Shown here in pieces: positions 1 through 32,710 of a DNA stretch of 32,710 bases. How positions within the stretch are numbered: the stretch's first letter is position 1; the number at the start of each line of letters is the position of its first letter. The notes beneath the pieces were generated by a model that made no database searches, had not been told where the DNA came from, and saw only the letters and a program-made list of their open reading frames with translations. Both the position numbers and the translations under genes were made by a program. The stretch is taken from assembly GCA_046156285.1 (NCBI GenBank), contig JAZNCB010000047.1:1-32710 (forward strand), given 5' to 3'. Source of the DNA: Eubacteriales bacterium (GTDB lineage: Bacteria > Bacillota > Clostridia > Oscillospirales > CAG-272).

Positions 1-171
1 AAGACCGCTTGGCCTCCGACTTTATTCGGCGAAGAGCTTGAATGCTCGTCTGTCGAGTTCCTCGGCAACTACCCCGCAAAGATAAATCTTCTTTACGAAA
101 ACGGGGCTGTCCGCGGATTTGAAACCGAGATAAGACAAAGAGAGTCTATGCTCTTTAAGCTTATAAAATAA
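1..171 (+). CDS. 3' end of an upstream gene (C-terminal 56 aa, product unknown)
   Basis: Frame +1 is open from the window edge to TAA at 169-171 (...VEFLGNYPAKINLLYENGAVRGFETEIRQRESMLFKLIK*). Codon usage resembles neighbouring genes and a terminator hairpin follows. It is absent from the ORF track because it has no start codon. Confidence 0.4.
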   Translation, partial: KTAWPPTLFGEELECSSVEFLGNYPAKINLLYENGAVRGFETEIRQRESMLFKLIK

Positions 172-222
172 AAGCAACATAAAAAAGAATTCACAAAATT
201 CCAACACTAATTTTGCAAAAAA

Positions 223-281
223 AGAGCAGAACTTTTAGCGTGATTTGTCCGTTAAGGACGTCTCGTTAAAAGCTCCGCTCT
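223..281 (-). terminator. Intrinsic terminator of the hexuronate operon (usable in both directions)
   Basis: A 15-bp outer stem pairs AGAGCAGAACTTTTA (223-237) with TTAAAAGCTCCGCTCT (266-281). The two mismatches are A-C on the plus strand but G-U on the minus strand, so the hairpin is more stable on the minus transcript. T-runs flank it on both sides. Confidence 0.6.
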
Positions 282-359
282 TTTTTCTTTTTAAGTTTAC
301 CGTATTATGCGCCATTTCAGTGTCAGAAGGTTATTTTAAGCGCCTTTTACATTGACACG

Positions 360-1268
360 TTAAAGCGCTGACTGTGTATCATTCGGGTCGCCGTTAAGTG
401 CAAAATAGTATTCCTGCGACCAATCGAGTCCACGGTATGCCGCAGCACGCTCGTCGTTTTCGATAAACTCCATAAGTAAGTCGAGCATTTCCTTGGTCCA
501 GGTGTTTTTATCAATCTGCGCCGTGGTAAACTTGTTTTGGCTTATCATTTCAAATCCGAAAAGGTCTTTTACCTGCGTTTTTGCCGCGCCTCCGACAACC
601 TCTTCGACAAGGTGCGATGGAATGAAGAGCACTCCGCCGCCCGCTCCGAATACAACGTCACCCGGTAAGCATACGGCATTGCCTATACGTGTCGTGGTAT
701 TGTATCCCGTCATAATGAAATCACGAATGGGGGTTGGGTCAATGCCTCTGTAATAAACCTGCGTGTTTTCTACCTTATGCATTTGCTCGGTATCACGCAC
801 ACCGCCCCAGATAACAGCTCCGCCGTTTTCATTCTTCGTCTTGTTTTTAAGTGCGGTAGTCAGATTTCCGCCAAGAAACGTACCCTTATAAATCTTGTCG
901 TACATATCAATAACCGGAACGTCGTATTCCATAAGATTATCGATAACCCATTGGTTATATGTACCCGTTCTTCCCTCGTTTTTTCCCAATTCTTTGGTAT
1001 AGGCGTCAAGGTCTGGGCGGTAAGGGCAATAGGTTGCCGTCACAGCACGTCCTATCAGCTTTCTGCCGTCGTTGTGCAAGGTCTGAAGGCGTCCTTCAAA
1101 CTGGCTTTCATACCCTTTAACGAATATAGGCTTCCATACCTCCTCAAGAGTCAAGGTGCGGAGCGCTTTCAGGTATTTTTCGTCTACCTTAGGTCTGCCG
1201 TCCGGAAGTCTTTCTCCCTTCCACATAGGAGTGAGTGCGATTATTTCTTCTCTGTCATTGAATTTCAT
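360..1268 (-). CDS. RraA-like / class II aldolase family protein (302 aa, longer than typical RraA)
   Basis: RraA-family motifs are present: GGAVIWGGVRD and GDVVFGAGGGVLFIP. The RBS AGGTGG lies upstream. The start is 3 nt after the GH39 stop. Confidence 0.7.
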   Translation of the reverse strand: MKFNDREEIIALTPMWKGERLPDGRPKVDEKYLKALRTLTLEEVWKPIFVKGYESQFEGRLQTLHNDGRKLIGRAVTATYCPYRPDLDAYTKELGKNEGRTGTYNQWVIDNLMEYDVPVIDMYDKIYKGTFLGGNLTTALKNKTKNENGGAVIWGGVRDTEQMHKVENTQVYYRGIDPTPIRDFIMTGYNTTTRIGNAVCLPGDVVFGAGGGVLFIPSHLVEEVVGGAAKTQVKDLFGFEMISQNKFTTAQIDKNTWTKEMLDLLMEFIENDERAAAYRGLDWSQEYYFALNGDPNDTQSAL

Positions 1269-1270
1269 TT

Positions 1271-2755
1271 TTATACCACCTGTATTAAATAAGTTGAATT
1301 TGGTGTGAGCTTTATCTCCACCGGTTTTCCGTTGTATTCAATATCTGAAATAGGCTTAAGTCTGCCTTCCTCGCGAAGAATTTTTTTCTCTTCGTCATTT
1401 GGGAATCTAACTCCCATTTTCATTGCAAGACGGTAGGGGTTCGTTGTGCTTTTGTCTATGCAATATACCTTAAGATTTTTACCTGCGAGATTTTCGTCAA
1501 AGCAAACCGCCTCGGTATATTCGGGTATGTCCTCCTCAAAGTTTTGCGACGAGTAGGAAATCAACACCGAATATTCGCCTCTCTCGTTTTTCGTCGGCAC
1601 GACGGCGAGATTTTCGTTTTCGGTCTTGCAGGAGAGGAGCTTGTCGCAAAGTCTTGATGCCATAAGATGAGCGTTGTATATCGGCTTTGCGAAATCGTTA
1701 AGCGTAAAAAAATTGCGGAAGCCCGAAAAATCCTCGGTCATTTCGTGCTGACCCGAGAGGCATATCATAAGCTTTGAAAGATTAGGCGCAACCTCTATAA
1801 GTCTTTTTATAAGCTTTGCGTAATATGCCGAGAAAACCTCGTTCTCTCTTGCTATAAATTGCGGGCACTCCTCGATATTGTAATACCCGTAAGCCGACAT
1901 ACCCCATTCGTCAACGACGATTTCTCTGTCAGAAAATCCGACCGATTTAATAACGTCAAGATAGACGTTATATTTTCCTATATGGTTTTCTACGTCAAAG
2001 CGCCTCTCGCCGCTTGAAATAAGCTCGGGGTCTGTACCTGCGTAGTTATGAATTGCGATATAATCAAGCCTTAAATTCTTTTCCTTTACGTACTCGAGGA
2101 ACTTCCTTAAAAATTCGGCAATGTGCGAAAGAGCGGGCCCGCCGATTTTAAGACTTTCACTGGCACGAAGAATGCCCGTGGCAAATGCCTCGTAAAGCTT
2201 GCAATACTCTGCAACGCGCGCATTTATTTCGGTTTTTGGAATGTTGTAGCAAAAGAAGCTTCTCACGTCGGGCTCGTTAAAGCAATGAAGATACCAGCGT
2301 GAAACCGTCTCTATACCGAATTTTTCGATATTGTGCTTCGTGTACTCGTAGCAAATCTCTTCCCAGAGCGAGTAGTCCTTTGGCGGCATTGTGTTCCACA
2401 TTTTGCCCTTATATCGAACCTTGCCCTTGGATACCGACGTCTTAAACTCCGTCGACTGCGAAATACAGTCGGGAATACCGCTATAAGATATTACGAGGTC
2501 GTACCCGTTTTCTACAAGATATGAAAGCCTCGTGTCGCTCACTCTGAAGTCGTATTTTAACTCTCCCTCTTCTCCGAGGTATACGATATCCTCAAGCATT
2601 GCGTAAACACGGACGGATTTTATTGCCTTGTCTTTTGCAATTCTGTCAAGAATCCGCTTGCCCCAAGAATCCTCAATAGCATCGGTGGGGTGAAAAAGGC
2701 ATCCGCTCCAGAAGTTTTTCTGACGTCTTATGACACTATTTTCTATTTTAATCAT
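1271..2755 (-). CDS. Glycoside hydrolase family 39-like (beta-xylosidase / alpha-L-iduronidase family)
   Basis: By eye it is collinear with Thermoanaerobacterium XynB: PPKDY..W, HCFNEPD (acid/base region, WNEPN-like), IGGPA and VDEWG (nucleophile region, ITEYN-like). The RBS is AAGGAG. Confidence 0.7.
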   Translation of the reverse strand: MIKIENSVIRRQKNFWSGCLFHPTDAIEDSWGKRILDRIAKDKAIKSVRVYAMLEDIVYLGEEGELKYDFRVSDTRLSYLVENGYDLVISYSGIPDCISQSTEFKTSVSKGKVRYKGKMWNTMPPKDYSLWEEICYEYTKHNIEKFGIETVSRWYLHCFNEPDVRSFFCYNIPKTEINARVAEYCKLYEAFATGILRASESLKIGGPALSHIAEFLRKFLEYVKEKNLRLDYIAIHNYAGTDPELISSGERRFDVENHIGKYNVYLDVIKSVGFSDREIVVDEWGMSAYGYYNIEECPQFIARENEVFSAYYAKLIKRLIEVAPNLSKLMICLSGQHEMTEDFSGFRNFFTLNDFAKPIYNAHLMASRLCDKLLSCKTENENLAVVPTKNERGEYSVLISYSSQNFEEDIPEYTEAVCFDENLAGKNLKVYCIDKSTTNPYRLAMKMGVRFPNDEEKKILREEGRLKPISDIEYNGKPVEIKLTPNSTYLIQVV

Positions 2756-2770
2756 ACAAAACTCCTTATG

Positions 2771-3553
2771 TCAGATTTTCAAATCATCATATCTTTCGAT
2801 GCGGTCAAAGGACTTAGATACCGTTCGGGCATCACGCCTTACGACACCCTGTTTTCCCTTTGCAAGAACAAGCTCGCACATATCGGTTCTATAGTAGGTT
2901 ATATCCACCGTATACGGCGCATCAAGCGTGTAAAGGCCGACCGACTTATAATTTGCTATTGCTTCCTTGACACACTCTCTCGTTATTTCATCGGCATTCT
3001 CGTAGTCGGTAGAGTAGTTTCTCTCTTTTGCAGCCTTGACAGCGCCGGTGTATATCGTGGGGTTATACTCCTTTGCCTGACGGCACGCAGCTGCGTCTCC
3101 TATGCAAGCTGCAATAGGCACGCCGTGGGCCGAGCAAAAAAGGGCGTGCAGCGAGTATTCGCTCATTTCAATCCCGTTGACCTTGTAGCTGAAAATATAA
3201 ACCGATGAGAGCGTGTGGTCAAGAAATCCTCCGATAGTACCCGCTCTTGCGTGAGCGCCTATCTCTATCTGAAGATCTATCTCGCCCGAGATTACAAGCT
3301 CCTGCCACTCTTTAACATCACACTTTATAGCTCGCGGGTCAACCGTATTCTCGTCGATATTTTTACCGCCGCCGTGACCGTCAAGATAATAAACCTTTTC
3401 GATGCCGGCTTCAAATGCCGCCTCGGTGGCAACGTTTATTGCGTGAGCGAGATATCCTCTCGCCTTTTTATATTTCTCACCGTTTCTGTCCATAAATTCT
3501 ATATCGGTTACCCCGGGGATTCCCTCAATGTCGGTAAGTAAGAATAAATTCAT
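2771..3553 (-). CDS. Peptidase M55 (DppA D-aminopeptidase family) protein, 260 aa
   Basis: MNLFLLTDIEGIPGV, DGHGGG and GAHARAGT match B. subtilis DppA landmarks. I moved the start to ATG 3553, which has AAGGAG 5 nt upstream and overlaps the uxuA stop as ATGA, rather than the track start 3568. Confidence 0.7.
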   Translation of the reverse strand: MNLFLLTDIEGIPGVTDIEFMDRNGEKYKKARGYLAHAINVATEAAFEAGIEKVYYLDGHGGGKNIDENTVDPRAIKCDVKEWQELVISGEIDLQIEIGAHARAGTIGGFLDHTLSSVYIFSYKVNGIEMSEYSLHALFCSAHGVPIAACIGDAAACRQAKEYNPTIYTGAVKAAKERNYSTDYENADEITRECVKEAIANYKSVGLYTLDAPYTVDITYYRTDMCELVLAKGKQGVVRRDARTVSKSFDRIERYDDLKI

Positions 3554-4509
3554 ATAAGCTCCTTGCACTTCGCGGACTCGTAAAGTCCCTTCATATATCC
3601 TATTGCGTAAAGTCTTCCAAGAGCATCGTAACCGGGAAGTGTCGAAGCCTCGCCCGGCATTGTGGGCACGTGGTCAACTCTTATCGGCACGTTGATTCCA
3701 AGCTCAACGTAAAGCTTCATAAGGCGAGCCATATCAAGCTCTCCGTTATCGTGATAGGTTTCTCTGAAACGTTCAGGCACGCCCGTCGTATTACGGAAAT
3801 GAACCATAAATATTTTATCACGAAGCTCACGAACGACCTCGCAAACGTCCTCGCCCATTATGTGATAGTTTGCCTGACACATGGTGATGCCGAGGCTCTC
3901 GCTACGGACTACATCGCAGACCGCCTTTTTGATATTTTTCTTGCTTATCATTATGCGCTCAACGTCGCCAAGGCGAGGCACGGGCGGGTCGTCGGGGTGA
4001 AGTCCGAGCTTTATTTCGTATTTTTCAGCCTCGGGCACTACCGCCTTTACGAAATACTCGTAGTTATCCCAAAGCTTCTCTGCGGTGATTTTTTTATCGG
4101 TCGGAACGAAGTCTGCCATATTGAATTCTGTTACACGGGCGCCGCCTCGTTCTATATAATCACTCGAGGTGCGAAGCCAGCCTATATGCGCCATAAAGTT
4201 AAAGCAAATGGTATCAATGCCGAATTTTCGCATTATCGGAAACATTTTTATAACCTCGGCGATAGACTCGTCACGCTTCTCGTCGCCGATTTTTATATGG
4301 TCGTGGAGCGAGTTTGGCATTGGCTCTATTGCTACGGGCGTTATGCCGAAATCGGTAAAGCGCTTTACGACGCTCTCCCAATGTGAAACGTCGCTATGCG
4401 AAAACTCGGAATTTTCGGGAAGTCTTATTACGCCGTGTGATATACCAGACTGTACTCCGAAATCCCAGGTTGCATCGTGCTCGCTTCTAAAATAATCGGT
4501 TAAAATCAT
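3550..4509 (-). CDS. uxuA: Mannonate dehydratase
   Basis: CFNFMAHIGWLRT, LHPDDPPVPRLG, MVHFRNT and RVDHVP...LPGYDALGRL align with the E. coli UxuA motifs YNFMPVLDWTRT, VHPDDPPRP, THLRST and RPDHG...NPGYSAIGRL. The start overlaps the SDR stop (TGATG). Confidence 0.85.
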   Translation of the reverse strand: MILTDYFRSEHDATWDFGVQSGISHGVIRLPENSEFSHSDVSHWESVVKRFTDFGITPVAIEPMPNSLHDHIKIGDEKRDESIAEVIKMFPIMRKFGIDTICFNFMAHIGWLRTSSDYIERGGARVTEFNMADFVPTDKKITAEKLWDNYEYFVKAVVPEAEKYEIKLGLHPDDPPVPRLGDVERIMISKKNIKKAVCDVVRSESLGITMCQANYHIMGEDVCEVVRELRDKIFMVHFRNTTGVPERFRETYHDNGELDMARLMKLYVELGINVPIRVDHVPTMPGEASTLPGYDALGRLYAIGYMKGLYESAKCKELI

Positions 4510-5351
4510 CAGACGCCTCCAAGTGTTAAGAATCCGCCGTCAATCGGGATAGTCGCTCCCGTTACGAAGCCTGCGTTTTCCTCGGAAAGAAGCCACATAA
4601 CGCAACCGATAAGGTCGCCCGCAACTCCAAAGCGTCCCATAGGCGTATGAGAAATTACGCTCTCGCCTCTTTTGGTCAAGCCGTCCTCAACCGTACCGAG
4701 ATAGTTTTTGCTTCTCTCGTTTACCATAAAGCCGGGAGCTATTGCGTTAATTCTTATATTTGCAGGCGCAAAGTACGCTGCAAACGACTGTGTAAGATTT
4801 ACAACCGCCGCCTTGCTCATAGCGTATGCAAAGCAACGCGTCAAGGGACAGTAGCTATTCATTGATGCGAAGTTGATAACCGATCCGCCGCCTTTTTTTG
4901 CCATCTGTCTTGCAAATTCAAGGGTAGGAATAACCGTACCCATAGTGTTTATATCAAGCACGCTCTTGAATGCGTCCATATCGATATTGTAAATTCCGCG
5001 CTCACCCTCGGGAAGCTCGCCCGAAAGCTCTCGCTCATCAAACCTCGTTATTGAGGGCATTGCCTTTTGGTTGTTTCCGCCTGCGCCGTTGATAAGATAG
5101 TCACAGCCGCCAAGCTCCTCGACGCTTTTTGCAAGAGCAGCAACCGATGCGGAATCGGTGACGTCACAAGGATAAATAATAGGCTCGACACCGCCCTTTT
5201 CCTTGATTTTCTCCGCTGTTTTAATAAGCTTATCCTCGCTTCTGCCTACGAGAAAAACCTTTGCGCCCCAACACGCAAGAGCTAATGCAATTTCAGAGCA
5301 AAGAGTGCCGCCCGCACCCGTAACGACCGCTATTTTATTTTCAAGCATCAT
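4509..5351 (-). CDS. uxuB: Short-chain dehydrogenase/reductase, probable SDR-type D-mannonate (fructuronate) oxidoreductase
   Basis: It has the TGAGGTLC Rossmann motif and an SDR Y..K region (YAMSKAA), and is about 280 aa. It sits between uxaC and uxuA, as YjmF-type UxuB does in Firmicutes. Confidence 0.65.
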   Translation of the reverse strand: MMLENKIAVVTGAGGTLCSEIALALACWGAKVFLVGRSEDKLIKTAEKIKEKGGVEPIIYPCDVTDSASVAALAKSVEELGGCDYLINGAGGNNQKAMPSITRFDERELSGELPEGERGIYNIDMDAFKSVLDINTMGTVIPTLEFARQMAKKGGGSVINFASMNSYCPLTRCFAYAMSKAAVVNLTQSFAAYFAPANIRINAIAPGFMVNERSKNYLGTVEDGLTKRGESVISHTPMGRFGVAGDLIGCVMWLLSEENAGFVTGATIPIDGGFLTLGGV

Positions 5352-5352
5352 A

Positions 5353-6633
5353 TCAAATTCCCAACCTATTCTTTATATTTTCATAACATATTTTCTTGAT
5401 TATACTTCCGGCTGTTTCTTCCGACAACTCCCAATTCTCGCTCTTATTTTTTTCGGCAAGCCAAGAACAGAGTATTCTTCGGAAATAGTCGTGCCTTACA
5501 AAAGAAAGAATGCTTCTCGAATCGGTTGTCATACCGATAAACTGTGAAAGAAGTCCAAAAGAGGCTATACAGTCAAGCGAGTGTCTGATTCCCATGGGGT
5601 GATCGCACCACCACCATGCAGGACCGAGCTGCACCTTGCCGCCTACACCGTCCTCGGAAAACGAGCCCTCCATTACCGCAAGAGCCGCCGCATCGGTCAT
5701 ATTGAGTGAGAAAAGCACGGTTTTCGGAAGTCCGCCGCCCCTCTCCATTTCGCCGAGCATATCGCAAAGCGCAGAAATATCAAAGCTGTTTCCTACCGCC
5801 GCATATCCTCCTGCCGCACCGGCAAGAGTGCGGAGCCTGTCGCTCGTCTTGCGTTTTGCTCCGAGGTGTAAAAGAAGTGTCCAGCCACGCTTTGCATATT
5901 CCCCTGCGAGAAGAACGAGCATTTTTACAGCGTCCTTGCTACCGTCGAAAAATCCGTCATCAAGAGCGTGGTCGGCAATCCTGCATCCAAGAGCGGAAAA
6001 CTCGTCAAGAAGCACCGAGACCGCAGAAATATACGATTCGTTGTCGGTTATCTTAATTTTACTTTTTGCTTCAAGAGAAGCCTTTAATTCAGCGCTTGGC
6101 AAAAGAAGACTGTCACCGCGAAGCGACGGTGATATTTTACCGCCTATAAAGGCGGAGAGATCACCCGTAATTTCAGCAACGGGCGACTGATACTCTACGT
6201 TAAATTTTGCGAGAATTTCGTTGTTTGAAAAACCTTTAGCTGAAAGCTGTTTTTCGGTTTTTTCAAAAATTTCTCTTGCATTTTCTGCCGAGAGAGACTC
6301 ATCTATTCCAAACACGAGCGAAAGCTCCATTCTCGACCAATCATATACGGGCGTGCCGGCAAGAAGAGGAAAAATCTCGCAAAATTTCTCGAATTTCTCA
6401 AAATCCGTCGCTTCACCCGTTATGTATTTTTCAGGCACGCCCGACATTCTCATAAGTCTGTGCTTATACGGGTCGGGTGCGAGCCATAGCTCGGTTATGC
6501 TATTGTATTTACGGTCAGAACCGATATCCTCAACCGACAAATGATTGTGATAATCTATTATGGGTAATCCATTTGCGTATTTTTCGTAAAGACGGAACGC
6601 TTCCTTGCTTGTCAATAAATAATTCTTTTTCAT
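5353..6633 (-). CDS. uxaC: Glucuronate (uronate) isomerase
   Basis: PIIDYHNHL, DPYKHRLMR, GPAWWWCDH, LLSQFIGMTTDSRSILSFVRHDYFRRILC match E. coli UxaC landmarks. It is somewhat shorter (426 aa) than E. coli UxaC. Confidence 0.85.
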   Translation of the reverse strand: MKKNYLLTSKEAFRLYEKYANGLPIIDYHNHLSVEDIGSDRKYNSITELWLAPDPYKHRLMRMSGVPEKYITGEATDFEKFEKFCEIFPLLAGTPVYDWSRMELSLVFGIDESLSAENAREIFEKTEKQLSAKGFSNNEILAKFNVEYQSPVAEITGDLSAFIGGKISPSLRGDSLLLPSAELKASLEAKSKIKITDNESYISAVSVLLDEFSALGCRIADHALDDGFFDGSKDAVKMLVLLAGEYAKRGWTLLLHLGAKRKTSDRLRTLAGAAGGYAAVGNSFDISALCDMLGEMERGGGLPKTVLFSLNMTDAAALAVMEGSFSEDGVGGKVQLGPAWWWCDHPMGIRHSLDCIASFGLLSQFIGMTTDSRSILSFVRHDYFRRILCSWLAEKNKSENWELSEETAGSIIKKICYENIKNRLGI

Positions 6634-6731
6634 CAGGTTTTTACCACCCCTCTATAAAGAATTATAACATTATGTATCATATCCTACAATCACCTATATG
6701 ACATTTTTTAACACTTTTCGATCATTATCTC

Positions 6732-6760
6732 TTGACAATGCCTCGCCGATATGTTACTAT
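6732..6760 (+). promoter_or_regulatory. SigA-type promoter of the AraC gene at 6778
   Basis: TTGACA (6732-6737), a 17-nt spacer, then TACTAT (6755-6760). Confidence 0.5.
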
Positions 6761-6777
6761 TGAGGTGAGGTGATAAT

Positions 6778-7554
6778 ATGGGATATAAATACAGCTTGAA
6801 TATCGACGGCTTTTCTATTGAAAAGATTAATATCTTTTCGGTTTCACGGGAAAAAAATTACAAGCATTCGTTTATGGACGGACGTCCGTGCCACGCCTTC
6901 ATTTATACCGAAAGCGGAAGCATACTTGATGAATTTGCTCATCCGAGGGTTGAGAAAATAGTCGCAGGCAGCGGAACGCTCGTTTTCATACCCAAGGGGA
7001 CGAGGTACTCAGCAACCTACCTTGACGACGAAACAAAATTAAAAACCGTGCAGTTCGAGATAAATACCGGCGCGCTTCCGCCATATCTTTGCACCCCGCA
7101 GAAAATCGAGCTAACGAATGCGAGGGCTGTTATCAATTCCTTCTTCAACGCTATCGAAAATGCGAAAGCAAATCACACATTTCATTACATTTCGCTCCTT
7201 TATGACCTGTTTTGGCAAATAGATACGCAATATAACGGTCTTCCTAAAAAATTTATGCGTCTTGCCGCCGCCCTTGAAGATATATCCGTCTCGCCCGAGA
7301 AAAATGAAAAAATATCCTATTACGCAAATATGTGTTTTATGAGCGAGGTAAATTTCCGAAGGCTTTTCCGAGAATATACCGGAAAATCTCCGATAGAATA
7401 CCGAAACGAATTGCGGCTGAAAAAAGCAAAATCAATGCTTCAAAGCGGAGAATATAACGTTTCTGAATCCGCAGAAGCCACCGGGTTTACAAACCTTTCG
7501 TTTTTCATAAGGCTTTACAAAGAATTTTTCGGTCATACTCCCAAAAAAGAATGA
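6778..7554 (+). CDS. AraC family transcriptional regulator (cupin + HTH)
   Basis: The C-terminal AraC HTH signature is present (FRRLFREYTGKSPIEYRNELRLKKAKSML...GFTNLSFFIRLYKEFFGHTP). It is divergent from the uxaC operon. The RBS is GAGGTGAGG. Confidence 0.85.
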   Translation: MGYKYSLNIDGFSIEKINIFSVSREKNYKHSFMDGRPCHAFIYTESGSILDEFAHPRVEKIVAGSGTLVFIPKGTRYSATYLDDETKLKTVQFEINTGALPPYLCTPQKIELTNARAVINSFFNAIENAKANHTFHYISLLYDLFWQIDTQYNGLPKKFMRLAAALEDISVSPEKNEKISYYANMCFMSEVNFRRLFREYTGKSPIEYRNELRLKKAKSMLQSGEYNVSESAEATGFTNLSFFIRLYKEFFGHTPKKE

Positions 7555-7559
7555 CAAAA

Positions 7560-7583
7560 CCCCCGAGGCGTCTGCCTCGGGGG
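7560..7583. terminator. Bidirectional intrinsic terminator between convergent genes
   Basis: A perfect 10-bp GC-rich stem, CCCCCGAGGC-gtct-GCCTCGGGGG, is flanked by an A-run and a T-rich tract. Confidence 0.7.
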
Positions 7584-7605
7584 TGCTTTAATATAAAAGG
7601 TGTGA

Positions 7606-8673
7606 TTAGTTCTCGATAAGTACTTCTCTGCCCTCTTTTGCGGAAAGGTAAACCGCATCAAGAATCTTCATAAGAGTATAGCCGTCCTCTGCAATCTCGG
7701 AAAGGTCGCGGTCCTCGATGATGGATTCTACGTAGTAGTTGATTTCATTCTCGAAAAGTCCGTCGAATGAAAGTGCGGTAGGCATATTCAACGTAACGTT
7801 TGTGAGGTAGTTGTTTATCTCGGTGTAAAGCTCAAACTCGGGAGAAAGTGCGATACCGCCCTTTGTTCCGTACATTTCAATGCTGTTTCTGCTCTTTGTG
7901 CCGATATGGAGATTGAAGCTTGCCTCAACGTTAAGCACTGCGCCGTTATCAAATCTGATAAGTGCCGTTGCAAAGTCCTCTACGTCGTGCTCAAACTTGC
8001 TCTTTGAGCTTGATACGTAGTTGACCTTGTCTTTGAGGTTTTCTCTCTTTCCCATTGCGTCGTAGGTAGCGCCGTATACGGATACGGGCTTCGGACAACC
8101 CATAAGGTATCTTACGAGGTCGATTACGTGAACGCCAAGGTCAATAAGAGGACCACCGCCCGAACGGGACTTGTCAGCAAACCAGCCGCCGGGGCAACCG
8201 TTTCTTCTGAGGTAGCTTGCCTTTGCAAAATATACGTCACCAACACTGCCGCCGTCGATAAAGTCACGTGCAACTGCCGCATCGTTTCCAAAGCGCCTTA
8301 CAAAGCCGACCATAAGCTTCTTGCCCGCTCTCTTTGAAGCCTCTATCATCTCGCGAGCCTCGTTTGCATTCATAGCCATAGGCTTCTCGCAAAGAACGTG
8401 CTTGCCTGCATCAAGAGCCATAATAGTGCACTTTGCGTGCTCGGAGTTCCAGGTACAAACCGAAACCGCATCAATCTCGGGAAGCTCACGAAGCATAGTA
8501 GCCTCGTCCGTGTAAAGTCTTGTTACTTCAAATCTTTCGCCCTGTCTTTTAAGTCTTTCCTCGTTGATATCGCAAAAAGCGTAAAGCTCAACGTTGGGGT
8601 TCTTCTTATATGCGTTTATGTGGGAAGAAGAAATGCTTCCTACGCCGATAACGGCAACCTTAATTTTTTCCAT
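7606..8673 (-). CDS. Gfo/Idh/MocA family NAD(P)-dependent oxidoreductase
   Basis: N-terminal Rossmann motif KVAVIGVGSISSSH and the EKPMA motif. The RBS is AAGGAG. It starts 25 nt downstream of the TIM-barrel gene. Confidence 0.85.
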   Translation of the reverse strand: MEKIKVAVIGVGSISSSHINAYKKNPNVELYAFCDINEERLKRQGERFEVTRLYTDEATMLRELPEIDAVSVCTWNSEHAKCTIMALDAGKHVLCEKPMAMNANEAREMIEASKRAGKKLMVGFVRRFGNDAAVARDFIDGGSVGDVYFAKASYLRRNGCPGGWFADKSRSGGGPLIDLGVHVIDLVRYLMGCPKPVSVYGATYDAMGKRENLKDKVNYVSSSKSKFEHDVEDFATALIRFDNGAVLNVEASFNLHIGTKSRNSIEMYGTKGGIALSPEFELYTEINNYLTNVTLNMPTALSFDGLFENEINYYVESIIEDRDLSEIAEDGYTLMKILDAVYLSAKEGREVLIEN

Positions 8674-8698
8674 TTTATTATTCTCCTTTATTTATCTA

Positions 8699-9571
8699 TT
8701 AGCCTCTTACTTTAAGGCTGTCAAGAAATTTAACTGCTTTGCTAATGTCTGCCTCAGGAGTTTCGCCAACCTCACGCTCTATTGTAAGATAGCTGTCGTA
8801 GCCAATCTCTTTAAGAGCTGCAAGATATTCGTTCCATTTTACGCTGCCCTCTCCGAGAGGAACTTCGCTGTAATAAATGCCTCTGCCCTGCACCTTTGCA
8901 AGACCGTAGTATCTCGGTGAGTAGAATGCCTTCGTATCAATCTGCTTATACTGAACGCCGTCCTTTGCGTGAGTGTGAACTATGTAGTCGCGAAGATTAT
9001 GAACCGCACGGACAGGGTCGTCACCTGCACACATTATAAGGTTTGCGGGGTCAAGGTTAACGGCAACACCGTTTGAGCCGAGGTTGTCAAGGAAGCCTTT
9101 AAGTCTTTCCGACATTTCAGGACCTGTCTCAACCGCGAAATGACCGTTGATGGATTTCGCATACTCTGCAAGCTCGTAGCATACCTCGTGCATGCTCTCG
9201 TACTGAATGCAGTTTTCTGTTTCGGGAACGACACCGATGTGTGTCGTAACGATATTCGTACCAAGCTCAAGCGCCATATCAAGAAGCGATTTTTCAGCGT
9301 CTATAAGCTCTCTATCCTTGGTATAGTACATATCACAACCGAAGTCACCGCAAATTGCAGAAACCTTGATACCGTTTGCATCAAGAATTTTCTTTGCCTC
9401 GGGAACAGAAACCGATACGTCGCCGATATTAAATCTTTCGGTAAGCGGGTCGTCCCTGCCAATGAGGAACTTCGCGCCTATCTGAACACCGTCAGCGCCT
9501 ACCTCTCTCGCTTTTTCAATAGAAGTTTTGAAGTCGCATCTGAAACTGTCAATAATTACGCCTATTTTCAT
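8699..9571 (-). CDS. Sugar phosphate isomerase/epimerase (xylose isomerase-like TIM barrel)
   Basis: Typical family features are present: MKIGV start, HFAVETGPE, VNLDPANL, HTHAKD, YLTIERE. The RBS is GGAGGA. Confidence 0.8.
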   Translation of the reverse strand: MKIGVIIDSFRCDFKTSIEKAREVGADGVQIGAKFLIGRDDPLTERFNIGDVSVSVPEAKKILDANGIKVSAICGDFGCDMYYTKDRELIDAEKSLLDMALELGTNIVTTHIGVVPETENCIQYESMHEVCYELAEYAKSINGHFAVETGPEMSERLKGFLDNLGSNGVAVNLDPANLIMCAGDDPVRAVHNLRDYIVHTHAKDGVQYKQIDTKAFYSPRYYGLAKVQGRGIYYSEVPLGEGSVKWNEYLAALKEIGYDSYLTIEREVGETPEADISKAVKFLDSLKVRG

Positions 9572-9640
9572 AACTTTCCTCCAATATATCTTAATTTATC
9601 GCTACCTCTATATTAACATAACAAATCGGATTTTGAAATA

Positions 9641-9678
9641 GCAAAATTTGAGTTGCTTGTGTCAAAATTTGTGTTTTA
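9641..9678 (+). promoter_or_regulatory. Tandem direct repeats (21-bp register), candidate AraC operator upstream of the 8699-9571 operon
   Basis: The CAAAATTTG core occurs at 9642-9650 and 9663-9671, within GCAAAATTTGAGTTGCTT and GTCAAAATTTGTGTTTTA. The same motif recurs at 10533-10570. Confidence 0.45.
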
Positions 9679-10464
9679 GATATTCGTCTCGTTCTTGTAT
9701 TTATTGTAGGCGCGGTAAAAGGTATTCGGGCTTTCAAACCCGCACTCCTCGGAAATTTTGAGAAGCGGAAGCTCGGGATTTCTTTTCTTTATCTTATTAA
9801 CTCCTACTATGCGGCGTCTGTTAAGATACTCGCGCAAATTCATACCGAGGAATTTGTTGAGAAGCTTCGAAAGATAGGTTTTTTCATATCCGAAACGCTG
9901 CGAAAGACCTTCGAGGGTTATATTATTAAAGTAATTGTTGTCTATATACACAACGACGTCGAGGAGAAGCTTTGCCTGCTTTGTATACTGCTTCGGGTGC
10001 ATTTTGTAGTATTTTTTCAAAACTCCGAGAAGAGTTGTGGCAACTCCGCTTTTCATCTCGTCATTCATACCCGTTTTGTGAGAAAACGCCCATTCCAAAA
10101 GGTGTATAATCTCGTCAAAGCCCTCGTTTTTTTCAAGAAGCACATCAAAGGTGTTGTTGTCGAGACCGGAAACCGAGCTTACGTACTTCGGTGCAAAGAT
10201 GAAAACGTAGGCTTCAAGCTCGCCGACATCTGTCTTTTGGGCAGTGTGGTGCGGCACGAGCTTGTCTATGTATACGCCCTCGCCCGCTTGCAAAAGATGC
10301 TCGTCATCTCTTATCTTGACGGAAAAGCGGCCGCTCGTTATGAATATAAGCTCTATACTGTTATGTAATTTGTAGGTGTCCATCGTAGCAGGCGGACAGG
10401 TTGTTTTATCATACTTGAAAATCTTAAAATAGCCGTCACTGTCAGCAATTCTCTCGTATTCCAT
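9676..10464 (-). CDS. AraC family transcriptional regulator (cupin + HTH), 262 aa
   Basis: The AraC HTH C-terminus is present (LSQRFGYEKTYLSKLLNKFLGMNLREYLNRRR...GFESPNTFYRAYNKY). I chose ATG 10464 as the start (AAGGAG 5 nt upstream) rather than the GTG at 10470. Confidence 0.85.
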   Translation of the reverse strand: MEYERIADSDGYFKIFKYDKTTCPPATMDTYKLHNSIELIFITSGRFSVKIRDDEHLLQAGEGVYIDKLVPHHTAQKTDVGELEAYVFIFAPKYVSSVSGLDNNTFDVLLEKNEGFDEIIHLLEWAFSHKTGMNDEMKSGVATTLLGVLKKYYKMHPKQYTKQAKLLLDVVVYIDNNYFNNITLEGLSQRFGYEKTYLSKLLNKFLGMNLREYLNRRRIVGVNKIKKRNPELPLLKISEECGFESPNTFYRAYNKYKNETNI

Positions 10465-10532
10465 AAGCACTCCTTAAAAATCTTACTGAATATATTATAC
10501 ACCGAATACCGTATCTTGTAAATAGCTTTATG

Positions 10533-10570
10533 GCAAATTTTGTGTTTTTATTGTCATTTGTTGCTTTTTT
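10533..10570 (+). promoter_or_regulatory. Second pair of the same 21-bp-register repeats, upstream of the promoter of the 10659 gene
   Basis: GGCAAATTTTGTGTTTTTA (10532-10550) plus a degenerate GTCATTTGTTGCTTTT (10553-10568), ending about 15 nt upstream of the -35 at 10583. Confidence 0.4.
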
Positions 10571-10582
10571 GCTCCTTGTTTG

Positions 10583-10611
10583 TTGAAAGTTGATTTTCAC
10601 CGTGATATAAT
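10583..10611 (+). promoter_or_regulatory. SigA-type promoter of the TIM-barrel gene at 10659
   Basis: TTGAAA (10583-10588), a 17-nt spacer, then TATAAT (10606-10611), preceded by a TGn extended -10 (TGA at 10603-10605). Confidence 0.55.
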
Positions 10612-10658
10612 GTAATTACAAAAAAAGAAAGGACGTCGTTTTACGACTAACAGAAAAT

Positions 10659-11525
10659 ATGAAAATCGCCGTTTCATCTTATAGCTTTTCAAGACTTCTT
10701 GGCAACGGGCAAATGACACAGCTCGATACCATAAGCAAGGCAAAGGAGCTTGGCTACGATGCCATTGAATTTTCGAACATAATCCCCCACGACGGCTCTA
10801 CCCTCGAAGAATATGCCGCAAAGCTCAGAGCTGAGGCTGACAGATGCGAGTTTGAAATCTCGGATTTCGTTTTCGGCGCTGACCTGCTCAACGGACGTCA
10901 GGGCAGAACGGTTGAAGAGGAAATGGAATACGTCAAGAGAATGGTAAGAATAGCAAATATTCTCGGCGTTAAATTTATGCGTCACGACGTACTCTCCTCT
11001 CTTGGTAAGGAAAAATCCTTTACCACAGCTCTTCCAACCCTTGCAAAAAGAGTTACCGAAATTGCGGAATACGCAAAGGGATTTGGCATTAAGACAATGG
11101 TGGAAAACCACGGATACATATATCAGGACCCCGAAAGATGCGAGGCTCTCTACTCCACAGTTGAAAGTGACAATTTCGGTCTCCTTTGCGATATGGGCAA
11201 CTTCCTTTGCGGCGACCACGACCCAGCCGCTGCGGTTTCAAAGGTTGCTCCCTTTACCGTATTCGTACATGCGAAGGACTTCCACGTAAAGTCGGGCAAG
11301 GAGGAAAATCCCGGAAGAGGATACTTCACAACCCGCGCAGGCAACTACCTCAAAGGTACTGTTATCGGTCACGGTGAAGTGCCCGTAAAGCAGTGCCTCC
11401 AAATCTTGAAAAAGGCAGGATTTGACGGATACGTTTCGGTTGAATTCGAGGGACTTGAGGACAATATCTTCGCTCTTAGCGCAGGACTTGAAAATCTTAA
11501 AAAATACATCTCGGAGCTTAAATAA
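10659..11525 (+). CDS. Sugar phosphate isomerase/epimerase (xylose isomerase-like TIM barrel)
   Basis: MKIAVSSYSF start, MVENHG, LCDMGNF, FVHAKD and YVSVEFEG are family-typical metal-site regions. Confidence 0.8.
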   Translation: MKIAVSSYSFSRLLGNGQMTQLDTISKAKELGYDAIEFSNIIPHDGSTLEEYAAKLRAEADRCEFEISDFVFGADLLNGRQGRTVEEEMEYVKRMVRIANILGVKFMRHDVLSSLGKEKSFTTALPTLAKRVTEIAEYAKGFGIKTMVENHGYIYQDPERCEALYSTVESDNFGLLCDMGNFLCGDHDPAAAVSKVAPFTVFVHAKDFHVKSGKEENPGRGYFTTRAGNYLKGTVIGHGEVPVKQCLQILKKAGFDGYVSVEFEGLEDNIFALSAGLENLKKYISELK

Positions 11526-11539
11526 GCACCTATAAAAGC

Positions 11540-11585
11540 AAAACAGGAATGACCTCAAAATTGCAGGCTTTCCTGTTTTTGTTTT
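11540..11585 (+). terminator. Intrinsic terminator after the TIM-barrel gene
   Basis: AAAACAGGAA...TTCCTGTTTT forms a stem with an internal loop and is followed by TTTTTGTTTTT. Confidence 0.55.
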
Positions 11586-11620
11586 TATATAAAATTTGTC
11601 AAAAAACCTTGACAGATTGC

Positions 11621-11649
11621 TTGACAGTTATCCTTTTTTATGATATAAT
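11621..11649 (+). promoter_or_regulatory. SigA-type promoter of niaR
   Basis: TTGACA (11621-11626), a 17-nt spacer, then TATAAT (11644-11649). TG at 11641-11642 lies one position upstream of a canonical TGn extended -10. Confidence 0.6.
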
Positions 11650-11697
11650 AGTATCATATGATACAAATACGAAAACTAATGATAGGAGACATATAAA

Positions 11698-12210
11698 ATG
11701 AAGCTTAAATCCAAGGAAAGAAGATGCGCTATGGCGCAGCTTTTAACGTCTGAAAAGAAAGCGATACCTGGTGCAGAGCTTGCTAAAATATACGGTGTTT
11801 CAAGACAGATAATCGTCCACGATATTGACGTCTTGAAAAGTGAGGGTTATGATATAGCCTCAACGCACTTCGGCTATCTTCTGAGGAGCTCGCCTCTTCT
11901 AAAAAGAGAATTTAAGGTTTATCACACAAGCGACAAAACCGAAGAGGAGCTTGCCCTTATCGTATCGCTTGGCGGTATAGTTTCCGACGTTTTCATTGAG
12001 CACAAGGCTTACGGAAGACTTACAGCGTCTCTCAACGTATTCTCGAAAAATCAGGTCAAGGAATTCATTGAGGGAATTAAAAATAAGGACTACACCGAGC
12101 TTATGCAGCTCACCGACGGTGTTCATTTTCACACCGTCCGCGCAAAGACCGAATCAGAGCTTGACACTATCGAAAAAGCGCTTATCGAAAACGGATTTAT
12201 TGCAAAATAA
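11698..12210 (+). CDS. niaR: NiaR (YrxA) family transcriptional repressor, HTH + 3H domain
   Basis: The N-terminal HTH (ISG/PGAELAKIYGVSRQIIVHDIDVLKSEGY) and a C-terminal 3H-type domain with conserved His positions (VYHT..., IEHKAYG, VHFHTV) are present. It is 170 aa. The RBS is GGAGA. Confidence 0.75.
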   Translation: MKLKSKERRCAMAQLLTSEKKAIPGAELAKIYGVSRQIIVHDIDVLKSEGYDIASTHFGYLLRSSPLLKREFKVYHTSDKTEEELALIVSLGGIVSDVFIEHKAYGRLTASLNVFSKNQVKEFIEGIKNKDYTELMQLTDGVHFHTVRAKTESELDTIEKALIENGFIAK

Positions 12211-12224
12211 GTATAATTACATTC

Positions 12225-12270
12225 AGAGGGTAGCTCAAATGCAAAATTTGAGCTACCCTCTTTCTATTGT
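12225..12270 (+). terminator. Intrinsic terminator after niaR (perfect 15-bp stem)
   Basis: AGAGGGTAGCTCAAA-tgcaaaa-TTTGAGCTACCCTCT (12225-12261) is followed by TTCTATTGTT. The core CTCAAATGCAAAATTTGAG is identical to the one at 21664-21682. Confidence 0.8.
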
Positions 12271-12444
12271 TCGGGGATAGGTGGATTTTTGGCGAAAATC
12301 TTCGCTCTTCAAGGCGATAGGTATACGAAGAAAAAGGTAATGGAAAATTAGAACGGTCGAGGCAGCGAAGCGGCACGAGGGTGTTGAAAAATAATTGATA
12401 ATCGTTTTCACCAAAATGTACCGGCTGATTTTTTACAAAACCTA

Positions 12445-12473
12445 TTTACAAACTTCAAAAACTGTGCTATAAT
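12445..12473 (+). promoter_or_regulatory. SigA-type promoter of the structured leader and membrane-protein gene
   Basis: TTTACA (12445-12450), a 17-nt spacer, then TATAAT (12468-12473) with a TGn extended -10 (TGC at 12465-12467). Confidence 0.6.
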
Positions 12474-12480
12474 ATACTCG

Positions 12481-12699
12481 CCAAACAAATCGAATATTTG
12501 ATATATGGGGATATTTTGCTCTTTTGGGCATATTATGCCTTTTTTGTGCATACTATACTTTTATGAATTTGGTAAAAATGCAGATTCCTCGAAGTATGGT
12601 ATGCTGAATAACTATTCCCATATCTTTTCGATTTGTTTGGCGACAATTGGAGTTTGCGTTTTTCGGTGCGCTGACTTCGGTTGGCGCACTTTTTGTTTG
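12481..12699 (+). ncRNA. Candidate cis-regulatory structured leader (riboswitch/attenuator-like, class unknown)
   Basis: Nested perfect or near-perfect helices: 12481-12494 with 12627-12640 (14 bp), 12503-12513 with 12613-12623 (11 bp), the 12527-12539 hairpin, and 12548-12560 with 12592-12604 (13 bp). A terminator follows at 12666-12699, then AGGAG and ATG 12739. Confidence 0.55.
12666..12699 (+). terminator. Leader (attenuator) terminator with a C(UUCG)G tetraloop
   Basis: GTGCGCTGAC-TTCG-GTTGGCGCAC forms 10 bp including two G-U pairs and is followed by TTTTTGTTTG. It lies 40 nt upstream of the start codon. Confidence 0.65.
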
Positions 12700-12738
12700 C
12701 GCCGAAAACATTTTTATATATCATTAGGAGAAAAAACA

Positions 12739-13887
12739 ATGGAAACAAAGAAAAAACTACCTACCGGCGCAATAGCGTTTGCCGTCGCAGAAGCAGCGTT
12801 GTTGCTTATTGTTACTATCATTCAAGAATTCAGCAATTTCAACTCTATCGTTTTGTTTGATTTTTTGATCTTTATAGCTCTTGCCGTTTTTCTTATAAAA
12901 GGCAAAGACGGTCTTTTTATCGCAGCACCGCTCGCACTTATTGCTCTGATATATTTGATAAACTTTTTTAGTAGCTTCGATACCTATAAGTATTTTAATG
13001 ACGACTGGATTGCCAGATCAATATCAACGGTGATGTTCACAATAATATGCGCTTGTTTATTCATTACAATGGCCATTCTTGCTACGTATCTTATATCCGA
13101 AAAATATGGAATAGCTCAAATAAAAGAAAAATATCCTATCTTCACAAAGATATATAATATCGCCTTTAGAATTTTTGTTGTATCTCTTGTAATATTTACT
13201 GTAACAGATATTATAGACATGTTCGATACGATTGAGTATTTAGAGGAAGAGTATTACTTCGGCGGCGACGACGAAGTTTATCTTGAAATTATTTTTGTAA
13301 GTTTGCTTTCTCTTATTAGATATGTGCTGTTTACAATAGGTATTGTTTCTATAAAGGAATACATTTTCCCCAACCCAAACAAGCAAAGAACAGGCGAAAA
13401 TTCATTCGATACAAACCCCGAGGGATACATTTCGCTTGGAAAGCATATCTGCCTTCTTCTTTTCACGTTTGGTATCTGGCAGTTGATTTGGATATACAAG
13501 TCAACCAAATTCTCAAACTACGTGAAGGACGAGTCTGAAAGAGGTCCCGGTGCGGCGCTTCTTCTCTACATTTTCATTCCGTTCTACTCTTACTACTGGA
13601 CCTATCAGACTGCGAAGAGAATTGATAAGATAGCAAAGGACAGAGGCGTTCAGTCTGACATTGCTACAATGTGCCTCGTGCTCTCGCTGTTTATTCCAAT
13701 TCTTCCTCCGATATTTATGCAGGACAAGATTAACCAAGCAATTGTCGGCAATACGGCAGCTACTGCCGCTACAAATCCCGAAGCTACCAAAATAGATTCC
13801 GTAGTGAAGTATAAGGAGCTTCTCGACCAGGGAATTATCACCGAGGACGAGTTCGAAGCAAAGAAAAAGGAGCTTCTTGGTCTTTAA
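12739..13887 (+). CDS. Polytopic membrane protein with a DUF4234-like segment and a C-terminal SHOCT motif (382 aa)
   Basis: I chose ATG 12739 as the start (AGGAG 8 nt upstream; METKKK followed by a TM helix). There are multiple hydrophobic helices. GIWQLIWIYKS...YSYYWTY resembles DUF4234. The C-terminal KYKELLDQGIITEDEFEAKKKELLGL is SHOCT-like. Confidence 0.7.
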   Translation: METKKKLPTGAIAFAVAEAALLLIVTIIQEFSNFNSIVLFDFLIFIALAVFLIKGKDGLFIAAPLALIALIYLINFFSSFDTYKYFNDDWIARSISTVMFTIICACLFITMAILATYLISEKYGIAQIKEKYPIFTKIYNIAFRIFVVSLVIFTVTDIIDMFDTIEYLEEEYYFGGDDEVYLEIIFVSLLSLIRYVLFTIGIVSIKEYIFPNPNKQRTGENSFDTNPEGYISLGKHICLLLFTFGIWQLIWIYKSTKFSNYVKDESERGPGAALLLYIFIPFYSYYWTYQTAKRIDKIAKDRGVQSDIATMCLVLSLFIPILPPIFMQDKINQAIVGNTAATAATNPEATKIDSVVKYKELLDQGIITEDEFEAKKKELLGL

Positions 13888-13928
13888 TATCAATAATCAA
13901 TTCCGTAGACCGAAATATCGGGTTGGTA

Positions 13929-13962
13929 AAAAAGCGAGCCGCATTAAAACGGCTCGCTTTTT
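13929..13962. terminator. Bidirectional intrinsic terminator
   Basis: AAAAAGCGAGCCG-cattaaaa-CGGCTCGCTTTTT sits between convergent genes. Confidence 0.75.
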
Positions 13963-13976
13963 GTACTTTTGATTAA

Positions 13977-14999
13977 TTAAAACTTGTAATCGGGAACAAC
14001 CGGCTTTTCGAGAGTTGAGGACTCTACGATAGCAAGACAAGCTGCAATCGACTTTGCGCCCTCTTCTGCGCTCATTGCAACGGGGGTGTCGTTGATAATG
14101 TGGTTTGCGAATACCTCGAACTCGCTTACAACGTTGTGGTTGTTTACGTTGATAGGAATGATTTCGGGATCTTTCTTGGGAGAAATTCCGTCCTCACCTA
14201 TTGTGAAGAGCTGCATTGAATCGGAGGTGTTGTCGCAAATGATAGTACCCTTTGTACCGTAGATGAGAGTTCTCATCGTGTAGTTGCGCTTGCAGCCTGT
14301 GGAAACGAATACCTTACCGATAGCGCCGCTTGCGAATTTAAGAACAGCGATAGTAGCATCGTTGTGAGCAATTTCGGGAAGAAGCTTATGGTTGCCGTAT
14401 GCGAATACTTCAATGGGGTCGCCTGCTATCCATCTGATAAGGTCAACCGCGTGGCAGCCACCGCCGACAACGCCGTGGCGCTCAGGGTCTCTTCTCCACT
14501 CGCTCGCGCCCGAAAGAAGCAATGCGTAGTCGTGAGCATACTCGGATTCGATAAAGAATATATCGCCTATTGCGCCTGCCTCAACAAGCTCCTTTGCCTT
14601 TACGAAAGCGGGTGTGAAACGGCATACCTGACCAACCATAAACTTGGTATTTGCCTTTTCTGCGGCATTAACTATTGCTTTGAGCTCGCGTCTGTTAAGT
14701 GCAAGAGGCTTTTCGCACATAACGTGCTTGCCTGCTGCAAGAAACTCTTCGCTCTGCTCTCTGTGCTGCTGGTCGGGAGTTGCAATGATTACCGCATTCA
14801 TCTCGTCGATTTTGAGAAGGTCGCGCCAGTCGGTGTATCTCTTCTCTTCGGGAATGCCGTACTCGTCTCCTATCTTTTTAAGAACTGCGGGATCGATATC
14901 ACAAATTGCCGAAACGTCAACACCTGATGCAACAAGTCCTTTGAGGTGTCTGCCTCCCATATGAAGTCCAATAACTCCGGCACTGATTTTAACTGCCAT
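13977..14999 (-). CDS. Gfo/Idh/MocA family oxidoreductase (340 aa)
   Basis: Rossmann start MAVKISAGVIGLHMGGRH and the EKPLA motif. I chose ATG 14999 as the start (GAAAGGAA upstream); the track start 15017 has no RBS. Confidence 0.85.
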   Translation of the reverse strand: MAVKISAGVIGLHMGGRHLKGLVASGVDVSAICDIDPAVLKKIGDEYGIPEEKRYTDWRDLLKIDEMNAVIIATPDQQHREQSEEFLAAGKHVMCEKPLALNRRELKAIVNAAEKANTKFMVGQVCRFTPAFVKAKELVEAGAIGDIFFIESEYAHDYALLLSGASEWRRDPERHGVVGGGCHAVDLIRWIAGDPIEVFAYGNHKLLPEIAHNDATIAVLKFASGAIGKVFVSTGCKRNYTMRTLIYGTKGTIICDNTSDSMQLFTIGEDGISPKKDPEIIPINVNNHNVVSEFEVFANHIINDTPVAMSAEEGAKSIAACLAIVESSTLEKPVVPDYKF

Positions 15000-15038
15000 A
15001 ATAATATTTCCTTTCAAAAAATGTTGTTTGTTTGATGC

Positions 15039-15067
15039 TTGACAAACCGTGGTTTATCATCTATAAT
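15039..15067 (+). promoter_or_regulatory. SigA-type promoter of the AraC gene at 15145
   Basis: TTGACA (15039-15044), a 17-nt spacer, then TATAAT (15062-15067). Confidence 0.6.
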
Positions 15068-15100
15068 GATTTTACACCCTATTATAAATTAAATCAATGC

Positions 15101-15132
15101 AAAATCCGATACATTTTATATAAAATCCGATA
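15101..15132 (+). promoter_or_regulatory. Perfect 11-bp direct repeat AAAATCCGATA x2 in 21-bp register (candidate operator)
   Basis: Copies at 15101-15111 and 15122-15132 lie between the divergent Gfo/Idh/MocA and AraC genes. There is a 10/11 copy on the opposite strand at 9624-9634. Confidence 0.45.
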
Positions 15133-15144
15133 TGGGAGTTCTTT

Positions 15145-16086
15145 ATGAGAAAAGTAAAGCTCGACGATTCGTATAACCTTAATCTTCTCGGCACGAAAAA
15201 GACGTTTGACGTCGTGGCAGTTGTCAGCGCGTACAACTTTACGAGAATGCCTCCGAATTTTGTTCCGAGGTGGGAGAAATACAATTTCTCGCAAATGATG
15301 CTGGTGCTTGACGGAGAGGGAAAATATATAACCGAGGACGCAGAATACGACATCACGCCCGGTAAAATGTTTTACCGCCCCGCCTACAAAAGCTCAATAT
15401 ACAAATGGGATACCAAAGAGGTAAGATATGCGCTTATCAGCTTTGTATGCGATTCCGAGGCTATGTCGGTTTTTTCGGGCGAGCCGATTACTCTTTTTGA
15501 GGAGGAGCAGACAATTTTGCTCGATGCCATCAAAACCGGAGCTAAAATCTGCGAGCCTCTTCACAAAAACGGACCTGCAAAGAAAAACGCGCATCTTCGC
15601 GGAATGAGATTTAAGGAGGGAGTGCCCGACGTCGTGCTCGGATTTATCTCATCCTCCTTCGAGAGATTTCTCTCAATGGTTTATTGCAGACTGTGCAATA
15701 TAGAGCTTTTATGCGATGAGTCGCAAAAGGTGAATATGTATATCGGAAACACGCAGTTTATCGACAGAGTTACCGAGTATATGACCGAGCATCTTTCCGA
15801 ATGGCTCACTCTTGGCAAAATCTGCGCCCATTTCGGCATAAGCCAAGCGGGACTTACGAGAAAATTCCGCCGCGAGTGCGGAAAAAGCGTTATGGAATAT
15901 TTTGCTCACCTCAAAATCGGCGAGGCAAAGCACCGCATTGAAAAAACTACGCAAAGCTTTGCCGAAATTTCCGAGTCTCTCGGCTTCTCTACCTCAAACT
16001 ATTTTTCAAAGGTTTTCAAAAAGTGCACCGGAATGACACCCACCCAATACAGTAAATTCGTTTCCAAAAGACGAAGCATAAAATAA
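15145..16086 (+). CDS. AraC family transcriptional regulator
   Basis: The C-terminal AraC HTH is present (LGKICAHFGISQAGLTRKFRRECGKSVMEYFAHLKIGEAKHRI...GFSTSNYFSKVFKKCTGMTPTQY). The RBS is GGGAG. Confidence 0.85.
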   Translation: MRKVKLDDSYNLNLLGTKKTFDVVAVVSAYNFTRMPPNFVPRWEKYNFSQMMLVLDGEGKYITEDAEYDITPGKMFYRPAYKSSIYKWDTKEVRYALISFVCDSEAMSVFSGEPITLFEEEQTILLDAIKTGAKICEPLHKNGPAKKNAHLRGMRFKEGVPDVVLGFISSSFERFLSMVYCRLCNIELLCDESQKVNMYIGNTQFIDRVTEYMTEHLSEWLTLGKICAHFGISQAGLTRKFRRECGKSVMEYFAHLKIGEAKHRIEKTTQSFAEISESLGFSTSNYFSKVFKKCTGMTPTQYSKFVSKRRSIK

Positions 16087-16088
16087 AA

Positions 16089-16203
16089 GCGTCGTCAAAC
16101 GATGCAATGAAATGCGACTTTGTCGCTTGAAATGACGTCAAGCCGTCTTGAAATGGTCGCACGCAACCGCAAAATGCACCCGCACACTTGGGCGAAAATG
16201 AAG
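16089..16203 (+). repeat. Hairpin array with conserved WTGAAAT linkers (array A)
   Basis: GCGTCGtcaaaCGATGC-AATGAAAT-GCGACtttGTCGC-TTGAAAT-GACGtcaagcCGTC-TTGAAAT-... The array begins 3 nt after the AraC stop codon. Confidence 0.6.
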
Positions 16204-16254
16204 AAAAGGTAATAAAAGAGCTCAAAAATCCCCCCTATCACCCTTAACGTTTGC

Positions 16255-16299
16255 GAGGGCAGCTCAAGCTACAAAGCTTGGTCTGCCCTCTTTGATTTG
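16255..16299 (+). terminator. Intrinsic terminator downstream of array A
   Basis: GAGGGCAG-ct-CAAGCT-acaa-AGCTTG-gt-CTGCCCTC is followed by TTTGATTTG. Confidence 0.65.
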
Positions 16300-16323
16300 T
16301 GCGTTGTGCGTTTGGCACGACGT

Positions 16324-17922
16324 TTATATTTCGCGCTCGAAGAAGCCCTCAAGTCTTACAGGGCTCTTGCCCTGCGGCTTGATTTTGCCAAGGATAACCT
16401 TTGCCGCCGCAATCTGCGAGGTTGCAACGCCTGAGTATGCGTTGACGTAGGTTTTAAGATAGGGGAAATCGTAGAGCTTATACGGGTCGCCAAACGAAAC
16501 GAAGACGAGCTTTGGGTGCTTCAGGATATATCCGCGCCAGAAGAGCTTTACGTTGTTCCAGCCTACTCTGAGAGTTGCGCCGTGATAGTTCATACAGTTC
16601 ATATTGCAGTTGATTACTATCGCGTCATAGTCGTCCATAATATCCTCGATATCATAGTGCTTCGGCGAATACATAACGTCAACCGAAATTCCCTCTTTCT
16701 CGAATTCAGCCTTCATAGGCTCAAACTCGTTGCCAGTGGGATTTCTTCTGCCGTTAAGCTCCATCATTATAATCATAAGCACGCGGCTTCCCTTTTTGAG
16801 ATCAAGAGGAAGAACGTTTTTCATATTTCTTATAACTGTAATACTCTTGTCGGCAATCTTCTGCGAAATTTCCATAAGCTCGGCATTTACGCTCTTGGGG
16901 TCACCCATCTCGACGGGCTTGTTGTCGAAAAGCTTTGCCTTTTCTTTAAGAACAAGGATACGGCGAACCGCATCTTTAAGTCTTTCAATAGAAAGCTCAC
17001 CGCGCTCGATAGCGCCCTTTATGTTCTCAAAATCGTTCTTCTCCGGGAAGAGCACGAAGTCACCGCCTGCGGCAAGGAAAGTCGATGCGATTTTATCAAT
17101 ATCAATACGCGAGCAAACGCCTATCATACTCATAGCATCGCTCATTATACAGCCGTCAAAGCCGAGCTCGCCTTTGAGAAGGTCGGTCATAAGGCTCTTA
17201 CTAAGCACCGCAGGGGGTGCACCGTAGAAATCGTCTACGTTCTCTTCAAACGCGGGGACTGCAATATGCGCCGCCATAATAGCGTCAGTGCCTGCGTCTA
17301 TCATTCTCTTCCAGACCATTCCGTAGGTCTTCATCCACTCTTCACGGGAAAGAGGATTTATCGTAGTCATAAAGTGCTGGTTGCGGTTGTCCATACCGTC
17401 ACCGGGGAAATGCTTCGTGCAGTTGAGAAGACCGCTGCTCTTCGCACCCTTTGCATAAGCCTCTGCAATCTTTGCAACGTGTTCGGGATTGTCGGAAATG
17501 GAACGAATATTTATTACGGGGTTCTCGAAATTCATATTTATATCAACGACGGGGGCAAGCGCCATGTGCATATTGCGAAGCTGCTGTGCCTTTGCGGTAG
17601 CCTTACCTGCCTCGTAAGCAAGCTCTACGTCGTCAGCCGCGCCAAACGCCATATTTGACGGGAAGGAAATTACCTGATTGGTAAGTCCCCACTCAACGTC
17701 ACAGGTCGTAAGCACGGGCGCTTTCGTATACTTATTAACGATATCAACGTACGTCTGTATACGCTCGTTTGATACACCGTTCAAGAAAATTCCGCCGGGC
17801 TTTATTTTCTTGACAAATTCCTCAAACTCTACGAGGTCATCATCGTCCTTGAACTGATAGCAAAGCACCTGACCTATAAGGTCGTCAAGGCTCATTTCTT
17901 CAACAAGCTTCTGAATGTCCAT
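16324..17922 (-). CDS. Glycoside hydrolase family 3 (NagZ/beta-hexosaminidase- or beta-glucosidase-like)
   Basis: The KHFPGDG motif and the nucleophile region GCIMSDAMSM are present. It is 532 aa with a C-terminal alpha/beta domain. The RBS is AAGGAG. Confidence 0.8.
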   Translation of the reverse strand: MDIQKLVEEMSLDDLIGQVLCYQFKDDDDLVEFEEFVKKIKPGGIFLNGVSNERIQTYVDIVNKYTKAPVLTTCDVEWGLTNQVISFPSNMAFGAADDVELAYEAGKATAKAQQLRNMHMALAPVVDINMNFENPVINIRSISDNPEHVAKIAEAYAKGAKSSGLLNCTKHFPGDGMDNRNQHFMTTINPLSREEWMKTYGMVWKRMIDAGTDAIMAAHIAVPAFEENVDDFYGAPPAVLSKSLMTDLLKGELGFDGCIMSDAMSMIGVCSRIDIDKIASTFLAAGGDFVLFPEKNDFENIKGAIERGELSIERLKDAVRRILVLKEKAKLFDNKPVEMGDPKSVNAELMEISQKIADKSITVIRNMKNVLPLDLKKGSRVLMIIMMELNGRRNPTGNEFEPMKAEFEKEGISVDVMYSPKHYDIEDIMDDYDAIVINCNMNCMNYHGATLRVGWNNVKLFWRGYILKHPKLVFVSFGDPYKLYDFPYLKTYVNAYSGVATSQIAAAKVILGKIKPQGKSPVRLEGFFEREI

Positions 17923-17938
17923 TTCTAATCTCCTTTAA

Positions 17939-18745
17939 TCAATCATTTTTTATATGCACGTCAAGCTGGTTATACGGAATTTCTATTCCGCTTGCGTCAA
18001 ATGCCTTTTTGACCTTTTCCATAAGATCAAATTTTACACTCCAATAGTCAGAGCTTTTAACCCAAACTCTCGCAGTTATATCTATTGAGCTGTCCGCAAA
18101 CTCGGTAATACCTACAAAATATTTCGGCTCGGATAAAACAAGCTCTTGCTTCTCTATTTCAGCTATTATAAGCTCCTTTGCCTTTTCGGTATCAGCGGCA
18201 TAGTCAACGTTAAATACTATATCTACTCTGCGGGTTTCCTTTTCGGAATAGTTGATTATATTTCCGCTTGAAAGCGCACCGTTTGGAACGTAAACCACCT
18301 TGTTATCGGGCGTTCTTATTTTCGTACAGGTGATGTGTATGTCTTCTACAGTACCCGATACGTCCTGCGCCTCTATGAAATCGTCAATCTTGAACGGTCT
18401 TGTAACGATAATGATTATTCCGCCCGCAAGATTTCCGAGCGCGCCGTTCAGCGCAAGACCTATACATGCGCCCGCAGAAACGAGAAGGGCTGTAATTCCG
18501 CTGGTATCAATTCCGAGATATCCGACAAGTGAAACAAGAACGACAACCTTTGCGCCTATTTTGAAAACGTACGCAAGTGTTCTCGTCAGAGTTTTATCGT
18601 GCTTATCGCCCTTTTTCTCGATTTTGCGTGAAATTCTGTTTATTATCTTGAATGAAATTATCCAGAGGATAAAGGCTATTATGATTTTGATTCCGGTGCT
18701 CGCCGCCCAATTAAGCACCATGTTAAACAGAGCCTTCCAGTCCAT
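17939..18745 (-). CDS. Small-conductance mechanosensitive channel (MscS family), 268 aa
   Basis: N-terminal TM helices are followed by the conserved MscS core (NLAGGIIIIVTRPFKIDDFIE...GTVEDIHITCTKIRTPDNKVVYVPNGAL). ATG 18745 (MDWKAL) is preferred as the start over 18796. Confidence 0.8.
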   Translation of the reverse strand: MDWKALFNMVLNWAASTGIKIIIAFILWIISFKIINRISRKIEKKGDKHDKTLTRTLAYVFKIGAKVVVLVSLVGYLGIDTSGITALLVSAGACIGLALNGALGNLAGGIIIIVTRPFKIDDFIEAQDVSGTVEDIHITCTKIRTPDNKVVYVPNGALSSGNIINYSEKETRRVDIVFNVDYAADTEKAKELIIAEIEKQELVLSEPKYFVGITEFADSSIDITARVWVKSSDYWSVKFDLMEKVKKAFDASGIEIPYNQLDVHIKND

Positions 18746-18844
18746 TATACCGCATCCTTTTATTTTTATTACACGTAAATTATATACTGAAAGCACATAT
18801 TTGTCAACCGTTTTTCGACTTTTCTATAATGTTTTGGCAGAGTA

Positions 18845-18874
18845 TTGAAAAAAACGCACACATTATGGTATAAT
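18845..18874 (+). promoter_or_regulatory. SigA-type promoter of the rubredoxin gene
   Basis: TTGAAA (18845-18850), an 18-nt spacer, then TATAAT (18869-18874) with a TGn extended -10. It overlaps the palindrome ATTATggtATAAT. Confidence 0.5.
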
Positions 18875-18919
18875 ATAGACAGAACCGATAAATTCGGTAA
18901 AAGAAAGGAGTTTTTTTAT

Positions 18920-19078
18920 ATGAAATACGTATGTGACGCTTGCGGATGGGAATACGATGAGGCTCTCGGCGATGCCGACCTCGGAATTGCTCCCGGAACT
19001 AAATTTGAGGACCTCCCCGACGACTTTGAATGTCCCCTTTGCGGAGTTGGCAAGGATATGTTTTCAAAGGCTGAATAA
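18920..19078 (+). CDS. Rubredoxin (52 aa)
   Basis: [13 protein letters not shown]...[10 protein letters not shown] carries the two CxxCG knuckles. The RBS is AAAGGAG. The start was trimmed from the track ORF (18845) to ATG 18920. Confidence 0.9.
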
Positions 19079-19128
19079 TTAAAATTTGTCAAATTTTATC
19101 TTTATTGTTTAATAAATTTTGAAACCTA

Positions 19129-19157
19129 TTGACATTCTCAAAGAAAACAATTATACT
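19129..19157 (+). promoter_or_regulatory. SigA-type promoter of fucO
   Basis: TTGACA (19129-19134), a 17-nt spacer, then TATACT (19152-19157). Confidence 0.55.
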
Positions 19158-19210
19158 AATCTTGTGTAAATGACAAATTTATAACAAACTACTTTTGAAA
19201 GGGCAAAAAA

Positions 19211-20356
19211 ATGAACAGATTTGTACTTAACGAAACATCTTATCACGGCGCAGGCGCTATTGCCGCTATCGCTGACGAGGTTAACGCTCGCGGATTCAAA
19301 AAGGTATTCGTAGCTTCTGACCCCGACCTTATTAAGTTTGGAGTTACAAAAAAGGTAACTGACGTGCTTGACGGCGCGAAAATCGCTTACACTATCTTCT
19401 CAGAAATCAAACCCAACCCCACAATCGAGAACGTTCAGGCAGGAGTTAAGGCTTTCCGTGAGTCCGGTGCTGACGTTATCGTTGCTATCGGCGGCGGTTC
19501 TTCAATGGATACAGCAAAGGCTGTTGGTATAATCATCACAAACCCCGAGTTTGAGGACGTTCGTTCTCTTGAAGGCGTTGCTCCCACAAAGAATAAGTGC
19601 GTTCCTATCATCGCAGTTCCCACAACAGCAGGTACTGCGGCAGAGGTTACTATCAACTACGTAATCACTGACGTACAGAACAACAGAAAGATGGTATGCG
19701 TTGACGTTCACGACATTCCCGTCGTTGCAGTTGTTGACCCCGACATGATGTCCACAATGCCTAAGGGACTTACCGCAGCAACAGGTATGGACGCTCTTAC
19801 ACACGCTATCGAGGGCTATATCACAAAGGGCGCTTGGACACTTTCCGATATGTTCCATATCGAAGCTATCAGAATCATCGCTGAGTCTCTCCGCGGCGCA
19901 GTTGCTAACGAGAAGGCAGGCAGAGACGGAATGGCTCTCGGTCAGTATATCGCAGGTATGGGCTTCTCTAACGTTGGTCTTGGTATCGTTCACTCCATGG
20001 CTCACCCCCTTGGCGCTCTCTACGATACCCCTCACGGCGTAGCTAACGCTATCATTCTTCCTACCGTTATGGAATACAATGCTCCCGCAACAGGCGATAA
20101 GTACAAGTACATCGCAAAGGCTATGGGCGTTGCAGGCGTTGACGAGATGAGCGTTGAAGAGTACCGCAAGGCTGCAATCGACGCAGTTAAGCAGCTCTCA
20201 CTTGACGTTGGAATTCCCGCTGACCTCAAAGAAATCGTTAAGCCCGAAGACGTTCAGTTCCTTGCTGAGTCTGCATACGCAGATGCTTGCCGTCCCGGCA
20301 ACCCCAGAGAAACAAGTGTTGAGGAAATCATCGAGCTCTACAAGAAGCTTCTCTAA
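19211..20356 (+). CDS. fucO: Iron-containing alcohol dehydrogenase, lactaldehyde reductase (1,2-propanediol oxidoreductase)-like
   Basis: It is collinear with E. coli FucO across long stretches: NPEFEDVRSLEG, PTTAGTAAEVTINYVITD, DALTHAIEGYITKGAW. Confidence 0.8.
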   Translation: MNRFVLNETSYHGAGAIAAIADEVNARGFKKVFVASDPDLIKFGVTKKVTDVLDGAKIAYTIFSEIKPNPTIENVQAGVKAFRESGADVIVAIGGGSSMDTAKAVGIIITNPEFEDVRSLEGVAPTKNKCVPIIAVPTTAGTAAEVTINYVITDVQNNRKMVCVDVHDIPVVAVVDPDMMSTMPKGLTAATGMDALTHAIEGYITKGAWTLSDMFHIEAIRIIAESLRGAVANEKAGRDGMALGQYIAGMGFSNVGLGIVHSMAHPLGALYDTPHGVANAIILPTVMEYNAPATGDKYKYIAKAMGVAGVDEMSVEEYRKAAIDAVKQLSLDVGIPADLKEIVKPEDVQFLAESAYADACRPGNPRETSVEEIIELYKKLL

Positions 20357-20398
20357 TACAAACAGAGGCTTTTGCGCTTGACTTAACCTTATAAAAGC

Positions 20399-20426
20399 AG
20401 AGGTGTTGTGTAAAAGCAACACCTCT
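20399..20426 (+). terminator. Hairpin after fucO (no clear U-tract)
   Basis: AGAGGTGTTG-tgtaaaag-CAACACCTCT is a perfect 10-bp stem. The loop TGTAAAA resembles the TGCAAAA loops at 12240 and 21670. Confidence 0.4.
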
Positions 20427-20458
20427 CTAATTAGAAGAAAAATTTGCGGATATCTATT

Positions 20459-21424
20459 ATGGAAAAAATTTGGGGAATTTTCGTATTTTTAAGCACCAAC
20501 CAATACCAGTCAGTTTCTAAAAATCTTACCCTCGAAGACGATTTTTGGGATTACATTCTTGACGAAGCTGAGAAAGCTAAAATGAACACTATCATTTTAG
20601 ACGTAGGAGACGGCGTTGTATTTAATAGCCACCCGGAAATCTCTCTTCCTGATGCTTGGACACGAGAGAGAGTTCACGAAGAGCTTGAAAAGTGCCGCAA
20701 AAAAGGAATTAAAATCATACCGAAGCTCAATTTCTCTCACTATCACTCCTATTGGATGCACGACTACCGTGGCTCTGTTTCAACGAAGAAGTACTACCCT
20801 CTCTGCTCCGACCTTATAAAAGAGCTATATGAGATTTTTGAAGGTCCCGAATATATACATCTCGGTATGGACGAGGAGGAATATCTTCCTGTAAAGAGAA
20901 GCACGGAGCTTCTGATTCACGACACGAAGTTCCTTATAGACGAGGTAAACAAAACCGGAGCCAAGGCTTGTATCTGGTGCGACATTCTCATTCAGAACAA
21001 TGCTGAATTCACCGAGGCTATAAAGCCCGATGAGGTTATAATTTTCCCGTGGTACTACGATTCCTACAAAAAGGAAAACTATAAAACCATTGAGGCATCA
21101 TGGGGGCCGAATGACAAATTCATTCGCCGTGGCTACAAGTACAATGAGGAAACTCCTCACGCAATACTTTTCAGAGAGCTTCCTGCGGCAATGCAATATG
21201 CAGGCTACAAGTACGTGCCCACAATGTCGGTTAACCTCACCGGAAACCCGGACGTTAACACAGACGAAACCATGGAGTTTTACAAAGCTAACATCCACGA
21301 TGAAAATCAGGTGCTCGGCTACGTGACAGCTCCCTGGTACGTAACAAACTGGTCAAGCAAACAACACTTCGATAAGTCTTTCGACCTTTTCGTTAAGGCT
21401 CGCAAAAAGCACTACAATATATAA
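20459..21424 (+). CDS. Uncharacterised protein, possibly a TIM-barrel glycosidase-like enzyme (321 aa)
   Basis: The ORF is intact and has no signal peptide. The IHLGMDEEE segment is loosely reminiscent of the H.GGDE region of GH20-type barrels, which is weak evidence. The start is uncertain (ATG 20459 versus TTG 20444). Confidence 0.5.
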   Translation: MEKIWGIFVFLSTNQYQSVSKNLTLEDDFWDYILDEAEKAKMNTIILDVGDGVVFNSHPEISLPDAWTRERVHEELEKCRKKGIKIIPKLNFSHYHSYWMHDYRGSVSTKKYYPLCSDLIKELYEIFEGPEYIHLGMDEEEYLPVKRSTELLIHDTKFLIDEVNKTGAKACIWCDILIQNNAEFTEAIKPDEVIIFPWYYDSYKKENYKTIEASWGPNDKFIRRGYKYNEETPHAILFRELPAAMQYAGYKYVPTMSVNLTGNPDVNTDETMEFYKANIHDENQVLGYVTAPWYVTNWSSKQHFDKSFDLFVKARKKHYNI

Positions 21425-21653
21425 GGGGCTCTCACATTTGGTAAGACCGAAAAAGACCGGAAAAACAAATAAAAAATCTCAAAACGAGTTAAAACTTGTA
21501 AATGAGACGGTATGTGGTTGAAATCCTACGGATTTCTTCGTTTTGATGGTCTTTTTCTACCGCCGTTTCCTTCCTCTCGACGTATTTATATACGCCTTCG
21601 GGGCGGAAAACGACGCTTCTTCCTCAAATCTGCCTATCCCCTTTGTCAAACTG

Positions 21654-21700
21654 AATGGGGTGTCTCAAATGCAAAATTTGAGACAGCCCATTGTTTTATC
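21654..21700 (+). terminator. Intrinsic terminator at a convergent gene junction
   Basis: AATGGGGTGTCTCAAA-tgcaaaa-TTTGAGACAGCCCATT forms 16 bp with one G-G mismatch and is followed by GTTTTATC. Confidence 0.7.
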
Positions 21701-23897
21701 TGATAAGATCCTCTTCGGTATTTGTCTTGCGGGACTTGCCTGCTTTTTCGGAAATTTCCTTTGCTGCCTTGAACGCTGCACGGATTTTTTCCTCTGAAAG
21801 AGTTGTTTTAATATATTTCTTTGAATTTACCGCAAAAGTTACAGAGCCCTCGTCGCCTGCAATTTCAAGCTCTTCTCCGAACACCTCGGAAAGATACTTG
21901 ATGCGCGACTTGGGAAGCATAAGAGTAAGCTTTCCCTCTCCATCCTTATGCCAGATGGCAACGTAACGAGCCTTACCGTATTCAAAGATGAATGCGCCAA
22001 TCTCCTCGGGAGCTTCAAGCTCGTAGTAGCGAACGAGCTGATACTTGCCGTTTTCGTCGATTATAAGTGTGTACTCGTCGGTTGTATCGCGCATAAGCGC
22101 TTTCATATCGTCGGTGAGCCACTTCTTTGCTCTTACGTCCTCCCAACGACGAATGACCTCCATTATGTCGTCAAGTCTCGGAACGGAATCGAGAGTTTCC
22201 TTATCTCTGAACATAATGGTAGCGGGACAGTCCCAAGCTGCCGCGCGGCTCATACCGTACTCGTAGGTGTCGGGCTGAGTGTCGGGAAAAATCTGCCACC
22301 AGCCAAAGTTGACACGGGTGAAGTCCTGACGCATTTCCTTTGCCGCAGTTACGGGGAATCTGTCTATCATTCTCTTAAACGTGCTTGTCGGGAAAACGTC
22401 GAACGCATTTGCACCGCTGAGAATATGCCAACCAAAGTGTGCCTTTGCCGCACCCTCTGCAAAGAGGGGCTTCTTTTTAAGCTTCTTATAAACTCTGTAC
22501 TGTGCGTTAGGTATATGATACTCGTAGGGTGGATTTGCTCCCTCCGAGCCGTCGTAATAAACGAACTCAAAGCCAAGATTGTATGCCGCCGCAATTTTGT
22601 CGGCAATTTCGTCTTGGAGGTCGGAATTCTGATTGATATATGCACTCGTTGCCATATATTCGCTTATATCAAGTATTCCGCCGATTTGTCCCTCCTCGTG
22701 CTCGCATATATCGGTAGCATAAGCGCCCCTTTCGCAGCCGAGGAATGCATAAGGATATTTGGTAGTATACGAGGTATACGAAATAAGCTCTGTGCCAAAC
22801 TTCAAAACCCTCTTTTTATCTACCATTACGGTATCTACCGGGTTTTCGTCTACGTATATCGTGCTGTCCTCCTTTGAAAGAGGCTTTGCAAGGGTGAAGC
22901 GTCTTGTAAGGCTAAGTCTTCTATCTGCCCTCGGGGTGACGTATCTCGTATTAAGTCCGATATGGGTATGAAGAAAATGGATACCGGGGATAATTCCCGC
23001 CTCTCTTATACGGCGAAGCATAGCTTCGAGGTCCTTTGCTCCGTTGGGATATTCCTCGTTGTAATCGTAGTCACCGCAGAATGACCACCCCTTGCGAAAT
23101 TCGTGGAAAATCGCCTTGTAGTTTATAAGCATAAGGCGGAAGCCGCCGCGCTTTGCCTTTTCGATATTGTAATCGACGTTCTTCGGGTTGATTTTGCCCG
23201 TCCAATAAATCGAGGCGTTAACTATATCGCTTCTTCTGCTCTCAACTCCAAGGGGAAGGTCAAAGTCGTGCTCGATTTTATCTACTGCGTCAAGAAGCGC
23301 GCACTTTTTGCAGGCGGTAAGAATTGCCGAAGCTCCGCGGAGCTTAATGCCCGAGACTGCATCAGCGGTAAGAATACGGAAGCCGTCACGTCTTTCCGCA
23401 TCTATTCTCGTATGAGCCGAGGGAGCTATAAGAGCGGTTGCACAGCTCTCGTCCCAAACTACGTTAAGCCACTTTCCAAAAAACTCGCGATTTTTAATCG
23501 GGAGTGCCATAAGTCTGAATTCGCTTACGGGAGGGAGCGACATTATAATGCCCTCGTAGTCGGTCTCGTGCACGATAAAGTCAAGAAGAGTAAAGGTGAG
23601 ATATTCGTCTGCGCAGTCTACCTTGACTACCGCTTCGTAAGGAGTTATCTCAAAGCCAACGATAAGCTTGTCGCCGTCAAGCCTTACTCTGTTTGCGAAA
23701 AAGGTCGTGCGCTTATTCATATATATGAGCTTGTTTTCGTTGTTGTAGGGGCGCTCTTGGGTAACGCTGAACATTGAAATGTTCGCAGCGGTGTCAAGGC
23801 ATTCCTCGCCGTTTTCTTTTATAACAAGGCTTTTTGCCTTAGCGTCCTCGCCTACTTCAAGCCTGAAAGCCTGATTTTCGAAAATTATGTTTGCCAT
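21696..23897 (-). CDS. Large uncharacterised protein (733 aa), candidate carbohydrate-active enzyme by context only
   Basis: The long ORF is intact. I chose ATG 23897 as the start (GAGGT RBS) because the predicted -10 lies inside the first codons of the track ORF. I recognised no family motif. Confidence 0.6.
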   Translation of the reverse strand: MANIIFENQAFRLEVGEDAKAKSLVIKENGEECLDTAANISMFSVTQERPYNNENKLIYMNKRTTFFANRVRLDGDKLIVGFEITPYEAVVKVDCADEYLTFTLLDFIVHETDYEGIIMSLPPVSEFRLMALPIKNREFFGKWLNVVWDESCATALIAPSAHTRIDAERRDGFRILTADAVSGIKLRGASAILTACKKCALLDAVDKIEHDFDLPLGVESRRSDIVNASIYWTGKINPKNVDYNIEKAKRGGFRLMLINYKAIFHEFRKGWSFCGDYDYNEEYPNGAKDLEAMLRRIREAGIIPGIHFLHTHIGLNTRYVTPRADRRLSLTRRFTLAKPLSKEDSTIYVDENPVDTVMVDKKRVLKFGTELISYTSYTTKYPYAFLGCERGAYATDICEHEEGQIGGILDISEYMATSAYINQNSDLQDEIADKIAAAYNLGFEFVYYDGSEGANPPYEYHIPNAQYRVYKKLKKKPLFAEGAAKAHFGWHILSGANAFDVFPTSTFKRMIDRFPVTAAKEMRQDFTRVNFGWWQIFPDTQPDTYEYGMSRAAAWDCPATIMFRDKETLDSVPRLDDIMEVIRRWEDVRAKKWLTDDMKALMRDTTDEYTLIIDENGKYQLVRYYELEAPEEIGAFIFEYGKARYVAIWHKDGEGKLTLMLPKSRIKYLSEVFGEELEIAGDEGSVTFAVNSKKYIKTTLSEEKIRAAFKAAKEISEKAGKSRKTNTEEDLIR

Positions 23898-23929
23898 TTC
23901 GCTACCTCGTGGGAAAATATTTATACTCA

Positions 23930-23999
23930 ATTTTAACACAGTTACGGTTGTTTGTCAACAAGCGGTGACAACTTGAAAACAAAATATTTACAAGCGGTG
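23930..23999 (-). promoter_or_regulatory. Promoter of the 733-aa gene with two upstream direct repeats
   Basis: On the minus strand, TTGACA (23958-23953) is followed by a 17-nt spacer and TAAAAT (23935-23930). CACCGCTTGT repeats lie at 23967-23958 and 23999-23990, 32 bp apart, and the proximal copy abuts the -35. Confidence 0.5.
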
Positions 24000-24020
24000 C
24001 GATTTATGTTATAATTAAAT

Positions 24021-24057
24021 CGAAAAAGCACCGAGCCGATTTACTTCGGCTCAGTGC
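24021..24057 (-). terminator. Intrinsic terminator of the MFS gene
   Basis: On the minus strand, GCACTGAGCCGA-agtaaa-TCGGCTCGGTGC forms 12 bp with one mismatch and is followed by TTTTTC. Confidence 0.7.
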
Positions 24058-24069
24058 CCGCCTGCGAAT

Positions 24070-25398
24070 TTACTCGCCTTTATTTTTAATTGACCTGCGA
24101 AGAAGCGGTATTACCGCGAAAAGAAGAACGGTTGCAATGCTTGCCGCAAGGAATATTTCAGCGGCAGGAATATATGCCGTTGTCATAGTATCGGCAGAGC
24201 TTGAATCGGGGAGCTTGATATTCTTTGCCTTGTTAATAAGGTTTCCTATCATAGGTCCGACAACCATCGGTATAAGAACGCTGAATACCATTCGCACGCC
24301 TTGAAGCTTTCCGACCTCGCCCGCAGGAGTAAAGTCTCTGACTATCGAGCCTGCGAGAGCAGATACGAAGATATAACCGCATATCATAACCGCACCGGAT
24401 ATGCCGAAGAGAATAAGAGTTGCGCTCTTTCCCATTCCGCGTGAAAGATACATAGCGAAAAGTCCGACGGCAAAAATGGCGGTGGCAACGTAAAGCATTG
24501 TTGTCTTATTCTTTCTGTCGGAAAGACGTGTAAGATAGAGGTTAACACCTGCGCCGATAATAATTGCAACTGCGAAAACCGCGCTGTATTCAAGCACCGA
24601 AAATTTAAGATTTTCTTTCATATATATGATAAGAAAAGGCATAAAAATCTGGCACGCAATGCCGTAGATAAGCACTATAATGAGCGATATATAAAGCGGT
24701 GAGTTGCCCTTTACGACACTTGGCTTGAAGCCATAGAAAATGTCACGCATACTACCGTTTTTCGTAAGTGTCGGGCTATCCTTAATTGTAAAGAGACCGT
24801 ACACACCCGAGAGCGATATGAGAATACCTAAGATAAGAAAGAGTGTCGAATATCCGAGAGCCTCAACGAGAATTCCAAATCCACCCGCAACAATAAGAAT
24901 TGCGAGAAGCGGAAGAATTGCAAGAACGCCCTCTACCGTGCCGCGAAATTCTCGCTTCGTGTTGTCTGTAACCCACGCATTAAAGCTTGCATCGTTTGCA
25001 GTTGAGCCGAAAAGCGTCATAACACAGTCGCCAATGATTACGGTAGCGAGAGCAAATTTTACAGCCGTCTCTGCGCTTACACCGAAAACGCTTTCAAAAA
25101 GCGAGGGGGATATAAATCCAAAGAGCGCAACCGTAACTCCCCATATCATATATCCGTAGGCTATAAGTCTTCTTCTGTTTCCGATTTTATCCGAGAGAGC
25201 GCCCGCAACAAGAGTTGCAACGGTTGCCACGATACCCGAGAGCTGAACCATCAGCGTAATTGCCGAGAGGTCGGGTGCTATCTTATCGAACACGAAGAGA
25301 TTGAAATACATATTTTCGACAGACCAAGCAATCTGACCTATAAGACCAAACAGTATCAGCACTGTCCATTTGTCTTTACCGAATACTTCTTTATTCAT
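24070..25398 (-). CDS. MFS transporter (probable sugar/glycoside transporter)
   Basis: About 12 hydrophobic helices in 442 aa, with an MFS-like loop motif (SDKIGNRRR). The RBS is AAGGAAG. Confidence 0.8.
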   Translation of the reverse strand: MNKEVFGKDKWTVLILFGLIGQIAWSVENMYFNLFVFDKIAPDLSAITLMVQLSGIVATVATLVAGALSDKIGNRRRLIAYGYMIWGVTVALFGFISPSLFESVFGVSAETAVKFALATVIIGDCVMTLFGSTANDASFNAWVTDNTKREFRGTVEGVLAILPLLAILIVAGGFGILVEALGYSTLFLILGILISLSGVYGLFTIKDSPTLTKNGSMRDIFYGFKPSVVKGNSPLYISLIIVLIYGIACQIFMPFLIIYMKENLKFSVLEYSAVFAVAIIIGAGVNLYLTRLSDRKNKTTMLYVATAIFAVGLFAMYLSRGMGKSATLILFGISGAVMICGYIFVSALAGSIVRDFTPAGEVGKLQGVRMVFSVLIPMVVGPMIGNLINKAKNIKLPDSSSADTMTTAYIPAAEIFLAASIATVLLFAVIPLLRRSIKNKGE

Positions 25399-25465
25399 AT
25401 AGACTTCCTTTTTCTTTTTTTACTTATATTTTACCACAAAATTCTTAATATGTATACCCTTTTTC

Positions 25466-27535
25466 TTAAAAAAACAAAACGGAAACAAGTTTTATCAAAA
25501 AACAAAGCGTAAAGCCGACCGCCAAGGGCAGAAAAGCCGTGAGCAAGGTATATTTTTTGCTTTTCGTCTCCTTATATGCGGTAATTATCGAGGTTGAGCA
25601 AGGAAAATGAAAGAGCGCAAGCGCCGTAATCGAAATAGCGGTGAAAACCGTCCAACCCGAATTAAGAAAAATATCGGTCATAGCGGCAGTGCCAATATCA
25701 CCGCCGAAGCTCGCACCCGAGGTGTAGAGCATAACGAGAATAGGTAAAATTATTTCATTTGCAGGCAGTCCCAATAAAAAAGCAAGCAAAATCTTTCCGT
25801 CAAGGCAAAGAGCTCTGCCGAGCGGGTCTAAAAGCTCGGATATATATTCGGAAACTCCAAGCCTTGAAAGAATGAATATAAGAAGCCCCATCGGCGCGGC
25901 AACCGCAACCGCCCTCGCAAGAACACTTGCAACCTTATCCGAAAGCGAGCGAAAAATCACCTTAAAAAATGCAGGCTTCCTATACGGTGTAAGCTCTATC
26001 GTAAACGACGAGCGCTCCCCTGCCAAGAGGGTTTTGCCAAGAATTGCGGTCAGGATAAAGGTGACCGCTACCGAAAAGAGGATAAGAGCAAAAAGCGAAG
26101 CAAAAACAAGATACGTCGGGGCATTGCCAAGTGCTATAAGAAACGTCGCACAGATTAAGGAAATAAGCATTGGAAATCTTCCGTTGCAGGGCACAAGGCT
26201 ATTGGTTACAACCGCCAAAATTCTCTCGCGCCTCGAATCTATTATCCTTGCGCCGACAATACCCACCGCATTACAACCAAGCCCCATACACATAGTAAGC
26301 GACTGCTTTCCGCACGCACCGCACGCGGCAAACGGACGATCGAGATTATAAGCAACCCTCGGCAAATACCCGCTGTCTTCAAGAAGCGCAAACATTGGGA
26401 AAAATATTGCCATTGGCGGTAGCATTACCGCAATAACGGTAGCCGTCGTCCGATATATTCCGTATATAAAAGCCTCGGTAATTATTTTCGGAATTTTTAT
26501 ACTGTAAAAGAGTGAAAGAAGCTTTTCCTCTACGTAGCAAAAAAGCGACGATAGCCACCCCGACGGATATCCCGCAAGATAAAGAGTTATAAATAGCACA
26601 ACGGCCAATAGACACGCCATTATCGGAAAGGCGGTATATTTTCCCGTCACGAGACGGTCGATTTTCTCTTCCCTCTCTCTTGCAGAGGCCTTTTTCATAG
26701 TAGTTACCTCGCCTGCGATTTTCTCCGCCTCGGAAATAATTTTTCCTACGACGGCATCTCTGTATCCGTCAGCATCAACACCCTTTTCAAAAAGTCTTTT
26801 CCGAGCCTCGTCTATTTCTGCGATAAGCTCGTGCTCACACTCATCAATTCCGAGCTTTTGAAAAAGCTCCCGACGAAGCTCACCCTCGTCCTCAACAAGC
26901 CGCATAGCAAGCCATTTTTTTGAAAGCGTGGCAGTGTTATAGCGCGTAAGCGCCTTTTCAAGAGGCTCTATTGCCTCTGATATTTTATCGGGATATAAAA
27001 TCGAATATCTTTCCCTGCTCGTATAGTCGTATCGGTCGAGAGCTTCAAGAAGCTCCTTTATACTGCGCCGCTTGGTTGCAATAATCGGCACAACGGGACT
27101 TTTCAGAATACGGGAAAGCTTCTCAAAATCAACCGTTATACCGCGCGCCCGCGCCTCGTCTATTAAATTTACGGCAACGATAACCGCATCGCACACCTCG
27201 CATATCTGCAAAACAAGCGAGAGCGAATGTTCAAGCGAGGTCGCATCGCACACGACGACGGTGACGTCCGCGCCTCCAAAGCATATGTAATTTCTTGCAA
27301 CCTCTTCCTCAAATGAATGGGAAAGAAGCGAATACGTACCGGGAATATCCGCTACTGAATAAATCCTTTTTCTGAAAGCTACGTCGGCTACTGCCACGTC
27401 AACCGTTTTCCCCGCCCAATTTCCCGTGTGACGACGCATTCCCGTCAAAGAGTTGAAAAGTGTGCTCTTTCCAACGTTTGGATTTCCTGCAAGCGCAACA
27501 GAAATTTTATTTTCGCACGCAGCGTTTTCCCTCAT
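25466..27535 (-). CDS. feoB: Ferrous iron transporter B
   Basis: N-terminal G-domain motifs (GNPNVGKSTLFNSLTG, DIPGTYS) are followed by a large polytopic membrane domain. It lies directly downstream of feoA. Confidence 0.9.
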   Translation of the reverse strand: MRENAACENKISVALAGNPNVGKSTLFNSLTGMRRHTGNWAGKTVDVAVADVAFRKRIYSVADIPGTYSLLSHSFEEEVARNYICFGGADVTVVVCDATSLEHSLSLVLQICEVCDAVIVAVNLIDEARARGITVDFEKLSRILKSPVVPIIATKRRSIKELLEALDRYDYTSRERYSILYPDKISEAIEPLEKALTRYNTATLSKKWLAMRLVEDEGELRRELFQKLGIDECEHELIAEIDEARKRLFEKGVDADGYRDAVVGKIISEAEKIAGEVTTMKKASAREREEKIDRLVTGKYTAFPIMACLLAVVLFITLYLAGYPSGWLSSLFCYVEEKLLSLFYSIKIPKIITEAFIYGIYRTTATVIAVMLPPMAIFFPMFALLEDSGYLPRVAYNLDRPFAACGACGKQSLTMCMGLGCNAVGIVGARIIDSRRERILAVVTNSLVPCNGRFPMLISLICATFLIALGNAPTYLVFASLFALILFSVAVTFILTAILGKTLLAGERSSFTIELTPYRKPAFFKVIFRSLSDKVASVLARAVAVAAPMGLLIFILSRLGVSEYISELLDPLGRALCLDGKILLAFLLGLPANEIILPILVMLYTSGASFGGDIGTAAMTDIFLNSGWTVFTAISITALALFHFPCSTSIITAYKETKSKKYTLLTAFLPLAVGFTLCFLIKLVSVLFF

Positions 27536-27548
27536 ATTCGCCCCTCCG

Positions 27549-27779
27549 TCATTCTATTATTATTCCGTAGGCATCGCGGCCGCGTATGGCAACGATAGAG
27601 CCTCTTATAAGATATGCCCGAGGGTCTCCAAACGGACTTTTTCCGACGCAGCTGACATGTGTGCCCGGCGCAATTCCAATATCCAGAAACCGCCTGCGCA
27701 TACTGCCCTCCGTCACAAGCCCCACAACCCTGCCGCACTCGCCCACCGAAAGCTCATTTAATCTTTTTTCAGTGTCCAT
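27549..27779 (-). CDS. feoA: Ferrous iron transport protein A
   Basis: A 76-aa SH3-like FeoA pattern is present (LSVGECGRVVGL...RRRFLDIGIAPGTHV...GDPRAYLIRGSIVAIRGRDA). Confidence 0.85.
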   Translation of the reverse strand: MDTEKRLNELSVGECGRVVGLVTEGSMRRRFLDIGIAPGTHVSCVGKSPFGDPRAYLIRGSIVAIRGRDAYGIIIE

Positions 27780-27893
27780 TTCTCTTTTGGCAACCTCTAT
27801 ATTATGTTATTCAGGCAAAGGTTAATTGTTAATTCAATTTTTTCATAAAAAACAAAAACAAAAAATATATTATTAAAGAAAGGAGGATATATT

Positions 27894-28136
27894 ATGGATT
27901 TTCTTAAAAAGTTTTGGCCTACTCCCTTTGGAATTAAGAAAAACGATTTGAAGTCCTTTGTAGTTCAGCTTCTTATTTTCATTATAGCTTGCGCTGTCGT
28001 TGGAGTTCTTATCGGAGTACTCAGCTCAATTCCCGTTCTCGGAGTTATTTTCTGGATTCTTGGCGGACTCCTTGAAATTTACGGAATTGTAGGAATTGTG
28101 CTTTGTATTTTAGTATATCTGGACATATTAAAATAA
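27894..28136 (+). CDS. Small membrane protein (80 aa, two TM helices), function unknown
   Basis: It has a strong RBS (AAAGGAGGA) 8 nt upstream and two clear hydrophobic helices. A terminator follows. Confidence 0.6.
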   Translation: MDFLKKFWPTPFGIKKNDLKSFVVQLLIFIIACAVVGVLIGVLSSIPVLGVIFWILGGLLEIYGIVGIVLCILVYLDILK

Positions 28137-28158
28137 TAATTTCCTATACAAAAACAGC

Positions 28159-28186
28159 AAAAAGCGAGCCTTTTGGCTCGCTTTTT
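28159..28186. terminator. Bidirectional intrinsic terminator
   Basis: AAAAAGCGAGCC-tttt-GGCTCGCTTTTT. Confidence 0.8.
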
Positions 28187-28197
28187 GTTTCGCTCCA

Positions 28198-29448
28198 TTA
28201 AACTCCGACAAATGCGTTGTTCTTTTTAAGTGTTTCTTGAAGCTCTTTTACGTCTACCTCGCGGACCGCTTTACCGGATTTAATTGCAAGGGCGGTTGCT
28301 GTGCCTGCCGCCTCGCCTATACAGCACACGACCGGCATAATTCTGTAAGATGCCTGAGCATAGTGGTCGGAGGAGATGCATCTTCCCGCAACGAGAAGAT
28401 TTTCCGCGCCCTTTGGAATAAGGCATCTATATGGAATTGTGTAATACTCGTCCTGCTTAAAATAATAGTGGCTTGTGCCTGCTCCGTCGGGGCTGTGAAT
28501 ATCCATATCGTAGTTGCAAGCAACAACGGAATCGTCAAACTTTTTGCAATTCTTGCAGTCCTCGCCCGTCAGGACGTATTCTCCGACAATCATTCGGCTT
28601 TCTCTTACACCGATTTCCATTGCCGTTGACATAAGGTAGCTGTTTTCAAGTCCGTCTGCGTGCTTTTTCAAAAACTCGTACATTTCAAAAACCTGCTTAC
28701 GAGCAATGATTTCCGCCTCGGAAAACTCTACGGGGTCGGTCGGATTTTTCTTTACTACTCTCGTAGTATTGAAATGGAGTGCGTTATTTATAGGAAGTCT
28801 GAAATGAAGAATATTCTCTCGCGGATTTATGAATTCGCCTGCAAGGTAATGCTCGGTGTATTCCTTTTTCATACGCTCTCTGCCTGCATAGAATTTCTCA
28901 ACGTCAACGTTTCCAAGACGGAAGCAAAGCGTCATAGGCTGACAAAGATGATCTCCCTCTCTGCCAAGCACGGTAGGACAGCCTGCAAGATATGCAAGCT
29001 GGGCATCTCCCGTTGTGTCGATGAAGTTATCTGCCTCTATTACCGTCTCACCGCTCTTTGTCGCAAGAGAGACCGACACGATACGCTCGCCGTCCATATT
29101 CGCCCGAAAGATATATGCGTGATAAAGAAGCGTTACACCTGCTTCTATCATCATTTCGTTAAGAATGTATTTAAGCTCCTCTTCAAGAAATCTGCCCTTT
29201 GTAAGAGCATCTCTCGCTTCAAGGCGCTCCTCAATTTCCGCAAAAATTCCCGCGGAAAGCTGGGTTACAACTCCGTCAACCTCAATAAAGCTCGGCATAA
29301 ACGGATTAACGAGGGCGTTTGTCGCCGCACCGCCAAGACAGTTTCCCTTTTCGATTAAGACAACGCTCGCTCCCCCTCTTGCCGCGGAGAGAGCCGCGCC
29401 AACACCTGCCAAGCCGCCACCAACGACGGCAACGTCAAACTTTTTCAT
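28198..29448 (-). CDS. FAD-dependent oxidoreductase (FAD_oxidored/PF12831-like)
   Basis: The N-terminal dinucleotide-binding motif is FDVAVVGGGLAGVGAALSAARGGASVVLIEK. The RBS is GGAGG. Confidence 0.75.
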   Translation of the reverse strand: MKKFDVAVVGGGLAGVGAALSAARGGASVVLIEKGNCLGGAATNALVNPFMPSFIEVDGVVTQLSAGIFAEIEERLEARDALTKGRFLEEELKYILNEMMIEAGVTLLYHAYIFRANMDGERIVSVSLATKSGETVIEADNFIDTTGDAQLAYLAGCPTVLGREGDHLCQPMTLCFRLGNVDVEKFYAGRERMKKEYTEHYLAGEFINPRENILHFRLPINNALHFNTTRVVKKNPTDPVEFSEAEIIARKQVFEMYEFLKKHADGLENSYLMSTAMEIGVRESRMIVGEYVLTGEDCKNCKKFDDSVVACNYDMDIHSPDGAGTSHYYFKQDEYYTIPYRCLIPKGAENLLVAGRCISSDHYAQASYRIMPVVCCIGEAAGTATALAIKSGKAVREVDVKELQETLKKNNAFVGV

Positions 29449-29529
29449 AAAAGACCTCCAAGGTTGTTTTTACTAACTCTATTTTACACCCAATTTATTT
29501 AATTATCTTATACAAAAGATAAAAAACAG

Positions 29530-29558
29530 TTGCACAAAGGAAACAAATATGATATAAT
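29530..29558 (+). promoter_or_regulatory. SigA-type promoter of the PocR-AraC regulator
   Basis: TTGCAC (29530-29535), a 17-nt spacer, then TATAAT (29553-29558) with a TGn extended -10 (TGA at 29550-29552). The inverted repeat TTATCTT-N6-AAGATAA lies at 29503-29522. Confidence 0.5.
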
Positions 29559-29587
29559 TAAGAAAAAATGTGTAGTTAGGATATCAA

Positions 29588-30433
29588 ATGCAAAGCTTAC
29601 AGTTTCTTATAGATATGCTGACAAAGGGGCGGAAGCTTCATATCAGTATTCTTGACGTAAACGGAATATTAAACACTGACGCATGCTCTTTGCGGTTTGA
29701 AAACATTATTCATTCAAAGGAATTTTGCAAAATTTCAAAATCGACGGAAAAGGGATTTCGTCTCTGTCTTTTTTGCAAGAGACTTGCTAACGAAAAGGCG
29801 ATAAAAGAGAAAAAAGCATTTTCCGGCTATTGCCCCTACGGACTTTACGAGGCGGCAGCGCCCGTAGTGATAGGCGATGCCGTTTTTGCGGTTGTTTACG
29901 TTGGAAATGCCATTATCAACGAGGCAGAAACCGAGAGGAGAATAGATAAATCCTGCCTGCGCACAGGAGTGAATAAAGAGGCGCTTTTTGAAAAAAAGAG
30001 CGAATGTGAATATCTTGATAGTGAAGATGAGCTTCTCGGAATTGCCGAAATTATAGCCGATTATCTCAAAGTGCTCTATTCAAAAGAACCGAGAATTTCA
30101 CAAAAAAATCACTGGCTTGTTTCAGCGCTGAGGCAATATGCCGACGTCGCCTGCCAATTAAACCCCACCTTAAAGGAGCTTTCCGTCGTCTATCATAAAA
30201 ATGAAAAATATATGGGCAGGCTATTCAAAAGCGCGATAGGCGTTTCCTTTCACGAATACTGCCTCTTGGCAAAGCTTGCGCGCGCGGCAGAAATGCTCCT
30301 CAAAACCGAGTACAAGGCTATCGACGTTGCCCTTGAATGCGGATTTAACAATATCCCATATTTCAACCGAGCGTTTAAGAAACAATACGGTGTAACTCCG
30401 AGCAAGTACCGTTACGAAAATAAGCGAAGCTGA
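29588..30433 (+). CDS. AraC family regulator with an N-terminal PocR-like sensory domain
   Basis: The N-terminus has Cys-containing PocR-like features (FCKISK...CLFCKR...GYCPYGLYEAAAPVVIGDAVFAVVYVGN). The C-terminal AraC HTH is present (GFNNIPYFNRAFKKQYGVTPSKYR). Confidence 0.75.
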   Translation: MQSLQFLIDMLTKGRKLHISILDVNGILNTDACSLRFENIIHSKEFCKISKSTEKGFRLCLFCKRLANEKAIKEKKAFSGYCPYGLYEAAAPVVIGDAVFAVVYVGNAIINEAETERRIDKSCLRTGVNKEALFEKKSECEYLDSEDELLGIAEIIADYLKVLYSKEPRISQKNHWLVSALRQYADVACQLNPTLKELSVVYHKNEKYMGRLFKSAIGVSFHEYCLLAKLARAAEMLLKTEYKAIDVALECGFNNIPYFNRAFKKQYGVTPSKYRYENKRS

Positions 30434-30459
30434 CGTTCAGTCGGCTTCGCCTATTTTTA
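30424..30459. terminator. Bidirectional terminator overlapping the regulator stop codon
   Basis: GCGAAGCTGAC-gttca-GTCGGCTTCGC is followed by CTATTTTTA. On the opposite strand a T-rich tract follows as well. Confidence 0.6.
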
Positions 30460-31827
30460 TATTATTTTAACCTTGTCGGCTATTTTCGTGTTTTCATCGG
30501 TAGCTACGCAATTTGTAGCCTTAACCTCAACTTCACTGTTTCCGCCGAAAATATAAGAAAGTTCCTTTCCGCTGACAACGTTTGATATAACGAGGTTTTC
30601 CGCCTTTGAATTATTAATGTGAATTGCATTAAGCTCGTCTATCGTGAAGCGGTGGAATTTGCTGGTAAAGCCTAAAAAATCGCGCGCGGGCTCGGCCGTC
30701 GTGCCGTATATAAGCTTGTCAACGAATACGTTTTTAAGCTCACAGCCGTTGAAATACATTCCTATACCGCAGTCGTCGGTCATCATTATATTTTCGAAAA
30801 CCGAGTCGCAAAGTGTGTTGGCAACGTATACGCCAAACATCGCTCTCGTCACGACGTCTCGAATTGTTATATTTCTGACCTCGCCAAGCGTATTAAGTCT
30901 TGACGGATAGTCGCAAAGCGCACCTATCATAACACCGCAGAGCGCTCTATGCTCGGAGTTTTTCGGAGTGAGGTCAACAACGTTTGATATCTGCACGTTG
31001 TATATTGCGTTTCCGCCTCTGCTGAGTATTCTCACCATATCGCAAAGGTCGGGCTGATAGGAGCGAATATTTTTGACGATTATATCGTGAATTGAGGCGT
31101 CCATATCAGAAGCGGAATTTCCGCCCACAAGGCTCGGTGTTCCGAAGTTTGTAAGCGCTATCATATCGTCTCCCGTCACACCCGATATGTTTTCAACAAT
31201 GAAGTTGTTACACCCCTCGCGTATATCAATTCCGTCCTGATTAGGAACGTTTGCCTGCGCCTTGAAAACGATATCGCTTATGTGTCCGTCCGAGCAAAAC
31301 TCAAAGCACATACCCCAATATCTCTGGTTTATAAATTTAAGGCCGGATACCGAAATTCCCTCAACGTTACAGAAATTAAGACCGCGGTTTACCGCAATGC
31401 TCGTCTGTCCCTTAACCATTGGAACTCTTCCGACATAGTTCTTGTTTTCGTCGTAAATATTGAAGCTTCGCTCGAAAATTCCGTTATGGTTTCCGCCGTC
31501 AAGCACCGTGTTTCCGACACCGCGAAGCGTTATATCGTAGTCCCTCGTTTCTCTTCTCCACCATTTTTCCTTTGCCGATGCTTCGTTCTCGAAAAAGTGG
31601 ATAAAGGTATCGTCCATAAGCCTTATATGAGCATTGTCGAGAAGGACGTAGCTACCCGTATAAAGAACTATCGTCTTATCAATTTCCCAAAGTCTTTTTC
31701 CCGTCTTTTCGTTAATAGCGGGAATTACGACCGAAGCGCCCGTCTCGCGCGCGGCATCAACTGCCGCCTGAATTCTCTTGGCGTCACTCGGAAGATGCAA
31801 AAAGTCGTTAGGTGAATACGTCGTCAT
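30457..31827 (-). CDS. Right-handed parallel beta-helix protein, GH28-like (pectin-lyase fold)
   Basis: NQDGIDI and GDDMIAL resemble the GH28 NTDGID and GDDCIA motifs. I did not see the third GH28 motif (G.HG.S.GS), so family membership is tentative. The RBS is GGGAG. Confidence 0.6.
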   Translation of the reverse strand: MTTYSPNDFLHLPSDAKRIQAAVDAARETGASVVIPAINEKTGKRLWEIDKTIVLYTGSYVLLDNAHIRLMDDTFIHFFENEASAKEKWWRRETRDYDITLRGVGNTVLDGGNHNGIFERSFNIYDENKNYVGRVPMVKGQTSIAVNRGLNFCNVEGISVSGLKFINQRYWGMCFEFCSDGHISDIVFKAQANVPNQDGIDIREGCNNFIVENISGVTGDDMIALTNFGTPSLVGGNSASDMDASIHDIIVKNIRSYQPDLCDMVRILSRGGNAIYNVQISNVVDLTPKNSEHRALCGVMIGALCDYPSRLNTLGEVRNITIRDVVTRAMFGVYVANTLCDSVFENIMMTDDCGIGMYFNGCELKNVFVDKLIYGTTAEPARDFLGFTSKFHRFTIDELNAIHINNSKAENLVISNVVSGKELSYIFGGNSEVEVKATNCVATDENTKIADKVKII

Positions 31828-31857
31828 ATAAATCTCCCTCGCGTTTTCTTTAACAAT

Positions 31858-31886
31858 ACTATATCACACCGCACGCAAAATGTAAA
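31858..31886 (-). promoter_or_regulatory. Candidate promoter of the GH28-like gene
   Basis: On the minus strand, TTTACA (31886-31881) is followed by a 17-nt spacer and TATAGT (31863-31858). The -10 overlaps one arm of the GTGTGATATA inverted repeat. Confidence 0.45.
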
Positions 31887-31984
31887 GCGGTTTCCCAATT
31901 TCGAAAAAATTTCGTATATAATACAAAAGCGGAACTATCGCCGTGTGATATAACCACCTTGATAATTCCGCTCTTTTCGGTTTT

Positions 31985-32140
31985 AATGAAATGTTTTGCT
32001 TGGCGCAAAACTTGAAATGAAATAACTCCCCAATGCGCCGGGGCGCATTTCATTCGCCTTGGCGAATTTCAAGCACGAAGTGCATTTCACAAATCCCTTG
32101 CGGGATTTATTTCATTGCGTTGCGCCATCTGGCGCAACGC
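31985..32140 (-). repeat. Hairpin array with conserved WTGAAAT linkers (array B)
   Basis: Read on the minus strand from the ASRT-like stop: GCGTTGCGCCagatGGCGCAACGC-AATGAAAT-AAATCCCgcaaGGGATTT-GTGAAAT-GCACttcGTGC-TTGAAAT-TCGCcaagGCGA-ATGAAAT-GCGCcccgGCGC. One unit in the opposite orientation follows at 31985-32023. Confidence 0.6.
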
Positions 32141-32512
32141 TTAAAATCCGTAGCCGGCAGGGCTGTAGTACGCCATGTTAGTCTGTCTTACGTCAAGTCT
32201 GCCAAAGCACGCAACGACGGGAACGTCTGAAATTACGTGGATAGCATACTGACCAAAGGGAATTTGATATCCCTCCTTGCCTATCGGCTTATCAAGACGA
32301 AGGCAGGTGGTTCTCTCTGCGTTAAGATCAAGAGTAATCTTGTCGTAAGCAGGCTTATCCTCGAAAAGAATCTTAATTCTGATATGCGCGTCCTCGCTAC
32401 CAACGTTGGTAATCATGAGCGCCTCGTGTCCCTGAAATTCGGGGTTGTTGCCCTGGGGCGGAAGGTCTCCGTCACAGAATACCCAGTTTCTTTTTCCGCA
32501 TTCGATATTCAT
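32141..32512 (-). CDS. Sensory rhodopsin transducer (ASRT)-like small beta-sandwich protein
   Basis: At 123 aa it is collinear with Anabaena ASRT: the W..C.G..PP.GN.PE region, EDAHIRIKILF versus EDAHVEITIYY, and GRLDVRQ versus TRLDSRQ. The RBS is GGAGGA. Confidence 0.7.
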   Translation of the reverse strand: MNIECGKRNWVFCDGDLPPQGNNPEFQGHEALMITNVGSEDAHIRIKILFEDKPAYDKITLDLNAERTTCLRLDKPIGKEGYQIPFGQYAIHVISDVPVVACFGRLDVRQTNMAYYSPAGYGF

Positions 32513-32527
32513 CTTTAATTCCTCCGA

Positions 32528-32710
32528 TTACTTTATATAGTTGAAGAGCTCTTCTTCAAACTCGGGGCAAAGAGGCTCTGCACCGTTCTCCGTAATTACG
32601 TAGCAGGTTTCAACTCTGAGACCGTTGAGTGTGGGGTGTCCGAAGAAAGATACGTCAACGTTGATAATCATATTCTTTTCAAGCGCTACGTCTCCGCCGG
32701 GGCCAAAGAA
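32528..32710 (-). CDS. C-terminal fragment of an M24 (creatinase/prolidase-fold) family protein, truncated by the window edge
   Basis: My manual minus-strand translation is ...FFGPGGDVALEKNMIINVDVSFFGHPTLNGLRVETCYVITENGAEPLCPEFEEELFNYIK*. The L..NM....v......G.R.E..y.iTenGaEpL pattern is typical of M24 C-termini. It is absent from the ORF track because the start lies outside the window. Confidence 0.5.
   Translation of the reverse strand, partial: FFGPGGDVALEKNMIINVDVSFFGHPTLNGLRVETCYVITENGAEPLCPEFEEELFNYIK

Follow-up and report, generated by a model that had tools for sequence, protein, structure and literature searches.

Positions 12445–12738 of the window, by which the whole analyzed stretch of 32,710 nucleotides is meant, hold a structured 5′ leader on the forward strand, followed by a gene for a 382-aa membrane protein (12739–13887). 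Pfam recognizes DUF4234 and a C-terminal SHOCT domain in this protein, in agreement with the earlier sequence-only reading of the locus, and also HTH_11 and 3H (NiaR-type) domains in the product of the adjoining upstream gene, which that reading had named niaR. The DUF4234/SHOCT gene is monocistronic, with its own terminator at 13929–13962. The sequence-only reading had correctly located the promoter, the closing helix, helix P2, a small hairpin, helix P3, the terminator, and the RBS of the leader, as well as the order promoter, closed domain, terminator, and RBS. However, the leader is not tied to DUF4234/SHOCT genes and is one of at least about 220 strong, dispersed copies (detected with nhmmer) in gut and rumen Clostridia that precede unrelated genes. 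In the repeated unit, a sigma-A promoter close to the consensus, whose +1 position is invariably G, is followed by the closed P1-P2-P2a-P3 domain, a linker that is conserved, and a UUCG-capped terminator.

Promoter, closed domain and terminator

The sigma-A-type promoter of the window (12445–12473) scores 11/12 plus TG and consists of a −35 element TTTACA (12445–12450), a 17-nt spacer, and a −10 element TATAAT (12468–12473), which is extended by TG at 12465–12466 to TGcTATAAT. Both hexamers and the 17-nt spacing are those of sigma-A (sigma-70-type) promoters, and the distance to P1 is fixed across 98 copies, whose consensus reads TTgAcA at −35 and TGTGnTATAAT at the extended −10 and includes UP-like blocks rich in A and T between −40 and −49. 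The predicted start lies 7 nt past the −10 element at position 12480, which is also the first base of P1, and a G occupies this place in 98/98 aligned copies. Judging from this arrangement, G12480 is probably the transcription start of the leader.

The 5′ strand of P1 (GCCAAACAAAUCGAA, 12480–12494) has a perfect complement at 12627–12641, so that the closing helix pairs GCCAAACAAATCGAA (12480–12494) with TTCGATTTGTTTGGC (12627–12641). The perfect complementarity reported earlier holds, and one further pair extends the helix on either side beyond the limits given there. Nearly all copies possess such a perfect complement of 10–14 nt or more over a span of approximately 150–165 nt, and double changes occur at five P1 pairs (GCCAAAC/GUUUGGC, GCUACAC/GUGUAGC, GCGAAAC/GUUUCGC, and GUCACAC/GUGUGAC). 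In the MFE fold, the 5′ strand of P2 (12503–12513) pairs with 12613–12623, and an equivalent helix of differing sequence is found in the 85/103 copies whose MFE topology is [[][]]. The P2a hairpin GGGCAU-AUU-AUGCCU (12526–12540), together with the U-run that follows it (12526–12545), is flagged as terminator-like and is conserved in the family, with the consensus GGGAUAAUUAUACCC plus U6; it may represent a pause site or a weak early terminator. P3 is a long hairpin in the MFE fold (12548–12604, pairing 12548–12561 with 12591–12604) that carries the apical hairpin on top, and the 3′ strands of P3 (12591–12604), P2 (12613–12623), and P1 (12627–12641) follow one another over 12591–12641.

The 160-nt domain has an MFE of −64.1 kcal/mol compared with −30.3 ± 3.7 kcal/mol for 200 dinucleotide shuffles (z = −9.07), none of which folds as stably, and this property is shared by the family, where the median z-score is −8.8 and 102/103 copies fall below −4. 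Aptamers rarely have helices as long and perfect as those of this domain. The strands of the three-way junction are U-rich and variable in both length and sequence, with no conserved core and, in particular, no conserved purine-rich core, while the internal helices are variable in sequence. Conserved unpaired bases are confined to the apical loop and the linker, which are mutually complementary, and the sole conserved single-stranded stretch of the domain is the loop that pairs in cis.

Downstream of the linker lies a predicted intrinsic terminator, GUGCGCUGAC-UUCG-GUUGGCGCAC plus UUUUUGUUUG (12665–12699), whose hairpin (12665–12690; −17.3 kcal/mol) contains 11 pairs and a UUCG loop and is followed by TTTTTGTTT. 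The loop is UUCG in 139/160 copies, and the lower stem covaries in a sequence set where the stem was unconstrained. Immediately beyond, GCGCCGAAAAC (12699–12709) is complementary to GUUUUUCGGUGCGC (12658–12671), a stretch just 5′ of the terminator plus the start of its 5′ arm. In addition, about 10% of copies carry an (A/G)CCGAAAA block past the terminator. The RBS AGGAG (12726–12730) and the start codon ATG (12739–12741) are 8 nt apart (12726–12741). Two coding possibilities within the leader were considered and rejected. A leader peptide or uORF in the linker would use a TTG frame present in the window, but most copies have TCG in place of this triplet, and 1-nt indels within the U-run throw the reading out of frame. 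A 460-aa ORF running from 12505 in frame with the gene is a chance open frame, as a TAG closes it at an orthologous locus (L002).

The leader represents an uncatalogued RNA family that is absent from Rfam, in accordance with the earlier view that it belongs to no recognized class. Rfam 15 (4227 covariance models) was searched at the gathering threshold and at E ≤ 10. At the gathering threshold, a search of the whole window returned no match in the leader region; the only match elsewhere was Gut-1 at 32042–32117. At E ≤ 10, the best match in the region 12380–12800 was RUF1, whose 20.6 bits fall short of its gathering score of 70, and the remaining ones were miRNA precursors and terminator-like matches. 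Eighteen other family loci compared with Rfam yielded only tRNA and tmRNA. Full-text literature searches, including searches for literal sequences, retrieved no description of the leader, an absence that cannot be proven, and a search through the supplements of a human-microbiome structured-RNA survey likewise yielded none.

The linker and its two exclusive partners

The apical hairpin GAAUUUG-GUAAAAAUG-CAGAUUC (12565–12587) is the best-conserved part of the domain across the family, with invariant or near-invariant alignment columns. It lies within what had been regarded as a 31-nt loop of P3, and its loop and 3′ arm (12574–12588) are complementary to positions 12649–12663 of the linker (ACAAUUGGAGUUUGCGUUUUUCG, 12643–12665). 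The linker is a switching strand with two mutually exclusive partners, namely, the apical region (G12649–U12663 with A12574–C12588, 15 bp) and the top of the terminator, with which it forms an 11-bp antiterminator (C12644–U12654 with G12673–G12683). RNAalifold itself picks the long-range loop–linker helix, and this helix covaries (CG65/UG31/UA11, AU78/GC13/GU10, and AU77/GU17/GC8), in counts that, like the other covariation reported here, include many related copies and do not represent independent events. The antiterminator is pairable in 92–100% of 160 sequences at all 11 positions and covaries at positions 7, 9, and 10, with linker column 341 coupled to terminator column 363 (mutual information 0.14, 0/500 permutations). 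The GUUG at the top of the terminator 3′ arm is invariant, and its partner in the terminator varies by transitions only. When P1, the pseudoknot, and the terminator are considered together, 98.6% of cells are paired compared with 34–48% when the partners are slid, and the observed value was reached by 0/500 shuffles. Related loci thus do carry the conserved, covarying structure on which the sequence-only reading had made its claim depend.

The terminator, antiterminator, and pseudoknot are nearly isoenergetic. In the window, the computed energies are −17.3 kcal/mol for the terminator, −18.9 kcal/mol for the antiterminator, and −18.8 kcal/mol for the pseudoknot (loop–linker duplex), and the corresponding family medians are −16.7, −17.2, and −18.0 kcal/mol. 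The full-leader MFE structure computed without the pseudoknot is the antiterminated form. In a rod-like stack of the helices, approximately 50 bp of helix would separate the apical loop from the linker, such that pairing in cis would require P3 to be folded back along P1-P2. The arm lengths of P1+P2 and P3 are negatively correlated (Spearman −0.45), which provides no support for such a fold-back and probably reflects shifts in the predicted junction position.

A conserved, covarying 5′-leader domain and a mutually exclusive terminator and antiterminator are generic attributes of riboswitches, and the leader has both. It is conceivable that it constitutes a new class of small-molecule riboswitch, in which a metabolite or second messenger would be bound by the domain as a whole or by an H-type pseudoknot between the apical hairpin and the linker, and termination would be set in this way; this would be a sub-case of conditional attenuation with a specific kind of effector. 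Such a proposal accommodates a multi-copy, widespread element with no linked protein gene, as well as the energetic balance among the alternative structures. The conserved nucleotides cluster in the loop–linker pseudoknot beside the terminator, and small pseudoknot aptamers such as those of the preQ1, SAM-II, and fluoride classes also have their conserved nucleotides in a pseudoknot near the terminator. By analogy, the set of surface and membrane genes behind the copies may be likened to the regulon of c-di-GMP riboswitches in Clostridia. However, a junction that lacks a conserved purine-rich core and whose strands vary in length and sequence, long and near-perfect helices with a z-score of about −9 that are unlike those of typical aptamers, the lack of a common transporter or biosynthetic theme downstream, and the absence of any Rfam riboswitch class even at E ≤ 10 make a small-molecule riboswitch appear rather unlikely. 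Of the riboswitch or attenuator proposed from the sequence alone, the attenuator layout is supported, and an aptamer would be putative at most, given the variable junction strands without a conserved core.

Distribution and gene context of the family

Two fixed-pattern DNA scans, each yielding at least 120 loci, were adopted since few loci of orthologous genes carried the module. Among the carriers are Butyrivibrio crossotus (L030) and MAGs of Faecalibacterium, Ruminococcus, and Christensenellaceae. The DUF4234/SHOCT protein family is small (42 matches); the module was found upstream of only three orthologues (L002, L003, and L010), with three others (L004, L005, and L012) lacking it. At L010, upstream of a 44%-identical homolog, the linker and terminator are kept and the domain is replaced by a 19-nt hairpin.

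An RBS and a same-strand ORF follow within 130 nt in 183/204 copies (90%) compared with 20% at random positions, and the median gap from the U-tract to the RBS/ORF is 22 nt. The downstream genes are mutually unrelated. Their Pfam families (among the 25 most frequent of 50) include BspA LRR, SHOCT, Zn-ribbon, Listeria-Bacteroides repeat, DUF4234, HtrA-like, M48, and LiaF, with no shared transporter or biosynthetic theme among these. A TM-like segment is present in 69% of the downstream proteins versus 35% of controls, and lipobox-like starts in 23% versus 6%. What the members of the regulon have in common does not go beyond their being envelope or exported proteins. Upstream, the neighbors of 127 copies belong to 159 Pfam families, none occurring more than four times, and no linked or cognate regulator gene was found among the neighbors of these copies. 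The NiaR-type gene adjoins the leader in the window only and is absent from the most frequent neighbor families of the 127 copies, so that the connection to NiaR or NAD suggested earlier is coincidental. An NAD+ riboswitch (nadA and pnuC motifs) or an element of the NiaR regulon was rejected, with no Rfam match and no NAD family among the 25 most frequent of 50 downstream Pfam families. A T-box leader was likewise dismissed, with no RF00230 match at E ≤ 10 and no aaRS or amino-acid family among the listed downstream Pfam families.

Dispersal in many copies raises the question of whether the unit acts as DNA, for example, as a palindromic repeat of the MITE kind, as an inverton (an invertible promoter region) with the P1 repeats at its borders, or as a recombination hairpin resembling attC. 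A nested palindrome is enclosed by inverted repeats of 14–16 bp that lie about 130 bp from each other, surface proteins are targets here just as they are of gut invertons, and tRNA genes lie just upstream of 13/220 copies, a modest excess of approximately 3–4 times expectation. Nevertheless, a motif screen of about 170 distinct copies detected none in inverted orientation; 39 copies lack the standard forward loop motif, and the 25 of these 39 that were read by eye are all forward-oriented loop variants. P2a lies 5′ of P3 in the dot-bracket folds read by eye, and the promoter is located outside the inverted repeats. The unit keeps a fixed orientation to the ORF behind it in 90% of copies, the flanks of the P1 repeats (promoter and linker) are conserved without a visible target-site duplication, and G-U pairs, which make sense only at the RNA level, are among those that covary. 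The unit is also essentially absent from plasmids and viral contigs (0 plasmid matches, 1 putative phage record, and 0 and 2 IMG/VR matches), and its interpretation as phage or plasmid cargo was rejected. The inverton reading was rejected, and a DNA-level element in general appears highly implausible.

At three loci (L066, with three units, L109, and L028), complete units, every one equipped with a promoter and a terminator, stand in tandem with no ORF separating them. A free-standing RNA product would account for such arrays no less well than an attenuator. It may be asked whether the product is the terminated RNA of about 215 nt, an abundant and stable sRNA that acts in trans or sequesters a protein, with downstream expression arising from terminator leakage. 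Every unit comes with a full promoter close to the consensus and a terminator that looks efficient, the extremely stable domain begins at +1, and the RNA would show two Hfq-type features, namely, a U-tail and a loop rich in A. On the other hand, the RBS and same-strand ORF behind 90% of copies are unlike the surroundings of free-standing sRNA genes, a conserved and covarying antiterminator would be purposeless unless read-through were selected, and no conserved single-stranded seed exists except for the loop that pairs in cis. On balance, a leader that serves primarily as an sRNA seems improbable.

The 3′ module is approximately 90–95% identical between species whose downstream proteins share 41% identity, suggesting spread or gene conversion. 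This observation, together with dispersal before unrelated genes at unrelated loci, would also be expected of an unregulated cassette whose 5′ helix protects the mRNA from 5′-end-dependent decay, whose terminator fixes a low level of read-through, and which has spread as a portable promoter and UTR before accessory surface genes. The position of P1 at +1 corresponds to the geometry of a 5′ stabilizer, as known from the ermC and aprE leaders. However, such a cassette would leave unexplained the loop–linker complementarity with its compensatory changes, the dual constraint on GUUG and the linker, and the existence of three nearly isoenergetic structures, and we consider it quite improbable as the full account.

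Proposed conditional attenuation and related systems

The interpretation favored here, with a probability of roughly 0.6, is that the segment 12445–12738 is one copy of a dispersed promoter–leader–terminator cassette that gates the following gene by conditional transcription attenuation. According to this model, the strong sigma-A promoter would start the RNA at G12480, precisely where the very stable closed domain that presents the conserved apical hairpin begins. Invasion of this hairpin by the linker, involving the loop and 3′ arm over 15 bp, would act as an anti-antiterminator; with the linker held in this way, the UUCG-capped terminator would form and transcription would stop at about +215. 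Otherwise, the free linker would pair CAAUYGGRGYY with RRC-UUCG-GUUG (11 bp) as an antiterminator, and RNA polymerase would read through into the RBS and the gene. Which of the two prevails would be decided by a putative effector, through stabilization or occupancy of the apical hairpin or of the pseudoknot. We infer termination, the direction of the switch, and the existence and nature of the effector from the structures and their conservation. The attenuator model offers no explanation for the conservation of the P1 sequence itself beyond its pairing.

Because the targets are envelope and surface proteins without a metabolic theme, the signal is judged to be global (a second messenger, a protein or RNA acting in trans, or the state of the envelope or of growth) rather than a pathway metabolite. 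A more specific and only tentative proposal, which we regard as possible but doubtful, is that of an orphan riboswitch or attenuator class that would sense a global signal via a fold-back three-way junction and a hairpin-invasion pseudoknot, and would co-gate many surface, lipoprotein, and membrane-stress genes per genome. If the leader is indeed a conditional attenuator, it would represent an uncatalogued control of a large group of cell-surface, lipoprotein, and membrane-stress genes without any other connection, including those for BspA-type LRR, SHOCT/DUF4234, and zinc-ribbon membrane proteins as well as HtrA- and HtpX-like proteases, in carriers that are among the least characterized yet most abundant gut and rumen Clostridia. 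It would then provide a handle on a regulon comprising many proteins without an assigned function, a new orphan class whose effector can be sought, and a clean natural three-way strand-exchange switch with an expression platform conserved enough for direct mutational tests. Even if unregulated, the unit would supply organisms for which genetic parts are lacking with a strong promoter and UTR in compact, portable form.

Among known systems, the closest parallels are the expression platforms of S-box (SAM-I) leaders, which share the three-layer logic of anti-antiterminator, antiterminator, and terminator, with the terminator just before the RBS, and the promoter-proximal leader layout typical of Firmicutes. 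The leader differs in lacking a SAM-I core and an Rfam match. Moreover, the sequestering partner in S-box leaders is the aptamer P1 helix, whereas here it is the apical hairpin engaged through long-range pairing, and the expression platform, the least conserved part of S-box leaders, is the most conserved part of this one. ZTP (pfl), preQ1, SAM-II, and fluoride riboswitches resemble the leader in that a long-range loop pseudoknot with the strand immediately 5′ of the terminator decides termination, but no sequence or covariance-model similarity to them exists, the approximately 75 nt in between are locked in long helices, and no conservation of a binding pocket is evident. The c-di-GMP-I/II (GEMM) riboswitches of Clostridia are comparable in occurring in multiple copies per genome before unrelated surface, adhesin, and envelope genes; the c-di-GMP riboswitch regulon of C. 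difficile, for instance, comprises unrelated genes of these kinds rather than one pathway. The leader, however, matches neither RF01051 nor RF01786 and has a different architecture and size.

Protein-dependent leaders offer a further parallel, as the BglG/SacY RAT, ANTAR, and PyrR leaders contain a conserved sequence that overlaps the terminator and a competing antiterminator helix, and the high conservation of the platform region in the present leader would fit recognition by a factor. In contrast to those systems, the leader is devoid of their motifs, and a cognate regulator gene is missing from the 127 copies. Finally, stand-alone sRNAs such as 6S RNA are alike in their long closed helix from +1, their own strong promoter and terminator, and their length of about 200 nt, but the leader shows no 6S match and is distinguished by its multiple copies, its variable helices, and its tight coupling to a downstream RBS and ORF.

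A structured leader with no Rfam counterpart

The leader at 12445-12738 is real, conserved and structured, and is not in Rfam 15. Sequence and motif scan agree on its promoter, TTTACA-17 nt-TATAAT at 12445-12473 with TG at 12465-12466, and on its terminator, a hairpin at 12665-12690 followed by TTTTTGTTT, while AGGAG can be read 8 nt 5' of ATG 12739. The closed multi-helix domain proposed by the sequence-only reading was recovered by folding 12480-12645, which gave P1 (12480-12494 with 12627-12641), P2 (12503-12513 with 12613-12623), a small hairpin (12526-12540) and P3 (12548-12561 with 12591-12604); the supposed 31-nt loop of P3, however, contains a further, apical hairpin, GAAUUUG-GUAAAAAUG-CAGAUUC (12565-12587). 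The energy of the domain is -64.1 kcal/mol versus -30.3 ± 3.7 in dinucleotide shuffles (z = -9.07), and the full leader has z = -7.5 against shuffles. Pfam places DUF4234 and SHOCT domains in ORF 12739-13887 and characterizes the upstream protein as NiaR-type (HTH_11 and 3H), both as previously noted. The frame of the real gene is also open upstream into the leader: an ORF finder lists a 460-aa ORF at 12505-13887, with 78 additional codons and no stop in an AT-rich region. A TAG closes this frame in the homologous leader of L002, a compared locus, and the ORF is therefore a chance open frame that could mislead gene callers; a leader peptide reading was also excluded.

That the element belongs to an unrecognised class was borne out by cmscan. 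At gathering thresholds the sole match in the window was a Gut-1 RNA (RF01706) outside the leader, at 32042-32117 on the minus strand (52.5 bits versus a gathering score of 50, E = 8.5e-08). At E <= 10, the region 12380-12800 returned only sub-threshold noise, such as RUF1 (20.6 bits versus 70), and its matches to miRNA-precursor models merely reflect the long hairpin. Eighteen further element-bearing loci yielded only tRNA and tmRNA matches. A literature search found no published description of the leader family, although one may exist.

Occurrence and downstream genes

The protein encoded by ORF 12739-13887 has few relatives (42 matches, the closest at 46% identity). L002, with a near-identical L003, carries a 41%-identical homologue and the same promoter-domain-terminator layout; its closed domain of ~157 nt is almost wholly unlike that of the window in sequence, whereas the linker (12643-12665 in the window) and terminator are nearly identical (CAACAATCGGAGTTTGCGTTTTTCGGTGCGTTGACTTCGGTTGGCGCAC). 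At L010, the locus of a 44%-identical homologue, a 19-nt hairpin replaces the domain; linker and terminator persist in diverged form and have tandem G-A mismatches. The loci of the closest homologues, L001 (1-123) and L010 (60-200), show repeated TGTTAC/GTAACA palindromes at the promoter/+1, ATGTTACAATTCGTAACAT, in place of the 160-nt domain; these resemble an operator or else a minimal 5' hairpin. The element is absent from the loci of more distant homologues.

Two independent pattern scans, one of species-representative genomes with TTTTCGGTGCGNNNNNTTCGGTTGG and one of metagenomes with TTTGTTTGGCGACAATNGGNG, which covers the P1 3' strand plus the first part of the linker, each gave at least 120 stretches. 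Among the genome matches listed, nearly all come from MAGs of gut or rumen Clostridia, including Oscillospiraceae, Acutalibacteraceae, Christensenellaceae, Lachnospiraceae, Ruminococcus, Faecalibacterium and Butyrivibrio crossotus. An HMM of aligned copies found at least ~220 strong matches in loci from both scans, a figure that covers matches listed in sets gathered by fixed patterns and comprises phylogenetically related copies, possibly homogenised by gene conversion, so that counts do not equal independent events. The window holds exactly one match (12466-12697, 168.7 bits). The element is essentially absent from plasmid and viral collections: plasmids gave no match, IMG/VR searches gave 0 and 2 contigs, and one unverified fecal 'phage' record matched (L253, MT835503.1); in it, a complete copy at 320-575 precedes a 382-aa ORF. 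The NPPF motif of this ORF suggests a DNA methyltransferase, and the targets are therefore not exclusively envelope proteins.

An RBS and an ORF of at least 45 aa follow within 130 nt on the same strand in 183 of the 204 copies with downstream room (median gap 22 nt), as compared with 20% of random positions. These ORFs are mutually unrelated; their Pfam matches include BspA-type LRR (10), SHOCT (9), Zn-ribbon (6), Listeria-Bacteroides repeat (5), DUF6809 (5) and DUF4234 (5) domains alongside WG repeats, HtrA-like trypsin, Big_3, dockerin, LiaF, M48 peptidase and SLH. Exported and membrane proteins are over-represented among the downstream products relative to control ORFs, as judged by TM-like segments (69% versus 35%), N-terminal hydrophobic segments (58% versus 21%) and lipobox-like starts (23% versus 6%). 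Genes upstream of the copies are likewise unrelated to one another: 127 proteins carry 159 Pfam families, none occurring more than four times, and no linked regulator gene is present among these 127 proteins. NiaR adjacency is unique to the window among the copies examined, and the suggested link to NAD should be dropped.

Three complete promoter-leader-terminator units, ~290 nt apart and without ORFs between them, precede a single ORF in L066 (5185-5994, minus strand). Such arrays speak for a stand-alone sRNA as the product of each unit; against this reading stand the close association of the leader with an ORF behind it and the conservation of the antiterminator. Tandem arrays also occur in L109, L028 and L079, the last with two cassettes that each carry a copy of one duplicated ORF. 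In L202, a metagenome contig of 1.35 kb, there is a leader on each strand (239-509) and the two have a single palindromic domain in common; each has its own linker, terminator and ORF, and neither has a promoter at the usual place. The palindrome may have led to a chimeric assembly here. A tRNA gene ends within 600 nt upstream of 13 of 220 leaders, mostly on the same strand and ~3-4 times the expectation (including L016, L037, L043, L057, L066, L079, L093, L097, L151 and L195), and the L024 leader lies 149 nt downstream of a tmRNA gene; this adjacency may hint at island-like insertion sites.

Conserved anatomy

In 98 copies anchored on the first base of P1, the promoter is near-consensus, with UP-like A/T blocks, a -35 TTgAcA, a 17-nt spacer and TGTGnTATAAT. 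A G located 7 nt after the -10, at the start of P1, is invariant (98/98), which puts the predicted 5' end of the RNA at the first base of P1. In nearly every copy the P1 strands are perfectly complementary over at least 10-14 nt at a span of ~150-165 nt, with covarying versions such as GCCAAAC/GTTTGGC, GCTACAC/GTGTAGC, GCGAAAC/GTTTCGC and GTCACAC/GTGTGAC. The minimum-free-energy topology of outer helix, small hairpin and long hairpin recurs in 85 of 103 copies despite freely differing P2 and P3 sequences; the domains have medians of 158 nt, -58.9 kcal/mol, 35% GC and z = -8.8, with z < -4 in 102 of 103. Sequence conservation is concentrated in five sites, namely P1, the small hairpin (GGGAUAAUUAUACCC, then a U-run), the apical hairpin (UGAAUUUGGUAAAAACGCAAAUUCC), the linker (GACAAUYGGRGUUUGCGUUUUUCGG) and the terminator. 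Related loci preserve the fold, with compensatory pairs in P1 and in a long-range helix.

DNA-level readings, in which the element would be an inverton or a MITE, fail on four grounds: internal orientation is identical in every inspected copy (~170 screened, including 25 non-standard ones read by eye), the promoter lies outside the repeats, the flanks are conserved and G-U pairs are tolerated.

The reverse complement of the small hairpin (GGGATAATTATACCC in the family) is GGGTATAATTATCCC, a perfect minus-strand TATAAT that is probably incidental because it lacks a conserved -35. Just after the terminator U-tract, the window (12699-12709) and ~10% of copies (e.g., L022, L029, L033, L053, L060, L093, L094 and L121) carry an (A/G)CCGAAAA block, whose complement, the conserved UUUUCGGU, lies directly 5' of the terminator. 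In L016, L037, L057, L080 and L113, a second conserved element, GCGGAGAUAAAnAAGUGAA...GUGUUCAUA..UUUCCGCAAAUAA, lies between terminator and ORF, 10-70 nt past the leader terminator; it is apparently a hairpin closed by GCGGA/UCCGC, and its L016 copy has no Rfam match.

Competing pairings of the linker

The linker has two mutually exclusive partners. Across 109 copies, RNAalifold selects, besides the terminator, a long-range helix between the apical loop and 3' arm (AAAAACGCAAAUUC) and the linker (GGAGUUUGCGUUUU), with compensatory changes CG65/UG31/UA11, AU78/GC13/GU10 and AU77/GU17/GC8. P1, this helix and the terminator together have 98.6% standard pairs versus 34-48% after a 1-3-column shift of the partners, with double changes at ten pairs and a score reached by none of 500 shuffles. 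In the nested minimum-energy fold of the window, the linker is instead paired with the top of the terminator. This antiterminator, CAAUYGGRGYY with RRC-UUCG-GUUG, is 92-100% pairable at each of its 11 positions in 160 sequences (99.2% paired overall in a separate count) and covaries at positions 7 (AU108/GU46/GC4), 9 (UA100/UG33/CG16) and 10 (UG77/UA59/CG17). GUUG of the terminator 3' arm is invariant and its terminator partner varies by transitions only, the pattern predicted for a segment obliged to pair with either of two strands. In the sequence set whose search pattern did not fix it, the lower terminator stem covaries freely. Linker column 341 is statistically coupled to terminator column 363. 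The alternatives are nearly equal in energy: terminator -17.3, antiterminator segment -18.9 and linker-apical duplex -18.8 kcal/mol in the window (apical hairpin alone, -5.0), with family medians of -16.7, -17.2 and -18.0 kcal/mol. A short subfamily that includes L144 and L159 has a copy of the linker as the 5' arm of its apical hairpin, from which a general rule follows: the linker mimics and competes with that arm.

An unregulated stabiliser or portable promoter would leave these competing, covarying pairings unexplained. A small-molecule riboswitch, with the hairpin-plus-linker pseudoknot as its pocket, is possible, yet two features usual for such elements are not evident: a conserved junction core, the three-way junction strands being U-rich and variable in length and sequence, and a coherent metabolic regulon. 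Of the earlier riboswitch-like claim, the structured and conserved element outside Rfam 15 stands, whereas 'riboswitch' is a hypothesis rather than a finding. The best description of the element, judged from comparative sequence evidence, is a new family of transcription-attenuation leaders, promoter-proximal and with a predicted hairpin-invasion/antiterminator/terminator switch, which would serve a dispersed set of envelope-protein genes. Invasion of the apical hairpin by the linker would let the terminator form (OFF); if the hairpin stays closed or occupied, the linker would make the antiterminator (ON). Pairing of loop and linker in cis would require P3 to fold back along P1-P2, with which median 3' strands of 31 and 26 nt are compatible. 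NusG-dependent pausing occurs at TTNTTT in Bacillus, and on this basis the U-runs are possible pause sites.

Elsewhere in the window, intrinsic terminators at 12225-12261 and ~21655-21692 have different lower stems and an identical 19-nt apical module, CTCAAATGCAAAATTTGAG (12234-12252 and 21664-21682; chance expectation 0.01), with related sequence at 9624-9652. This shared module appears to be another instance of terminator-tip conservation in the genome.

Follow-up and report, generated by a model that had tools for sequence, protein, structure and literature searches.

Directly behind the stop codon of an AraC gene, the stretch of DNA analysed here (32,710 nucleotides from an Eubacteriales bacterium, hereafter the window) carries a series of small hairpins separated by a nearly constant linker, which raises the question of what kind of element this is and whether it would matter as RNA or as DNA. 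The series, array A, lies on the plus strand and begins 3 nt after the TAA at 16084-16086. The sequence of 16084-16154 is as described in a first-pass annotation: hairpin 0 (hp0, GCGTCG-tcaaa-CGATGC, 16089-16105), which contains one G:T pair and lacks a T-tract, is followed by linker 1 (AATGAAAT, 16106-16113), hp1 (GCGAC-ttt-GTCGC, 16114-16126), linker 2 (TTGAAAT, 16127-16133), hp2 (GACG-tcaagc-CGTC, 16134-16147) and linker 3 (TTGAAAT, 16148-16154), giving three linkers and two internal hairpins in addition to hp0. The decayed tail at 16155-16203 (+) holds the degenerate linkers CAAAAT and GAAAAT and GC-rich segments that do not pair; the poor pairing reported for these segments agrees with their fold, which has no structure signal (z = +0.83). 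Within the tail, GTCGC at 16156-16160 is the complement of the 5' arm of hp1, like the closing tail of canonical copies. Array A as a whole folds weakly, with z = -1.83 and 11 of 200 shuffles folding equally well.

Outside the repeat, a long hairpin at 16255-16290 is followed by TTTGATTTG (16255-16299, +). Both parts of the terminator that had been proposed here are present, making it plausible and likely the terminator of the AraC transcript, although it is absent from the output of a consensus terminator scan of the window. AraC (+) and GH3 (-) converge, and their 3' regions overlap at array A, so both strands are probably transcribed. The G:T pair of hp0 forms on the plus strand only, and viewed on the minus strand the stack closes with hp0 and then TTTTATTTTAT, exactly at the AraC stop codon.

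The clustering of TGAAAT is not a product of chance. Where 0.36 occurrences of the spaced pair TGAAAT-N8-30-TGAAAT would be expected in the window, 8 are observed; none of 100 shuffles reached 8, and six of the eight close pairs fall inside array A and a second array, array B. For the single hexamer, the expectation of about 16 in the window had been set too low, as composition-matched shuffles give 32, with 49 observed. An accidental grouping of TGAAAT beside unrelated small palindromes would suit array A taken alone, which folds marginally better than shuffles and scores below the Rfam threshold. Its probability is negligible, and it is refuted for practical purposes by the spacing excess, by the Rfam match described below and by the recurrence of the full architecture in array B and in at least 97 arrays elsewhere.

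The second array had been placed on the other strand, and this was confirmed at 32035-32140 (-); plus-strand positions 31987-32023 hold a short partner of inverted orientation. Array B has four linkers (32109-32114, 32084-32089, 32066-32071 and 32047-32052) and three internal hairpins, hp1 (32091-32108), hp2 (32073-32083) and hp3 (32054-32065), plus hp0 (32117-32140) and hp4 (32035-32046), all on the minus strand. Its fold is strong: the five hairpins give z = -4.9, and none of 200 shuffles was as good. The closing tail and inverted half occupy 31987-32034. The tail, GGGGAGTTATTTCA when read on the minus strand, approximates the reverse complement of linker 1 and the hp1 5' arm, and in the short array of opposite polarity, plus-strand TGAAAT copies at 31987, 32013 and 32018 surround the hairpin GTTTTGC-ttggc-GCAAAAC. 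Further on, a long hairpin at 31929-31971 followed by TTTTGTATTAT on the minus strand (31918-31971) is likely the terminator after array B, and beyond it lies the GH28 promoter, TTTACA-17-TATAGT (31886-31858, -).

Array B matches a named family, Rfam RF01706 (Gut-1), with 52.5 bits at 32042-32117 (-); the model is complete (1-77) and the gathering score of 50 is passed. The first-pass annotation could name no family and had stated that its claim would fall if the sequence belonged to one already described; the claim to novelty therefore falls, and what was found is a known Rfam family rather than a new element. Array A aligns with the full model at 16081-16159 (+), scoring 28.8 bits, below the gathering score of 50, with an E-value of 7e-4 in a 291-nt search and 0.08 window-wide. 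Both arrays are Gut-1 copies, B full and A short and partly decayed; array A, the weak copy, should be regarded as a degenerate relative below the threshold and could be a relic without function. Clostridiales-1, which had been singled out for checking, has no Rfam match to either array even at E <= 10, and as identities Clostridiales-1, TD-2 and Mahella-1 were rejected with chance-level scores at best.

Gut-1 was described as a gut-metagenome motif without a function (Weinberg et al., 2010, PMC2864571). Its consensus is CAAUGAAAU-hairpin-GUGAAAU-hairpin-GUGAAAU-hairpin-GUGAAAU, and Weinberg et al., who knew it from metagenomes only, graded it as certainly RNA and treated it as a stand-alone sRNA (PMC2864571). 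The published alignment already contains GUGAUAU-linker variants, forward-then-reverse arrays and one copy behind a tRNA gene and terminator (PMC2864571). A literature search on 'Gut-1 RNA' found nothing beyond the one sentence of description in the 2010 paper.

A pattern scan was run over one genome per species. The scan required CAATGAAAT at linker 1, so that the sample is biased towards this form; 61 of the 120 loci listed carry hairpin-supported arrays, which gives at least 97 arrays in at least 61 loci. In 18 related loci, 27 arrays score 51-81 bits against RF01706. Among the matches listed, the hosts are all Clostridia-type metagenome-assembled genomes (MAGs) save three oddly labelled bins (L122, Bacteroidaceae; L220, Roseburia; L225, Anaeroplasmataceae), with Acutalibacteraceae, Oscillospiraceae and relatives from human and ruminant guts represented, and the cultured isolates among these matches are all hairpin-less chance matches or a chance match inside a gene (L239, Enterococcus avium). 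Viral contigs gave chance matches alone with the TGAAAT x3 pattern and two real arrays among 120 matches listed with the specific pattern, which argues against a phage element; array B had no BLAST match among annotated plasmids and phages. A comparison aimed at empty sites gave no usable pair: the AraC protein had no entry in the assembly index, the ASRT protein was found on one 2-kb contig together with a near-identical array, and a metagenome scan with GH3 gave only relatives 45% and 28% identical. These data are best explained by a repeat scattered between the genes of uncultured Clostridia from gut and rumen. Its unit consists of four RTGAAAT (or TGATAT) linkers alternating with strictly Watson-Crick mini-hairpins of 4-8 bp, is often closed by a tail that complements linker 1 and the first stem arm, and is often paired with an array of opposite polarity. 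Among the matches listed, exactly four linkers are present in 72 of 97 arrays, the tail complement in 24 of 94 (1 of 94 in the control), and hp0 followed by a T-tract in 35 of 99, the last not being the case on the sense strand of the window copies.

The arrays occupy particular places in the genome. Among the matches listed, 90 of 101 are intergenic and 42 of 90 belong to convergent (inverted) pairs. RNAfold predicts long-range UGAAAU/AUUUCA linker pairing across such a pair; a long rod built in this way is inseparable from the trivial effect of inverted symmetry and was dropped. Where linker 1 has a feature no more than 80 nt away, this side adjoins the end of a co-oriented gene or tRNA in 31 arrays and the start of an opposite-strand gene in 20 (among the matches listed), while a feature near the tail side was seen in 6 arrays only, so that the arrays point inward from the flanking gene. 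The 3'-UTR position first proposed holds for the two window copies, which both start just after a stop codon, but it is not a general rule, given the 20 arrays at opposite-strand gene starts. The layout terminator-array-array-promoter recurs, many arrays lying after a terminator and ahead of the next promoter, and a -35 hexamer adjoins the last linker in 12 of 90 arrays listed versus 1 of 90 in the control. Arrays are also enriched after tRNA genes and before a gene for a PF05635 four-helix-bundle protein. A special placement between convergent genes, as for antisense protection, was rejected, since solo arrays are co/co in 16 cases versus co/anti in 5.

The stems and loops bear on the level at which the hairpins may be selected. 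As had been claimed, the linkers are constant while the stems differ yet pair: in 67 four-linker arrays among the matches listed, 1008 of 1024 stem cells are Watson-Crick versus 448 with shuffled partners, and all four pair types are used at every stem position. Array stems among the matches listed contain 11 G:T pairs in 1432 (0.8%) and 7 A:C, whereas terminator-like hairpins of the same loci, anchored on a T-tract, contain 183 G:T in 3021 (6%) and 51 A:C (Fisher p = 6e-20); because hairpins were picked by their pairing, the Watson-Crick fraction is inflated, though the terminator control was scored in the same way. The hp0 hairpins of the survey resemble RNA terminators (12 G:T, 1 A:C). Among the matches listed, 88% of array hairpins are closed by a C:G pair, loops are 3 nt long in 157 hairpins and 4 nt in 104, and on the TGAAAT strand they read T..C in 169 cases versus G..A in 2, that is T(N)NC, which corresponds to C(GNA)G or C(GNNA)G on the ATTTCA strand. 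Hairpins of the C-GNA-G and C-GNNA-G type, known as mini-hairpin DNA, are extraordinarily stable as DNA and far less so as RNA (PMC13037366, PMC3201870). Tetraloops of the GNRA and UNAC types would be stable in RNA as well. Loop polarity tracks linker polarity whichever way the adjacent gene runs (66:1 and 36:1). The spacers themselves are diverse, with 230 distinct ones among 272 hairpins in the matches listed and stems that differ within one locus or MAG. Loops are flipped between near-identical copies (AGAT/ATCT between the window and locus L001; GCAA versus TTGC in hp1 of homologues), which would fit the behaviour of a DNA palindrome. Taken together, the stem and loop statistics appear to argue against selection on the RNA of one strand, while being still compatible with transcription; they look DNA-like or strand-symmetric and lend no support to the proposal that a single-stranded UGAAAU in RNA is the key.

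On this basis, the reading we prefer, at a probability of roughly 50%, is that arrays A and B, and Gut-1 in general, form a REP/BIME-like boundary repeat that would depend on hairpin extrusion on both strands rather than a dedicated 3'-UTR RNA; of the interpretations offered by the first-pass annotation, its REP/BIME-like suggestion fits best. In its lifestyle Gut-1 resembles REP/BIME: it lies at the edges of transcription units, after stop codons and the terminators of tRNA operons, before promoters and between convergent genes. In the scheme proposed, hairpins would have to extrude on both strands, in DNA or in whichever transcript crosses the array, with the presumably extra-stable C(G(N)NA)G loops sitting on the ATTTCA strand. 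The constant linker would be the recognition site for a putative protein, and the hairpin stack would form a boundary, acting as 3'-end barriers or as weak serial terminators for polymerases heading to the neighbouring gene. A counterpoint to the terminator role is that a hairpin followed by AUUUCA, with three U's only, makes a poor intrinsic terminator. Family membership, architecture, covariation, stem and loop statistics and genomic context come straight from the data; from these sequence patterns we infer at which level the element works (DNA or both strands) and that it forms boundaries.

Alternatively, Gut-1 may be a structured RNA made from the TGAAAT strand, as an sRNA or 3'-UTR platform that shows UGAAAU to an RNA-binding protein or endoribonuclease; in one variant, RNase Y-type cleavage guided by the downstream hairpin would yield hairpin-protected mRNA 3' ends. 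RNase Y prefers to cleave after a G in an A/U-rich stretch. We consider this reading rather unlikely. It draws on the Rfam model, on the RNA verdict of Weinberg et al. (PMC2864571), on the co-oriented gene or tRNA within 80 nt upstream of both window copies and 31 surveyed arrays, on the plus-strand-only G:T pair in hp0 of array A, and on the terminator-like hairpin downstream of both window arrays, which implies that they would be transcribed. However, 20 arrays are oriented against the adjacent gene, and many are preceded by a strong terminator and followed by the next promoter. G:U is nearly absent and shows no excess over A:C, unlike in the terminator hairpins of the same loci, triloops dominate, and the polarity of the loops would make the hairpins more stable on the other strand. 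In another reading, a selfish repeat (MITE-like or tandem-expanding) without host function, kept between terminators and promoters and with array A as a decaying relic, would account for the dispersed, multi-copy occurrence (up to 5 arrays in 8 kb in L166, three tandem copies in L176, a triplicated composite in L249), for ends resembling terminal inverted repeats (TTTCAATGAAAT ... ATTTCATTGAAA), for homologous copies behind unrelated genes, for hairpin-plus-linker units gained and lost whole between related loci, for the degeneracy of array A, and for a patchy distribution, as about 37 kb from relatives with GH28 62-72% identical, where the gene neighbourhoods are other ones, contain no arrays. 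This idea is nevertheless quite improbable. Within one genome the copies have drifted far apart in sequence, but their pairing is still perfect and both the C:G closure and the loop polarity persist, which points to purifying selection over a long time and not to recent bursts. Adherence to four linkers is strict (72 of 97 arrays listed), no target-site duplication was found at the loci compared, and no transposase is among the families listed for 104 flanking ORFs.

It has also to be considered that the array is the binding site of a pentameric PF05635 / TIGR02436 four-helix-bundle protein of the Avd / 23S-rRNA-IVS family, with the copy before the gene being autoregulatory and the dispersed copies secondary sites, analogous to RAYT and REPs. 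PF05635 is related to the DGR protein Avd (PMC10053308). The gene is present in 14 of the 61 positive loci listed, with its promoter adjoining an array pair, although what lies on either side varies, with different tRNAs or a GGGtGRT gene upstream and differing genes downstream; PF05635 is the top family among the 104 flanking ORFs, all five loci picked by the PF05635 protein alone have the order tRNA-terminator-array pair-promoter-gene, and the closest solved relatives, 2RLD and 2GSC, were each deposited with five chains. We regard such binding as unlikely: the link is one of association and could reflect a hitch-hiking cassette, most arrays, including both window copies, have no such gene nearby (none on the 32.7-kb contig), and in the loci examined arrays never flank the 3' side of the gene. 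A HEPN-type Rx4-6H motif in this protein was dismissed, since its arginine gives way to H in L153 and L129. A broader and distinctly doubtful proposal is that Gut-1 would be the nucleic-acid half of a REP-like system confined to uncultured Oscillospirales and not an sRNA, in which mini-hairpins of defined shape but free sequence, spaced by a constant RTGAAAT, extrude in DNA with C(GNA)G loops on one strand, are read by an Avd-like PF05635 pentamer and mark or insulate transcription-unit boundaries; those copies behind tRNA genes that are conserved best would contain the promoter of the PF05635 gene. If true, it would provide the first function for an orphan Rfam motif and for the very abundant non-DGR PF05635 family.

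If instead the repeat acts at the DNA level or as a boundary, as preferred here, gut Firmicutes would own a counterpart of REP/BIME based on shape rather than sequence, and the Rfam 'sRNA' label of Gut-1 would need revision. The survey in any case gives handles on an orphan family, namely its hosts, the four-linker format with its tail, the convergent pairs, the DNA-type signature and the strong link to tRNA and Avd-like genes.

Compared with the published Gut-1, the window copies share the consensus and the gut habitat; array B exceeds the threshold, and array A stays below it in a full-length alignment, with three canonical linkers only, T in place of G/A before two of them, and a decayed tail. 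Beyond the published account, Gut-1 is here placed in MAGs and shows hairpin 0, the closing tail, convergent pairing and DNA-like statistics. Several other identities can be set against it. A CRISPR array consists of direct repeats of about 24-47 nt and unique non-palindromic spacers; this identity was rejected, as the repeats here are 6-7 nt, the 'spacers' are palindromes of 10-27 nt, and CRISPR-DR models gave chance scores only. Linkers as NTG start codons of mini-ORFs or leader peptides were likewise discarded (median ORF 9 aa), and linker spacing modulo 3 is uniform among the matches listed (88, 98, 90). In the type III toxin-antitoxin system, ToxI consists of identical 34-36 nt repeats transcribed together with the toxin ToxN. 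It resembles the PF05635-linked Gut-1 copies in having tandem structured units directly upstream of a small gene whose product binds nucleic acid (presumably so for PF05635); Gut-1 differs in that its units vary in sequence, a promoter lies between array and gene, and most arrays are far from any such gene. Intrinsic terminators, including bidirectional ones, share with Gut-1 the GC-rich hairpins at gene ends and the T-tract at hp0 (35 of 99 arrays listed), and a unit viewed on the ATTTCA strand has AUUUCA behind its hairpin. Gut-1 hairpins, in contrast, lack a proper U-tract, nearly lack G:U and have another spectrum of loops and closing pairs; terminator identity was rejected, as internal hairpins are followed by (R)UGAAAU or AUUUCA and TTTT occurs at hp0 only.

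Mini-hairpin DNA, d(GCGNAGC) or d(GCGNNAGC), has a loop and closing pair that match most Gut-1 hairpins on the ATTTCA strand. It is known from phage origins, ssi signals and N4 promoters (PMC13037366, PMC3201870), is a physico-chemical motif rather than a repeat family, and has no described link to such arrays. The nearest parallel is provided by the REP, BIME and REPIN elements with RAYT transposases, which are extragenic palindromes of Proteobacteria (PMC3116915, PMC3337134); the host phylum of Gut-1 is a different one, and no RAYT or Y1 (HUH) gene is among the 25 most frequent of 118 Pfam families in the 104 flanking ORFs. Within a genome, the stems of REPs share their sequence; those of Gut-1 are free to vary, and only shape, C:G closure, loop polarity and a linker of 6-7 nt are kept. 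REPs also alternate in orientation within a BIME, but a Gut-1 element runs through four direct units before an inverted block. What the two have in common is that they are short palindromes outside genes, flanked by a brief conserved motif and present in many copies, in direct and inverted clusters; both lie at the ends of transcription units and, in Gut-1 presumably as in REP, act as hairpins in single-stranded nucleic acid.

Array B, the second hairpin array of the window (32035-32140, minus strand), was assigned by Rfam cmscan to RF01706, the Gut-1 RNA, with 52.5 bits, above the gathering score of 50. The RF01706 consensus reads CAAUGAAAU-hairpin-GUGAAAU-hairpin-GUGAAAU-hairpin-GUGAAAU. Array A, which lies 3' of the AraC gene (16089-16203, plus strand), aligns over the full model but stays below threshold, scoring 28.8 bits (E = 7e-4 locally, 0.08 window-wide). 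The first-pass annotation had placed the pattern in no named element family, a statement now superseded by RF01706, while Clostridiales-1, which it had named for checking in Rfam, did not match the arrays. Array B is a new member, and array A a weak relative, of a known, functionally orphan family; most likely, array B is a full member and array A a short, partly decayed one. This identity is much firmer than any function. Weinberg et al. (2010; PMC2864571) described Gut-1 from 43 examples as "human gut only" and "RNA: yes, cis-regulatory: no", were silent on function, and no mention of the family was found in the literature searched beyond their paper. Their alignment already contains variants with GUGAUAU linkers, arrays in forward and then in reversed orientation, and one copy behind a tRNA gene and terminator. 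Elsewhere in the window, a match to the enterobacterial sRNA STnc240 (215-320, minus strand; 32.9 bits against a threshold of 55, E = 0.25) is almost certainly due to chance.

Reading of the sequence bore out the layout described earlier for array A, with its stop codon, hairpins and TGAAAT linkers. The AraC-type regulator ORF (15145-16086) ends in TAA at 16084-16086, followed by the leading hairpin hp0 (GCGTCG-tcaaa-CGATGC, 16089-16105, one G:T pair), linker 1 (AATGAAAT), hp1 (GCGAC-ttt-GTCGC, 16114-16126), TTGAAAT, hp2 (GACG-tcaagc-CGTC, 16134-16147) and the third linker, TTGAAAT (16148-16154). The fold of array A is marginal (z = -1.83; 11 of 200 shuffles equally good), and its last two segments, rightly called poorly pairing, carry no signal (z = +0.83). 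The second array was confirmed as five clean hairpins with z = -4.9, beginning directly 3' of the stop codon of a small ASRT-family gene. Both copies run from the stop codon through an hp0 without T-tract and the array to a terminator-like hairpin (16255-16299 behind array A; 31929-31971 plus TTTTGTATTAT behind array B), so that each is probably transcribed along with its upstream gene. On the minus strand, no hairpin-plus-T-tract was found between the convergent GH3 glycosidase gene (16324-17922, minus strand) and array A, and both strands there may therefore be transcribed; on that strand the stack closes with hp0 and then TTTTATTTTAT, at the AraC stop codon. A near-consensus extended -10 promoter of the GH28 gene (TTTACA-17-TG-TATAGT, 31858-31886, minus strand) follows immediately on array B and the terminator-like hairpin there. 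The window is the entire 32,710-bp NCBI contig, with carbohydrate-oriented genes (GH3, GH28, two AraC regulators, an ASRT-family protein, FeoB) and no tRNA gene found. The closest GH28 relatives are just 72-73% identical, indicating that the organism is poorly sampled.

A one-genome-per-species collection was surveyed with the pattern CAATGAAAT-N10-24-TGAAAT-N10-24-TGAAAT, which gave at least 120 matches. Among the 120 listed, 61 loci (numbered with L) hold 97 arrays whose spacers fold, 72 of them with exactly four linkers; further copies outside the window thus amount to at least 97 hairpin-supported arrays in at least 61 loci. By record title, the positive loci among the matches listed are Clostridia/Eubacteriales MAGs from human and ruminant guts, including Acutalibacteraceae, Oscillospiraceae, Faecousia, Ca. 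Limivicinus, Ca. Fimenecus, Congzhengia and Ruminococcus sp.; three bins with arrays are otherwise labelled (L122 Bacteroidaceae, L220 Roseburia, L225 Anaeroplasmataceae). Cultured isolates among the matches listed were all hairpin-less chance matches or, once, an intragenic one (L239, Enterococcus avium, 7330-7390). This match and a 24-nt coding tandem repeat holding TGAAAT inside a gene (L163, 1516-1617) were false positives of the linker-chain filter and were left out of the statistics. The RF01706 threshold was reached by 27 arrays in 18 of the surveyed loci (51-81 bits). In viral contigs the survey pattern yielded 2 real arrays among the 120 matches listed, and BLAST against annotated plasmids and phages gave no match. 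Several loci (L166, L158, L193, L176) hold 3-5 arrays within 8 kb. Three consecutive Gut-1 matches at L176 1226-1659 represent a tandem amplification.

The survey also revealed anatomy beyond the Rfam model. In 35 of 99 arrays, the hp0 preceding linker 1 has a T-tract and the look of an ordinary terminator. Many arrays close, beyond a fourth hairpin that follows the last linker, with a tail reverse-complementary to linker 1 and the hp1 5' arm; an exact complement of at least 8 nt was found in 24 of 94 arrays versus 1 of 94 controls, and the tail covaries (TCGTTCC/GGAACGA, TCGCC/GGCGA, AAATCCC/GGGATTT). Array B has this closing tail with one mismatch, and array A retains GTCGC alone. In 67 four-linker arrays of this pattern-biased and pairing-selected sample, 1008 of 1024 stem cells are Watson-Crick, versus 448 with partners shuffled, and all four pair types occur at each stem position beyond the closing pair. 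TGATAT-linker arrays share loci with TGAAAT arrays (L166 2939-3658, L157 3403-3567, L128 1337-1385, L200 606-660, L204 2076-2155); the variant is usually uniform over an array and its inverted partner (L166, L157) and mixed in L204.

Of 101 arrays, 90 are intergenic, and 42 of these 90 belong to convergent pairs, in which four TGAAAT units are followed on one strand by three or four ATTTCA units. On the linker-1 side, 51 arrays have a feature no more than 80 nt away: for 31 it is a gene or tRNA of the same orientation, met at its end, and for 20 a gene on the opposite strand, met at its start. Only 6 arrays have such a neighbour on the tail side, so that arrays point inward from both intergenic edges. 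The position directly 3' of a stop codon, noted earlier, therefore applies to both window copies but is in general one of two standard positions. The full composite, or convergent array pair, runs gene or tRNA, terminator, (TGAAAT-hairpin)x4, tail, (hairpin-ATTTCA)x3-4, sigma-70 promoter and next gene; the window copies differ from this order, in which the terminator comes first. A -35 hexamer adjoins the last linker (ATTTCA|TTGAAA-17-TATAAT) in 12 of 90 arrays versus 1 of 90 controls. A tRNA gene, of varying isoacceptor, lies upstream in 13 of the 36 arrays having a co-oriented feature within 120 nt. Unrelated genes behind composites have an almost identical promoter, 5' UTR and ribosome-binding site, TTGCGC-17-TATAAT ... 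GGCGGTGA ... ATG (L166 1540-1660 and 3440-3510; L156 7230-7350; L193 290-360; L150). The repeat seems to be the carrier of a portable expression cassette.

Array stems contain 11 G:T and 7 A:C among 1432 pairs, compared with 183 and 51 among 3021 pairs in T-tract-anchored terminator-like hairpins of the same loci under identical scoring (Fisher p = 6e-20); hp0 terminators have 12 G:T and 1 A:C. C:G closes 88% of array hairpins, loops are of 3 nt in 157 and 4 nt in 104, and T..C loops number 169 against 2 of G..A. With C:G closure, the T..C loops read C(GNA)G and C(GNNA)G on the ATTTCA strand. Such sequences form "mini-hairpin DNA" loops, which depend on C:G closure for their stability and are much less stable as RNA (PMC3201870; PMC13037366). 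Loop polarity tracks linker polarity in arrays sense (66:1) and antisense (36:1) to the neighbouring gene. This DNA-type signature carries two caveats: the sample is pattern-biased and pairing-selected, and loops of the GNRA and UNAC types do well in RNA too. Together, the scarcity of G:T, the spectrum of loops and closing pairs, and the loop polarity argue against selection on a single RNA strand. Two array B loops are exactly inverted in relatives: that of hp0 (32127-32130) is AGAT versus ATCT in the near-identical contig L001 (1931-1934), and that of hp1 (32098-32101) is GCAA versus TTGC in homologues L165 and L212. Loop inversion is a behaviour of DNA palindromes, and these cases suggest palindrome-mediated flipping at the DNA level.

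A gene of PF05635/TIGR02436 ("four helix bundle / 23S rRNA IVS protein") was found in 14 of the 61 positive loci among the matches listed (L129, L132, L138, L153, L158, L160, L175, L179, L192, L200, L202, L205, L206, L235), and it is this gene's promoter that is joined to the composite. In 104 ORFs flanking arrays, PF05635 ranks first among the families, and the 25 most frequent Pfam families listed for these ORFs include no transposase. The recurrent module, present in these 14 loci, comprises a single tRNA gene with its own promoter, terminator, Gut-1 pair, consensus promoter, PF05635 gene and small variable gene. The upstream neighbours of the PF05635 gene vary (tRNA-Leu, Ser, Gly, Val, Arg or a GGGtGRT gene), as do the small downstream genes (DMP19, nucleotidyltransferase-like, pyrophosphatase-like, DUF3481 and others). 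All five loci picked by the protein alone (L249, L252, L262, L265, L266) have the order promoter, tRNA, terminator, composite, promoter, gene, small variable gene, with the composite triplicated in one (L249, about 900-1500, with an assembly gap of N). The closest solved relatives, 2RLD and 2GSC, have five deposited chains each, and the family is related to the DGR accessory protein Avd (PMC10053308). At least 8000 homologues were obtained at E <= 1e-10; the best 120 homologue clusters (90% identity clustering) are all 86-96% identical to the query, and many lie on contigs below 2 kb, which would fit a module that is multi-copy or breaks assemblies. No PF05635 gene was found on the window contig. 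The protein is a lead as a partner of the arrays, not a demonstration.

The favoured reading, given a probability of about 50% as a whole package, is that Gut-1 is a strand-symmetric hairpin-extrusion element. Its hairpins would extrude symmetrically for both strands, the extruded array would act at the transcription-unit boundary, and a putative protein would bind the linker. The Rfam reading, an RNA of the TGAAAT strand or 3'-UTR platform, agrees with the probable co-transcription of the window copies and appears unlikely given the few G:T pairs, the mini-hairpin-DNA-type loops and a loop polarity independent of gene direction. That Gut-1 is an array bound by PF05635 is compatible with the extrusion element and has the linked module, in 14 of 61 loci, on its side; most arrays, including those of the window, have no such gene close by, and this reading is considered rather improbable. 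A selfish repeat devoid of function, for which the tandem copies could speak, is held to be more improbable still, next to the conserved pairing, linkers and loop polarity. Chance clustering is hardly credible: TGAAAT occurs 49 times in the window versus 32 expected, and pairs 8-30 nt apart number 8 versus 0.36 expected, 6 of the 8 falling in arrays A and B.

Arrays A and B are themselves ordinary; what may merit follow-up is the outcome of the family survey. Among known systems, Gut-1 resembles the REP/BIME palindromes of Proteobacteria in lifestyle, being extragenic, multi-copy, clustered in direct and inverted orientation, and located at unit boundaries. No RAYT-type gene, the REP-associated transposase, was found among the 25 most frequent Pfam families of the 104 flanking ORFs. 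Unlike REP/BIME, Gut-1 keeps shape, C:G closure, loop polarity and a 6-7 nt linker, while the stem sequence is free.
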